Assembly: GCF_964204865.1 (NCBI RefSeq)
Contig: NC_135252.1
Span: 13,454,001-13,518,000, forward strand
Origin: Styela clava
Taxonomy: Eukaryota
Direction of reading: 5' to 3'
Length of the DNA: 64,000 nucleotides
Shown: one piece after another, positions 1 through 64,000 of the stretch
Numbering within the stretch: the first letter of the stretch is position 1
Layout of the letters: each line of letters starts with the position of its first letter
The notes under the pieces: model-generated
What the model was told of the DNA's origin: nothing
Databases searched by the model: none
The model's input: only the letters and a program-made list of their open reading frames with translations
Made by a program: the position numbers and the translations under genes

Positions 1-3000
1 TAGCTTGTGTACTCGGAGGCCGGAGCTGCATATGACAACAGTAACTATATATATAGTTATTTCCGTGGGTGCAGAATATAATATTTAGAAGCCGCAATAG
101 ACGAGGAAAAATATGCGATTTTGTTTACTGGAATATTATTCACCAATGTCACTGTATCGAGTCAATGACGGGACTTTGGCCTCCCATTTATCAGTCTCTA
201 AATAGAATAATAAATTGCGGACTCGTCATAATCTATCCACCAGGCGCCATTGAATGAATCGGATGATGATGATAAATTGGTTTTAGTACTTCGCCAAACA
301 ATGGCAAATTTGTATCAACCCTACAGGTACACAAGAGCTGATCAAAGGAAACGATCACATCGGTAAAAGACCATTCCAATTTAAATATCATAGCGGATTC
401 CATTGCCTTCTACGCACAATAATAAAAATACCTACAGACAGACACATGATTTGTGAGATCCGTTGTCGCTTCAATCAGCTTGTTCCGTAATCCGGACATA
501 ACCTGCATGATAAAATAAAGTTAGATATCGGCCTTCAATATGAATGGTTGCTGATCGTAAGAGCAGTGGGGATCATTCCACAGGGGGGGGGGGGGGGGGC
601 GTAAACAACTTTCTGAGGGTGCGTTAAGCTAATTAAAAATATTTGTTGTTAGATTCGATCTCGCCCGCCTTTATTTTGGATATTTACATTGCTTTATTTA
701 GTATATTTACATCCTATCCACGTATTTTCATCGTGTTTTTTGAATAAAGCATAATTTTGCCTTCCTATTTGTTATAGTTATGTTGAGGAGAGGCGCGAGA
801 CAAATTATAAAAGAGGGGCGCGGATCAAAAAGTTTGTGAACCACTGATAGAGTTTCGTTTGAATGTTTGAGTAATGAGTACTTACCTAAACTTATAATCG
901 CAATTGAGTTTATACAATTTCTCAAATCCATCTTGTGGATTAGTTATGAAATAAAACGGATTCCGAGTCTGGGTTAAACTTAGCCCATGGAGTGAATTTG
1001 GCCTAAAATTGAGGGTATATTGGCGATCAGGAAATTCTACAGCCAAAAATTTACTTCAATCCAACAAGAATACAAAGCGAGAGAAAGCAACGCTGGCAAG
1101 TGTACTTGAGTGTGAGTTTATTTGGACAAGTCATAGCGGAACGCTTTCATATGTTGACATATGGTACTTTAGTTTCAATACAAGCTATGATCAACAAGTA
1201 TTGTCATAAAATCGGTCATCGCGGTCTGTTACGCTTTCACTACGAAGAGACTTGTTTGCTGGTTGCGATTGTAAAGAAAAAACCTACGTTTTTGACTTCG
1301 AACTTTTTTAAGTGGGAAAATATTGGACTGAAATGGAGAATATGTTTTGACAACCTGAAATAAAGCATATATATAAATTGACACACTAAACAAATTAAAT
1401 TTTGCCACAATGCTCACAAACGCAGATCCAACAATGAAGAACGCACTTGACTAATAACGTGTCCAGAACTGAGTACGAGTAGCACTATAAATATTTTTCA
1501 TTTCATTATTTTAGGGAAGAAATTTCCATATGTGGGTAGTACGATAAATATTTCTCATTTAGCATTATTGTTAAATGATATTTATTCACACAATAATAAC
1601 TATTCAAACCCTAAACGCTAGCTTCAAACAGGCAAAGGAGGAAAAAGAAGAACCTATTTGAAGATTGCGAATCCTGAGTCGATGCGCGCACGAGTCTTCA
1701 AGAGAGGTTCCGACAACATGATAAGTCCCAAACTAAATTGACATATAAACCCATAATTTAGTGTGAATATACAACTCTATAGATATATTTATTTCAATAA
1801 TATATAAATAGTTTATTCCCAACGGACTAATAATCCTTGCATATATTGGCCATACGTCTTTTAGTTACATTTGACAAAGCCTGTTGGAGTCGGATCGGAT
1901 CATGCTTGTTCGCTTGTTCCGATAGAAACATAGTTCAAGCCATATTTTTTTATACGTCTTAAGGAATACTTCGGCCTGGAGAGCGGCACACGGTGCGTAG
2001 CGTTATGAACTAAATTGATATGACACCTCCAAATACTCTTGTAGAGGTTTGAACTATGTGGAGTTGAATTATGTGAATGAAGATTGCTAACTCATAGGTG
2101 TTTACGTAACCGCTGTTCGGCTATAGCTGCCTCCGCTATCAAGTTTATACAACCCAGAACTGATAATAACCGGTTAAAAAAACTATACCCGACATGGACT
2201 GGTAAGAGGACGAAAGACCGTGGGTCTTCACATGATCAAACCGATTTTGGCTTTCTATCCACTGGGATAATATGGAAAGAGTGTTATGGGAAAATTATTA
2301 CTTACTTCAACAAACTCTTGATTCGTGAGATTCGCTTTCACCCTATTCGCTTATGCTCGTATTCATGGCATAACCTAAATAATGAAATACAAGTTAGGAA
2401 ACTGTCGAATCCGAAATATTCCACCCAATTAAAAAAACGCTTTAGTGCAGAAATCCCTGCCAAGGTTCATTATTATTTCACTCAACACGTAGACACCCAA
2501 TGCGTATACGGATAGGATGTTTCGACTCTCAATAAATGATAGCAGTTATTTCTAGTAGTTTTTAGTTCTCATTTATGTTAAAGTTCTCCCTATTTTGGAA
2601 CTCTTTATTCCTTCCTCACTATGCATGAGAACTACTTTATTTGTTCAGTCTTCAATGGATCGTTTGTTGGAAATTGTAATAACTTACATGTTTGACTCAG
2701 ACGTAGCGGACGTCCTACATTCATTTCATGATCAGCTTTCAGCTTACAATGAAAAAATTTAAAGACAAATCTCAAACCCCGACAATTTCTGTAACACAAA
2801 TATCGGATTCTGATTATGCCCGTTGGATATTGTTTTAAAAAAGACGAATTTTAAGTTTCTGTTTCTAAACACCTCGGATTCAAAACGTAAAAACATAAGC
2901 TCCTTACGAGACGCATCGGAAGACACTAATCTTGCTTCACAAATAAAACGGTTCTTTCTATTAAATGAATTTAATCGCCAATTTTAAATTTATAAAATAG

Positions 3001-5466
3001 AAACCAAAAGATCGTGATATCGTGATGAACAACGGCAAAAAAGTCTTCAGTAAAGACAATGATTGTGTTGATAAAAACTTACTTTCAGTTAAATTGTTCC
3101 GTATGTTAGAATCCAGTTATGCTGAAGATCCATCTCCTATCCACTTCCGTCTGCACATGCATATTAATACAACATAAAATTGAAGGATAATTTAGTTGTA
3201 GAGAATTTCGCAATTGATATTGAGACATAAAATTGGGTCTGGACTACTTCTTACGGAGCGTGAGTTACTTATTGCGTAAGAGTTTCTTTTTTCTTACTCA
3301 TTATGTTCGTCAACAAAAAATAATCTCGGTGGTCGATAGAAAAACTACTAGGCTAAAATTGGTTTTACAAAATACGAAAGTTACATAAAATGAAATGAAT
3401 TTAACCGAACTGCAGACGCATAGTCATCAATACCAATCTAATACTTCATACTTAAGTGAATGAACGTTCGTCAACCTCATTTCCTTCAGCAGATCCCGAT
3501 GCCAACATTTCCAAAATTTGTGGTCTTATTCCACCTCGAATCAATAATTTTAGGCCTAATATTTGTCTAACTGCATTAGTAAACATAACTGTAAAAACAT
3601 AAAATTGCCTGCAAAGGAATGAGAAGCCTGTAAAGGAAGTCAGGTCATATACTAATTGCCGTTAGAGTAAATATTATTGGTTATACAGTCGAAACGTGGA
3701 TAATTGAAAAACTATTCAAAATGTAAATTTGAATGCGCTCAAAACAAAGGTAAGTTTCGCAGCGCAAGAGCCCAGTAGTATAAAACCGTCATATGTAATC
3801 GGATTCGTGTTAAGGGTAAAAAAATAAGACAACACAATGACACTGTCGTAATTATAAAACTTTTAAGGTTGTATACCGTATTGCCCGCGCTTGTGCACTT
3901 ATGGCTGTAAATAAATTAACAGTTACCTAATTACTCCTTGATCGTATCCCGTGAGTCTTCGATTCATAAATTGGACAGCAATCGTTGCATTAATACTATG
4001 TTATGGTCTAACTAATATTATTTAGTTTAAATTTAGCTGGTAGTCATGGTAACTTTCGTTTTTGTTCCTCATCAACACGTCAACTTCGTAGACATTAAAT
4101 CAACAGTTGTAGGCCTAAACCTAGGTCTAACTGCATTAGTAAAGCTTTAAGCCTTAGAAAAGCGGCTTTTAAAAGAAAAACGTTAGAATATAGATGGAAA
4201 AACAAATTGAGAAATGAAACTGCTGTTGACGTCGTCAAACTGACTGACATGATCAAAAAGTTTGATGTAATAAAGAAATTAAAAAAAGCCATCTATCTGC
4301 AAAATAAATGACCGTTGAAATGACAAGTAATGTCATCTGTACTATTTCCGGAACATCTCAGCACAACCGCATCTTTGTCGAGGTTTTATTTCAACAATGA
4401 TGTAGATCTTACATTCAAAATGGCCCACACATCTTTGCCCGGTGGCATCTTTCCTAGGGTCTTTGATACAACGCAAATACTCTTCGCTACCAATCTGGTG
4501 CTATATTATGGCCTAACTGAAATCCCTATTTTAATTTGTATTTTAATCGTAGTTTGTTTCGCCCCAGCAGTTCCCGATGTCAACATTCGCAGCTTGTTCA
4601 TATCCAGTCAGTTTGCATAAACACGGTCTGAAATACATGATATAGCTATAAGATACAATATTTAGCCTGAATAAAAGCTTAACACAAGCTAAAAGCCATA
4701 ATAGGGAAATTTGTAAATATTGAATTCATCTAAATTGTAAATTTGAATACAAAGTATCTTACATGTTGTAACTGGAATATTTTCTTTCGATCGCCTTTAT
4801 TTGTTTACGCCGCCGTCTTTGGCTCAACAATTACATACCAAGAATCATTTAGTACTATTCTAGGGTCTAACTGAAGAAATAAGTTGATCTCTAATATTCA
4901 TTGCAGATTCCGATTTAGATTCGCCTCACTAATTTCAGAACTTGTAATCTCAATTCCTCTTTGTAGATATTTGAATGAATAATTGCAGGCCTAGTTTTAT
5001 TGTAACTGCATTGGTATAGCTACAAACGTCTTAAAAAATGTCTGTGAGGTAATACAAACTTGAATTATAAGAGGATTAACGACACAAAGACGAACATAAA
5101 CCATTTAACGCAAAAAAATCACAAAAATAAAATCAATGCTCACCTGACGGCGTCAAATTCGGAAAGACCGCCTAAGCGCAGACAAGTTTTGACGTGGCAA
5201 GAAAAAAGTCCGAATATAATAAAGAAACAAAGAGGGTGGGAGAGAGCGCAAAATGAAGATGCATTTTCATTCGTTTTTACGAATCACCTGTCTTACCGGG
5301 ACTTTGACATCGCTGCGGTCGGTAACCATACAGGAAGTTAGCAGTTGTTAAAAAGGATAGCTTCAAACCGATTCTTTCACCTTGGCAAACCGAAGGATTA
5401 CGATAAAGATTTCTGTGGAAAATAGGTTTGGTAAACTGATTCCAGGTGAGCAAATTATTTTCTTCT

Positions 5467-6885
5467 ATGTCTACCCCTCAAGGGGATACTAGAACACATC
5501 TGGAGGAATGTAAACCGGGCAAACGTACTTGTGATAGTGGATTTCATACGATGTCCAAGAAAGCCGCCACCGAAAGGGCGAGTAACAGATCTTCCGATAA
5601 TGAAATTGCTATAGAGCTTATTAACTACGTTATTTTGAAAGGAATTGATCGACAGCTTCGATCTTATAGGCCCACCATAATAGAATCTTCCATAAATACT
5701 TTAGTGGGTGTTGTAAAGAATATAAAAGTTCTACAATCGGGAGACCTGAGGATTGAATGTGCGAATTCGGCCCAAATTGAACGTTGCTTGGTTGTAAACA
5801 ACTAGGCAATGCCGAGTATAAAATACCAATCACAACAGAATTAGCTCCGAGATTAGATGTAATAACGCGTGCTGTAATTAGTGGCGTACCACTGGAAATG
5901 ACCAACGAAGAAATACTCTATGAATTAAGAAACAAAAATAAGCATTGCTCGTATGTTCGACGACTCAAAATGCGATCCAAGGAAATCACTCCTTCACAAG
6001 AAAGTATCTCTTTTGAAAATACGCCAACAGTTAAAACTGTATTAAAAGATAGCTTGTCAGTACTGATTGGTTTCGACACTCATATTATCCCATCCACAGT
6101 AAAATTAGGTAGGTAAATTAGGTCTTAATTTCAGAACGAGACCATATAAGCCTTTGCCGATTAGATGTTTTCAGTGCAATAGGTATGGCCATATAGGAAA
6201 GTATTGCCGAGGTTTTAAAAGATGTACCAGATGTGGTAGTAGGGAACACGCTCAAGAAAATTGTTCCAATACGCCAAGATGTGTGAATTGCGGTGGTTCA
6301 CACAGTGCAGGATATGCAGGGTGTAAACGATACCGAACAGAAACTAAAATCCTTGCCATGACAGCAACAAATAATATTTCATACACCGAGGCCAGAAATA
6401 ACGTTACCCAAACAAAAAGTCAATCACTTTCGCAAAATGAATTCCCTGCGCTGAATCATAATAATGTGACACATGCACCCCGAGAATATAATAGTACATC
6501 CTGGGTAGAAGCTGTCAAAACGAAGCACTATGAAAACGTGCCATATGCAGGATTCCCACGCCAGCCTTCTCCGAACTGGGCAAATGATATCCCTGAGCGA
6601 CAATCGCCGCATACACACAATATATGTCCACAAGAAAGTGATAAATCACAGTCTAGCTCTTCCCCAGACAGCATGATATCTCTAAACCCGATGCTATTTC
6701 TTGCATTCATATCAGAAGTGATAACCAGCACTATTGCACAAAAAGACTCGGGTACATCGATGGATGTTCACTCAATTGTATCGACATCAGCAGCCAGATT
6801 AGGACTAATGATAAATGCAGACTGTATCAAACATTTGCTCTCAAATGATGTCGATTTCGAAGATCTTACCAGAGATGACGAATAA
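5467..6885 (+). pseudogene. LINE ORF1 (gag-like, zinc knuckles), frameshifted
   Basis: ORFs 5446-5805, 5784-6116 and 6154-6885 lie in different frames; SGDLRIEC and AVISGVP motifs; knuckles CFQCNRYGHIGKYC, CTRCGSREHAQENC, CVNCGGSHSAGYAGC. Confidence 0.88.
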
Positions 6886-6958
6886 TATTACACCAATTAG
6901 CTTATTACAATGGAACTGCAGGGGCATCTATCGAAAATTATACGAGTTTAAACGATAT

Positions 6959-7174
6959 GTATACTGCCGCAACTACTGGTATTCAGTAGTTTTGTCTTAT
7001 TTAGTTACTTTTTTATACTAACCTGCATCAGCTAGGTGTCGCTGCTTGAAGACCTTTATAGGTCCCTCGCGACTCCAGTCACACAATTAACATGATCAGT
7101 ATATTTCATTTATTGTAACAGTTTTCTATATGCTTGTTTTTTGTGTTGACAAATAAAAGATTGATTGATTGATT
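6959..7174 (+). mobile_element. 3' end of a CR1/L2-type LINE or a SINE nested in the I-element endonuclease
   Basis: Ends in AATAAAA(GATT)4; internal hairpin GTCGC..GACCT-TTAT-AGGTC..GCGAC; removing it restores the frame YEFKRY-IQQMNNRPDIV; GATAT on both sides. Confidence 0.75.
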
Positions 7175-9072
7175 GATATATACAACAAATGAATAACAGA
7201 CCAGACATAGTAATGCTCCAAGAAACCCATCTTATTGCCGAATATACGCCAACACTGTACGGTTACACATTATTACGAAAGGACAGAGACGTTCACGGTG
7301 GCGGAGTAGCAATATTTATTAAAAATACTTTGCCATTCATTAAAATTGAATTAATAACGCCACAATCTATAGAGGCTCAATGTATTGAAGTTAACAAAAT
7401 CAAATTTGTCAATATGTATATTCCGCCAAACGCTAATTTCGCACATGACGAATTTATCAACATTTTCGACAAATTCCGTGGCAAATACCTGATTGCTGGT
7501 GATCTAAATGCTCACCATCAATTATGGAGTAGACGTATACCGAACAATCGTGGCGATATATTGTATGCAGCTTTGGAAAAATACAACATGACGATTTTAA
7601 ATACTAGCGTTCCTACAAGACTGGACTTATCTAGTCAGCGAACGTTGGTCGTTATTAGATCTCACTCTAGCATCTGAAGCGTTAGCGCATAAGTGCAAAA
7701 CTTCTGTTGTAGACGTCTTTTTAGGTAGCGACCATCGCATGGTTCTTACTGGGATTAACGAAGTCACTCATAGATTGAATGCACACGTACCTAAATGGAA
7801 ATATGAATACGCAGATTGGAAAAAATTCACATACACATGCTCAAGTTTAATTAGCGATACTACTGAAATAAATGATATTGAAAAAGTCAGCAATAGTTTG
7901 GCATCTTATATTTATACCGCGGCGTCCAAGTCCATTCCGCGTTCAAAACCCCATACCAAAAATAGCGTACCTTGGTGGAATAAGTCATGCGAAAAATCAG
8001 TACGTTTAAAACGAGCAGCTTACTTGAAAATGAAGAGAACATTCAGTATGCAAGATATAATTTGGTTCAAACGTTGTAGATCTCAAACTAGGAAAACTAT
8101 ATTAAAAGCCAAACGCGATTCTTGGAGAAAATACTGCGACTCCATTGATAAGAACACTAAGCTAGATCAAGTATGGCATATGATGAAGGCATTTTGTAGA
8201 CACGGATTTAATCCTGGAATTCGAACCTTACAATTAGATAATCATAATTTTGTAACTGAATACGACATTTCCAATGTTCTTGCAACAACGTTTGCAGCTG
8301 TTTCAAGTTCGGAAAACTATGACACAAACTTTAAATCTCGAAAGCAAGAATTCAATTTGACAGAGGAAAGAGCCAAACTACCACCCAGACAAGATCAAGT
8401 TCTCGACTCTCTTTTTACTATGGCTGAACTAAAAACAGCCTTGAAAACACGAAAAGCAACTTCTCCTGGACAGGACGGTATAGGATATCCAATGCTAAAT
8501 CACCTTCCTCCTCATGATCTAAAAATTCTTCTGAATCTTTTCAACAAAATATGGTCGTCGGGCGATATCCCATCTACCTGGAGACATTCTATAGTCACTC
8601 CTATCCTTAAATCTAATAAGCCAGCAACAGATCCCTTATCTTACCGACCTATTTCTTTAACAAGCAATATCTGTAAAACAATGGAGCGCATGGTTACAAA
8701 CAGGTTAAGATGGTATCGCCGCGGAAGGCGTACGATTGACCATATTCTCCGATTGCACGATGAAGTATATAAGTCGTTGCCGAACAAGCGTTCCGTAATT
8801 GCGGTTTTCATTGACATGGAGAAAGCCTATGATATGGTTTGGAGAGATGGACTTCTTTATAAGATCCGTGTCATAGGTATAGGAGGTTCTATGTATAAGT
8901 GGATTGCCTCTTTTTTGAGTAGAAGAACTTTCCAAGTTAGAGTAGGAAATACTTTATCAGCGGTCAAAACAATTGATAATGGCATAGTACAGGGTAGTGT
9001 AATAACCCCATTGCTCTTTACTATCATGATTAATGACATATCAAAAGGAATAACCTCGGAAATGGGTATTTT

Positions 9073-9240
9073 AGCTGACGATGTTGCATTTTGGGAAACC
9101 GACTTGAATATTGAATGTATTGTACCCAGAATACAATCGTCATTGAATACAATTCCCAGCTGACGATGTTGCATTTTGGGAAACCGACTTGAATATTGAA
9201 TGTATTGTACCCAGAATACAATCGTCATTGAATACAATTC
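9073..9240 (+). repeat. 83-bp exact tandem duplication within the RT domain
   Basis: 9073-9155 is repeated at 9158-9240 with a CC spacer, causing a frameshift. Confidence 0.92.
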
Positions 9241-12200
9241 ACAATTGGTGCAGACTCTGGGGTTTCCGAATATCTAAATCTAAGTCTACATTTATTCTTT
9301 TTACAAGGAAACGAAAAATACCTCATCTAAGTCTAAATATTGGTACGGACTCACTAACAAGGTCAATGCATTACAAATATCTAGGTGTTATATTCGACCC
9401 ACTTCTTAAATATAAAAAGCATATTGAATATATTAAGACAAAGTGTATCAAAAGAATAAATTTACTACGTATACTTTCAGGAACTACCTGGGGATCTGCC
9501 AAAGGTCCATTACTCATACTATATAGGACACTCATTCGTTCATTGATTGAATACGGATTTGAAGCATATTTTTTTGCCCCACGAACATGGCTCGATCCAA
9601 TCATGAAAATTCAAAACTCATGTCTAAGGATATGTTGTGGCTCAATGTCAAGTTCCAGCATCAAATCATTGCAAGCGGCATCTGAAGAAATGCAACTACA
9701 CATCCGACATCTTCTGAAATGCCTAACTTATAGATGTCATCTATTATCATACAGCATAATTGATCATCCTGCTCATTCCATAATCAAAGACTCGTGGCAA
9801 GAGATATATCCAGACTCCGTCACATTTAAGTCATTCAATATGCTCACGAAATCCTCAATATTCCAACAATTTAAAATAAAACCAAGAATAACACCATCGT
9901 TACCATACTGGAACTATGATTGCCCACATGTTGATCTTACCCTAGCTGAAACTCTGAACAAAGATGTTTCTCCCGATGTAGTGCGTTTGACTTTGACGGA
10001 ACATCTCGAACATTACTATCCAAACTATTTAATAATTTTCACAGACGGATCAAAAAATGAAAATGGCTGTGGATCCGCTTTTTTCGTACCATCGAGATCA
10101 GTCGAACACAGCTACCCCTTACCTCAACTGAGCTCTTCATATAATGCGGAACTAAATGCAATCCTACAATCGCTGAAATGGGTCAACGATCAATGCAATG
10201 CATACGAAACCGTTATCTTATCAGATTGCCAAAGTGCATTACAATCTATTGAAGCCTGCACGGATTCCTCTAATGAATTCGTCGTTGACATCAAATCTTC
10301 ATATTTCCAAACTATCGCTATGGGGAAACGAGTCACCTTTTTATGGATCCCCGGGCATAAGGACATTCCGGGAAACGAACGTGTTGATTTACTAGCAAAG
10401 CAAGCTACCATTTCTCCAAACTCTGCTGCTTGTATGGACATTGAAGAAAATGAAGCTAAATCTTTGTTGTCTGATGTTTGTCATCGCAAATGGGATACCG
10501 AATATATACAAAGTGAAGATACAAACCATTTTAAGATGTTTCACCCAGAACTACCCATAATCCAATATTCAAACTTACAACGGAAGTACGAAATAATGCT
10601 CTTTCGTTTACAGACGGGACATTGTCGATCAAATAGCCATTTACAAAAACTGGGATGTCATCAAGACGGACTATGCTCTTTTTGTCACGTGAAAGAAACC
10701 GTTGCTCATTTAATTCTGTTCTGCAGACGTTTCAACAATCAACGATCCAATTTACTAAAATTATGTGCCGAATATGATGTACCATTTCGGCTTCAATATT
10801 TACTAACAGATTGTAAAATTTTATTTCATGTGCTAAAATTTGTCGAATCTACTGGTAGACCCATTTAATAGCAACAAAGAAATTATTTTAAATAATTTCC
10901 CCTAGATAAATAAATAGCCTATCACGACCTGGTGCAAAAAGCTTTGATTGAGCTGTAAGCACCATACTACCCCTATCACACACACACACACAACTGTCTT
11001 ACCACTACAGCCATATAATAATCTAGATAAATTTCATTCTAGACATTATATAATATGCTACATTATAAAAATAGTTGGCAGAAAGATAGTCAACCCACCC
11101 GTTCCTGGTCGATTGTAGATTAGAACTATTCCGTATTTGTTGAAAATATTCGATAACAAAAATGCAATTTTTCTACCCCTAGCAAGGGCGAATCTAGGGC
11201 GGTCATGGCAAAGTTTAAAATGCGCCTCCCTTGATAGTTAGTTGACAATTTATAATGAGTGTTATTTAAATGAGATACATGTACGTTATTATTTGTGTAA
11301 AAATACGAGTTTTAGTTATTTCCAATTCGAAATTATTTTATTAAATCATTTTACAATTAAAACTTTCTGCTCTTTTTGCGCCCCCGCCCAAAACAGTGAC
11401 TATGGCACGAGCCATGCTTGCCACACCCTAGATACGCCACATACCCCTAGTTAGTTGGTTCGTACGTTAAAATATAATTAAGACGATATGTCGAGTAGCA
11501 ACATGGAAAGGGTTTCTCTGGGGAAAATCATTTTTGCCCGCGTTGTAGATTCGATTTTTGGCCCACAATTAGCTAAATGTTGCCCCCCCCCCCCTGATTT
11601 TCACAAACTGAAAAGCATCGAATACGTGCTTCCCAAAAATTGTATTACCATAAGCTCAATTTCCCCTAATATAGAAAATAAATGTCCAAGCGGGAATCAA
11701 ATTTAATAGCAGCAATAACATAAGAATCCATAAATACAAGAACAACATCTTGATTTATTCTCAGTGAGAAGGGTGTCACTGTTTCTGCGATATTGAACAA
11801 TCAAATCCTGGGCATATCATATCATCGTCAATTATAAACTTGACTTTATATTTTGTTTTAATGAATGTCATTGCAACAAATAGATTAAGTGACACTGAAT
11901 CGAAAAATGTTAAATACGTCTTTGAAAGAATGACATATTTATGTTGGAGGCAAACAAAAAACAACTGTAGCTGCAATTTTCAGAATTGAATTTGACGCAA
12001 AGAAATTTCGAAAGTAAAACCATACTTTCCGTAGCTTTTCTTTGGCGTCATTTCAGCAGTTTAGATTTCACACAATACTAAGCTTCATTGCAGCTATAAT
12101 AACAGAGACTATAAGTCTCTTCTAACCTTATGACCAATTACATTGTGATGTAACAATAATTGTCAACAGGATGCAAACACGGTTCGCCAGTTTTTCGGCA

Positions 12201-14347
12201 AAGTAGCGGAAAAGATGGCGATAACAAAATAAATTGTTACTACAATGAAGATCCGCAAACCACCCCAAAATTGTCTAATTATCCTCTTTTGGGTTGAGTA
12301 CCCCCAGTTTATGTGCCACTGGCCTAGCAAATACCATACGAATTATATGCCAGCAGTACCAGTAACCGTAGTCCGTATTCTTCTCAAGAATAGCATACGC
12401 AAAACTAAATTTAAACTTCTTAAATTCGAAAGATTTGTAATTAAATGCCGAACAAAAATTGCTATAACGAATAGATATTGCACGCTATATTTCAGAATTT
12501 TGTCATTTGGAATTTATTCAAAGCCTTTTTGTTCGCTGTTCTTCCCAGCACACTGCACGAAATATCTTTTTCCCTTCTTAAAAATTAAAGGTAAAGTCCG
12601 GTTGTTTTCCACAGTTGAATCATAAGCGGCTGCTTTAATTCAACGAATTCAGTGATATACACGCTTTTATAACATTCTGTATTTTTCAACATGATTTTGC
12701 TAGCTGGTTTTGCTAAAATGACAGTGGCACTCATGTACTAGTGTGGGCTTCGCGACGAAAAGAGATTGAAATTGCTCGCACAATTAAAACTAAAATAAAA
12801 TCACGTTTCGCGGGCACACCATTCAAAATTGACACTTTCCGCAATTTTCTTCGCGGGCCGCAGTTTGCACACCCCTGGCCTAAATTCTCGATTAATGTTT
12901 GATTCTTGAAAGAGATGATCAATTCTTTCAAGCAAATGATGTGTCATTGAAATGGAGTTTTACTAGTACCTCACGCAGAAATTCGAATCATGGGGGTAGC
13001 GAAGAAATAAGTCTTTTTTCGAGTTTGATTGAAAATGATCAATATTTTGAAATCCTTTTAAATCTCATCTTTCTTCCAATTTCTTTTTTAAAATGAATAC
13101 TCGCTTTTCATTTTGAGGAATGTATAATACAATGCCGTCAGCTCATCGAAATGACCTAAAGTAACCCCCGGAATATAAAAGGCCCGCTCACGTCGATTCG
13201 GTGACAAAAAATAGTTTGGCATCGGTCAGAGATCACGCCACACATAGCGCTCGTCGCTTCCAATGCGGCCCATAATGAGAGGTTAAAAGCTCTGACGTAG
13301 TTTATAAACTTCATTGTGTTTCAAGATGCTCTTATGCTATACAAGGGCGGTCGCTGTAAATTTGTAGTTCGAAATGCGCTCTTATAACAGCAGACATCAC
13401 TCTGATTAATATAGCTGATTTTCTTCAATAGCCTATAAAAAGAAAATGGCCTTGTCGCGGAGGTTCGACTTTGTCATTACTATTTTCGGTAAATTCGAAA
13501 ATCGCGTTTAGCTATCACATTGTAGTCTTTTAGTAATTGACCCCAGTGTATATGCCAGCCAAAAGAACATGTCTACATGGCGGATTGAATTGTATGACGT
13601 TTGATCTACAGCGCGCCATTGTTTGAAATATGTTCACGTGCTAATCGGAACAAAATTAACGACCCGTGTTGAGTTTACAGAGTACGGAAATTCTTCGGAC
13701 GCTGACTGGGCCGATGGTGGAGGGTGGTGCCATATTCTTTGAAATGAGACGATTAAAGCGAGGTTCGATTATATAGTAAGGTTACATCGAGTCACAAGTG
13801 CTTTTGTAGTATTTATTGACATAACCAATTCACTGATGATTGTCCTAACCCCTTCCACGCTTGAAAAGATATGTATTTTTAGAACTCCTGTGTTGTGGTA
13901 GTAACATGCCTATGGGCTTATTCAATATTCAGAGTGTGGTAGAACCGCTTATTTTGTTGGTATAATACAGTGAAATAAGAATTTAGTATTTTTGGTATTG
14001 TGCGAAAATCGCCCTTTTTCGTCGTACTGCATCAGGTTTCAGATTTGGTATGATTATTCTAGAAACTCGGGCATGATTCTCGATCTATATCCTACTATTT
14101 GTTGATATATTTCTGAAATAAATGCCTTTGAATTTGATGTTACAACGTAAAAGATTTTGAGCAGGTTGAGATTGTAGCAAAGTACGTCCCAGACACTTGT
14201 GTATATTTTGTCAACGGTCAAACCGAATTGTGTTGAATAACCATTTTAAACTACTGTTTAAATAACAGAACTTTAATTCATATACGGAATTTTTTTTTAA
14301 TTAAGCCATAGACTTGTTATAGAATACATAGCTTTGGTCCCACTACC

Positions 14348-17300
14348 ATGTTGTCGTATTTTATAATATGGTCTCTTGTACTACTTGATCTAACATGCTC
14401 CGAGCCAATGAGGGGTTTGGAAGGCAATGTTGAGATTGAGTTAAAAAGATCCAAACGACTTTCCAAAGACTCCGCATGTTCAGCTCTTTGGCCACAATGC
14501 ATCTGCCGCAGTCGAAAGCATAAGGAACAAAGTTTAGTATGCTTAAAGAAAGATTGCTTAGAAAAGCTTCCGGCGGATGAAATACCAGATTCACATATCA
14601 GAGAAGTCGTAAGCTTGCTTGTAGTAAGGTAACGTTACTGTTTGCTTCATATAGAATTTTTTGGAAAGTAGACAATTTGGAAGTCATTTTCATGTAATCT
14701 AGCAGCGCTCTTTGAAGTATTTGGAAAGTTTTCATCATATCAAAAATAATGATATTGGATTCTGTATTTGTATAAAAATACTAAATAAATTTTGGTTTAT
14801 AGATATCCAGATCGTGAATACAAACAATCTGATTTGTTTGTAACCCATCGAAAAAAATTAAAAAAAAATGCGGCCATGATCACATTTGAAATTCACGAGT
14901 GATTTCAGCCGCTCCCATTGCGACATCAATTATTTAATCAAACGTCGACAACATAAGGCAGATCTAATTTGACAGTTTGACTTAATCTTGTTATTGACAA
15001 CCTGAAGACACTTGCGGAAATAAAATAGAATTAGGGCACAAAAAATAGTATATTTCACTCAGGTTGTAGTGTTTAGCGATATATTATAATTTTGAAAAAT
15101 ATTTCTATCTCGATAGTCTCAATTCATTTTTGTGTGAAAGTAAAATTTGAAAAAATGGACGATTTCTATGTTTGTAAATGGCCATGTATGGTATTTATTT
15201 GCTTCTCTTAGTCCTATTGAAACGGCTCATACAACGAATTGTCATGTCAAAAATAAAACAAAATTGCAATTCTTGTATCGCAACTACTAGCTACACAAAC
15301 ACATTTATGCCGAAAATATAATATACTACATTACAATAAACTACGTATATGTTTAGTTTTTTTTATCCATTTGAAATCGAAAGTACTATTTTTAACGTTG
15401 CAGGCAAAGAAATCTGACACGGATCGGTTCCGAAGAATTACGGCGACTCGGTAATATACGTCATATAAGAATATTTCGATGTAGTATACGTGAGGTTGCT
15501 AATAATGCATTCATCGGACTCAATCACGTTGAAAGGTATGAAAATTTTGCAACTCTTTGAAATTTATTTCGAATAAGCCGTGAATCTTGCCAAGAATATG
15601 GTTTTTAGTCTACCTTTTCGCATAGTCGAATTGATCACTTGATACGTTGAATTTTGCTTAATTTTGTTTGTATTAAATGGACGAACGATTTTGAGACAAC
15701 GCCCGTATTAGGTCTCTTTATGTATTTTTATTTAATTTTATTGGGCCACCCACGCTAAATGCACTTAAAAAGACGTTGAATGCGACCGATAATGTAATTT
15801 TATGGGTAAACCGAAGCACGTATTTTGCCAAAATCGATTACTATATCAACCAATGTAGTCTAAAATTTTTATTTGTCGTTTTTACCATGATACTTTTGCC
15901 ATTATAGTTGTCCGTTTATGAAAGTACGGGGATTCACAGAAAATAAAAATTATCATTGTATTTAAGATAACAATTTATATCCGATATATCACGATAACTG
16001 ATCATTAAGTCGTGAAAAGAGCTGCATGTGGAAAGTAAAGACGATTCTTATCGTTTATAATGCAAAGCAATGAATAAGATGATTTTAGACTAGTTTTCGC
16101 TACATATGTTGGTACACATCTCATATACATAATGTATGTGTATGGAAATCTAACATAGGGGCAAAGTAAACAAAATTTAAGTCCGCACGCTACAACCCGG
16201 AATCCTTGGTAAGACTATGTAAAAGTCATCTCAACTTATGCGACCGGAATTGACAAAATATTTAAAATTGCAACGTGATAGCTTACATATCGCCACGCTA
16301 ATAACCGAATTGCGTAAGTCATTTTTAGCAGTTTTGAGAAAAACGTAAAAAACCTTCTAATGAAATTGTTATGCCATTGAGAGTATATATATTTCAATAA
16401 TATAACACGTTCTGCACACCCACCAAAATAAGACTAAGATTAAATATAAAGAATAAAACAGCAATGCACCCAATATAAAAGCCAACCAAGGTGAATTGGA
16501 CTCGGACAGTGAATATCACTAGTGCATGTCTTCCTATACTGTAGCATAAATTCAAATTAATACGCGCTAAGCTAGAATCCGAGATGCAAAAACTCGAAAA
16601 TACTTCGCAGAGGTTATTTCGCCTTTGTGACGTCACAATAGTCCTGCGGTAACAATGATAATTCATTATGACGTAACAATTGCATAAACGTGCATGTCAT
16701 ACTAAATCTCTATTTTTATGGGTTTCGGAATTCTTAAAATAAAATCTGAGTTAACAGACAGGTGCGCAGCATTACATAAATACCTATTTTATAAGAAACT
16801 CAAAATCGCCAAAAATGACTTACGCAATTCGGTTATTAGCGTGACGATATGTAACCACAATGACAGCATCAAAGGCGTATTCACGTAAAATAGCGCCAAT
16901 GGCAAGTTTAAAAATTCGCCCCGTTGATTATTGACTGACAGTCGTTGCCGAACACTTACAAATACGACAAACGAGTAAAAAAATGAGATTCAATTGTTTC
17001 CCAAGTTGAAATATTTTATTGAAACATTTTACAGTTGAAAGTTTAGCCTCTTCGTACCCCTATTCAAACGGCGCCATGGCTGCCATACCCTTGATACGCC
17101 ACTGGGCAGTATGCATATTTTGTGATAGCTTATATGAAAATTGACCTTCGTCACCAATATACATCATGTAAAATAAATCGAGGTTGTACTATCTAGTTAT
17201 ATATATACCACATGTTTATTTATAACTACAAAGAAAACGAAGTGTAATTACGGCTTTCTAAAACATAACTGTCCTTTTATTGATTTTCTTTCCAGCTAGT

Positions 17301-20300
17301 GTGGATGGTATAATATCTATATATTATAAATGAAGACTAGATTCACCAATTATCAAAACTTGTCTTTGCTGCGCTCAATTGCATTATCCAGTCTATCGCC
17401 TTTTACATGTGAAGATGATCGATTGTCTACTCAAATATGTCTATACATGATCTATTTTGTCATTATTGAAACCGTGCTATTTATTGAAGAATCTGTTCAA
17501 AGGAATTAATTCATTTGATATAAATTTCCTATCTGATAGTGAGAAACTGTTGAACGAAATCCATCAAATATTTTTGCCTGTGTTTGTTGAACTACTCACA
17601 ACCATTGGTCCATGTGTCACCAGATGGTACGACATTTATGTCGCTAAAACCCGTGTATATCATAAATTTTTTCAATTTAAAACTTATAGGGTATCTGTGT
17701 ATAAACTTTAATAACTTAAGTATAATAAGTATAATCTGACTTCAGAAATTTCATATCTCACAGGATGTGGTATGAAAATCTGCACAAATGTCTGTCCGTA
17801 TTGCCAACATTTCGTGACTCGATTGAATTCAATTGCCGAATGCGGAAATTGTATTCGTATACGCCAAAATTATCAGTTATTTCATTGCTTCGTGTTTTTG
17901 TTTTATGTTTTATTCGAAAAGCATCATAATAATCATAAATTCATCATTTTGCTCTCAGGCTAGACCTTCATCACAATGAACTGACAGAAGTTCCTAAAGC
18001 AATCCAGTACCTGAGAAATCTGAAGTTTTTAAACTTGGGAGGAAACCGTATTTCATATATTCACCAGACAGCCTTTTATTCAAATAGTGTTCTTGAAAAG
18101 TTGGTTTTAAGTCGAAATACTTTGACAAATATGCCGGATATGTTACCACCGACGTTAATCAAACTTAGCATCTCAAAGAACATGATAGAAAACGTCGGCG
18201 ATCTGCGAACTCTGATAAACCTGAAAATTTTCAAGGCGGACGACAACAAATTAAGTGAACTCCCGACCTTGCCGAGTTCCGTGAAGGTTGTGAATATGTG
18301 CTGGAACAAAATCGCACGGCCGATATCGCTAAAAAATCTTCCAAATTTAAAGGCGGTCAGCATGAGCAATAATCCAGATATCGGAAATATTACGATTTCG
18401 ACATTCTTTGATATGAATTCAAGGTCGCGGTCATCAAAACTAACAACATTTAAAGCGAGAAACGCAGGAATAAGGAGTATCGCAGCTGATGCATTTGCAT
18501 GTTTGCGGCGTTTACAACATGTCGATATTTCCTACAATTCGATTTCAACTTATCAACCTCGCTGGTTTACTAGGAATAAAGGCCTGAGAGGTGTTTATTT
18601 AACGAGAAACCCATGGAGTTGCAATTGCGATATCAAGTCAAATTTATTGGATATATTGAACACGTTCACCGCTCGAAGAACTCTAAAGAATCCCCGAAAC
18701 GAATCATTTTTCATAAACGATTTTCTTAACGAGACATGCTCAACAAAAGGTAATTTTATTAAGAAAACACAATTATTTAAGTTGATTAAGACAAATGGTC
18801 AAGTGGAGATGTCAGTTCGTTCAACATATTTCATAGCTCTATTGCAATTTTTGACATAAAAGAGTAAGATTTAACTATTTGAAAATGTACATATTTCAAC
18901 TTTATACATATATTGTAATCGTTTGAAATTGAAAGTTCGCTTTAAAGTCGATCTGAATATTTTCACTTATCGGTATTATTTTATCTAAAATTGACAGTAT
19001 GTATACTTACCGGTACTGTAATTCAAATATGCGATATCAGGAATCTAAGGAATGCTAAGACACAGAATGTCCTTTCCCAATCATTCCAATCTTGGATTTT
19101 ACCAAATCCAATATCTCCATAATGAATTAGAGTTAAAATCGCCGTTATATCTCAAATTACGATGGAGTATGTATTCCATATCAAAACTATGCGAGCAAAA
19201 TTCATTCGGAATAGAATTATATATCTCATAATATTATACCAATAATAGCCAGCTTTGTCCGCGTTGCTTTCGGCTTTTGATTGATATATAAATTCTGTAA
19301 TTTTGTATGACAATATTTTTCTGCAACCGACAGGTGGTTCAAGCTGTGAAAAGTTCAGACTGGAGAATGAAGAATGCATGAGACCTGGTAAAGTATAATA
19401 GTATATTATTTATCGAGTTTATCAATAGCGCAATTGGTGAAAATATGCGACCATTTGCTCCCATATTGTAAATGTAATATCTTTTTAAAACTATAAAAGC
19501 ATTAGACAAAAGAGTGACCGTAGAACTAAGTCACTAACTTTTCGACAAATGCACTGTTTAGTCTAGAATAGTACTATGTCAACTTCGCTTTTATTCACCT
19601 TCCATCAAACACTTCGAGTAAAGGTTCCAAACAAAGCGCGTGGTTCGTTCCGGTTTAATGAAGCTGTTTGTGTTTATTATATTGCATATACTTGAAATTT
19701 TTTATTGATATTTCGATTCGAAGGAACAATACCTTAAATCCGTAATTTTATAATTCATTTGAATTTGAATGAACGACTTGACACAATGGCTGTGCATCGG
19801 CATGGTCGATCTTGACAAATCTAATTTTGGCTTATAATTCAGAACCACCCCCGGGTGATATTGTGGATTTGCCGATTTCTCACCAAGTTTCGCTTGACAC
19901 AATAACGACCGCACGTAAAGTACCAATAACCAATACGACGACAACAACAAGTACGACTACGATAACAAGTACGGCTTCAACTACAAAGCGATTAATTACA
20001 AGCGCAAAAACTACAATTTCGGGACCGACTCCGCTTCTCCAACATACTACGACTGACAGACTCAGAACAACAAAGACTGCTAATAGTATACCACATAACT
20101 CGACTAGAATAACAACAACAACCACTGCGGCAACTCCGACCGAGATTCAAACAACTACAAGAAAACCTTCTACGACCACAACGCAAACAACCAGTAATGT
20201 ACCAGCTACAACAACTAGCATACGAATCACAACTACGTCAAAGGCAAGCTCAATTACTACAACTTCTAAGGTAGTGGTTCCTTCACTAAATACAATTAAA

Positions 20301-20586
20301 GTATCTACGGCTACCACAACAACACAAACTACCACAACAACACCATCAGGTAGGGTTCTACGATTGAATTAAATTTAATGATGATTTGATTACCAGTGCT
20401 CCCTAACATTATTTTTTACATTCTACAGAAGAATGGTGTCTGAGAGACGGAAGAAAATGCCATTTTCCGTTTATATACAAGGGTAAAGAATATTACGAGT
20501 GTGTCCCGTCTTATAGACCATGGTGTTCGCCAACACGGGATTATGATACTGATGGCGAATGGGACAGATGCGTCATATGCGAATGA
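14348..20586 (+). CDS. Secreted LRR protein with Thr-rich mucin-like stalk and C-terminal fibronectin type II domain (~640 aa; exons 14348-14628, 15404-15535, 17959-18749, 19334-19387, 19843-20349, 20429-20586)
   Basis: All introns are GT-AG with compatible phases (2,2,1,1,1); total 1923 nt; signal peptide; LRRNT (C..WPQCIC); LxxLxLxxN repeats; LRRCT NPWSCNC; poly-Thr stalk; last exon CHFPFIYKGKEYYEC..PWCSPTRDYDTDGEWDRC is an FN2 signature. Confidence 0.85.
16286..16851. mobile_element. MITE with ~50-bp TIRs flanked by TA, in intron 2 of the LRR gene
   Basis: CATATCGCCACGCTAATAACCGAATTGCGTAAGTCATTTT at the left end and its near-perfect reverse complement ending at 16851; TA on both sides. 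Confidence 0.8.
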
Positions 20587-21464
20587 AAGCATTACAGTGC
20601 ATAGCGCTATGCATCGTCTCTAAGCGCCGTTGTAAACGTATTACATTTGATAACATCAACGATTTATTTAAATATTTATTGAAACACACCAATATCGATC
20701 GTCTTCCTCTATTCATATCACATACTTGTTGACTAGATGAATTTAATTAGTTCCAATGACTCTTTAAGAGATGTGGGTGAAATGCTATTGGTGTACCAAA
20801 TGAATGATGCATTTTGAATAAATCCAATACGCCCGGTCTGGTATATATGTATCTTTTGGCTCGTGTGGGTAATGATGCATCATATTTAAGTTTTATTTCA
20901 TATTGGCCTGGTTGAGCATAGGTGCCTCTCGTATGGTAGACCTCCAACGTGTACCAAGAAATGAAATGTAAAGGTACATGTTAGTTAAAAAGCTCACATT
21001 CATTGTCTTTCTTTATTTATATTTTAGCCTTATCTGTGTAAGATTACTTATTTTATCTCACACAATTATCAGCATTCTTGTTTTTAGTTTTGTCTATGTA
21101 TTCGTAATTATTAAAAAAAACTTATATCATTTTGAAGGGTTCCGTTGTCCGACAAGGTACAAATCGCATAGTATATTCTGCTTTGTGAGTTCTTTATAAA
21201 AAAGCACCAAGTTTCCAGGACAAACACTGCTACTTTATTACACTAGTCAAACACATCAAAATTAAGACACCATAGCAGTAGCAGACTAAGCAGCAACTTT
21301 TACAATACACGTGCAAAGAGCGAAAATATGCCTCAGAAAAGGTCAAAACAGTAAGGGTCAATGATACCATCTAGTGGTATTACATCATATATATATATAT
21401 CACACAATAATATTCAACAAATCGAAAAATCACAATTGCTTCTAGAATCTAGACTAAGAGAGGG

Positions 21465-21655
21465 ACACGTAGCGCCACCTAATGGCAATAATTTTGATTA
21501 CGTCATAGCAAAAAAAAGTAATAGCCTTCTGAGGAAAAATTTTATCTTTAACCACTGAAAATTTCAAAGCAATTGGTCCAGTAATCAAAAAGAAAAGCGA
21601 TTTCTTCAAAACGTGTCAAAGGACAACAAGAGAGCAATGCTCAAATATATGGGCA
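21465..21655 (+). repeat. Interspersed repeat family fragment (other copies at about 22460-22720 and 45815-45945)
   Basis: Shared core CGTCATAGCAAAAAA..AGTAATAGCC...AAAATTTCAAAGCA in all three places. Confidence 0.7.
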
Positions 21656-23121
21656 CGCAGACAATTCCCCATAAATCCTATGCGATGACTTACCAGTATC
21701 TGTATCTGGGTACCGTGACGGTACAGGGACTGCCATAGATATTTTAGGCCCTGTGACAATGATCCATTCTTCTTGATTATATTGAAACATCAATTGAAAT
21801 ATCTCGTGCTATGAGTCAATTATGTACCGTATCAGGTACCACAGCCAAACATTTCACATAAAAACTTTACTAAATAACATGCGTCAACTTAATACCACCT
21901 GAATCGGGGTACAACTTTTGGTACAGTGACTGTCATTGTCGTTCAGGGTTGATGGACAACTCGACTACACGGACAACTCACCAGGCCTAGCTGTAGTCGA
22001 GTGAGTTATCCGCGTGTAGTTGTCTGCCTCCCATTTCACACGTCCCGTGACTTGATTTTTTCTTCTCTATTCAATGAATTCAATGCAACATGAATGGAAA
22101 TACTAAGTAATCCGTGTCATTCCCTTCTCCATTATTTGAACAAAATTAAAAAAAATCTCTTTTCAGATATTTACATGCAGTACCGTACGTTAACTTACCA
22201 ATATACCTGTAATGCCAGACGCTTCTTCTTTGATAAACCAACTAATTCGATTTATCACGGTATTATAACAGCAGATACCACAGTCTACAAATATATTCAC
22301 ACCAAGCAAAGTAGTGCAGTAGGCTATTACCGTACCTATGGCATCACCGGTAACTTCAAAAAACTTAAAATTTTTGAGTAGCAACGATTTTCAGAACCCG
22401 CATTCACGCCGACGTTCGATGGCACGTGATTATGCGTCCGCAGAACGTTTGGTAACGTCATGGCAAACAAAAACAAATCTCACAGAGCTAACAGAAACAT
22501 TTGAAATAAATAAAAGTAATAGCCTTCTGGAATTTTTTTTTATCTGTAACCACTGAAAATTTCAAAGCAATTGGTCCAGTAATCAAAGAGAAAAGCAACT
22601 TTTTAGGTTTTCCACTAGATGTCCAAAAACGTGTCAAAGAACAAGAACAACAACATAATATTGAAATGATCCATATGTCCATTACGTGTCCAATAAGAAC
22701 AACATAACAACAAAACGATCACTATGTCCACTACTTGTCCAATAATGTATAATGTAGTTGATTTGGATATAGATTGGGAGATAACGCTAGGATCATGAAA
22801 CATGTAAGCCAGCCACCACCCAAATAATTAGTGAGGGAACGAAACTAGCCATAAATTAGTTTATTCTTAAACACATGGTATTATACAAACTATGCTATCA
22901 TTTATAGCGATATGTTAAAAAGTAAAAACAAGCATACTCTACTAAGACACATACGTTTACATAGTAATGGCAAACGGAGTGAAAGCCAAAGACATATATT
23001 TTTATTAGTGAGGATACGAATTATTTGTACAAGTTTTACACCTATAATGAATGTAAATGGACTGGATTTCTAATAGTGGGACCAACTAAACAAATCAGAA
23101 TTTGTTATCAGAACAAAAATC

Positions 23122-23482
23122 GGTACTTCCGTAGTATGTGTACCAGGTAAGAGTTAGGGCATGGTTTTATTCCGATTTTCCGTATATTAGTTCTATCTAG
23201 GGCTGGGCATTTTCGAAACACTGGTGTTTCGAAATCGAAACGAAATTTTGCCTTCGAAACGAAGCACGTTTGTCATAAACAGTAAAATATGATCCCATTA
23301 TTACCAACCAAACAGTGTTTCGAAACGCCCAGCCCTAGTTCTATCACGAGTTCGGGACTTTCTGTGTTAGCCAGGTGAATATACTCCCATAGGTTTTGTT
23401 TCAGTCCCTTTACACAACTCGATTTAAAATAGGCGTACAAAATTAATTACCCCCATATTGGTACACATACTTCAGGAGCGCC
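23122..23482. mobile_element. Small MITE with degenerate TIRs hosting a nested hAT-type MITE
   Basis: AGTATGTGTACCA at left and TGGTACACATACT at right form an inverted repeat. Confidence 0.6.
23198..23337. mobile_element. hAT-type MITE (140 bp)
   Basis: TIR TAGGGCTGGGC...GCCCAGCCCTA; perfect 8-bp TSD GTTCTATC at 23190-23197 and 23338-23345. Confidence 0.88.
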
Positions 23483-24549
23483 CAAATATCATCAGCCAAG
23501 TCTATTCATGCAAATTTTGGAATAATTTGTAGTCGTGTATAAATGTGTCAAAGACTGAGCATAAGCTCAATGAAGAGGCATTGAGATATGTTTTAAGGAT
23601 GGATATGAAAGAGCTCTTGGGTTAGCATATTACCTTCGACCGTTTGGCTAAATATAGAAAATGTAGTTCATTTTATACCACTGTATTAGGAACAATTTAA
23701 TTATAGACATTTAATAGTAGTAATCAAATCTCAAATTCAAGGCTACCTCACTTTATACACTAACAGACAAACAGACAAAAATATAAAAAATATGCATTTA
23801 TGAAATGATGATAATATTACACAATAATACATACCGGATTCAGGATTTGACGCTTCTCCTGAAATTTATTAAACAAAAAGTGCATTTGTATAGGCTACAT
23901 ATCTAGCTACAGAGCAAGTATCATAAAATGAAATTCAGGACGATTCACTCTTATAGGAGAATAATAAGAAGAGAACAATACACTTTGGTAAATGTACTGA
24001 AAGATTGTAAGATAAATAAATATTCAATAATTCTTAAAACCATGGCGGGGAAAACACTACAGATTAACCATAGAGTTATTTCCTACTTACGCAATAATAT
24101 CAAATGTGACAAAATTTGATAATAAACTATTACTTTGTTCAGTGCAGTACACGGATAAAAATGACATGTGAATCAAATTTGCATTTGAAGAAATAACTGC
24201 AACACAAATTAGGAAATAATACATAATATATGTGTAGAGAGTTTATGAAGAAGAAATAAATAATATATGTACAGGTCTTGTAATCCAGATTTTGTTACTT
24301 CGTTCGCTGCAAACTTAACTTTCATGTTTATTCAACACCGGCATATACACCTTTCAAAAACATAATCTGCATGTCGTGGCTTACATTACTGACTCAGACA
24401 TCTATCAAATATATTTTGTCAACACTGGATGTAGGTCTTTGTTGGAGGAAAAAAACCTTATTAAAGTCCTAACTCTCACTTTTATCCTGGGTAAGGACAA
24501 CGAAGTGATTTCTATTCCGACTGCCGAAATACATTAAATTATGTAATTA

Positions 24550-24860
24550 TTATTACTTATCGATCTTAAGATCGGTAAGTATGTTGATAGGTATTTGTCT
24601 GTTTGTTTGTTTGTTTGTCTGTTAGATACACGCGATATCTCACGAAAGCGAGGTTGAATCTGCTCCAAATTTTGCATGTGCATTCATCATAGATCGGAAC
24701 AGAAGCCTGTTGATTTTCGATGAATTATGTCGTATAATTAGCGAGTTATTCATTAATTAGGGATGGGACACAAGGTGTCACTATGGAGTAAGAGCGCTGT
24801 TTTAGGGATCCCCTAACCTCCGATCGATAAGTCTTCGGTCTCCGACCGATATTCTCGTTT
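24550..24860 (+). mobile_element. Non-autonomous Helentron/DINE-1-like element
   Basis: Subterminal inverted repeat CTTATCGATC (24556-24565) / GATCGATAAG (24822-24831); (TTTG/TCTG)n microsatellite near the 5' end; 3' hairpin TCGGTC-TCC-GACCGA; T-rich ends. Confidence 0.78.
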
Positions 24861-26257
24861 ATCAGTTGTTGTAACAGTTTATTTATTATAATCAAAATTA
24901 TGGCTTTAAGAAACTAAAAACGTATCTTAACCTAAACACAAGAACATTCAACATAATTACATTGAGCCATTAAATATAGACAAATTTAATCGGACCACCG
25001 TCTAATACTTATAAAAGCTAATAACTAATGCGGTAAGGCGAATGCAGTCTGTTGTCGCTCGACGATAATCAGTGATCACAACATAAAGAACAATAATGTA
25101 ATAATGACGGAATATAAACAAAGGATCACAAAATGTAGCACACTGCAACAGGAATAACTGAACTGAATTCTCATAACATCAGTAAAACGTTAAAGCCAGC
25201 TATTATATATTGTTTTGATTTGTATTTTTGAGAATTCGACAAATCTGAGCTGTCCGTACAACACTTACTGCGCTTTAGTACTGTACGTACCAATGTCTGA
25301 ATGTGGAGGCAGTGAAGCAAAGTGACCTGGCGCGTCGTCTGTTAGCAAATTTTCAAATAGTAAATTGCTATTCTAATAGTTGAATATTCGAATATATGCC
25401 CAGTCCTACTCAGTAACCAGTAATTATTAACTCGATTAATGTTATGTGGATAAACTTGCTTTTTATGTTTTATGTAAATTCTAACATAAATCGTAACTTG
25501 AAGTGAATTTCTGCCTCGTTGCGGACTCATTCAGACGCTCCGCGGACTCATTTGAGACCGCGGACTCGGGTTGGGAAACACTGGCATAGGACATACTTGG
25601 ATCGAAAAATGCAGATTTTAACACCATGTTCTACTAGTCTTCATTATATCGGAATATTTTGATCAAAAAACTGAATGAAATTTATTCGAAGAGCGACACA
25701 AAAATTAATATAACGTTCCCATATCACTCATGATTGAACAACGTTTATGTAATGCATGAGAGAAGAAAACGGGATATGACCACGAAACGTTCGATCGTGC
25801 TGATGACGTATGCTTTTATTGTTTTCAACGGCTGATCTTCTAAACCTGCTAAAACGTTCGGTTTGCGCAACTGAAATCTTGGTATGGTTGAATTGTAAAG
25901 TAATTGGGCAATATTATTAGTAATCCGATAAAGAAATTTCAGTCTAAATAAATAATTAGTAATCCATAAAACATGTGAGAAACAATCATCAATAATTGAA
26001 TGAAAAGATTTTCGAATATTCAAGAACAAAATCACTACAGAGGTATCGCTCTCTCGACATAACGTTAGAAGATTTACTGATTGAACAAATTGTTATGAAT
26101 GTATTAATAATAATTAGCGCATGTGTTTCCTAATATATATTGTCTCGTTTATCCTCTGGAACTGTCAGTCCTAGAACAAGATTGAAGTTCCGGCAGCAAA
26201 TTTTGTATGAATTTCTGTGCTTAAATCGGGTATTTATCCTCACATCATGTAATTAGA

Positions 26258-27421
26258 ATGTATAAGAAAATGAATTTTGGAAACGAAACGGTTACTGCAT
26301 ATTCGGTGCTGAACAATGGCAGTCTGAATTCCAATGAATCCGCTACTAACAATACGTTTATGAATTCAACAGCCGCTTCAAATCAAACGTTCAACTTTAT
26401 CCGTGAAGATTCGAACGATTATGTGGTCAATGTAATACTGACGTTATCGCAAGTAGTGGGAGCAATTCTTATTTCACTATCCTGCTCGATGTTAGCCAGT
26501 TTTGTAGTCTACTGTATTCAGAATGGGAAATGGAAAAGCAAGCGAAGGACAAAATTTTTCAATGGAAGACTTATGTATATTCTCTATGCGATAGTTATAG
26601 GATTCTTCATCCAGAAATTGCTGATCACGCAAGTTTACATCCAGGCACCTCGGGGTGCAAACTCTTCAACTTTATGCAATGCAATCGATGCTGCGGCAAA
26701 GCTTTATTACTCGATCACTATATACCTCGTGTATTTCTTCTTATGGGTGAGACAAAGAGTAATTTATGACAGCATTACTGCAGGAAAAAATGTTACTCGC
26801 CTAAGTTGGGGAATATTTGCGATGCTTCCTTCAGAAATAATTCAAATTATAATTAAGCTGATTATATTTGATCGTCCATATCCGATGCCACAAGGTTGTA
26901 TACATATTAAGAACAATTCCAAATTTCTACATTTTTTCATGCACCTACCGTTGGTCTTAGCCCAATTCGCCCTTCTTGGGCTACTCGTCTACCCACTTGT
27001 GAAGAACACGATGGAATACAAATCAAGGTATCATGACTCAAAAATTATTATAGTTCTGTGCATTACAGGTACTTCGAAGTCTAGTAAAATACAAAATGTG
27101 ATTCGACGTGTGACGATCTGGACATTCGTTGCTGTTATCACAGACATCCTCTTTGCTGTGATAAATTTCCGTTTGATTCCAGAACACTTTCCCATTTCAG
27201 TTAGAGCGACAGCGGCAGACGTGATGATTTTTGGTAACATCATTTGCATATATATGACATTCAAAGACAGATGGCAAATATTGAGAGTTTTCTTCCCGAA
27301 GAAACAAAATAAGATTGTTGTTGTTGATATTTCTACCAAGTTAACTAAACTTCCGCAGACGAAAGACTCTTGTTCGTATACAAGCAGACATGTCGGTGTG
27401 TGTTGGGAAGGAAATATGTAG
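26258..27421 (+). CDS. Single-exon orphan seven-transmembrane (GPCR-like) protein, 387 aa
   Basis: N-terminus with six N-x-S/T sequons; seven hydrophobic segments; Cys at the top of TM3 and in the putative ECL2; no DRY or NPxxY motif. Confidence 0.8.
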   Translation: MYKKMNFGNETVTAYSVLNNGSLNSNESATNNTFMNSTAASNQTFNFIREDSNDYVVNVILTLSQVVGAILISLSCSMLASFVVYCIQNGKWKSKRRTKFFNGRLMYILYAIVIGFFIQKLLITQVYIQAPRGANSSTLCNAIDAAAKLYYSITIYLVYFFLWVRQRVIYDSITAGKNVTRLSWGIFAMLPSEIIQIIIKLIIFDRPYPMPQGCIHIKNNSKFLHFFMHLPLVLAQFALLGLLVYPLVKNTMEYKSRYHDSKIIIVLCITGTSKSSKIQNVIRRVTIWTFVAVITDILFAVINFRLIPEHFPISVRATAADVMIFGNIICIYMTFKDRWQILRVFFPKKQNKIVVVDISTKLTKLPQTKDSCSYTSRHVGVCWEGNM

Positions 27422-28731
27422 GATTTTCTTTATTATATCATGAGGCATTCTTACACGTTTTAGCAAGTTATAGGACGAACAGCACCTGATTTGCTATGCA
27501 GTTATAATATCTGTAAGCACCCGAATCGTTTTGAATGGTTTCGCAATGTGCGTTCCAATTTTTCATGCAGCACTATTTTTGATAATTGAGTGAAAGTATT
27601 ATCTTTAAACAAAATAATATGTGATATATACTTATTATTGACAATACACTTGGTTGGGCAATACACACTAAGATTTTGTGTATGTTTATTTTATTTCTGT
27701 ATATACATATATTTTTGTATATTTAATACTTGAACTCCGACTTCTATTGTAACGAACCTTTCAATTTATCCCCACCCTATTAGGGCAACTCGATTCCGAC
27801 GGCCGTTGCGAACTGTATATAGTGTGTAGCTCGCAATTTATCGCCTCGTTATTAATCGCCTTGTATTTTATTACTTTTTCCATTAATATTATCCATGATG
27901 AAACATTAAAACACCTTGCTATAAAAATTTAAATAATATAAAACCATACAAATAAAAAAAATTCTGTAGTATCAGTTTTCTTTTGTGTGTATTTACTTGT
28001 AATTACTTGTTATTATTCAATGTATTGTTTTTAGATATCATGAGTTCTTTTACGTTATACAGAATTTGATTCAGGTTCAATCTCAAGGGTTCAATAGTTC
28101 AATAATTCGTCAAATCACTCATTATTCAAATTACAGGATTTTTCTTGCTTATTATTTTGTTTCAAATAATCTCTAACATCAATTTTACAATCTTGAACAC
28201 CAAACCAATTTCAACGTAATTCTCAAGTACTAAATCCGCCATTTTGTTTATTCTCGGTCTCCCCCTTTAAACATCAAAGCTGTTTTATATTCTAATCTAG
28301 AGTGTCACTTTTTGCCATTTTGTTTTACTATTTCGTTACAATTTCATTTTCAAATGTTAAGCATTTCAAAGCAACACGGAGAACCTTCGATTTTTTGACT
28401 TTCAACTCTCGGCGGCCAGACTACAAAATTTAAAAAATTACTAAGTTAATTTTTTGTTACTGTCGAGGGGGAATTGTGTAGCGAATGTGCATTGTGTAAC
28501 TGTGGATTATAATGTTTAAACTTTTTCATATTAATAGCATGTAACATTTCACGAAATAGGCCACTTTATGTCTCGCAACAGCGATAAAGCATTCGTTCCA
28601 TGTATTGCCGTTCTCTTATCGACCAATTTGATGACGTATCGTTTCCGCCTGCGCCGAGAAATCTGCATTATATTGTGATTGTGAATTTACTTCTGATTAT
28701 GATTTTACTGCATTGAGACGTTAAGTGTTAC

Positions 28732-28940
28732 AATTTTATCTGTATTCAGATTTTGGATTGTGCATCTTTCAATATTACAACAACAATTTGGCATTCAACA
28801 TTGTGTGCTTATTAAGGTCTGAAGGAATCCAGATTGGAGTCACATTCCGTAACGCGTGTCAATTTAATAACGCGAGAATCGAACTTTACATACATAGGAT
28901 TGATAGTCTTTATCCCTAAGACTTTCTTTCTCCCTATAAT
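28732..28940. repeat. Diverged local duplication (partner at about 30250-30430)
   Basis: Collinear blocks TATCTGTATTC, GGCATTCAA..ATTGTGTGCTTAT, TCTGAAGGA.TCCA, GTGTCAATTT.ATAACGCG and TCTCCCTATAATA in both. Confidence 0.7.
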
Positions 28941-30893
28941 ATTAATAATTGAAATATACTGGGTTTGTTGATGTAATATTCCGAGCACTGTATGTTGAAG
29001 ATCCCGAATTCAAATAACCCTAACCAGGGCGTAATAAATTATGGGTAAATATTTAAACCCATCGTTGCACTCCCGTTAAGTATGGCCACAAGGTCTATCT
29101 GTGGCTTTCCCAATCTCCTCTTATCAATCCCACGGATCCACATAATGTGTGATTGAAGGATGTTATGACTAATCGATTCGTTGGACATACGTGGGGCTAT
29201 ACGGCATACCAATGAGACCCAACTCATCTTAAACATTTCTACCGTATAAATTTCTAATTATAATCGAAATCCGATAAGACATAGGCGAGACATGAAAACC
29301 GTTGGAGAGCTTGGTCAAAGACAATATAAGTTTCGGTATGGCTTGCGCTGTATGTAGAGGCCGCCTTAACCCTTTCGTTATTTTTGTTGTTCCTCATCAA
29401 AAATACATTTGTTTTGATTGGTTGGCGGACATACCTACTAACCCATCAAACTCAGCGTTCCCAGCCTACTACTACATGTAACACGAGCACTATTTAGCAG
29501 TATAAATTTTAGTGAAGTATTTCACTTTCTTTATTTCGCTAAGAGGTCGTACAATTCATAAAGGATCGCTTACAGCAGTTTATTTAAACAACTAAATAGA
29601 CGAGACAATACAAGCATTTAGCCACACACTGCTTAGAGTTAAAAAATAATTGTATTTTTTTTTTTAAGTATTTTTCAATTTCGTAGATTATTTGCGTAAT
29701 TCATTGAAAATGCCCCTTATACCCAACTTCAAAAATAATAATAGAGATGAACAAATATAGTTGTTTTGGTATACATGAGAATGAATCAATTAAAGGTCGA
29801 GTAGGAATGAAATGTTTGTATTAATATTATTTCGATCATCCAACCAAGCAACAAACTCGCCTCTATAACGTGCTGCCCAGGGCGGCTGCTCCTATGACCC
29901 CCACCTAAACACTCATCTCATGTTACGCGCAACTTTAGAATTTGCTTTTTTCTCAATCCGCTGCTTTTGACGATAATTTAATGTCTCACACGTAGAACAG
30001 ACCAAGTTGTATTCAATACGGAAAGTCGGACTTATGATTTTTACTGTAGCGAGTATACGGATAGTTACTGTGCGTTTCAATATTCATCACCACGTATTGC
30101 TAATCAGTGCATATTATTTGCCTGAAACAAGGTCGTTGCTCTGATTCATTTCCTTTATGATATTTTTCTCTCGCTCAAGTATTTGTTCTTTGTTAGTTAG
30201 AAATTTGATTTCATCACATATACTTGTATTAAGAGATAAGTATATTTCAATATATCTGTATTCTGATTGAATTGTGGAACTTTGCAATATACGAACATAC
30301 GGCATTCAATCTATTGTGTGCTTATGGACCTCTGAAGGAGTCCAAATTGGGGTTACACTCCACAACGTGTGTCAATTTCATAACGCGGGAGCACAAACGC
30401 GCAGATAGAGTCGTTCTCTCTCCCTATAATACAAAGCACAGGAAAATAGAATGCATTTGGCGCCTGACAGAAAAATATCTTCAATCGCTTATGTAATTGG
30501 TGTAAATCGTTATAAAATCTCGTGCGGTTATTTTAATACAATGACAATTCTTGTATGTCGAATAAGACAAGTAGTTTGCAGCGGGACATGGGTTGACAGA
30601 GATTTCTACAAAATGGTGTACTAGTCTTCGACCCTGTCTTCCTAAAAAGACGGGTAAATGGTTTGACAGAATGTGGAGTAGAGGGAAATTGCATAAAACT
30701 TTTAATTGGAGTTTATGCGTAAAAGTTTTGGAATCGGTCCGACGAAAATTTCGAATCACCGCTCTCTTGTTTTTTTTTCGTTGAAAAATAGATCAAGGTG
30801 CATCCGTCGTTTTTTTTGCTGAGGCATATTTTTTACAATACTAACTGATGATGGCGTCATCAAGACACGTCTGTTTGCAGTACAGTACGGTAT

Positions 30894-31307
30894 GGACCTT
30901 TCCCCGAGCATCGACTTCCTTGTTTACTTCGTGACATTGGCCAATCAGCAAGATGCAAAACGTGACGTAACAATGCCCCCTTTTCGCATCTGCTCAGACA
31001 CTTTTCTCACTAAGACAGATTTTCAAGCGTGGTTGTAAACATTACCTCGTTTTTGCATTTTTGAACTCTATTCGTTAGTTTTCAGTTGTGTTTCGGAAAC
31101 TTAAATATAAATCAGATAATTCAATGATCACTCTTTCTTCCTAGGAGTTTTAATTTAATTGCAGTAATAAAAATTAGTGTAGAAATAGCTTAGCTGTGAT
31201 AGATTAGCCTGAAATTCTTTACCGGTAGTTTTAAAAAAGAGATTGTTGTACCGGTATGCAATGAATCATAATGATGATTTGAAACATATACCCCATTTTA
31301 CAGGCGC
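30894..31307 (+). mobile_element. 3'-truncated copy of the GGACC-terminal MITE family
   Basis: Collinear and highly similar to 46547-46950; begins AT|GGACCTTTCCCCGA. Confidence 0.82.
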
Positions 31308-31619
31308 TATTTGATTAAGATCAATATTATAAAATTATCCTAAATTAATAACAACTGACTGACTGAAGTACAGTAATGTCTGAAGATGTCATTGTACTCT
31401 GATAAATTGACCAAAGTTACCCTAGCAGACATCTCTCAGCGGACATCTCTCTCGTTTTCGGAACGGTAAAATAGCGTTGCCAGAAAACGATTTAACATGG
31501 CACTTAAATGCCGCATCGGAAAAAAGGAAAGATAGTCGCAAAGTACTTGCCAGATTCACGGCGAAATTTTGCTACACTCGGAATTACAAAACACTTATTT
31601 GTAATTTTCGATGGCCGGG

Positions 31620-33150
31620 CAGATTTTTGAAGTTGATATAAAAAAAGAACTTATATTGAAGTCATCCTAATCCAAGTTTTATGAAAATTATATGTTGGAA
31701 ACATATAATGATACATTGTCAAACATGGCCAAAAAGAAATTTCACATTAAAATTAATAAATGTCGGCATTTTAACCCCAAATTCTGTACTTTTCGATTAG
31801 GTGCCCCACTTTTAGATAAGACATCTCAAACAAACATATTGTGAAGTCATCTCGAACCAAGTTCCAGAAAAATTGTATGTCGGGAACATATAATATTATC
31901 TTGTCAAACATGTCACAATCATGATTTTTACATCAAAATTAGTAAATATCGGCATTTTAACCCAAAATTTTGGACTTTTCGATTACGTGCCCCACTTTTG
32001 AAGAAAATATCACAAAAGAACATATTGTGAAGTAACCTCGAACCAAGTTTGAGAAAAATTGTATGTCGGGAACATATAATAATATCTTGTTAAACATGGC
32101 CCAAACAGGAATTTTACATCAAAATTAATGAATATCAGTATTCCAACCCCAAATTTTGTACTTTTCAATTACGTGCCCCACTTTTGAAGAAAATATCACA
32201 AAAGAACATATTGTGAAGTAACCTCGAACCAAGTTTGAGAAAAATTGTATGTCGGGAACATATATTAATATCTTGGTAAACATGGCCCAAACAGGAATTT
32301 TACATCAAAATTAATAAATATCAGTATTTTAACCCCACATTTTGGACTTTTCGATTACGTGCCCCACTTTTGAATAAGATATCACAAAAGAACATATTGT
32401 GAAGTAACCTCGAACCAAGTTTGAGAAAAATTGTATGTCGGAAACAATATAACAATATCTTGTTAAACATGGCCCAAACAGGAATTTTACATCAAAATTA
32501 ATAAATATCAGTATTTCAACCCCAAATTTTGTACTTTTCGATTACGTGCCCCACTTTTGAATAAAATATCCCAAAAGAAGATATTGTGAAGTAACCTCGA
32601 ACCAAGTTTGAGAAAAATTGTATGTCGGGAACATATAATAATATCTTGTCAAACATGGCACAATCATGAATTTTACATCAAAATTAGTAAATATCGGCAT
32701 TTTAACCCAAAAATTTGAACTTTTTGATTACGTGCCCCACTTTTGAATAAAATATCCCAAAAGAACATATTGTGAGGTAACTTCGAACCAAGTTTGAGAA
32801 AAATTGTATGTCGGGAACATATAATAATATCTTGTCAAACATGGCACAATCATGAATTTTACATCAAAATTAATAAATATCAGTATTTCAACCCCAAATT
32901 TTGGACTTCTCGATTATGTGCCCCACTTTTGAATAAAATATTCCAAAAGAACATATTGTGAAGTAACCTCGAACCAAGTTTGAGAAAAATTGTATGTCGG
33001 GAACATATAATAATATCTTGTCAAACATGGCCCAAACAAGAATCCGACTTAAAATTAATAAACAACGCTATCACAACCCAGGATACTGTATACATTATAA
33101 TGGCGTGCCTCAATTTAAGTAAGATAACATAAACGAATTGTGAAATCATC
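31620..33150 (+). repeat. Left-arm tandem array of element A, 186-bp unit, about 8 copies
   Basis: GATTACGTGCCCCAC-like marker at 31795, 31981, 32167, 32353, 32540, 32726 and 32912. Confidence 0.92.
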
Positions 33151-33489
33151 TCGTTCTTTCATACCGGGGATCTATCTTATATTTAAAAATTTTTTTAAAA
33201 TGGTTGATCTTTGTAGAAAGCCACCACACCACGTCAAGGTGCCAACCATCGTGGCGGTTTTCATCTCAATATTATAGACTAGACCAAGAGAGAAAAACCT
33301 GGCAAAGGGCATGTTAAGCCAAATAGGTAAAACAGACTGATCCTTCGTCTGACTTGAACGATGTACCTAAAAAATGAGAATGTGAATGATCATATCTAGT
33401 TGAATATTGCTTTGCATGTAATTTAGCATCGAATGCACTTTTTTCTAATTCCATTATATTTCGCTGTTTTCCAGTGCCTCAACTGGCAC

Positions 33490-36085
33490 TGGAATACTAC
33501 AACATTTCGGATGGTACCATTTCAAACATGAAGTGCATTCGATCATGGTCTGATTTTCAATGTAAGACAGTTGGCAGTTGCAAAAAATCGGAATTTCCAA
33601 TCGCCTGGGCGCGGGTATAACACGTTTCTTGTTGATGTTAAATACCGACGAAAAATTTTAAGAGACTATACCATCGCATATTTTCTTCCTAAGATTTTTC
33701 TCGTCAAATAGGATATGCTCTGGTCGTATTTTGTTACATAGGGCTATGCAAAAACTAATCGAGAATAGGCCACATGATGCACCTAAAGTTTGTTGCTGGA
33801 CAACGGGGAATTCAATTTGTACTTTATTTGTTCCTTGCCTTGGCCGCATAAGAAGCGAAATCGCATATTTGTCACTTTCATTGTACTTCATATAGGAGCT
33901 ATCATAAATCTGTATAGTATTTTGGTCGGGGGTGAATATATTTGATGCTGTTACCCAGTGATTTTCATGCACAAATAAAATTTGAACAAATTTTTCAGAA
34001 GGAACATACACTTTAGGGCCAGATAGCGCTGTATAAAAAGTCGTGCTTTGCAACCCGTCTACTTCAGAATACCGAGATGAGAAAATTAATTGTGCGGTGT
34101 TCATAATATTCGAAGTAAACCAGTCTCTTCAAAAATTAGTTTTGGAATTCATTATTTTATGATCGACATCAGATAAATGTACAAATTTTTGGAATGGAAT
34201 TTTCGGTGAAACGAACCGCAACATCATAGATTGTGTAGTAGACGCTTCGTCAGCTTTTATTAGAATTGGGCTATCGTTATTAGAAAGTTCTTGAGGGCGA
34301 AACATCTTTGGAGGTCTAATGGGGGGGGGGGGGGGGGGGGCTGAAGATACACTCCTTTACACTTGTCTTTACCCTGAATTCGGGATCGTTTACTCCATTT
34401 CTCAATTTCTTGGTCAATTTGGTCATTGTTTTCAACTTTACTTTTTTTTGAACAAACAATCAAATTATCTTCATATTCCCTAATCAGAGAGTCATGGAGT
34501 TCATCATAAACTATAGCAATCTCGTCAAGACGTTTAAATCGTCTGTTGTTTAAACGAGTTCGCTTTAGTTCCTGCTGACTTTTTTCCATGAGTCCCTGAG
34601 TGCGATTATCTCGCGATATGTTTTGTTTCTCAGAAGCTGAGACTTTTGCATAAAAAGTCGAATATTTCAAATAGCCAATTGAATTACCATATCTTCCCAA
34701 ATCACCTACCATCAAACTTCCCCAAAGACATATCTTCGGGACATAGAACGTTTTAAATTTGGACAATATTTCCGGGCAGTAAAAATTGTTGGAACCCAAA
34801 ATTTCTGCATTACTTGCTATTTCAATGGCTGACGAAATGTCGCAATTCATTAATTCCGTAAAAGGGTTTATCTCGCTCAAATCTTCATCTGGTAAAAGTT
34901 CATCCGATGTCTCTAGGTCTAATTCACCATCAGAAGGCACAGGAATGTTCTGTTTTTCAATTTGCTTTTGCAAGTAAGTCCAACTATCATGCATAAGATT
35001 AGAATTTTGGCAAATTAATAAAATAGTGAAACAATTTTACGGACTGTTTTCAACTCTCCGCAACAAACGAGTAGTCCAAATATATGCATTAGTTCACGTT
35101 TTAATTTTGGTAGTCTACAAGCTAACTGTTTAAAATTCTTCATGGTATGACTCGTGCATAAATGAAGAAAGGGGCGTGAAAGCATATCTAAATTTGCGAT
35201 ACCTTCAATGACAGCGTAACATCGCGAAATGTACGATTCCAAACTTTCCCGCATGTTAACCTGAATTATTGACTTTATAAGGGCCATGCTTCCATCGCAT
35301 ATAAAAACTTTCGCGGGGAATCTTTTAGTTAGTTTGGAAACATCACAACGGAATTGCATGAGAAAGTTCGAAATATTTGGAATATTGTGCCGATTTGTTA
35401 CAAACGTGGCCACGGCCAGGGGTGATTTGCCTTTTTGTGGATGACGCGTAACAATTTCATAGACGTAGTATGGACTATGCCCACCGGACGCCAAAATTCC
35501 ACCAGTAGCGTCAATGTATATAATGTCAATAGAGGAATTTTGAATGAATTTTTTTACCGAAGCCACTGACCAAAACATAATCCCCGGAGGAACCCTTGAA
35601 ATTTGCTGCAAGGTTCCACGAATTACTTGATTTTTGGACCTTTCGTACTGCAACTTTCGCATTGAATATAGCGAACCCCATTGGTTGCCGGGGTCGGGGA
35701 CACGGATAACCCTAGATTCATGACGTGCCTTTTTTAAAACAGCTTGGGATGGGGCATCGTCCCTGTTACCAGAATGAAAGACTTCAGACGAGAGAGCACC
35801 TATCTTTTTTAAATAAATCTTACGAGGGAGAACATGAACCAATTTTTCCTGAAACTCTTTCCTACGTTTACCTTTAAGTCTCATTGATTTTAACCCAATA
35901 TGGCGAATCTTGCCTGTGTATGAAATATGAAACATGCGGGGGTCTTTCCGATAGGATACTACAGAAATTTTACGACTGCAACCTGTAAAGCAACAATGCC
36001 CACTGCAAGCAAAAATACGATTTGCCAATATTCCAGAACTTACTGTGTGCCATCGAAATGCATATGAACAGTAAGGGTCACTTTC
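33490..36085 (-). pseudogene. Decayed MULE-like DDE transposase fused to Ulp1/C48-like protease and PHD finger
   Basis: IYIDATG (D1), FICDGS (D2), HLCTSH (CxxH), RTQGLMEKSQQELK (E); ENHWV/IYDS/QQQ...SCGLF (Ulp1 H-D-Q-C); after one in-frame stop, IFCNCQ..MIECTSCLKWYHPKC (PHD). Confidence 0.85.
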
Positions 36086-36089
36086 TTTA

Positions 36090-37890
36090 ATATTCCTGTT
36101 TGGGCCATATTTAACAAGATATTATTATATGTTCCCGACATACAATTTTTCTCAAACTTGGTTCGAGGTTACTTCACAATATGTTCTTCTAGGATATTTT
36201 ATTCAAAAGTGGGGCACGTAATCGAAAAGTCCAAAATTTGGGGTTGAAATACTGATATTTATTACTTTTGATGTAAAATTCCTGTTTGGGCCATGTTTAA
36301 CAAGATAATATTATATGTTCCCGACATACAATTTTTCTCAAACTTGGTTCGAGGTTACTTCACAATATGTTCTTTTGTGATATTTTATTCAAAAGTGGGG
36401 CACGTAATCGAAAAGTTCAAAATTTTGGGTTAAAATGCCGATATTCACTAATTTTGATGTAAAATTCCTTTTGGGCCATGTTTATTTAACAAGATATTAA
36501 TATATGTTCTCGACATACAATTTTTCTCAAACTTGGTTCGAGGTTACTTCACAATATGTTATTCTAGGATAATTTATTCAAAAGTGGGGCACGTAATCGA
36601 AAAGTACAAAATTTGGGGTTGAAATACTGATATTTATTAATTTTGAAGTAAAATTCCTGTTTGGGCCATGTTTATTTAACAAGATATTATTATATGTTCC
36701 CGACATACAATTTTTCTCAAACTTGGTTCGAGGTTACTTCACAATATGTTCTTCTAGGATAATTTATTCAAAAGTGGGGCACGTAATCGAAAAGTACAAA
36801 ATTTGGGGTTGAAATACTGATATTTATTAATTTTGATGTAAAATTCCTGTTTGGGCCATGTTTATTTAACAAAATATTATTATATGTTCCCGACATACAA
36901 TTTTTCTCAAACTTGGTTCGAGGTTACTTCACAATATGTTCTTTTGTGATATCTTCTTCAAAAGTGGGGCACGTAATCGAAAAGTACAAAATTTGGGGTT
37001 GAAATACTGATATTTATTACTTTTGATGTAAAATTCCTGTTTGGGCCATGTTTAACAAGATATTATTATATGTTCCCGACATACAATTTTTTTCGAACTT
37101 GGTTCGAGGTTACTTCACAATATGTTCTTCTAGGATATTTTATTCAAAAGTGGGGCACGTAATCAAAAAGTTCAAAATTTGGGGTTGAAATACTGATATT
37201 TATTAATTTTGATGTAAAATTCCTGTTTGGGCCATGTTTGACAAGATAATATTATATGTTCCCGACATACAATTTTTCTGGAACTTGGTTCGAGATGACT
37301 TCACAGTATGATTTTCTGAAATATCTTATCTGAAAGTGGGGCACGTAATCAAATAGTACAGAATATTTGGTTAAAATGCCGATATTTACTAATTTTGATG
37401 TAAAATTCCTGCTTGGGCCACGTTTGACAAGATAATAATACATGTTCCCGACATACAATTTTTCTGGAACTTTCTTCGAGATGACTTCACAGTATGATTT
37501 TTTGAAATATCTTATCTGAAAGTGGGGCACGTAATCAAATAGTACAGAATTTTTGGTTAAAATGCCGATATTTACTAATTTTGATGTAAAATTCCTGTTT
37601 GGGCCATGTTTAACAAGATATTATTGTATGTTCCCGACATACAATTTTTCTGAAACTTGGTTCCGAATGACTTCACAAGATGTTTTTTTGAGATGTCTTA
37701 TCTAAAAGTGGGGCACTTAATCGAAAACTACATAATTTGGGGTTAAAATGCCGACATTTATGAATTTTAATGTGAAATTTCTTTTTGGCCATGTTTGACA
37801 ATGTAATAATATATGTTCCCAACATATAAATTTCATAAAACTTGAATTAGGATGACTTCAATATAAGTTCTTTTTTATATCAACTTCAAA
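36090..37890 (-). repeat. Right-arm tandem array of element A (reverse complement of the left), about 9-10 units
   Basis: AAAGTGGGGCACGTAATC recurs every 186-190 bp. Confidence 0.92.
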
Positions 37891-38115
37891 AATCTGCCCG
37901 GCCATCGGAAATTACAGATAAGTTTTGTGTAATTCCGAGTGTAGCAAAATTTCGCCGTAAATCTGGCAAGTACTTTGCGACTAGCTTTCCTTTTTTTCGT
38001 CGCGGCATTTAAGTGCCATGTTAAATCGTTTTCTGGCAACGCTATTTTACCGTTCCGAAAATGAGAGAGATGTCCGCTGAGAGATGTCTGCTAGGGTAAC
38101 TTTGGTGATAAATTG

Positions 38116-40909
38116 AGAAGTAATCGTAAAAGAGATGAGGATGAAAGAGACACACTGGATAGGACTAAATGTATGTACTTCGGTCGATCAAAGTTTTAAC
38201 CCAGTTTAACAAACTAAAGAAAGAGATTATTAAAAAACAAAGACAAAGAAATGGTAAAATTAGAATTCTAAACTTGGCCCACTACTATGATACATATGAA
38301 AAATGTAATAAGTCATTCTTTAAGAATTTGAAAAAAAAGCAAAAAGAATGAAGAATGTTATATCCACAAACTGAAGGACAAAAAAGGTTTCATACAAGAA
38401 AATTTGACAGAAAAAATGTACCTCGTAAAACAATATTATCAAAATCTGTATAAAAAACAAAACAATGATATGGAGATTCAAAAATACTTTATTGAAGCTA
38501 TTCCAGCTTCGAGAAAAATACAAGGAGAAGACGCAGAAACAATGCAGAGACAAATTGTCATAAACGAGGTTCAGGAAACCATTACATCTTTTAAAGAAGG
38601 TAAAACTCCAGGACCTGATGGTATAAGTATAGAGTTTTATAAGAAATGCTGGACTGTCATAAAAAATGATTTTTTTGAAGTAATGGAGGAAATTTATGAA
38701 GAAGGACTCACCGCAAAAGACTTCAAAATTGGATATGCAACTTTAATCCATAAAAAAGGAGAACTGGATCAGGTTAAAAATTACAGACCAGCTTTACTAA
38801 ACACAGATTATAAAATTTTGACCAAAATATTAACAAATAGATTGAAATGTATTTTACCTGATATGCTAGATGCCCACCAAACAGCTATACCAGGGAGGCG
38901 TATTTCTGATGCACTCATATTGTTAAGAGACATATGTCAGTATGTATACAGGAACAAAACAAAACCGGAGAATCTTCCATAATATCACTGGATTTTAACA
39001 AAGCCTTCGATAGTGTAGATTTGGATTACCTCTTCAACGTTCTTCGTAAAATCGGATTCAAAAATAAATTCATGAGTGTAATCCGGACATTATATATAAA
39101 TTCAGAAACTCGAGTGTTACTAAATGGTTATCTTAGTGAAGCAGTGAAACTCGAAAGAGGAATTCGACAAGGAGATCCTTTAAGTCTTTATATGTTCAAA
39201 TTGTTCACATTAGCTATTGAACCACTCTTAATTAGAATAAATACCTGTAACTCTATTAATGGAATATTGATACCACAAAATAAAGCATATCAGTTATGCG
39301 GATGATATTACCTTGACAATTCGAAACAAGACATCAATATAATCAGCACTGGATTTGATAAACAAATTTCAACTAGCAACGGGAATGAGGTTAAATATGG
39401 AAAAGACGAAACTTTTGAAATTAGGAACATGGAATAATCCCAGTTTATTTTCTAAGTTGTCTATCGTTCAGACTTTAAATATACTTGGAATAATTTTTTC
39501 CAATTCTGACACATCGGATGAAAATTGGCATTTTTGTTTAAATAATGCCAGAACTGTAATAGACGAATTGATGAATATTCCTCTATCTTTGGATGGAAAA
39601 TGTCTTCTAATTAAACTGAAAATATTACCCTTGTTTTTATATTGTGCGAAAGTGTTTCCTATTCCCCTGCATATCGATAAACAAATCAATAAAGTTGTGC
39701 AGTTTTTCATATTCAATGGAAGAAGTGTTTTAAAAATAGAAACTTTGTGCCAATGCAAATCATTGGCTGGATATGATATGATTAACATTCTAATTTTTAC
39801 TATGAGCATGTATGTCATGACAGCATTTGAGTATTATTGTAAAAGAACTAATATTGCTATTGATCAATGCAGACAATCTGATTTCAATTTTGTTGAATAC
39901 AACATAGGTCAACAGCTTAGTTTATTTTTCAAATTGCCTACTAATAATAGTGTATCCCATGTTTTTTTCCCTCAGAAATACTATGGAACTGTAATCAGCT
40001 TTCTGAAGCAGTACAACATCACTGAAACTGATTTAATTCAAGGAAAGCATAGACATTTAAATAATATAATTGTAAATAATTCGAAGGGTGGAGATAGAAT
40101 TGTTTTTTTGAGAGATGGTAATTTAAAAGGGGCTTGTTCAAATATACATTCTAAAATTTTGGCCAATAATGTAAGGACTTTCAATTATAAATTAATGTGG
40201 GACATTTTATCAATCAAAGTTAAGCCAAGAATAAAACATATTTCTGGGGATGATATTTGTGTGTTATGTAAACAAGATCCTGAATTTGTGTCTCATTTGT
40301 TTTGGAATTGTGTTTTTACTCAGAATGTCTATGCTTATATCTTTTCTGTGGCATTAAAAATGAGTAACTGTGTGATAAAAAATAATTATAAAACTTGCAT
40401 TTTATTGGACTTAAATGACCACTGTTATACAAATTTATCCATTATACAACGTGATGCTATTATATTGTTATTTTGTACAGCAAGATGTAAAATTTGGTTG
40501 GAGCGTAACGCAGTAATATTTCAAAATCATAACCCAAGCATAAATAATGTTATTATGAAAATTAGGAACTCACTTTTAATGAGAAGAAATATAGAAAAAG
40601 TGAGAAAGGAATTTTGTTATATAAAAGAACTTGCCATGATTTGTAATAACTTGTGAATAATTATAAAATTATGTTTTTTCATGCTAAATAATTAAAAATA
40701 AACTATGTAATTTGTATTACGAAATCAACAAATATATTATTGGAACTCCCTGGATTATATGGAATATTATATCTGATGGAATTATCTTGATATTACTGAT
40801 ATATATGTTTGTTCACTTGCGGTACACAATATACCTTTATTTATATTTAATTTATTTATTATTTACATATTCAATAATCCAAATTGTGGATCCATTTAAA
40901 AAAAAAAAA
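38116..40909 (+). mobile_element. 5'-truncated L1/Tx1-clade LINE (ORF2 RT and zinc finger), frameshifted
   Basis: KTPGPDGISIEFYK, NYRP, LLNTDYKILTKIL, SLDFNKAFDSV, GIRQGDPLS, SYADD (about 39288-39306, shifted frame), CVLC...SHLFWNC; poly(A) at 40898-40909. Confidence 0.9.
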
Positions 40910-41048
40910 TCACATATGCCTGCTTAGTGTACATTGTATACAATTCATATTTTATTGCAGTGATAGTTAATTATCGTTTGGTGCAGCGATTTGGAACCCT
41001 ACACCTAGCATAACGCCCAACCGGTTTTTCTACGGAAAATTCAGAAAC

Positions 41049-41537
41049 ATGGTGAAGATAGGATTAGAATTCAAAGCGTGTTTAGAAAATGTCAAAAGCT
41101 TGCGTAGCAGTGGAAAAGATTTCAGATGGTTTTTGAAGTTCCGTTGTAGCAATTGTGGAGAAGTTACTGCAAACTGGCAGTATGTGACTGAAGAAATGTC
41201 TGCAGATTTAAAAGGTGGTCGTGGGCAAGCAAATTTGGTAGAAAAGTGTAAGATGTGCGCCAGAGATAATTCAATATCCATCATAGAAGACAGAGTTCAA
41301 CCATACACTTCTGAAGATCACCTAAAATCAAAAGTAGTTGTTGGATTTGAATGTAGGGGTTTGGAACCAATCGATTTTGATCTGAGAAGCGGTTGGGAAG
41401 TTGAATCAAATAGCTCAACGAAAAGCTTTTCAGATGTTGATCTGAAAGATCATGAATGGTATGAGTATGACGATATTGCGAATGAATCTATCAGTATCAC
41501 CGAATTCACATTCAAATTTGTGAAACTAAAGAAGTGA
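41049..41537 (+). CDS. CZIB: CXXC motif-containing zinc-binding protein (C1orf123/UPF0587 family), intronless CDS
   Basis: MVKIGL..KA.LENV, CSNCGE, GGRG.AN...KCKMC.R, FECRGLEPIDF and W.EYD motifs; 162 aa. Confidence 0.95.
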   Translation: MVKIGLEFKACLENVKSLRSSGKDFRWFLKFRCSNCGEVTANWQYVTEEMSADLKGGRGQANLVEKCKMCARDNSISIIEDRVQPYTSEDHLKSKVVVGFECRGLEPIDFDLRSGWEVESNSSTKSFSDVDLKDHEWYEYDDIANESISITEFTFKFVKLKK

Positions 41538-42215
41538 ACTTAGACCTGTAGACCAAATTTTGAATACAGAAATACTTGAATTACTCTTTTGCCTAAAAAT
41601 CCAGATGCATGCTCAATGTTTTGAAATTTATATATATTTTTATACAGCACAGCCATGGCATTGTTGTATCAAATGGATTTCAGCTGACCAGTTTTTAATA
41701 CTGTAAAAGCCTGTCCCCTGAAACCTAATTATATATCTCTATGATATTTCGCTGCTATTTAAAAACTAATTTGGATTCAATAATTATGGTGACAGGTTTT
41801 ATGTAATCCAACTAGTTATCTCGTAAACATCCCAGGTTGATTGCTTCACTAATTTTCTGTTTGACAAACCTAATGTGAAAATTGTCGTTTCCCATGTGAT
41901 CTGAATAGATGACAAGTTGCAAAGAGACCATGATCACATTGGTAGTCTTTATTTATTGTTTTACGTTTCCTCTTACCAGATCATTCGTTTGCAATTTTGA
42001 TTATTTCTAGTATGCTCTAGTAGATTGAAGTATATTCAAATTGCTATATAATGTATTAATCTGTTTATATTTGTCATAATATTAATTTGATCAAGTCAAA
42101 TATTGTCAAAAAGCATTGGTCGTGCAACAGAAAATATCTAATTTTGTAATTCCTTTGGAACATTTCATTAATTTGCTTCTAGTTATCATAGCTCAACAGA
42201 TAATACATTAAGGGA

Positions 42216-43106
42216 ATGTCGAAGAAACGTATGCTTTATGTCGGAGGTCTTGCGGAAGAAGTAAATGAAAAAACTATACACTCTGCATTTATTCCATTTG
42301 GGGATATCGTTGATATCAACATTCCACTGGATTATGAAACTGAGAAACACAGAGGCTTCGCTTTTGTTGAATTTGAACTTGAAGGAGATGCAAGAGCCGC
42401 AATCGATAACATGAATGAAAGTGAATTATTCGGACGTACTATAAAAGTAAATATTGCCAGACCAATGTACACTAAGAAAGAAGGACTCTCTCACAGGCCA
42501 GTGTGGGCGGATGAAGAATGGTTGAAAAAATATGCAGTGAAAGATGAAGATGCTGAAGAGTCGATGGAAACTAATGATAAAGTATCAACAGAAAAAATTA
42601 ATAAAAAATCAAAGAACCCAAGAGTATTTTTTGATCTGCGGTTTGGCACCCAGTATGCAGGTAGAATTCTCATGGAACTACGAGCAGATGTTACACCGAA
42701 AACTGTTGAAAATTTTAGGTGCTTATGCACACATGAGAAAGGATATGGTTACAAAGGCAGTACCTTTCATCGTATTATACCACAATTCATGTGTCAAGGA
42801 GGAGACTTTACAAATCATAATGGCACAGGAGGGAAATCCATTTATGGAAAAAAATTTGAAGATGAAAACTTCACATTGAAGCACACGGGGGCAGGAGTAT
42901 TGTCTATGGCAAACTCTGGCCCAAATACAAATGGTTCTCAATTTTTCATCTGTACCGAAAAAACTGATTGGCTAGATGACAAGCATGTTGTATTTGGACA
43001 TGTTGTTGAAGGCTTAGAAGTGGTGAAAAAAATGGAAAATCTGGGTTCTAAAGATGGTAAGCCAAAACAAAAGGTTGTGATTGCAGATTGTGGAGAACTT
43101 ACATGA
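42216..43106 (+). CDS. PPIE: Peptidyl-prolyl isomerase E (Cyp33; RRM plus cyclophilin), intronless CDS
   Basis: [31 protein letters not shown]; RPVW; [28 protein letters not shown] cyclophilin domain. Confidence 0.97.
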
Positions 43107-43602
43107 AGGAAAGGAATTATATTCAATCTTCATTTTATCATCAATAACTTTGGAAAAGTATTCAAAGAAGAAGTGATACCAAAGCAGACATCCAATACAT
43201 GAAAATACAGTCATTACAAGTATGAGAAGCGTGCAGAATTTCGTTTGCACTGTCCTTATGCCATAAATACCAGGGTGCAATATAGTAACCCAACACTACC
43301 TGTAGGCGGTTCTGTACTTTATACCCATCCCAATAATATATCCTAAGTAATTTACAAGCACTATTATGCTGAAAATGTTATTTTTTATATACAACTTGAT
43401 TTAGCAGAAATTGCTAGTTCACAAGTTAATTACTAGTGATAAAAACAGATAAAAAGGTGAAAGAATAAAATTAGAAAAATGGTATCACATAAAATATTTG
43501 GAAACAGAATTAGGTATGAGACACCTATATACAAGTATCCAAATGTATGACTGATTAACATTATTACTCATAGATAAGAAATGTTTAATTTCAATTTTCT
43601 TC

Positions 43603-45065
43603 CTATGAGTCTGGTGTAGACAGCAGGCTGTGACGTTGCCATACGGAATGTGTGTATTGGATATTATTTGAATTGCTGTTGATTAGATTCTTGACATGCA
43701 TGGGCGGGGAAAGACCAAGATTCATGGCACGTTCCCATCTTTCCATTCTTGTTGAATCTATGATATGGAATAATGAGGTGTCATATAAGAATCTTCATTA
43801 TATTAAATTGCCAAACAGAGTCAGAGCATACCTATACCCCAAGTTGTATCATAAAATTTTGTACCAAATACCAAGAAGTCTAAAACAGTTCCCATTACAG
43901 TTATTTTAGTGCGACGCATGACTTACATTCTATTAATCGTCTGAAGCGACATATGACCAAATAAAGGTTTAAAATGTTTGTATCATCTTAAGAATAAGAA
44001 AAATCTAGTTTTTGGAAAAAGATTTTGATACTGTCTAACAGTGTCTATCATTGTGTGATCTTTATTTAGAATAGGAATCCATTCCATAAGGAAAATAGAA
44101 AATTGACGCCAGCTTCAGTAGGTATTTTCTCTTACCTTTGAAAATATAAATAAGAGTAAGATTTTTTAAACAAATTTTAGCACGGAAGCTTAATTTTAGA
44201 TTTTGCAAGTATACAGGTAAGATTTTTTACTGAATATCAAAGTCCTTTAAAACACTGTTTGCAAGATGATCAACTATGAGAGTGTATTTAATCTGAATGT
44301 TAAGTATAAGTTTATTTCTAATCATTAGCATAGCAGGCAATAAAATGATTGATAAAAACTGATTATGAAATCAGGAGAGCACACGAAACCTTAGATGAGG
44401 TTCAGAGCTAGTTTGGTGAATGCCGAATGTTAAAATTTATTTCTGATTGGTGATTTCATACATGTTTTGGAATCTATCTGAGATAACGAATGCCTAAGGT
44501 TTATTTTCCCCATCAATAAGAGATAGACTGCAATTGGATAAAGAGATGAGCGTTACTGTAACTTAATTTTATTCCGAAGAAGTTTACAAAAGTGTATTTC
44601 TCACCTAAACTGGGTCCAAATGAGGGATCTAAATCAAACATCCTCAGGATCTTCATATCTCTTTCTGTTTGAGCATTGCGACTGTCGGAGATCGACGTAT
44701 CTGAGTATTTTAAATAGGAAATTATCTCACTTGAATTAGACTATTGTTGACCTGTGCAAATGGATGTATGTTTGCAGCATTGAGACTTCAAAAAGCAATA
44801 TCTAATAATTGGGAGTTTCAGTAGATTGAGTAGGATAACTACGCCTAATAACTGCTGAGTATGGGCACTGAAGTACGGTAATTCGTGGTAGGAATATTAA
44901 GTGGAACTGGTACGGTACCGGTACCGTAGCCCCACCTGATGCAAATGGCTCCGGTTTTGTGTTGGGAGCTTTTTTATTCCTCTGCCGCTTTTCCTTAGAT
45001 TTGGCCGGAATTCGTTTTCTCAACTTCATATAATCGTTGATACGCTTTTGTTGTGAAGTCGACAT
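43603..45065 (-). CDS. POLD4: DNA polymerase delta subunit 4 (p12), 126 aa; exons 45065-44936, 44700-44605, 43757-43603
   Basis: Spliced translation MSTSQQKRINDYM...ILRMFDLDPSFGPSLDSTRMERWERAMNLGLSPP..V...YTHSVW matches the p12 pattern L..FDL...GP....TR..RW.RA..LGL.PP; both introns are GT-AG phase 1; 381 nt. Confidence 0.9.
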
Positions 45066-45216
45066 TTTGACGTATTGCCAGGCTTGAAAATGAATGTAAA
45101 TAAATCAAAACAAACCCACGTCAAGCGGAGCGTTGGCAGGATTTGTTTATGAATAGTCACGTGACTGTGTCCTGCTAAAGAAAGTACCGTGTTTCCCCGA
45201 AAATAAGACCTATGCA

Positions 45217-45656
45217 CCGAGCATCGACTTCCTTGTTTACTTCGTGACATTGGCCAATCAGCAAGATGAAAAAAGTGACGTAACAATATTCCCTTTTCGC
45301 ACCCGCTCAGATAGTCAGATTTTCAGGCGTGGTCGTAAACATTACCTCGTTTTCGCGTTTTTGAACTCTATTCGTTAGTTTTCAATGGTCTTTCGGAAAT
45401 TTAAATATAAATCAGATAAGTCAATGATCACCCTGTTTACCTAGAAGTTTTAATTTGATCGCAGTAATAAAAAATTAGCGTTGAAATAGCTGTGATTGAC
45501 TAGGCTGAAATTCTTTACCGGTACTTTTAAAAAACAGATTGTTGTATGCGATGAATCATAATGCTGGTTTGAAACATATGCCCCATTTTACAGACGCCAA
45601 CTGACATGGTAAAGTATAGAAAGAAATTTTCGGGGTGAAAGGTCGGGGAAAGTTCC
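45217..45656 (+). mobile_element. GGACC-terminal MITE family copy, 5' end eroded, just upstream of POLD4
   Basis: Collinear with 46547-47044; ends TCGGGGAAAGTTCC|AT. Confidence 0.8.
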
Positions 45657-46546
45657 ATCCTGAATTTTAAAACTGATTTATTGCGTTTCCCGTTATTGAC
45701 CTAGTCCTAGCCAATAACGCGAAATTTTTTTCGAACTAGTCGATAGTAGGAAATCTCTTTTACACGTTTAAAATGATTATGTTTTGCAGTTATTTTAAAT
45801 AAAAATATGTTATTTACAAGAGAGCTATGCTCAAATATATGGACATCACGACATCTAATGGCAATAATTTTAACGACGTCATAGCAAAAAGTAATAGCCC
45901 CCTAGCAAAAAATATAATCTTTGCTCATTAAAAATTTCAAAGCAGTTAATCCATTGAAGATCAGTTAGAGTTACCGGTAGGTCTGGCAAGATACCGGTAG
46001 GTACGGTACCGGAGTTAATCATACCATTCATGTTTTAGAATGCTGAAGTCATTGAGACCAATGAATAGAGTCTGGCAAAATAATACGAGTATATTATGTC
46101 ATCAATGTTCACAATGTTAATATTTCAATAAAAACAATGTATTGTTTGATAAAATATATAAAAGGGCCACATACACGTCTCATTGTGGCAGTCTTTTAAC
46201 GCAGCAATTTGAAGGTAAGTGTGGCGATTGTAGGCTACATAGGCGGAAATTGATGCTGCCCGCACGCAACCGGAAAAGTGGATATTTGGCCCGCATGTAC
46301 ATAAAGTTTGCCGAACAAAATGCTAAAGCGTTGGTTGTGGTGGTAGCCTAGCCCTAAAAGGCTCATAACGAGCAGTGCATCAGAAGCAATGAGGTCGCAT
46401 TATCAACAATAGTGCCTCATAATCAACAGCGCATTGGAAAAGGATGTTTCCCCGATCATCGATTTCCTTGTTTATTTTTGTAACAATTACAAATCAGCAA
46501 TAATTAGTTGTGTTTCCAGAAATTATTTTAAATCAAATAATGCAAT

Positions 46547-47044
46547 GGACCTTTCCCCGAGCATCGACTTCCTTGTTTACTTCGTGACCTTGGCCAATCA
46601 GCAAGATGCAAAAAGTGACGTAACGATGCTCCCTTTTGGCATCCGCTCAGACACTTTTCTCACTCAGACAGATTTTCAAGCGTGGTCGTAAACATTACCT
46701 AGTTTTCGCATTTTTGAACTCTTTTCGTTAGTTTTCAGTTGTGTTTCGGAAACTTAAATGTAAATCAGATAATTCAATGGTCACCCTGTCTTCCTAGGAG
46801 TTTTAATTTAATTGCAGTCATATAAATTAGTGTAGAAATAGCTGTGATAGACTAGGCTAAAATTCTTTACTGGTACATTTAAAAAACAGATTGTTGTATG
46901 CGATGAATCATAATGATGGTTTGAAACACATACCCCATTTCACAGGCGCCAACTCGCAAAAGCACTCTTAAAATAGCCCCGAAAATTTTGCAATTGTAAA
47001 GTATAGGAAAAATTTTTCGTGGGTTAAAAGTCGGGAAAAGGTCC
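46547..47044 (+). mobile_element. Complete ~500-bp MITE with 14-bp TIRs, flanked by AT
   Basis: AT|GGACCTTTCCCCGA ... TCGGGAAAAGGTCC|AT; two further long copies in the window. Confidence 0.85.
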
Positions 47045-47308
47045 ATTGTCATTGTGTCCTCTGAAGATCTTTAGTTTAGTCACAATAATCAAAAATTGAT
47101 ACCGCAAACGCTACAATATACTAGCTTAAAATAGCTACCAGTACCTGTAGGCGGGAATGAGGACGCAATAGGATGGCACAATATTGTCAATTCATTCATC
47201 CATTACTATTGTTAATGAAATCTATAATGACTCGACTCGTAAATAGAAGCATCAGTGATTCGACTTGACCCAGTACTCGAATTCGCTGAAACGCGGACGG
47301 GTGATGTG

Positions 47309-47846
47309 TAGGGATGGCGGAATCGAGTCCGGATTCGATTACAGAATCGATTCTTCGCGGAATCGACTAGAATCGATTCCGATGCATTGGAATCGATTCT
47401 CGAGGTCAAAACTTAGATTGCAAACAATGTGTAACCTTTTGTGGAAATTTCTTCCCAAATATGCATAAACTGTTTACTGCTATGTTGAGTTGCTACGACG
47501 CCGCAAACTTCATTAGCCTATGTATATATATATATATATATTTCGCGAGAAGACTTTTATGTTTATTTATTTATAAAAACTCCTTGGGTTCTGAAGGATT
47601 CTTTTTTTGTGCGATTTTGTCTCCTGTGACAGATTGGATACTGATACTACTTAGTTTTGGCCTTCTTGTCCGTCTATGTATTTAAACATCGCTCTCTTGT
47701 TTGATTTCATATGATGTTGCTTAGGTGGGTATGTTTCTCGGTGAGATATGTGGAGGAATCGAGATTCGGAATCGAGAATCGGAATCGAAAATTTAGGAAT
47801 CAGATAGAAATCGAATACTTGTAAGTAGTCATACTTAGCATCCTTA
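47309..47846. mobile_element. hAT-type MITE rich in GAATCGA repeats
   Basis: TAGGGATG...CATCCTTA termini; perfect 8-bp TSD GTGATGTG; the paralogous sequence at about 48313-48475 lacks the insert. Confidence 0.85.
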
Positions 47847-49167
47847 GTGATGTGCCACTGTACTTTAAGATTCTCTTTTTGCCGTGGTCATTCGATAAAG
47901 ATTTGGTGATATGTAGCCCTATTTTTATGGGATATTTCACACATCCCTTTGAACATGGGCTCTAAACAAGAAGTTACTCGTACATCTACTATGCATTTTA
48001 GGAAGAAATTTCATTGTTGTATATGAAATTATTCGATTGAATACAGCTATTGTATAAGAACGGTTTCAACTTCTGACAGCTTCACAACTTCCCCGTAGCA
48101 AAGCTCACACAAACTTTGAGAACGAGACGTAGAATTTCACTGCTAATATATTAGGTCATAAAATTGATTTACGTTGGATTTGTGACATGAAGCATGTCAT
48201 TGGTTGGATGGAGTAGAGGAGTACTTTTCTAATATTAGGACCAGTACATTATCAGCAATGATGCGGCATTGTCAACATCGCACTGGCGCATTATCAAGAA
48301 TGAGGGCGCATTAGGATGGAACAATATTGACATTCATTCAACCATTTTATTATTGTTTATGAAATCTATATTGACCAGGACTCGACTTGTGAATAGAAGC
48401 AGGAGTGGTTCGGCTTGACTTGTTACTCGAATTTGCTGCAACGGACTGGTGATATGTCACTGTAGAGATTTTCTTTGCTCCATCCTAATGCGAATCAAAT
48501 AAACCAGACAAGTGGTAAATTTTATTAAATCTCGACCGCTACAAAATCAAATTTCTAAAGTTATGAATTAGAGTACGAGTCTTCTCTTACCCGTGGTGGT
48601 GGCTTTCTGAAAGAAAGGTGTATAAACGCTTGGTTCAATTGGAAACTTGTGTTCTTCCTTATATGAAAACGCAGAAAATGACTTCGACTTTTCTCTTTGT
48701 GGCAAAATGCGGTGGTAAGGAATGCATTTTTGCATTTTTGTGGCTCTCCGAATATGGAGTTTATACAAACTAAAAAGCAAAACATGAGAAAGAATTCTAG
48801 GAATTGAAATGCTGCTGTGTTTGACAACTGCGGGCAAAAATAGGCACATTCAACCAATCATCATTTATTTGTCAAGGCAATATAAAGACATCAAGGAAAA
48901 CATTGCAAAATCGATGTTTTAACCCAACACCGCCGGATGACATATATTCAGTATTATTTAGCCTAGTCCAACTCTAAAAGATATTAATGGTGTTTTACAG
49001 TCAATGTTCTATAGTAGAGTCGTATATTTCACGAAAAAGAGACTTCAGCCATGACGCAAAGTGCGAATCGTATAAATAGCGTCGATTTTCAAATCGTCAG
49101 TCATATGTGTGAAATTGTTGACGCGACTCAGACAAGAAATCAATAGCATTAACTCCTTTATAATGAC

Positions 49168-49390
49168 TTATTACTTATCGATCTTAAGATCGGTAAGTAT
49201 ATTGATAGGTATTTGTCTGTATGTATGTCTGTCTGTCTGTGTGTGTGTCTGTTAGATGCACGCGATATCTCACGAAAGCGAGATTGAATCTGCTCCAGAT
49301 TTTGCATGTGCATTCATCTTATCTCGGACCAGAAGCCTATTGATTTTGGGCGAATTATGTCGTATAATTAGCGAGTTATCAATCATTATT
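49168..49390 (+). mobile_element. Second Helentron/DINE-1-like element, 5' portion
   Basis: Highly similar to 24550-24755, including the microsatellite; diverges afterwards and the 3' end was not located. Confidence 0.75.
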
Positions 49391-51603
49391 GGTTTAGCAT
49401 GTATTTTCAGTCATGCATATCATCCCTGGCGCTGTGATGTTTTGATAAATATAATTTCGACTGCACCATACTTGGCAGAGGTTTCGAAATTTTTCAAACG
49501 TGAAAAAAACGTAAAATTAATGATAATTTTCACGCGTAGCGGCGCGCATTAGAATGTTTACGTCTTTCTACGCGCATTTACGTCGGAAAAAGTAACATTT
49601 TTTGCATTGAGGGGAGCGTGTGCACTAATAATTAGAGCTGTGACGTCATCAAAATTGTTAATAGAAGCCTTGAACTTGAAAATTCTGTAAATACAATCGT
49701 TAATTTTAGAGTAACCATTCTTGCTATAATAGTGGTTCTAGTGTTGTTCTGTTGGAAAATAACACAAGAAAACGTTGAAATAAAAATTAATTAATTAGAA
49801 ATAATTATTAACCCTGTACTAGACACAAAATCTCGCAAGTTCAATAGAAAATTTTGAATTTTGGCGTAAAAATTTTTTTTTAGAGGACTGCGTTTTACAT
49901 ATATTGCTGAAAAGAGCTCTATCACAAGCTATTAAAAAGCCATGAGTGAAGCTATAGGGCCTGATGGTTGACAATAAAATAACCCAAGTAAAATGGCACC
50001 AGACCGACCGGCTGGATAGGGTTTTGAAGAGCTTTTTCGCGCAAAAATAATGGTGAATTTATAAGGATACATGGACATGATAATACGACAATAGAGGCAA
50101 AGATACAAAGAACCTTATATGTAATGAAGTAGAAGTATCGAAGAGTTTGTTAACAGATATGACGATAACTCACTATATAATTTATGCTCATCGCTACCTA
50201 CTGATTACACGTGTCTTTTCGAGCTCAAGCTTGAACGGGTGCTCGGTGGTAAGTATCATCACCGAAAAATTTATTATCCTAAGATTTTATTTAAGCAATG
50301 ACGCGAAATGCACTTGTCTCATACTTGGCCATTGAACACAACGTCATCTCCTCGATTCTCTACCAGCTTCTAGTTCTGATAGTGAAACACGCAAACCACA
50401 TCATAGAAAAGGCTATTCCAAAACCGTCAACATAGTTTAGGCAACTTTGTTAAAATGTCGCACGTATTCAAATTTTACAAAACAACTCTCCACGCCCATG
50501 CTTAAACTATTTTCGGTCTTTTGTTGTCGGTCCATGATTAAGGATCGCCGGTTCGTTTATTCGAGAGACTTGAACAATGGGAATTGTAGACGCAACTATA
50601 ATATATATTACGAGTCAATACAAACATAGAATTTATATGGAAAAACACGTGGTGCGAGAACTGCACCATTTAAATAAAGAATTAGTTTGCAATGTCTTCA
50701 TGGCGACTTGAATACTTGCGTTCTGATTGAAAACTCAATATTAACAATAGAAGAAAAGTATTAAACAATCAATCAATTTTATTTCGGTCCCTCTGACATG
50801 AAACAAAACAACAAAAAACGGACAAACAAAATGCAGAATACCTGGAGGAAGAGTATTTGCTTTTGTTGTTATAAGAAGGAAAAAAAACGAAAACTTGGGA
50901 AATCGCAAAACGTTGATGCGCAATTAAACAATATGGGTTTTGTGAACACACAACCAAATGAGTGTACTAAAATTTGAGTTTTACGGTGCTTGAAATCTGA
51001 ATGTGAAATGGATGGTACATATGATTAAATTTAGTAGTTTTATATAAATTTATGTAAAGTTATGTAATTTTGGAATCCTGGTTGTCCTTTGCACTAAATA
51101 TACTGCGTGAAGTTTGTATTGTTTGTTCACTAATTCGTGTGGCTTGCTAATTGGGATTCATTTCCACGCTACACGAAGATTGTAAATATCTTGCGGATCG
51201 AAGATAGATAAGTTACTTCACAGGCGCAGTTTTATGAACCGATTGCATTTTCGATCCATTATATGCAACGACTAACATACCGATTGTATGTTAGCGCGAA
51301 ATTTAGATTTTGTATTTTTGAATCGGAACCCACAATTTATCCTCTTTTAATTTAAACCGGCCGAATATATTTTTAGACGCCGTTGCGGGCACATTTATTA
51401 AAATATACCTAAGATGCAAATGTCCAGAATATGCACTTGACAACAACATCAATTTTTATAATCCTCGCGGATATCAATCATATCGGAGCCATAGAACGCT
51501 CCTTTGGCGGGAAATCTGTAGAAATCCTAAATCCCTATTCTATCTGTTTGATTCGCTGTCTACAGATCTATGCTATGCTTTACACTCGGTATCGGTGCAG
51601 CAG

Positions 51604-51843
51604 TAGGGCTGGGCATTTTCGAATACCTTGTGATTTCAGAATCGAATCGACACACCATAACAAACACGTTTTTATCAATAACTCACTACAGAAAATAGTC
51701 ATATGTTAGAATTGCGTTGAAAAAAAAATTGGGGAATTCACCTCGACCATTGGCGAAAAAAGAAAACAAGATGGCGGCGATTCGAAATTTAGCTCTGAAC
51801 CGATTCGAATAATTTACTATTGGATTCGAAATGCCCAGCCCTA
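51604..51843. mobile_element. hAT-type MITE with the same termini as 23198-23337
   Basis: TAGGGCTGGGCATTT...AAATGCCCAGCCCTA; TSD TGCAGCAG / TACAGCAG (1 mismatch). Confidence 0.8.
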
Positions 51844-51906
51844 TACAGCAGTAGTGCAAGCACGAGTATAGGAATAAAAATGGTGCAAAAAAAAAGTAAT
51901 TGGTTT

Positions 51907-52520
51907 GAAGGATGATGATAGGATAGTTTCTTAGAGATGGTAGTTTGGATGGAGCCTGTTTAAATACTCATTCTGTCATTGTAAAATATTAGCTTATAAT
52001 ATAAAAACTTTTAATTATAAACTAATGTGGGATATTCTTTCAGTAAAAGTTAAACCAAGAATTAGACATATTTCTGGGAATGATTTATGGGTATTTTGTT
52101 CTCAAGCACCAGAATTTATATCTCATTCATTTTGGAACTGTGTTTTTACACAAAATGCAGAAATGTGTATGATTCTATTTTTTTCTGTTATATTAAAAAT
52201 AAACGATTGTAAGTTGAAGTATATATATAGGCCTAAAACATGTTTGCATGTATTTTATTAGACCTAAGAAATCAGTGTTTTTCACATTTATCATTGATTA
52301 AACGTAATGCTATTACTGTATTATTCCAGACTTCTTATGTGTACTGCTAGATACAAGATTGGCAGATTTAAAAAATCCAGAAATCCCTTTCAGCATGGAG
52401 AAATATGGAAAAATTGAGACAACAACCTGATTTTATAAAAAAAAACTTGACATGATATGCAATAACCTATGACTTTTTGTATGAATTTTTATTTTCTGCC
52501 ATAAAAAATTTAAAAAAATA
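51907..52520 (+). mobile_element. Degraded 3' fragment of an L1/Tx1 LINE related to 38116-40909
   Basis: MWDILSVKVKPRIRHISGND..FC...PEFISH.FWNCVFTQN matches MWDILSIKVKPRIKHISGDD..LC...PEFVSHLFWNCVFTQN. Confidence 0.85.
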
Positions 52521-52609
52521 TTTAAAATAACTTATATTTACTTATAACTGTGATGAAAAATCTGTCTGAAAAAACAGTCTGATAGTAGTACAACATCTAT
52601 TGAACCACA

Positions 52610-53665
52610 ATGCATTCATTTTTTAAACCAGCCAGTGGATCTGGAGATGGAAAGAAATCATCCCTAACTAAGTCTGATAATGAAACAGAAAACTTGAAAC
52701 CATGGATTGAAAAATACAGACCAAAATGCGTTGATGATATCGCGCATCAGGACGAAGTCGTTGCAGTTTTAAAAAAATGTATTACAGGAGCAGACTTGCC
52801 CAATATGTTGTTCTATGGTCCCCCAGGAACCGGTAAAACATCAACCATTCTGGCCCTTTCACGAGATTTGTATGGCCCCAAATTTCGGGATAGAGTACTT
52901 GAACTCAATGCATCAGATGACAGAGGCATATCAGTGGTGAGAGACAAGATAAAAAATTTTGCACAGTTGTCTGTAAGCAGTTTACAAGGCGGAAAGTCGC
53001 CTTCGTTCAAGATAATCATATTAGATGAGGCAGACTCTATGACGAAAGCTGCACAACAAGCTTTGAGAAGGACGATGGAGAAGCAAACGAAAACTACAAG
53101 ATTTTGCCTTATTTGTAATTATGTCACAAGAATCATTGCACCGATTACATCAAGATGTTCAAAATTTCGATTCAAACCTTTGTCTGAAGAGGATCAGAAA
53201 AAAAGGTTACTCAGAGTAGCAGAAACAGAATCCGTTAAAATATCAGAAGATGCGATGGATAGTATGGTAAAATGTTCAGAGGGGGATTTGCGAAAAGCAA
53301 TGACATTTTTACAAACTGCACATAGACTTAAAGGAGACGAAGGCATAGCAATCGAAGATGTTCTCGAGATAACAGGTGTAATACCAGATCCAGTAATCAA
53401 ATCATTTCTCAATAGTTGTTCTTCAAATTCATACGAAAATCTCCTAAAAACAGTGCAAGAGATATCAGCTGATGGCCATGCCGCGGCTCAATTGGTCTCA
53501 CAGCTCCATGATGAAATTGTTATTATGCCATCTCTCACTGATGAGCAAAAATGTGCCATAACTGAAAAATTAGCAACCCTCGATTATTGTCTCAATGATG
53601 GTGCGGATGAATACCTCCAACTTATGTCACTTGGAACTCTTATTCAGCAACAAATTTGCTCATGA
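52610..53665 (+). CDS. RFC4: Replication factor C subunit 4, intronless CDS
   Basis: [67 protein letters not shown] and DGADEYLQL. Confidence 0.96.
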
Positions 53666-54319
53666 GTTAGGGATTTTTTTCTACACTGCCAAATAGGGAT
53701 GATATATTTTGGTGGAATATATCACTTTCATCATGCGCCAACCTGGTCAATACAACTTATGTGCTTATGTTATACCAGATTTCTTATTCCAGAATTTGTC
53801 CATGCACTAAAATTATACAGGAATTAATTCTTCATACACCAGCAGTGTCATGAGGTACAAGAGATTTTTAGAGAGTATCAACTAATGCTAACTGTGGACT
53901 TCATGAATCATTACATTGAAGTTATTATGAACCTCATAGTAATAATTCAACTCCATGTGTACTACCATAAATGCGGAAAAATAAGCGAATTCCTGTCTAA
54001 ATGTTTCTGTTATTAAATTTTTTCACTGAGTTGAAGTTTTGCAATGTGTATAACATGGAAAATCAAAATAAGGTCAAATATTTAAGTCTTTAATTTACGG
54101 GGAGTACGTATTCTCCAACAGGTTTAACAGAAGTGATGTGGGATAGGAATAAGAGCAGGTTCAGCCCCCCCAATACATGAGAAGGTTGGTGGTTCGAAAA
54201 CCAGAATTTACCAGGCAAATGGTGCCCATGACATAACAGGAAAAAGACTATAAGAATCTCTAGACATAACTGTATATTGAAAGAGACTTTGGTGGGAATA
54301 ATATTAATTCAATATAAAC

Positions 54320-54568
54320 CATGGGTGGGCGAATTGTGGGCCGGATCTAGCCCACTGAAGCGTTTCATCTGAAACTAAGACTATAGTTTTCATGGATAGA
54401 AATTTCTGAACCCGATTGTGCTTATTGGTATATAAATGTTAGCCTAGCTTTTGTGAATAAAATGTTTTTTTTGTTCATAGTTTTTCCTATCGAGTTTTGA
54501 GATTCTGGCCCAGTAACTAAATCTATTATGAGTAACTGGCCCACTCAGAAAAGTAATTGCCCACCCCT
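54320..54568. mobile_element. Degenerate hAT-type MITE between RFC4 and MDM1
   Basis: GGGTGGGC.AATT / AATTGCCCACCC inverted ends; flanks ATATAAAC / ATCTAAAC. Confidence 0.5.
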
Positions 54569-55025
54569 ATCTAAACTGATTACCGGTAGCTTTTAAGATG
54601 CATATGTGGTCAAAAAATAGGGCGATCGGTACTTCGGTAATAAGACTGATTATATTATAAAAATCATTTTATTTGTGTAATTACATTAAGGTACATACAA
54701 ATATATATAAAATAATATCAAACCTACTTGAAGAAGACAAGTCTCATAAAATCACAATGTCTCCATGATGCATAGTTTCTTTTCAACTATGTATTATGAT
54801 GGGGTAGCCTAATTTTGAACAGAAAAATTGAGATACATGATTTAGAACCTATACCCTTTCAATGTCTGGAATTTATCACATCTGTTTTTGCTTAAGGCAA
54901 GAATCTGTGAAATTGATGTTTCTACATTTTGTTAGGACCTCTACACCTACAATTGGCAAATAATTATATATCAAGCAGCAATGACAGGTGCACAAAGTTT
55001 GGCACTGCACTTAAATCTAAATTGT

Positions 55026-57176
55026 TTATACAGTGGTCCAAAAACTCTTCCTCTCTTTTGCCCTTTGAAGTAACTCTGATGCACGCGCTGATGTCAATGA
55101 AGACGCAACAGATAGGACATCATCGTCTCTAGAAGCCATTACTGGTGTTGTTTGAGGTCTTCCTAGAGGACCACAGTGCTGGAATTCTTCACTTCTGAGT
55201 GATCCTTTAATTGGAGCCCTGATGTTTCGCAAGGAAGATACATGCCTTGTTACGATGGGGCTGGAGTTTGGTGGTGTCTGTTTTCTTTTCATTGGTGACT
55301 CCTTTTTTACAATAGGTGATTTTGCAGATGTGGATCGTTGGCCTTTTTCACGTGTGCATTTGACTGGTGCAGAGCGTGGGCTTAAACGAGTTAGAGTGTG
55401 TGTGCGACCTTTCAGAAGATTTTGTGCATCATATGTAGGGGCACCTGCAATAGGTGATGAATTTTCTTCTACAGGTTCTGAAGAGGCAAAGCTACCTGTG
55501 GAAGATTCATGACGAGATGGTGACACCAAAAGTGCCCCACCCTTTGACGGTGTTGTCAAGTCAAGATGGCTTCTTCGTGCACCGCCCATTGCTTGGAGTC
55601 TTGGTGTAGTTAGACGTCCTTCAAGAATCGACTGAGGTTCAACAGATAGGTCAGATTTTTTATCAGATTCCTCTTTATTATCATCAGGTTCACCCCACGC
55701 TAATTTCCTTGAAACTGAATCTCCAGTTGTTAGAGAAGTGTCATATTCTAAACTATCGACTTCAATTGCTGTTTCAGTATCAAGAGATTCGGTATGATCA
55801 CTCCCAATTTGAGACGCTTTGCTCCAGTTATCTTCTGCATCTTTTTCTTGTTCTTTAAGATCCTCTTGGTCAATCTCAGATTCGTTTTGTTCACTTTTTA
55901 AACCACTTCCATTAGAAGATGCTTCCCAGCATTTGTTGTATGGGGATGCAACTTGTGTTGCATGATATGGATCAATATGTGTTCCGAGGTGTTTCTGTTT
56001 GTTGTTCTCTGCCAAATTTCGTAACTCCCCTGCTTGTGAGACTTTTACTGCTTCAAATTGGGCTGCATATTCTGATTGCAAATCTTTTTTCTTTGCATGT
56101 GTAAAAAACGACTTTTGTGGATTCTGCAAATCTCTCACGCGAGCTTTCATTGATGGGGATGCAGGTGAAGTCTGGGATGGTCTGTTGATCAAAGGTGAAT
56201 CTTTGGCTTTGAAGTTTGATATGTATTCCGTAGTGGGACGAAATTTTATTCCCCCATGTGGTGGAATTGCAGGAGAAGAAGAATGCACAACATCAAGTGC
56301 AGAAAGTAGTGGAGATTGTTTTACTGCAAACTTGGGTGGCATAAAATTACGCTGATACTCCGATAATCTCGCCTTTGATGTTCTAGAGGGCTTGTTAGAC
56401 TGCAAACCAGCCTTGTGTTTGAGGGGAATATTTTCTTTAATTTGCTTTGACTTTTTTGAACTAGTCATGCTTTGTCTGGGTTGTTCTGAAATTTCTCTTT
56501 TACCCGGAGATGACTTGGGGCTTGGTTGAATCACTTTAGTCTTTGCATCATTACCTTTGGAACGTTTAGTTGGAGAATCAGTTTTTGATATTTGAGTAAT
56601 ATTTTTGCCTTTGTAAGAAGTTCCCTGTTTGAGACTTCGTTTGTCTCTTGGCACGTTCTTTTCATCACCCCTGTCTTTTTTTGAACCATCAATTTGCTTT
56701 GGTGATTTTTGAGACGACGATGGTACAAGCAAGTCAGCTCTTTTTTCTGCTTGAACATCTTTTCGTGGCGCAAGTATCACGCTACCATCTAAGCTGCGAC
56801 TTCTGTGTTGTTGAATAGCTTTGGTTTTCTCAGGAGATTTCTTATTTGTTAAACTTTTACGTTGCTTATCAGCTTTTACTATTGGTGATGCTGCACCTTT
56901 TTTTGTATGTGATATGGTTGCTGCAGATGACTTAATTTTCTCTTCAGTATCACTGTCAGGCCACCAAATAAGACAGCTCTGAATTTGAGGGTCTCTGTGC
57001 CAAACTTTCTTCTTCAATGTGAAACTTGGTTCCTGGGATGATGACACCTGGTCCGATCTCATGCCAGCATCTTTTGCTGTTTGATCTAGTTTCGGCACAA
57101 ATGAGCCGGAGCGGAATGACTGATTCCACTTATAGTTCCTCTTGTATTCGCTACTTCCTTTAAACAGAACAGGCAT
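55026..57176 (-). CDS. MDM1: Nuclear protein MDM1 (centriolar microtubule-binding) orthologue, intronless CDS, 716 aa
   Basis: Four SEY/TEY..xF repeats (SEYKRNY, SEYQRNF, TEYISNF, SEYAAQF); EPSF; GTH; GRL.TP.L....R.H.DLTTP..GGA.LVSP; C-terminal L.RA..R..FW. Confidence 0.88.
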   Translation of the reverse strand: MPVLFKGSSEYKRNYKWNQSFRSGSFVPKLDQTAKDAGMRSDQVSSSQEPSFTLKKKVWHRDPQIQSCLIWWPDSDTEEKIKSSAATISHTKKGAASPIVKADKQRKSLTNKKSPEKTKAIQQHRSRSLDGSVILAPRKDVQAEKRADLLVPSSSQKSPKQIDGSKKDRGDEKNVPRDKRSLKQGTSYKGKNITQISKTDSPTKRSKGNDAKTKVIQPSPKSSPGKREISEQPRQSMTSSKKSKQIKENIPLKHKAGLQSNKPSRTSKARLSEYQRNFMPPKFAVKQSPLLSALDVVHSSSPAIPPHGGIKFRPTTEYISNFKAKDSPLINRPSQTSPASPSMKARVRDLQNPQKSFFTHAKKKDLQSEYAAQFEAVKVSQAGELRNLAENNKQKHLGTHIDPYHATQVASPYNKCWEASSNGSGLKSEQNESEIDQEDLKEQEKDAEDNWSKASQIGSDHTESLDTETAIEVDSLEYDTSLTTGDSVSRKLAWGEPDDNKEESDKKSDLSVEPQSILEGRLTTPRLQAMGGARRSHLDLTTPSKGGALLVSPSRHESSTGSFASSEPVEENSSPIAGAPTYDAQNLLKGRTHTLTRLSPRSAPVKCTREKGQRSTSAKSPIVKKESPMKRKQTPPNSSPIVTRHVSSLRNIRAPIKGSLRSEEFQHCGPLGRPQTTPVMASRDDDVLSVASSLTSARASELLQRAKERKSFWTTV

Positions 57177-58549
57177 TTTGTCCTTCTTTTACCGTCTCTA
57201 CCAGTTCCGGAAACGTCCGAAATCCTAAGCGAAGCTTCCACAAATCCCAAAGTCTTCGTAACCAACGACGCTACCGTCAATCATTTTTGTGAATACAGCC
57301 TTACGATACAGCTCTTTAGTTCCCCCTGTGATTTAGATGAGTTTATTTCTACTCCATAATCAGCATAAAAGGCGATTAAATGATTGATAAAAACAATAAA
57401 TAAAACTGATTATTAAATCAGGGGAGCAAAATCGTACAAAATATAAGATGGAAGGTTTTGCCAAAAAGAAGTGGTACGTGTTCACTCACCTAATATTATT
57501 AACACACGCGCACGCACACAACCATTGGGCTATAATAATGTTAGAAAAAAGAGCTTTAGATAAATTTTATAGTAAACAAAAAATAAGTAAAAAAGAAATT
57601 AGAATAAAAATAAGAATTGTAATTAGAAATAAGAATTGTTTGCCACACCATTTTAAATTCCCAAATTGAGTACAGATTATGTAAACAAAAGTGGACAGTA
57701 TTTAATATGAAGACAAAAAGTAAAAAAAATTCGCCAAGCTGATTATAGTTGGAGTCAAATGCCAAATTGCCCAATCAAAGCTATTTAATCCTGCACTTCG
57801 CTAACTGGTCCGTAAAAAGGGCATATACGGAACTCAAATATTAAGGAATTTAATATTTATCAAGCTGGTAGTGTTTGTGATAAGTCAGACCGTAAATATA
57901 TACTACTACGGTCAGACCACTAAATGTCATTAAACACGAAAATAAGGCTATATGTATTTCTTAGGAGGTGGCAGATTATGAAAAACTAATAGGGCCGCAA
58001 AATTACACAGATGCCAATTCGCATAATGTATATGCTATATAATACTGACAAGTCGCTGTATACGCACAGAGGCCTAAAACGCCCAGAAGTTGTTATTTTG
58101 ATAATCCTTTTAGTTTAAATTTACAAGATAAATCCGCCAAGGTTTTTGTTTTAAAAAATTGGTTATCTGAGAGTTCAAGGCTGCAATCGGAGTCAAAAAG
58201 TTTTAAAACCGGAGTCGACGGTAAATTTTACCTATTCCCGACCCTACCAAAGTTACCCTAGCAGACATCTCTCAGCAGACATCTCTCTCGTTTTTGAACG
58301 CGCCGATCACTGTTGCCAGAACTCAGATTTCAATTGAGCGATGCGAGAATTTACGAAAAAGGCATCGATGCAAAATCAGCTGATGCTTTATGTGTTGCCA
58401 GATTAACCACAAAAACTGTGAATAATTGCCGAAAAATCACAGTTCTCCCCCAAATATAAGTGTCTCACAAATATATCCGCTTAGTATAAGAAAAATAAGT
58501 ATAAGTGCTTATAATGGGAAGTAAACACAACGAGTTTGACAAAGATTGG

Positions 58550-59500
58550 ATAGGTGGAAGAGATACTTATTATCGTTTAAACCTGTCCCAGTCGTCAATT
58601 TTTAATAAAATTGGTAAAAAGACCTATTCTGCCCCAAAAAGATGTGTCTTACAATCATGACCCTTTCCATTTATACATAAACAGCAGTAGTACATTTAAA
58701 GTGTTTATACAGCGAGTTTCAAAAAGTTTGTATGGGGGGAAGATATTTTTATTCTCGTTTAAACATGACCCGCTTGACAATTTATGATAGAAATGGCAAA
58801 AAGATCTCTTTTGCTCCAAAAAATGAGTGTCTTGCAATTACGGTCCCCACATTTACAAAGACCAGTAGTAGTACATATAATAAAGTGTTCATACAGCGAG
58901 TTTAAAAAAGTTTGTGTAGGGGGAAGATACTTTAATTATCGTTTAAACATGGCCCGCTAGTCAATTAATTATAGAAATGGCAAATAGACCTACTTTGTCC
59001 CAAAAAATGAGTGTCTTGCAGTTATGGGCCCCTCATTTGCACAAGACCAGCAATAGTACATATAATAAAGTGTTTATACAGCGAGTTTGAAAAAGTTTGT
59101 ATGGGGGGAAGATACTTTAATTATCGTGTAAACATGGCCCGCTAGTCAATTAATGATAGAAATGGCAAAAAGACCTACTTTGCCCCAAAAAAATGAGTGT
59201 CTTGCAGTTATGGGCCCCTCATTTACACAAGACCAGCAGTAGTACATATAATAAAGTGTTCACACAGCGAGTTTGAAAAAGTTTGTATGGGGGGAAGATA
59301 CTTTAATTATCGTTTAAACATGGCCCGCAAGTCAATCAATGATAGAAATGGCAAAAAGATCTACTTTGCCCCAAAAAATGAGTATCTTACAATTACGGGC
59401 CCCTCATTTACACAAGACCAGTAGTAGTACATATAATAAAGTGTTGATACAGCGAGTTTGAAAAAGTTTTTTATGGGGGGAAGATAATTTAATTATCGTA
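58550..59500 (+). repeat. Left-arm tandem array of element B, about 5 units of 185-186 bp
   Basis: AAACATGGCCCGC marker with GGCCC at 58951, 59136 and 59322. Confidence 0.9.
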
Positions 59501-59514
59501 ATTAGATAATTTAA

Positions 59515-60570
59515 TATCCTCTGGTCTAATTCTCTCGCATAAAGCTATGCAAAAACTTATTGCAAATGGTCCGCATGATGCACCTAACGTTTGTTGCTAG
59601 ACGGGAGGAAATTCAATCTGTAGTTTGTTTGTTCCTAATGTTGGCCGCATGAGAAGCGAAATAGCATATTTGTCATTTTCTGTGTATTTCAAGTACGAAC
59701 TATCATAGATTTGAATGGTATTCTGATTGAACGAAAATATCTTTGACGCAGCTACCCAGTGATTATCATGCACGAACAAAATTTGAATAAATTTTTTGAA
59801 GGGAGCGTAGACCTTTGGGCCAGATATTGTGGTATAAAGTGTCGTGTTTTGAAGGCCGTCAGCATTCGGGTACTGCGATGACAAAATTAGCGATGCGATA
59901 TTTATAATGTCCGATGTGAACCAATCCCTTCGGAAATTAGTATTGGAGCTCAATATTTCAAAGTCAACGTTGGACATATGTACCAAGTTTCGAAAATCAA
60001 TTTTGGGTGACCTAAATCGCAATGCCATTGACTTAGAAGACCCCTCACATATTATTTCCGTTTCCAATACAGCATTATCAAGCTATTCTATTGGGCAAGA
60101 AGCTTTCAGAGGTCTAGACGGTGGCTGTAAATATATACCTTTTGATTTATCATTACCCATATTTCTACATCTTTTACCCCATTTCTCAATTTCTTGGTCA
60201 ATTTGGTCTCTGTTATCGACTTTCCTTTTTTTTGGGACGAACAATCAAATTATCCTGATATTCCCTAATTAGGGAATCATGAAGTTGATCATACACTACA
60301 GCGATCTCGTCAAGACGTTTAAACCGCCTGTTGTTGAAACGAGTACGCTTTAGCTCCTGTTGACTTTTCTCCATGATTCCCTGTGTTCGATTATCTTTTG
60401 CTAAGTTCTGTTTGTTAGAGACCGATGATTTTGCGTAAAAATGCTTATACTTTTCATAGCCTATTGTTGTACCGTAAATATATACTACTGCGTTGTACCA
60501 AACCTGCCTAAATCACCTACTAGCAAAGCGCCCCATAGACAAATTTTGGGTACATAAAACGTTTTAAATT
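59515..60570 (-). pseudogene. Transposase C-terminal and Ulp1-like remnant of element B
   Basis: RRDWFTSDII..., IQILFVHDNHWV, IQIYDSSY; homologous to 33700-34760 of element A. Confidence 0.85.
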
Positions 60571-61064
60571 TAGTTCTTCCTTTATCTCTACCTGGTTTTA
60601 CTTTGAAATGCTTAAAGTTTGTCGCGTATTTGCAACTCGCCACGCAGAATTTTATATAGTTTATCGGTGTTTATTGGAATATTACGAATCCACCAGACGA
60701 TTCAAAGATCGAAATGTTCGCTTTTTTTCGTCTTCAAGTATAATATTAACCTTCTTTATTAAAATAAACACTGAAACTTATTTATTGGACAAGAAATGGG
60801 CCTATGAGTCGTTTTCCTAAATTTTTTCTTCCTAGTATTCTCCTTGTTGCTGCATTTTTGTTTTAAAAGTTTTTGTTCTTTTCAACTATTGGACCAATGA
60901 ACAATTCAGCGATCGCATTTCAACGATCCAGTGGTCAGCGAAGTCGGGAGTTTTTCAATAAAGTAGACCAGGGTGGTCCAAAGCCGTCATGCCGATACAT
61001 TCCGTGCGGCCCACAGAGCAATTTTAGCGTATATTTGTATCTGATAGCAGTATATTTCTATCAT

Positions 61065-62950
61065 TATTTGACTAGCGGGCCATGTTTAAACGATAATTAA
61101 AGTATCTTCCCCCCATACAAACTTTTTCAAACTCGCTGTATAAACACTTTATGATATGTACAACTACTGGTCTTGTGTAAATGAGGGGCCCGTAATTGCA
61201 AGACACTCATTTTTTGGAGCAAAAGAGGTCTTTTTGCCATTTCGATTCAAAAATTGACTATGGGCCATGTTTAATCGATATTTAAAGTATCTTCCCCCCA
61301 TACAAACTTTTTCAAACTCCCTGTATAAACACTTTATTATATGTACTACTACTGGTCTTTTGTAAACGTGGGGACCGTAATTGTAAGACACTCATTTTTT
61401 GGAGCAAAAGAGGTCTTTTGGCCATTTTTCTCATAAATTGACTATCGGGCCATGTTTATGCGATAATAAAAATATCTTCCCCCCATACAAACTTTTTCAA
61501 ACTCGCTGTATTAACACTTTATTATATGTACTATTACTGGTCTTTTGTAAATGTGGGGCCCATAACTGCAAGACACTCATTTTTTGGGGCAAAATAGGTA
61601 TTTTTGCTATTTCTATCATTAATTGAATAGCGGGCCATGTTTGAACAAGAATTAAAGTATTTTCCCCCATACAAAGTTTTTCAAACTCGCTGTGTTAACA
61701 CTTTATTATATGTACTACTATTGTTCTTTTGTAAATGTGGGGCCCATAACTGCAAGACACTCATTTTTTGGGGCAAAATAGGTATTTTTGCTATTTCTAT
61801 CATTAATTGCATAGCGGGCCATGTTTGAACAAGAATTAAAGTATTTTCCCCCCATACAAACTCGCTGTGTTAACACTTTAATATATTTACTACTGCTGGT
61901 CCTGTGTAAATGTGGGGCCCGTAATTGCAAGACACTCATTTTTCGGGGCAAATTAGGTCTTTTTGCCTTTTCCATCAATAATTGACTAGCGGGCCATGTT
62001 TATACGATAATTAAAGTATCTTCCCCCATACAAACTTTTTCAAACTCGCTGTATTAACACTTTATGATATGTACTACTACTGGTTTTGTGTAAATGAGGG
62101 GCCCGTAATTGCAAGACACTCATTTTTTGGAGCAAAAGAGGTCTTTTTGCCATTTCTATTCAAAAATTGACTATCGGGCCATGTTTAAGCGATTATAAAA
62201 ATATCTTCCCCACATACAAACTTTTTCAAACTCGCTGTATTAACACTTTATTATATGCACTACTACTGGTCTTTTGTAAATGTGGGGACCGTAATTGCAA
62301 GACACTCATTTTTTGGATCAGAAGAGGTCTTTTTGCCATTTCTATCATTAATTGACTAGCGGGCCATGTTTGAACAAGAATTAAAGTATCGTCCCCCCAT
62401 ACAAACATTTTCAAACTCGCTTTATAAACACTTTATTATGTGTACTACTACTGGTCTTTTGTAAACGTGGGGACCGTAATTGAAAGACATTCATTTTTTG
62501 GGGCAAAATAGGTCTTTTTGCCATTTCTATCAAAAATTGATTATCGGGCCATGTTTGGGTCATTAAAAAAATATTTTCCCCCATACAAAATTTTTCAAAC
62601 TCGCTGTATTAACACTTTAATATATGTACTACTACTGGTCTTTTGTAAATGTGGGGCCCGTAATTGCAAGACACTCATTTTTGGAGCAAAAGAGGTCTTT
62701 TTGCCATTTCTATCATAAATTGACAAGCGGTTCATGTTTAAACGAGAATAAAAATATCTTCCCCCCATACAAACTTTTTGAAACTCGTTGTATAAACACT
62801 TTATTAAATGTACCACTGCTGTTTATGTATAAATGGAGAGGACATGACTGTAAGACACATCTTTTTGGGGCAAAATAGTTTTTTTTCTACCAATTTTATT
62901 AAACATTGACGACTGGGACAGGTTCAAACGATAATGGGTATCTCTTCCAC
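61065..62950 (-). repeat. Right-arm tandem array of element B, about 10 units
   Basis: GGGCCATGTTT and CAAGACACTCATTTTT recur about every 185 bp; reverse complement of the left array. Confidence 0.9.
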
Positions 62951-64000
62951 CTATACAATCTTTGTTAAACTCGTTGTGTTTACTTCCTATTATAAGCACT
63001 TATACTTATCTTTCTTATACTAAGCGGATTTATTTGTGAGACGCTTATAATTTGGGGAGAACTGTTGTTTTTTTGGAAATTATTCACAGTTTCTATGATT
63101 AATCTGGCAACGCATAAAGCATCAGATAATTTTGCATCGATGCCTTTTCCGTAAACTCTCGCATCGCTCAATTGAAATCTGAGTTCTGGCGACGGTGATC
63201 GGCGCGTTAAAAAACGAGAGAGATGTCTGCTGAGAGATATCTGCTAGGGTAACTTTGGTCCCGACCCTGTCGTGCTTGTTAGGTCCCTACAGGGTCGCAT
63301 ACCGGTATCGGTATAATATAGGTAGGCATACCCAAAGCGTATAATATAATACTATATTTATAGTCACTTTGGGCATACCATACGCAGGGTTGCCATATTG
63401 GCTTTTTTAACGCCAAATTTGCCATTTTTCAAACGCGTTTGGCGTCAGAATTTCCGTTTGGCTTTTTTCAAGTCTATTCTAGTGTCTATTATTAAAAGCA
63501 TATGAAATACAATATTTAGTGTGTAACAACTGAACAATAGCCTATTACGGTACCTGTACTTAGCTACTTACCATTAGGATTTCCTGGAGCATCGATTTCC
63601 TTGTTTGTTACATTACCGTACCTCTTAACCATACCCAATAAGAAATAAGGGGTCTCATGTACTTTCTTACCTGAATAACTTCTAGTGGGCGTGGCGTAAC
63701 AATTTTGGATATATGATTCCTGACCCCTACCTGATGACGTCATCCAAAAATTACGTCACAATAACGAAATACAGCTTGCCAAAGTATAGCGACGTTCACC
63801 CGTGAATGACGCCTACGAGTATGTCAACAAACTCAATACGTCAGCGACCTCTCTCTTATCGGGGTCGTTGTGCAGAGCCCAAAATAAACAAGGATCACAA
63901 GCGACTAAATTGTCGCCAAAGAACGTTCACGATATCCCATTCTGACCAATTTCTGTCCAGCAATAGCTCATGTATCATGCTTCAATCTAATAGAGCGTTA

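What the first reader, a model, noticed from the sequence alone, without database searches (positions are those of the whole stretch)
31410..38106. Foldback-type Mutator-like transposon encoding a transposase-Ulp1 protease-PHD fusion
Seen: 9-bp TSD, ACC..GGT termini, and kilobase inverted arms of tandem units. The minus-strand frame has D/D/CxxH/E motifs, then a Ulp1-like H-D-Q-C catalytic set, then a PHD finger. The Ulp1 and PHD parts are separated by one in-frame stop; the transposase and Ulp1 parts by a homopolymer frameshift and one stop. Known: 9-bp TSDs and a CxxH motif after the second Asp typify Mutator-like transposases; Foldback structure is known in Drosophila FB-NOF and Phantom MULEs; Ulp1 domains occur in plant MULEs and Zisupton. 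Inference: the ancestral protein was one polypeptide coupling transposition to deSUMOylation and histone reading, possibly countering silencing. This exact combination may be an undescribed family.
Basis: partly seen in the sequence, partly recalled or inferred. Interest (0 to 1): 0.78.

Follow-up and report, generated by a model that had tools for sequence, protein, structure and literature searches.

The report
Broken Rehavkus-type foldback transposon copy
This is a damaged copy of a cut-and-paste DNA transposon of the sea squirt Styela clava whose intact relatives make one long protein joining a Mutator-like transposase to a SUMO-protease domain and a chromatin-reading PHD finger, a layout that fits the already catalogued Rehavkus group.

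Summary
Window 31410-38106 is a 6.7-kb foldback transposon. It has 236-nt terminal inverted repeats and inverted arms of 186-bp tandem units. Its 9-bp target duplication (GATAAATTG) is confirmed by an empty paralogous site. The genome is Styela clava.

It lacks about 3.3 kb, including the first ~320 codons. It has three frameshifts, one of them between the CxxH motif and the catalytic Glu, and three in-register stops.

The single-polypeptide inference is supported. A sister subfamily keeps an intronless 1204-codon ORF with WRKY-like finger, DDE core (D-D-CxxH-E), Ulp1/SENP fold and PHF2-like PHD. Fish homologues show the same order. dN/dS is 0.05-0.22 on Ulp1 and PHD.

No Pfam transposase model matches the core, but three results point to the Mutator/IS256 clan:
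- the best fold match is the IS256-family ISCth4 transposase (Z 11-12);
- the N-terminal domain has a WRKY fold;
- the nearest language-model clusters are all MULE.

Zisupton is rejected. Anatomy and PHD match Rehavkus (Repbase, now under MuDR). Ulp1 in animal MuDR-type elements was noted in 2010. I rate it a new member of a known kind. Paralogues adding a USP deubiquitinase are the more unusual by-product. The Ulp1 and PHD roles remain inferred.

The parts
31401..31409 (.). left copy of the 9-bp target-site duplication GATAAATTG
   Evidence: The empty paralogous site L053 has a single copy.
31410..31645 (+). left terminal inverted repeat (outer unique part, starts ACCAAAGTTACCCTAGCAG)
   Evidence: I17: 236 nt, 96%.. 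20 of the 40 scored genome matches are at least 92% identical over at least 185 nt.
31636..33062 (+). left arm: 7.7 tandem units of 186 bp, inverted relative to the right arm
33439..33600 (-). PHD finger remnant. The Cys4-His-Cys part is kept. The last Cys pair is lost through a stop at 33456 and a +1 shift near 33446.
   Evidence: The intact form in L031 matches PHF2/PHF8/BPTF PHD fingers.
33658..34104 (-). Ulp1/SENP-like cysteine protease piece with H (33960), D (33903), Q (33798) and C (33774). It is bounded by in-register stops at 34131 and 33660.
   Evidence: Pfam Peptidase_C48 scores 16.7 bits here (below the cut-off) and 26.1 bits in intact L031 (cut-off 20.7). Fold match to SENP5/Ulp1..
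34321..34340 (-). run of 20 C (poly-Pro codons) at the frameshift between the transposase and Ulp1 parts
34260..34994 (-). C-terminal half of the transposase core (helical insertion and catalytic Glu at 34586-34584), in a different frame from the N-terminal half
35015..36091 (-). N-terminal half of the transposase core: WRKY-like zinc finger, first and second Asp (35512, 35296) and CxxH (35158-35147). The ORF's first ~320 codons are deleted upstream of this.
36088..37844 (-). right arm: 9.4 tandem units of 186 bp. It abuts the truncated coding region at the deletion junction.
37871..38106 (-). right terminal inverted repeat
38107..38115 (.). right copy of the 9-bp target-site duplication GATAAATTG

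Best explanation
Window 31410-38106 is a non-autonomous, internally deleted and frameshifted copy of a Rehavkus-type DNA transposon of Styela clava. Rehavkus belongs to the Mutator-like superfamily in the broad sense.

Intact relatives encode one intronless protein of about 1200 residues, built in this order:
- a disordered N-terminus;
- a WRKY/GCM1-like zinc finger, probably binding sites in the termini or the 186-bp subterminal repeats;
- an RNase H-like DDE core with a helical insertion (D-D-CxxH-E), which cuts the element out and pastes it with a 9-bp staggered target cut;
- a Ulp1/SENP-fold cysteine protease with an intact H-D-Q-C set;
- a PHF2/BPTF-like PHD finger.

Shown here: the element's anatomy, mobility (TSD plus empty site), the single ORF, the folds, the conserved residues and purifying selection.

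Inferred, not shown:
- the PHD finger steers the transposase to H3K4-methylated, open chromatin;
- the protease removes SUMO or a related modifier from chromatin, repair or silencing factors at donor or target sites, aiding transposition or opposing SUMO-dependent silencing;
- this copy could only move in trans, perhaps through the sister subfamily, which shares its outermost terminus.
For: Anatomy and mobility. A second copy in the window also has a 9-bp TSD, CCCGACCCT.

Copies in the genome: 103 protein matches at E<=0.001 among 113 candidates, and 40 scored terminus matches of 76 candidates.

Single ORF: L031:5470-9081(-) reads 1204 codons without a stop. It carries Peptidase_C48 at 26.1 bits (cut-off 20.7) and PHD at 20.7 bits (cut-off 24), and matches the PHF2 PHD at E 6e-7. 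The 48%-identical paralogue L040 and proteins P0002, P0004 and P0017 have the same order.

Catalytic residues: D194, D266, C312 and H315 are invariant, and E505 is at least 90% conserved, in 59 sequences. Ulp1 D, Q, Q and C are invariant, and H is present in 10 of 11.

Fold of the core (model pLDDT 90.8):
- the Foldseek top 5 are all ISCth4 transposase;
- VIA gives Z 12.2, 11.3 and 10.2 for ISCth4, against 10.2 for Hermes and 9.6 for P element;
- ISCth4 is rank 1 of 48,161 chains at Z 11.3, against 9.3 and 9.2, and model residues 1-67 match WRKY domains at Z 6.0, 5.5 and 5.2.
ISCth4 is an IS256-family transposase, and that family is similar to MULE transposases (PMC7780238, passage seen). The WRKY-GCM1 fold is the DNA-binding domain of MULE transposases (PMC1702500, abstract seen in the listing).

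Language-model neighbours: 10 of the 10 best named clusters carry PF10551 MULE.

Ulp1-PHD model: it matches SENP5, Ulp1, SENP1 and SENP2 at E 7e-6 to 1e-3, and the PHF2 PHD at 38% identity.

Selection, window copy against L031: dN/dS is 0.11 for the core, 0.05 for Ulp1 and 0.22 for PHD.

Link to Rehavkus: the published features match (PMC6446971 Table 1; 10.1101/2024.12.02.626372; PMC10218199, which describes 164-bp units in the termini of Rehavkus-1_TC). There is also a homologue in Helobdella robusta, the host of Rehavkus-1_HR, at E 3e-57.
Against: - No Pfam transposase model, MULE included, matches the core: L031 at E<=1, and 0 of 35 long relatives at E<=0.001.
- The genome's 82 PF10551 matches are all elsewhere (one search compared, by my reading of the two lists).
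- hhalign against four canonical S. clava MULEs aligned only 45 columns around the second Asp and CxxH, at probability 7%.
- The Z margin of ISCth4 over hAT and P is only about 1-2.
- No Repbase or Dfam sequence could be compared, so membership in Rehavkus rests on anatomy, the PHD finger and a Helobdella homologue.
- dS exceeds 1, so the dN/dS values are rough.
- Nothing shows protease activity, the substrate, histone binding or present-day transposition.
- Evidence for transcription is weak: short contigs at depth 2-5 in runs only guessed to be RNA.
- None of the 6 close copies (92-100% identical) reads open through the whole ORF.
Confidence: 0.82

Rival explanations
1. It is a Zisupton/KDZ transposon, the superfamily best known for a transposase joined to a Ulp1 SUMO protease. 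Earlier notes of this scan report that superfamily in this same genome.
For: Ulp1 plus PHD on a transposase, with homologues in teleost fish, where Zisupton was first described. Earlier scan notes file other S. clava elements with Ulp1 and PHD under Zisupton.
Against: - The TSD is 9 bp in 2 of 2 window copies, against 8 bp for Zisupton (PMC12730594, passages seen).
- The gene is intronless, whereas Zisupton is described as multi-exonic and matched by PF18758 (PMC9297572, passages seen).
- PF18758 matched neither L031 nor any of 35 relatives.
- The nearest fold is IS256 with a WRKY finger, and the nearest language-model clusters are MULE.
- Caveat: PF18758 found nothing anywhere in the genome and its control also stayed silent, so that search is uninformative.
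Confidence: 0.03
2. The Ulp1-PHD part is captured host-gene cargo, as in plant KI-MULEs or Pack-MULEs, and not a working part of the transposase.
For: Plant MULEs carry ULP1-like sequences as captured genes (PMC2836005 discussion, passage seen). In the window copy the parts are separated by stops and frameshifts.
Against: - One uninterrupted ORF in L031, with the same C-terminus in L032 and L033.
- The same order is kept in a 48%-identical paralogue and in fish and metagenome proteins at 30-35% identity.
- The catalytic residues are invariant.
- dN/dS is 0.05 for Ulp1 and 0.22 for PHD, as low as for the core.
Confidence: 0.05
3. The core belongs to another superfamily with an insertion domain and CxxH (hAT, P or Kolobok-like), or is a superfamily of its own that only resembles MULEs.
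For: No Pfam MULE match. hhalign was inconclusive. Hermes reaches Z 10.2 and P element 9.6. The profile finds 2974 cluster representatives with no transposase annotation. Dupeyron et al. treat Rehavkus as an outgroup of MULEs (PMC6446971, passages seen).
Against: - ISCth4 (IS256 family) ranks first in all three fold searches.
- The DNA-binding domain has a WRKY fold.
- The TSD is 9 bp. That 8 bp is typical of hAT and P is recalled, not from a call.
- All ten best named Atlas clusters are MULE.
Confidence: 0.08
4. The intact relatives are domesticated host genes, not transposons, and the window copy is a pseudogene.
For: NCBI annotates them as 'uncharacterized protein LOC...'.
Against: - The ORF sits between kilobase inverted arms and shared termini.
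- There are many dispersed copies.
- TSDs and an empty site show insertion.
- Several copies are deletion derivatives.
Confidence: 0.02

Closest known systems
Rehavkus DNA transposons (Repbase: Rehavkus-1_HR, Rehavkus-1_TC, Rehavkus-3_TC; now filed under MuDR)
   Same: [quoted passage not shown] Rehavkus-1_TC has 164-bp units in arrays of mostly 5 and 8; this element has 186-bp units in arrays of 7.7 and 9.4. Sources: PMC6446971 Table 1, 10.1101/2024.12.02.626372 and PMC10218199 (passages seen). A homologue exists in Helobdella robusta.
   Different: The host is a tunicate, with relatives in fish, a sea cucumber, a cnidarian and a leech; the papers I read list only arthropods and annelids. In the four Rehavkus-citing papers whose text I searched for 'Ulp1' the word does not occur. 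No Repbase sequence could be compared.
Canonical Mutator-like elements (MuDR, Phantom, Muta1) and bacterial IS256/ISCth4
   Same: 9-bp TSD, TIRs, a WRKY-GCM1-type DNA-binding finger, and a DDE core with CxxH and a helical insertion. The best structural match is ISCth4.
   Different: Pfam PF10551 does not match. The profile-profile match is weak. The spacing from the second Asp to Glu is long, 239 residues. Ulp1 and PHD are fused.
MuDR-type transposons of hydra and lancelet, and Ginger1 transposases (Bao, Kapitonov and Jurka 2010, PMC2836005)
   Same: Animal DNA transposases carrying a C-terminal Ulp1 domain, in some cases with PHD (Ginger1-9_HM is listed as Ulp1, PHD; Fig. 1e aligns Ginger1 and Mutator TPases).
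   Different: Ginger1 has a Gypsy-integrase-like core and 4-bp TSDs. Whether the hydra and lancelet MuDR entries belong to this lineage could not be checked, because Repbase Reports are not held.
Zisupton (KDZ superfamily)
   Same: A transposase joined to a Ulp1 SUMO protease, sometimes with PHD; present in fish and, by earlier scan notes, in this genome.
   Different: 8-bp TSD, multi-exon genes and a PF18758 core. None of these is found here.
Foldback elements with tandem-repeat arms (Drosophila FB-NOF, Tetris, Meloidogyne Tm1 Mutator/Foldback)
   Same: Long inverted arms built of tandem units. For Tm1 a Mutator link is in the title (PMC3169594, seen in a listing only).
   Different: That FB elements make 9-bp TSDs is recalled, not from a call.

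Membership tests
Rehavkus | 9-bp target-site duplication | tested here: met
   GATAAATTG at both ends, with an empty paralogous site. The second copy has CCCGACCCT.
Rehavkus | long terminal inverted repeats with subterminal tandem (minisatellite) repeats | tested here: met
   236-nt TIR, and 186-bp units x7.7 and x9.4 in inverted arms. The L031 element has arms longer than 3.5 kb.
Rehavkus | single ORF whose transposase carries a PHD finger | tested here: met
   L031 has a 1204-codon ORF. PHD scores 20.7 bits there (cut-off 24) and 24.7 bits in L040. PHF2 match at E 6e-7, with a fold match. The ORF is broken in the window copy.
Rehavkus | sequence similarity to Repbase Rehavkus transposases or termini | not testable with these tools
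   No Repbase or Dfam is available.
Mutator-like superfamily (MULE/IS256 clan) | DDE core with a C/DxxH motif after the second Asp | tested here: met
   D194, D266, C312 and H315 invariant, E505 at least 90% conserved, in 59 sequences.
Mutator-like superfamily (MULE/IS256 clan) | match to the Pfam MULE (PF10551) or Transposase_mut models | tested here: not met
   No hit for L031 at E<=1, and 0 of 35 relatives. The 82 genome hits of PF10551 lie elsewhere.
Mutator-like superfamily (MULE/IS256 clan) | structural or profile similarity closer to MULE/IS256 than to other superfamilies | tested here: met
   ISCth4 ranks first in Foldseek, VIA and the wide VIA search, at Z 11.3-12.2 against 9.2-10.2 for hAT and P. 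All Atlas neighbours are MULE. hhalign against 4 MULEs was inconclusive. The margin is modest.
Mutator-like superfamily (MULE/IS256 clan) | WRKY-GCM1-type zinc-finger DNA-binding domain N-terminal to the core | tested here: met
   Model residues 1-67 match WRKY domains at Z 6.0, 5.5 and 5.2. Cys and His are conserved in relatives.
Zisupton/KDZ | 8-bp TSD | tested here: not met
   9 bp in 2 of 2 window copies.
Zisupton/KDZ | KDZ transposase domain PF18758; multi-exon gene | tested here: not met
   No PF18758 hit. The ORF is intronless. The genome-wide PF18758 search was uninformative.
Ulp1/SENP (peptidase C48) domain | C48 fold with the catalytic His-Asp-Cys and the oxyanion Gln | tested here: met
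   Pfam 26.1 bits against a cut-off of 20.7. Foldseek matches SENP5, Ulp1 and SENP1 at probability 1.00. The residues are conserved. Activity and substrate were not tested.

The most novel reading that the evidence does not exclude
The window copy belongs to a large metazoan transposase lineage: 2974 cluster representatives at E<=0.001, with no Pfam model for its core. Members habitually carry modules that read chromatin and remove ubiquitin-like modifiers. The order is either TPase-Ulp1-PHD, or PHD-TPase-Ulp1-USP in paralogues of about 1900 residues. If so, this is a transposon-encoded system that targets H3K4-methylated chromatin and strips SUMO or ubiquitin from silencing or repair factors. 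I did not find the double-protease form, or a systematic account of it, in the papers I could search.
Probability: 0.3. Interest if true: 0.65.

Novelty: new member of a known kind. Interest (0 to 1): 0.38.

Why it matters
For this copy alone, little: it is a dead derivative of a catalogued kind of transposon.

The family is more useful. It supplies natural, intact, intronless genes in which a Mutator-like transposase is joined to a SENP-fold protease and to a PHD finger whose closest solved relatives are H3K4me3 readers. Both accessory domains are under purifying selection.

That makes two old ideas directly testable with ordinary assays: that transposases use histone marks to choose targets, and that transposons tamper with SUMO or ubiquitin signalling to escape silencing or manage repair.

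It also exposes an annotation gap. Thousands of related proteins in public data are labelled 'uncharacterized' because no Pfam model covers the core.

Tried and rejected
Steps that led nowhere:
- Pfam on the three window ORFs gave only a sub-threshold C48 hit.
- Sequence searches of solved structures found nothing, either with the core profile or with the Ulp1 segment alone.
- hhalign of the family profile against four canonical S. clava MULEs was inconclusive.
- A second homologous-protein run with the 59-sequence alignment returned only 3 proteins and added nothing.
- Two cluster-member runs named few taxa: Styela clava, Mugilogobius chulae, Apostichopus japonicus, and one eukprot transcript that I take from recall to be Aurelia.
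- The genome-wide PF18758 search found nothing, and its control also stayed silent, so it says nothing.
- A local HMM of the L031-type Ulp1 segment did not find the Ulp1-like segments of L041 and L042. Pfam on those segments alone did: 29.2 bits for L041, and 18.8 bits, below the cut-off, for L042.
- Read evidence was weak. Only Logan contigs were available, and the RNA label of runs X1-X3 is a guess.

Not done:
- I did not build a consensus, because natural intact copies answered the question.
- Supplements were closed. The supplementary tables of PMC6446971 (Additional files 1 and 4) may list Rehavkus domains, Ulp1 included, and I could not see them.
- Böhne et al. 2012, Yuan and Wessler 2011, Marquez and Pritham 2010 and the Repbase Reports are not held. 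What I say of them comes from papers that cite them, or from recall.
- 'Not in print' rests on these checks. One search found 17 papers with 'Rehavkus'. I searched the text of four of them for 'Ulp1' and found none. In two more I searched for 'Rehavkus' only. One search (Ulp1 + transposase + PHD finger + Mutator) found 0 papers. One search found 4 papers, none on Rehavkus. None of the 15 listed rows holds 'Rehavkus'.


Full report
WHAT IS THERE

The stretch 31410-38106 is bounded by the 19-mer ACCAAAGTTACCCTAGCAG in inverted orientation. The window holds 4 matches against 0.01 expected by chance; the other two bound a second element at 58246-63259.

The outer 236 nt form a 96% inverted repeat. 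Inside them lie two inverted arms of 186-bp tandem units: 7.7 units at 31636-33062 and 9.4 units at 36088-37844.

GATAAATTG flanks both ends. A paralogous locus on contig C5 carries the left and right flanks joined, with a single GATAAATTG. It is an empty site, and it proves both the insertion and the 9-bp duplication. The second element in the window has its own 9-bp duplication, CCCGACCCT.

The genome is Styela clava. A 99% identical NCBI protein sits on a contig of exactly the length of G000 contig C17.

STATE OF THIS COPY

The coding strand is the minus strand. Against an intact relative, the copy covers only residues 320-1200 of 1204, and it does so in three frames.

Against a fuller copy of the same subfamily (L034, 97.4% identical in the coding part), it lacks about 3.3 kb. 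That is the 5' unique DNA plus the N-terminal codons. The right arm is joined directly to the start of the zinc-finger region.

Read in register with the intact ORF, the lesions are as follows:
- a 7-nt loss near 35032, which puts D/D/CxxH and the catalytic Glu in different frames;
- a +14 shift at a run of 20 C (34321-34340);
- a +1 shift near 33446;
- in-register stops at 34131, 33660 and 33456.

It did not see the shift inside the transposase, the N-terminal deletion or the damaged end of the PHD finger. The poly-C shift could be an assembly error; the other lesions could not.

THE FAMILY

The 337-residue transposase piece has 103 matches in the genome at E<=0.001, from 113 candidates. The terminus has 40 scored matches of 76 candidates, and 20 of them are at least 92% identical over at least 185 nt. 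That suggests roughly ten elements of this subfamily; both counts are lower bounds.

None of the 6 close copies (92-100% identical) listed is open through the whole ORF.

A sister subfamily is 78% identical in protein. It shares the outermost 49 nt of the terminus at 98% and has arms longer than 3.5 kb. It keeps open frames of 1182-1423 codons in 3 copies.

L031:5470-9081(-) reads 1204 codons from the first Met to the stop, without introns. It carries Peptidase_C48 at 26.1 bits (cut-off 20.7) at residues 1018-1121. It carries a PHD finger at residues 1155-1201 scoring 20.7 bits (cut-off 24), which matches the PHD fingers of PHF2, PHF8, EBS and BPTF at E values down to 6e-7. A 48%-identical paralogue, L040, has the same order, with PHD at 24.7 bits.

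ARE THE ACCESSORY DOMAINS WORKING PARTS?

- In an alignment of 11 sequences (tunicate, fish, metagenomes), the Ulp1 Asp, two Gln and Cys are invariant. The His-Trp is present in 10 of 11; the exception has a deletion.
- An AlphaFold model of the last 265 residues (pLDDT 74.9; the first 31 residues are disordered) matches SENP5, yeast Ulp1, SENP1 and SENP2 at E 7e-6 to 1e-3. Its tail matches the PHF2 PHD at 38% identity.
- Between the window copy and L031, dN/dS is 0.11 for the core, 0.05 for Ulp1 and 0.22 for PHD. dS exceeds 1, so the ratios are rough, but protein conservation against saturated silent change is clear.
- In the alignment, the query has F, Y, M and W at the positions I recall as the PHF2 methyl-lysine cage. 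The cage positions are recalled, not from a call.

WHICH SUPERFAMILY?

Pfam has no match for the core: L031 at E<=1, and 0 of 35 long relatives. The Pfam MULE model finds 82 canonical MULE places in the genome, and none of them is a place found (compared by my reading of the two lists). hhalign against four of those MULEs aligned only the second Asp and CxxH region, at probability 7%.

Four other lines point to the Mutator/IS256 clan.

1. Motifs. In 59 sequences D194, T196, D266, C312 and H315 are invariant, and E505, K512 and N437 are nearly so. This is a DDE triad with CxxH.

2. Fold. The core model (pLDDT 90.8, pTM 0.85) has ISCth4 transposase as its five best Foldseek hits. VIA gives Z 12.2, 11.3 and 10.2 for ISCth4, against 10.2 for Hermes and 9.6 for P element. 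ISCth4 is also rank 1 of 48,161 representative chains, at Z 11.3 against 9.3 and 9.2. ISCth4 belongs to the IS256 family, whose transposases are similar to those of MULEs (PMC7780238, passage seen).

3. DNA-binding domain. The first 67 residues of the model match WRKY domains at Z 6.0, 5.5 and 5.2. The WRKY-GCM1 fold is the DNA-binding domain of MULE transposases (PMC1702500, abstract seen in the listing).

4. Language-model neighbours. All ten best named Atlas clusters carry PF10551.

Together with the 9-bp duplication, this supports 'Mutator-like in the broad sense'. The margin over hAT and P is modest.

REHAVKUS, NOT ZISUPTON

The published description of Rehavkus is a 9-bp TSD, TIRs of 26-400 bp, one ORF, a PHD finger and a minisatellite, with the group used as the outgroup of MULEs (PMC6446971, Table 1 and the section on origin; passages seen). 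Other papers describe it as a foldback element with variable numbers of subterminal tandem repeats (bioRxiv 10.1101/2024.12.02.626372, passages). PMC10218199 (passages) reports 164-bp units in arrays of mostly 5 and 8 in the termini of the 9.5-kb Rehavkus-1_TC. Repbase moved Rehavkus into MuDR (PMC4455052, passage).

The element here fits each of these points. The family also has a homologue in Helobdella robusta, the host of Rehavkus-1_HR, at E 3e-57. I could not compare Repbase sequences, so membership is by anatomy and proxy.

Zisupton is the obvious rival, because it joins a transposase to Ulp1, and earlier notes of this scan file other S. clava elements under it. But Zisupton makes 8-bp TSDs (PMC12730594), is multi-exonic, and is recognised by PF18758 (PMC9297572). 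None of these holds here.

S. clava therefore seems to hold two unrelated transposase lineages that each carry Ulp1 and PHD modules. I did not compare the two directly.

IS THE ARCHITECTURE NEW?

Bao, Kapitonov and Jurka (PMC2836005, passages seen) list Ginger1 transposases with Ulp1 and PHD. They state that Ulp1 is encoded in Mutator transposons of hydra and lancelet, citing Repbase Reports, and their Fig. 1e aligns Ulp1 and PHD of 'Ginger1 TPases, Mutator TPases'. They also mention a transposase joined to a C19 ubiquitin hydrolase in Trichomonas. So the idea and the combination have precedents.

The word Ulp1 is absent from the four Rehavkus-citing papers whose text I searched for it. My searches also found no paper that joins Rehavkus with Ulp1. 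Supplements and Repbase Reports were out of reach.

BROADER FAMILY

A profile of ten S. clava cores finds 2974 cluster representatives at E<=0.001, and 272 at E<=1e-30. Of 35 long ones scanned, 15 carry UCH/USP, 11 carry Peptidase_C48 and 9 carry PHD.

Named hosts seen are Styela clava, several teleosts, Apostichopus japonicus and Helobdella robusta. One eukprot transcript I take from recall to be Aurelia.

In S. clava, deeper paralogues at 24-26% identity in the core (L041, L042; about 1900 codons) read PHD, then transposase, then Ulp1, then USP. Peptidase_C48 scores 29.2 bits in L041 and 18.8 bits in L042. UCH scores 69.7 bits in L042; in L041 the USP motifs are seen by eye only.

HOW IT MOST LIKELY WORKS

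Shown: the element inserted by a cut-and-paste type event with a 9-bp staggered target cut, and its relatives encode a protein with the folds listed above.

Inferred from knowledge of MULE, IS256 and hAT transposases:
- The zinc finger binds the termini or the repeated subterminal units.
- The DDE core cleaves and transfers the DNA strands.
- More repeat units may strengthen binding. This idea is cited for foldback elements in 10.1101/2024.12.02.626372, after Liu and Wessler 2017.

Inferred from the nearest solved relatives:
- The PHD finger docks on H3K4-methylated nucleosomes and biases where the enzyme acts.
- The protease removes SUMO or a related modifier from proteins at the donor or target site, such as repair factors or SUMO-dependent silencing machinery.

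The window copy cannot make any of this protein. It keeps good termini, so it could be moved in trans.

Expression of the intact subfamily is unsettled. Short contigs at 99% identity or more, at depth 2-5, lie on parts of the ORF in three runs that are only guessed to be RNA.

VERDICT

This is a new member of a known kind. Interest is moderate to low for the copy itself and higher for the family-wide coupling to Ubl proteases.

Noticed in passing
window 58246-63259: A second foldback element with the same 19-nt termini, a 9-bp TSD (CCCGACCCT), and 185-bp units x5.3 and x9.6. Its short interior keeps only a Ulp1 fragment nearly identical to the intact L031 subfamily, so it is a deletion derivative of the sister subfamily.
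   Followed up: partly
L041:522-6143(-) and L042:806-6637(-) (G000 C18:17.54 Mb and C18:14.24 Mb): Giant intronless paralogues of about 1900 codons, 24-26% identical in the core, that read N-terminal PHD, transposase, Ulp1 and USP/UCH deubiquitinase. Of 35 long relatives in public data, 15 also carry UCH. A transposase with two ubiquitin-like-modifier proteases seems the most unusual thing seen here.
   Followed up: partly
whole family (alignments A1 and A3): The transposase core has no Pfam model, yet a profile finds 2974 cluster representatives at E<=0.001. The NCBI entries seen are labelled 'uncharacterized' or 'hypothetical'.
   Followed up: partly
window 34321-34340 (-): A run of 20 C encoding poly-proline sits exactly at one frameshift. 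Homopolymer length errors in long-read assemblies could create or hide this shift.
   Followed up: no
window 38404-38982 (+): An ORF fragment resembling a reverse transcriptase of a non-LTR retroelement lies about 300 bp beyond the right end of the element. The label is by eye and was not searched.
   Followed up: no
L042:7410-8999 (-): [quoted passage not shown] By eye it looks like a Penelope-like element.
   Followed up: no
window 31210-31307: A short interspersed repeat of about 98 nt has more than 1500 first-look candidates in the genome. The 40 that were scored are 83-94% identical. It lies 100 nt left of the insertion site.
   Followed up: no
G000 C14:21726894-21734866 and C14:21738465-21739412: A copy of the window's subfamily lies within 4 kb of a member of a 30%-identical paralogue group with a 1505-codon open frame. 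This may be clustering or nesting of related elements.
   Followed up: no
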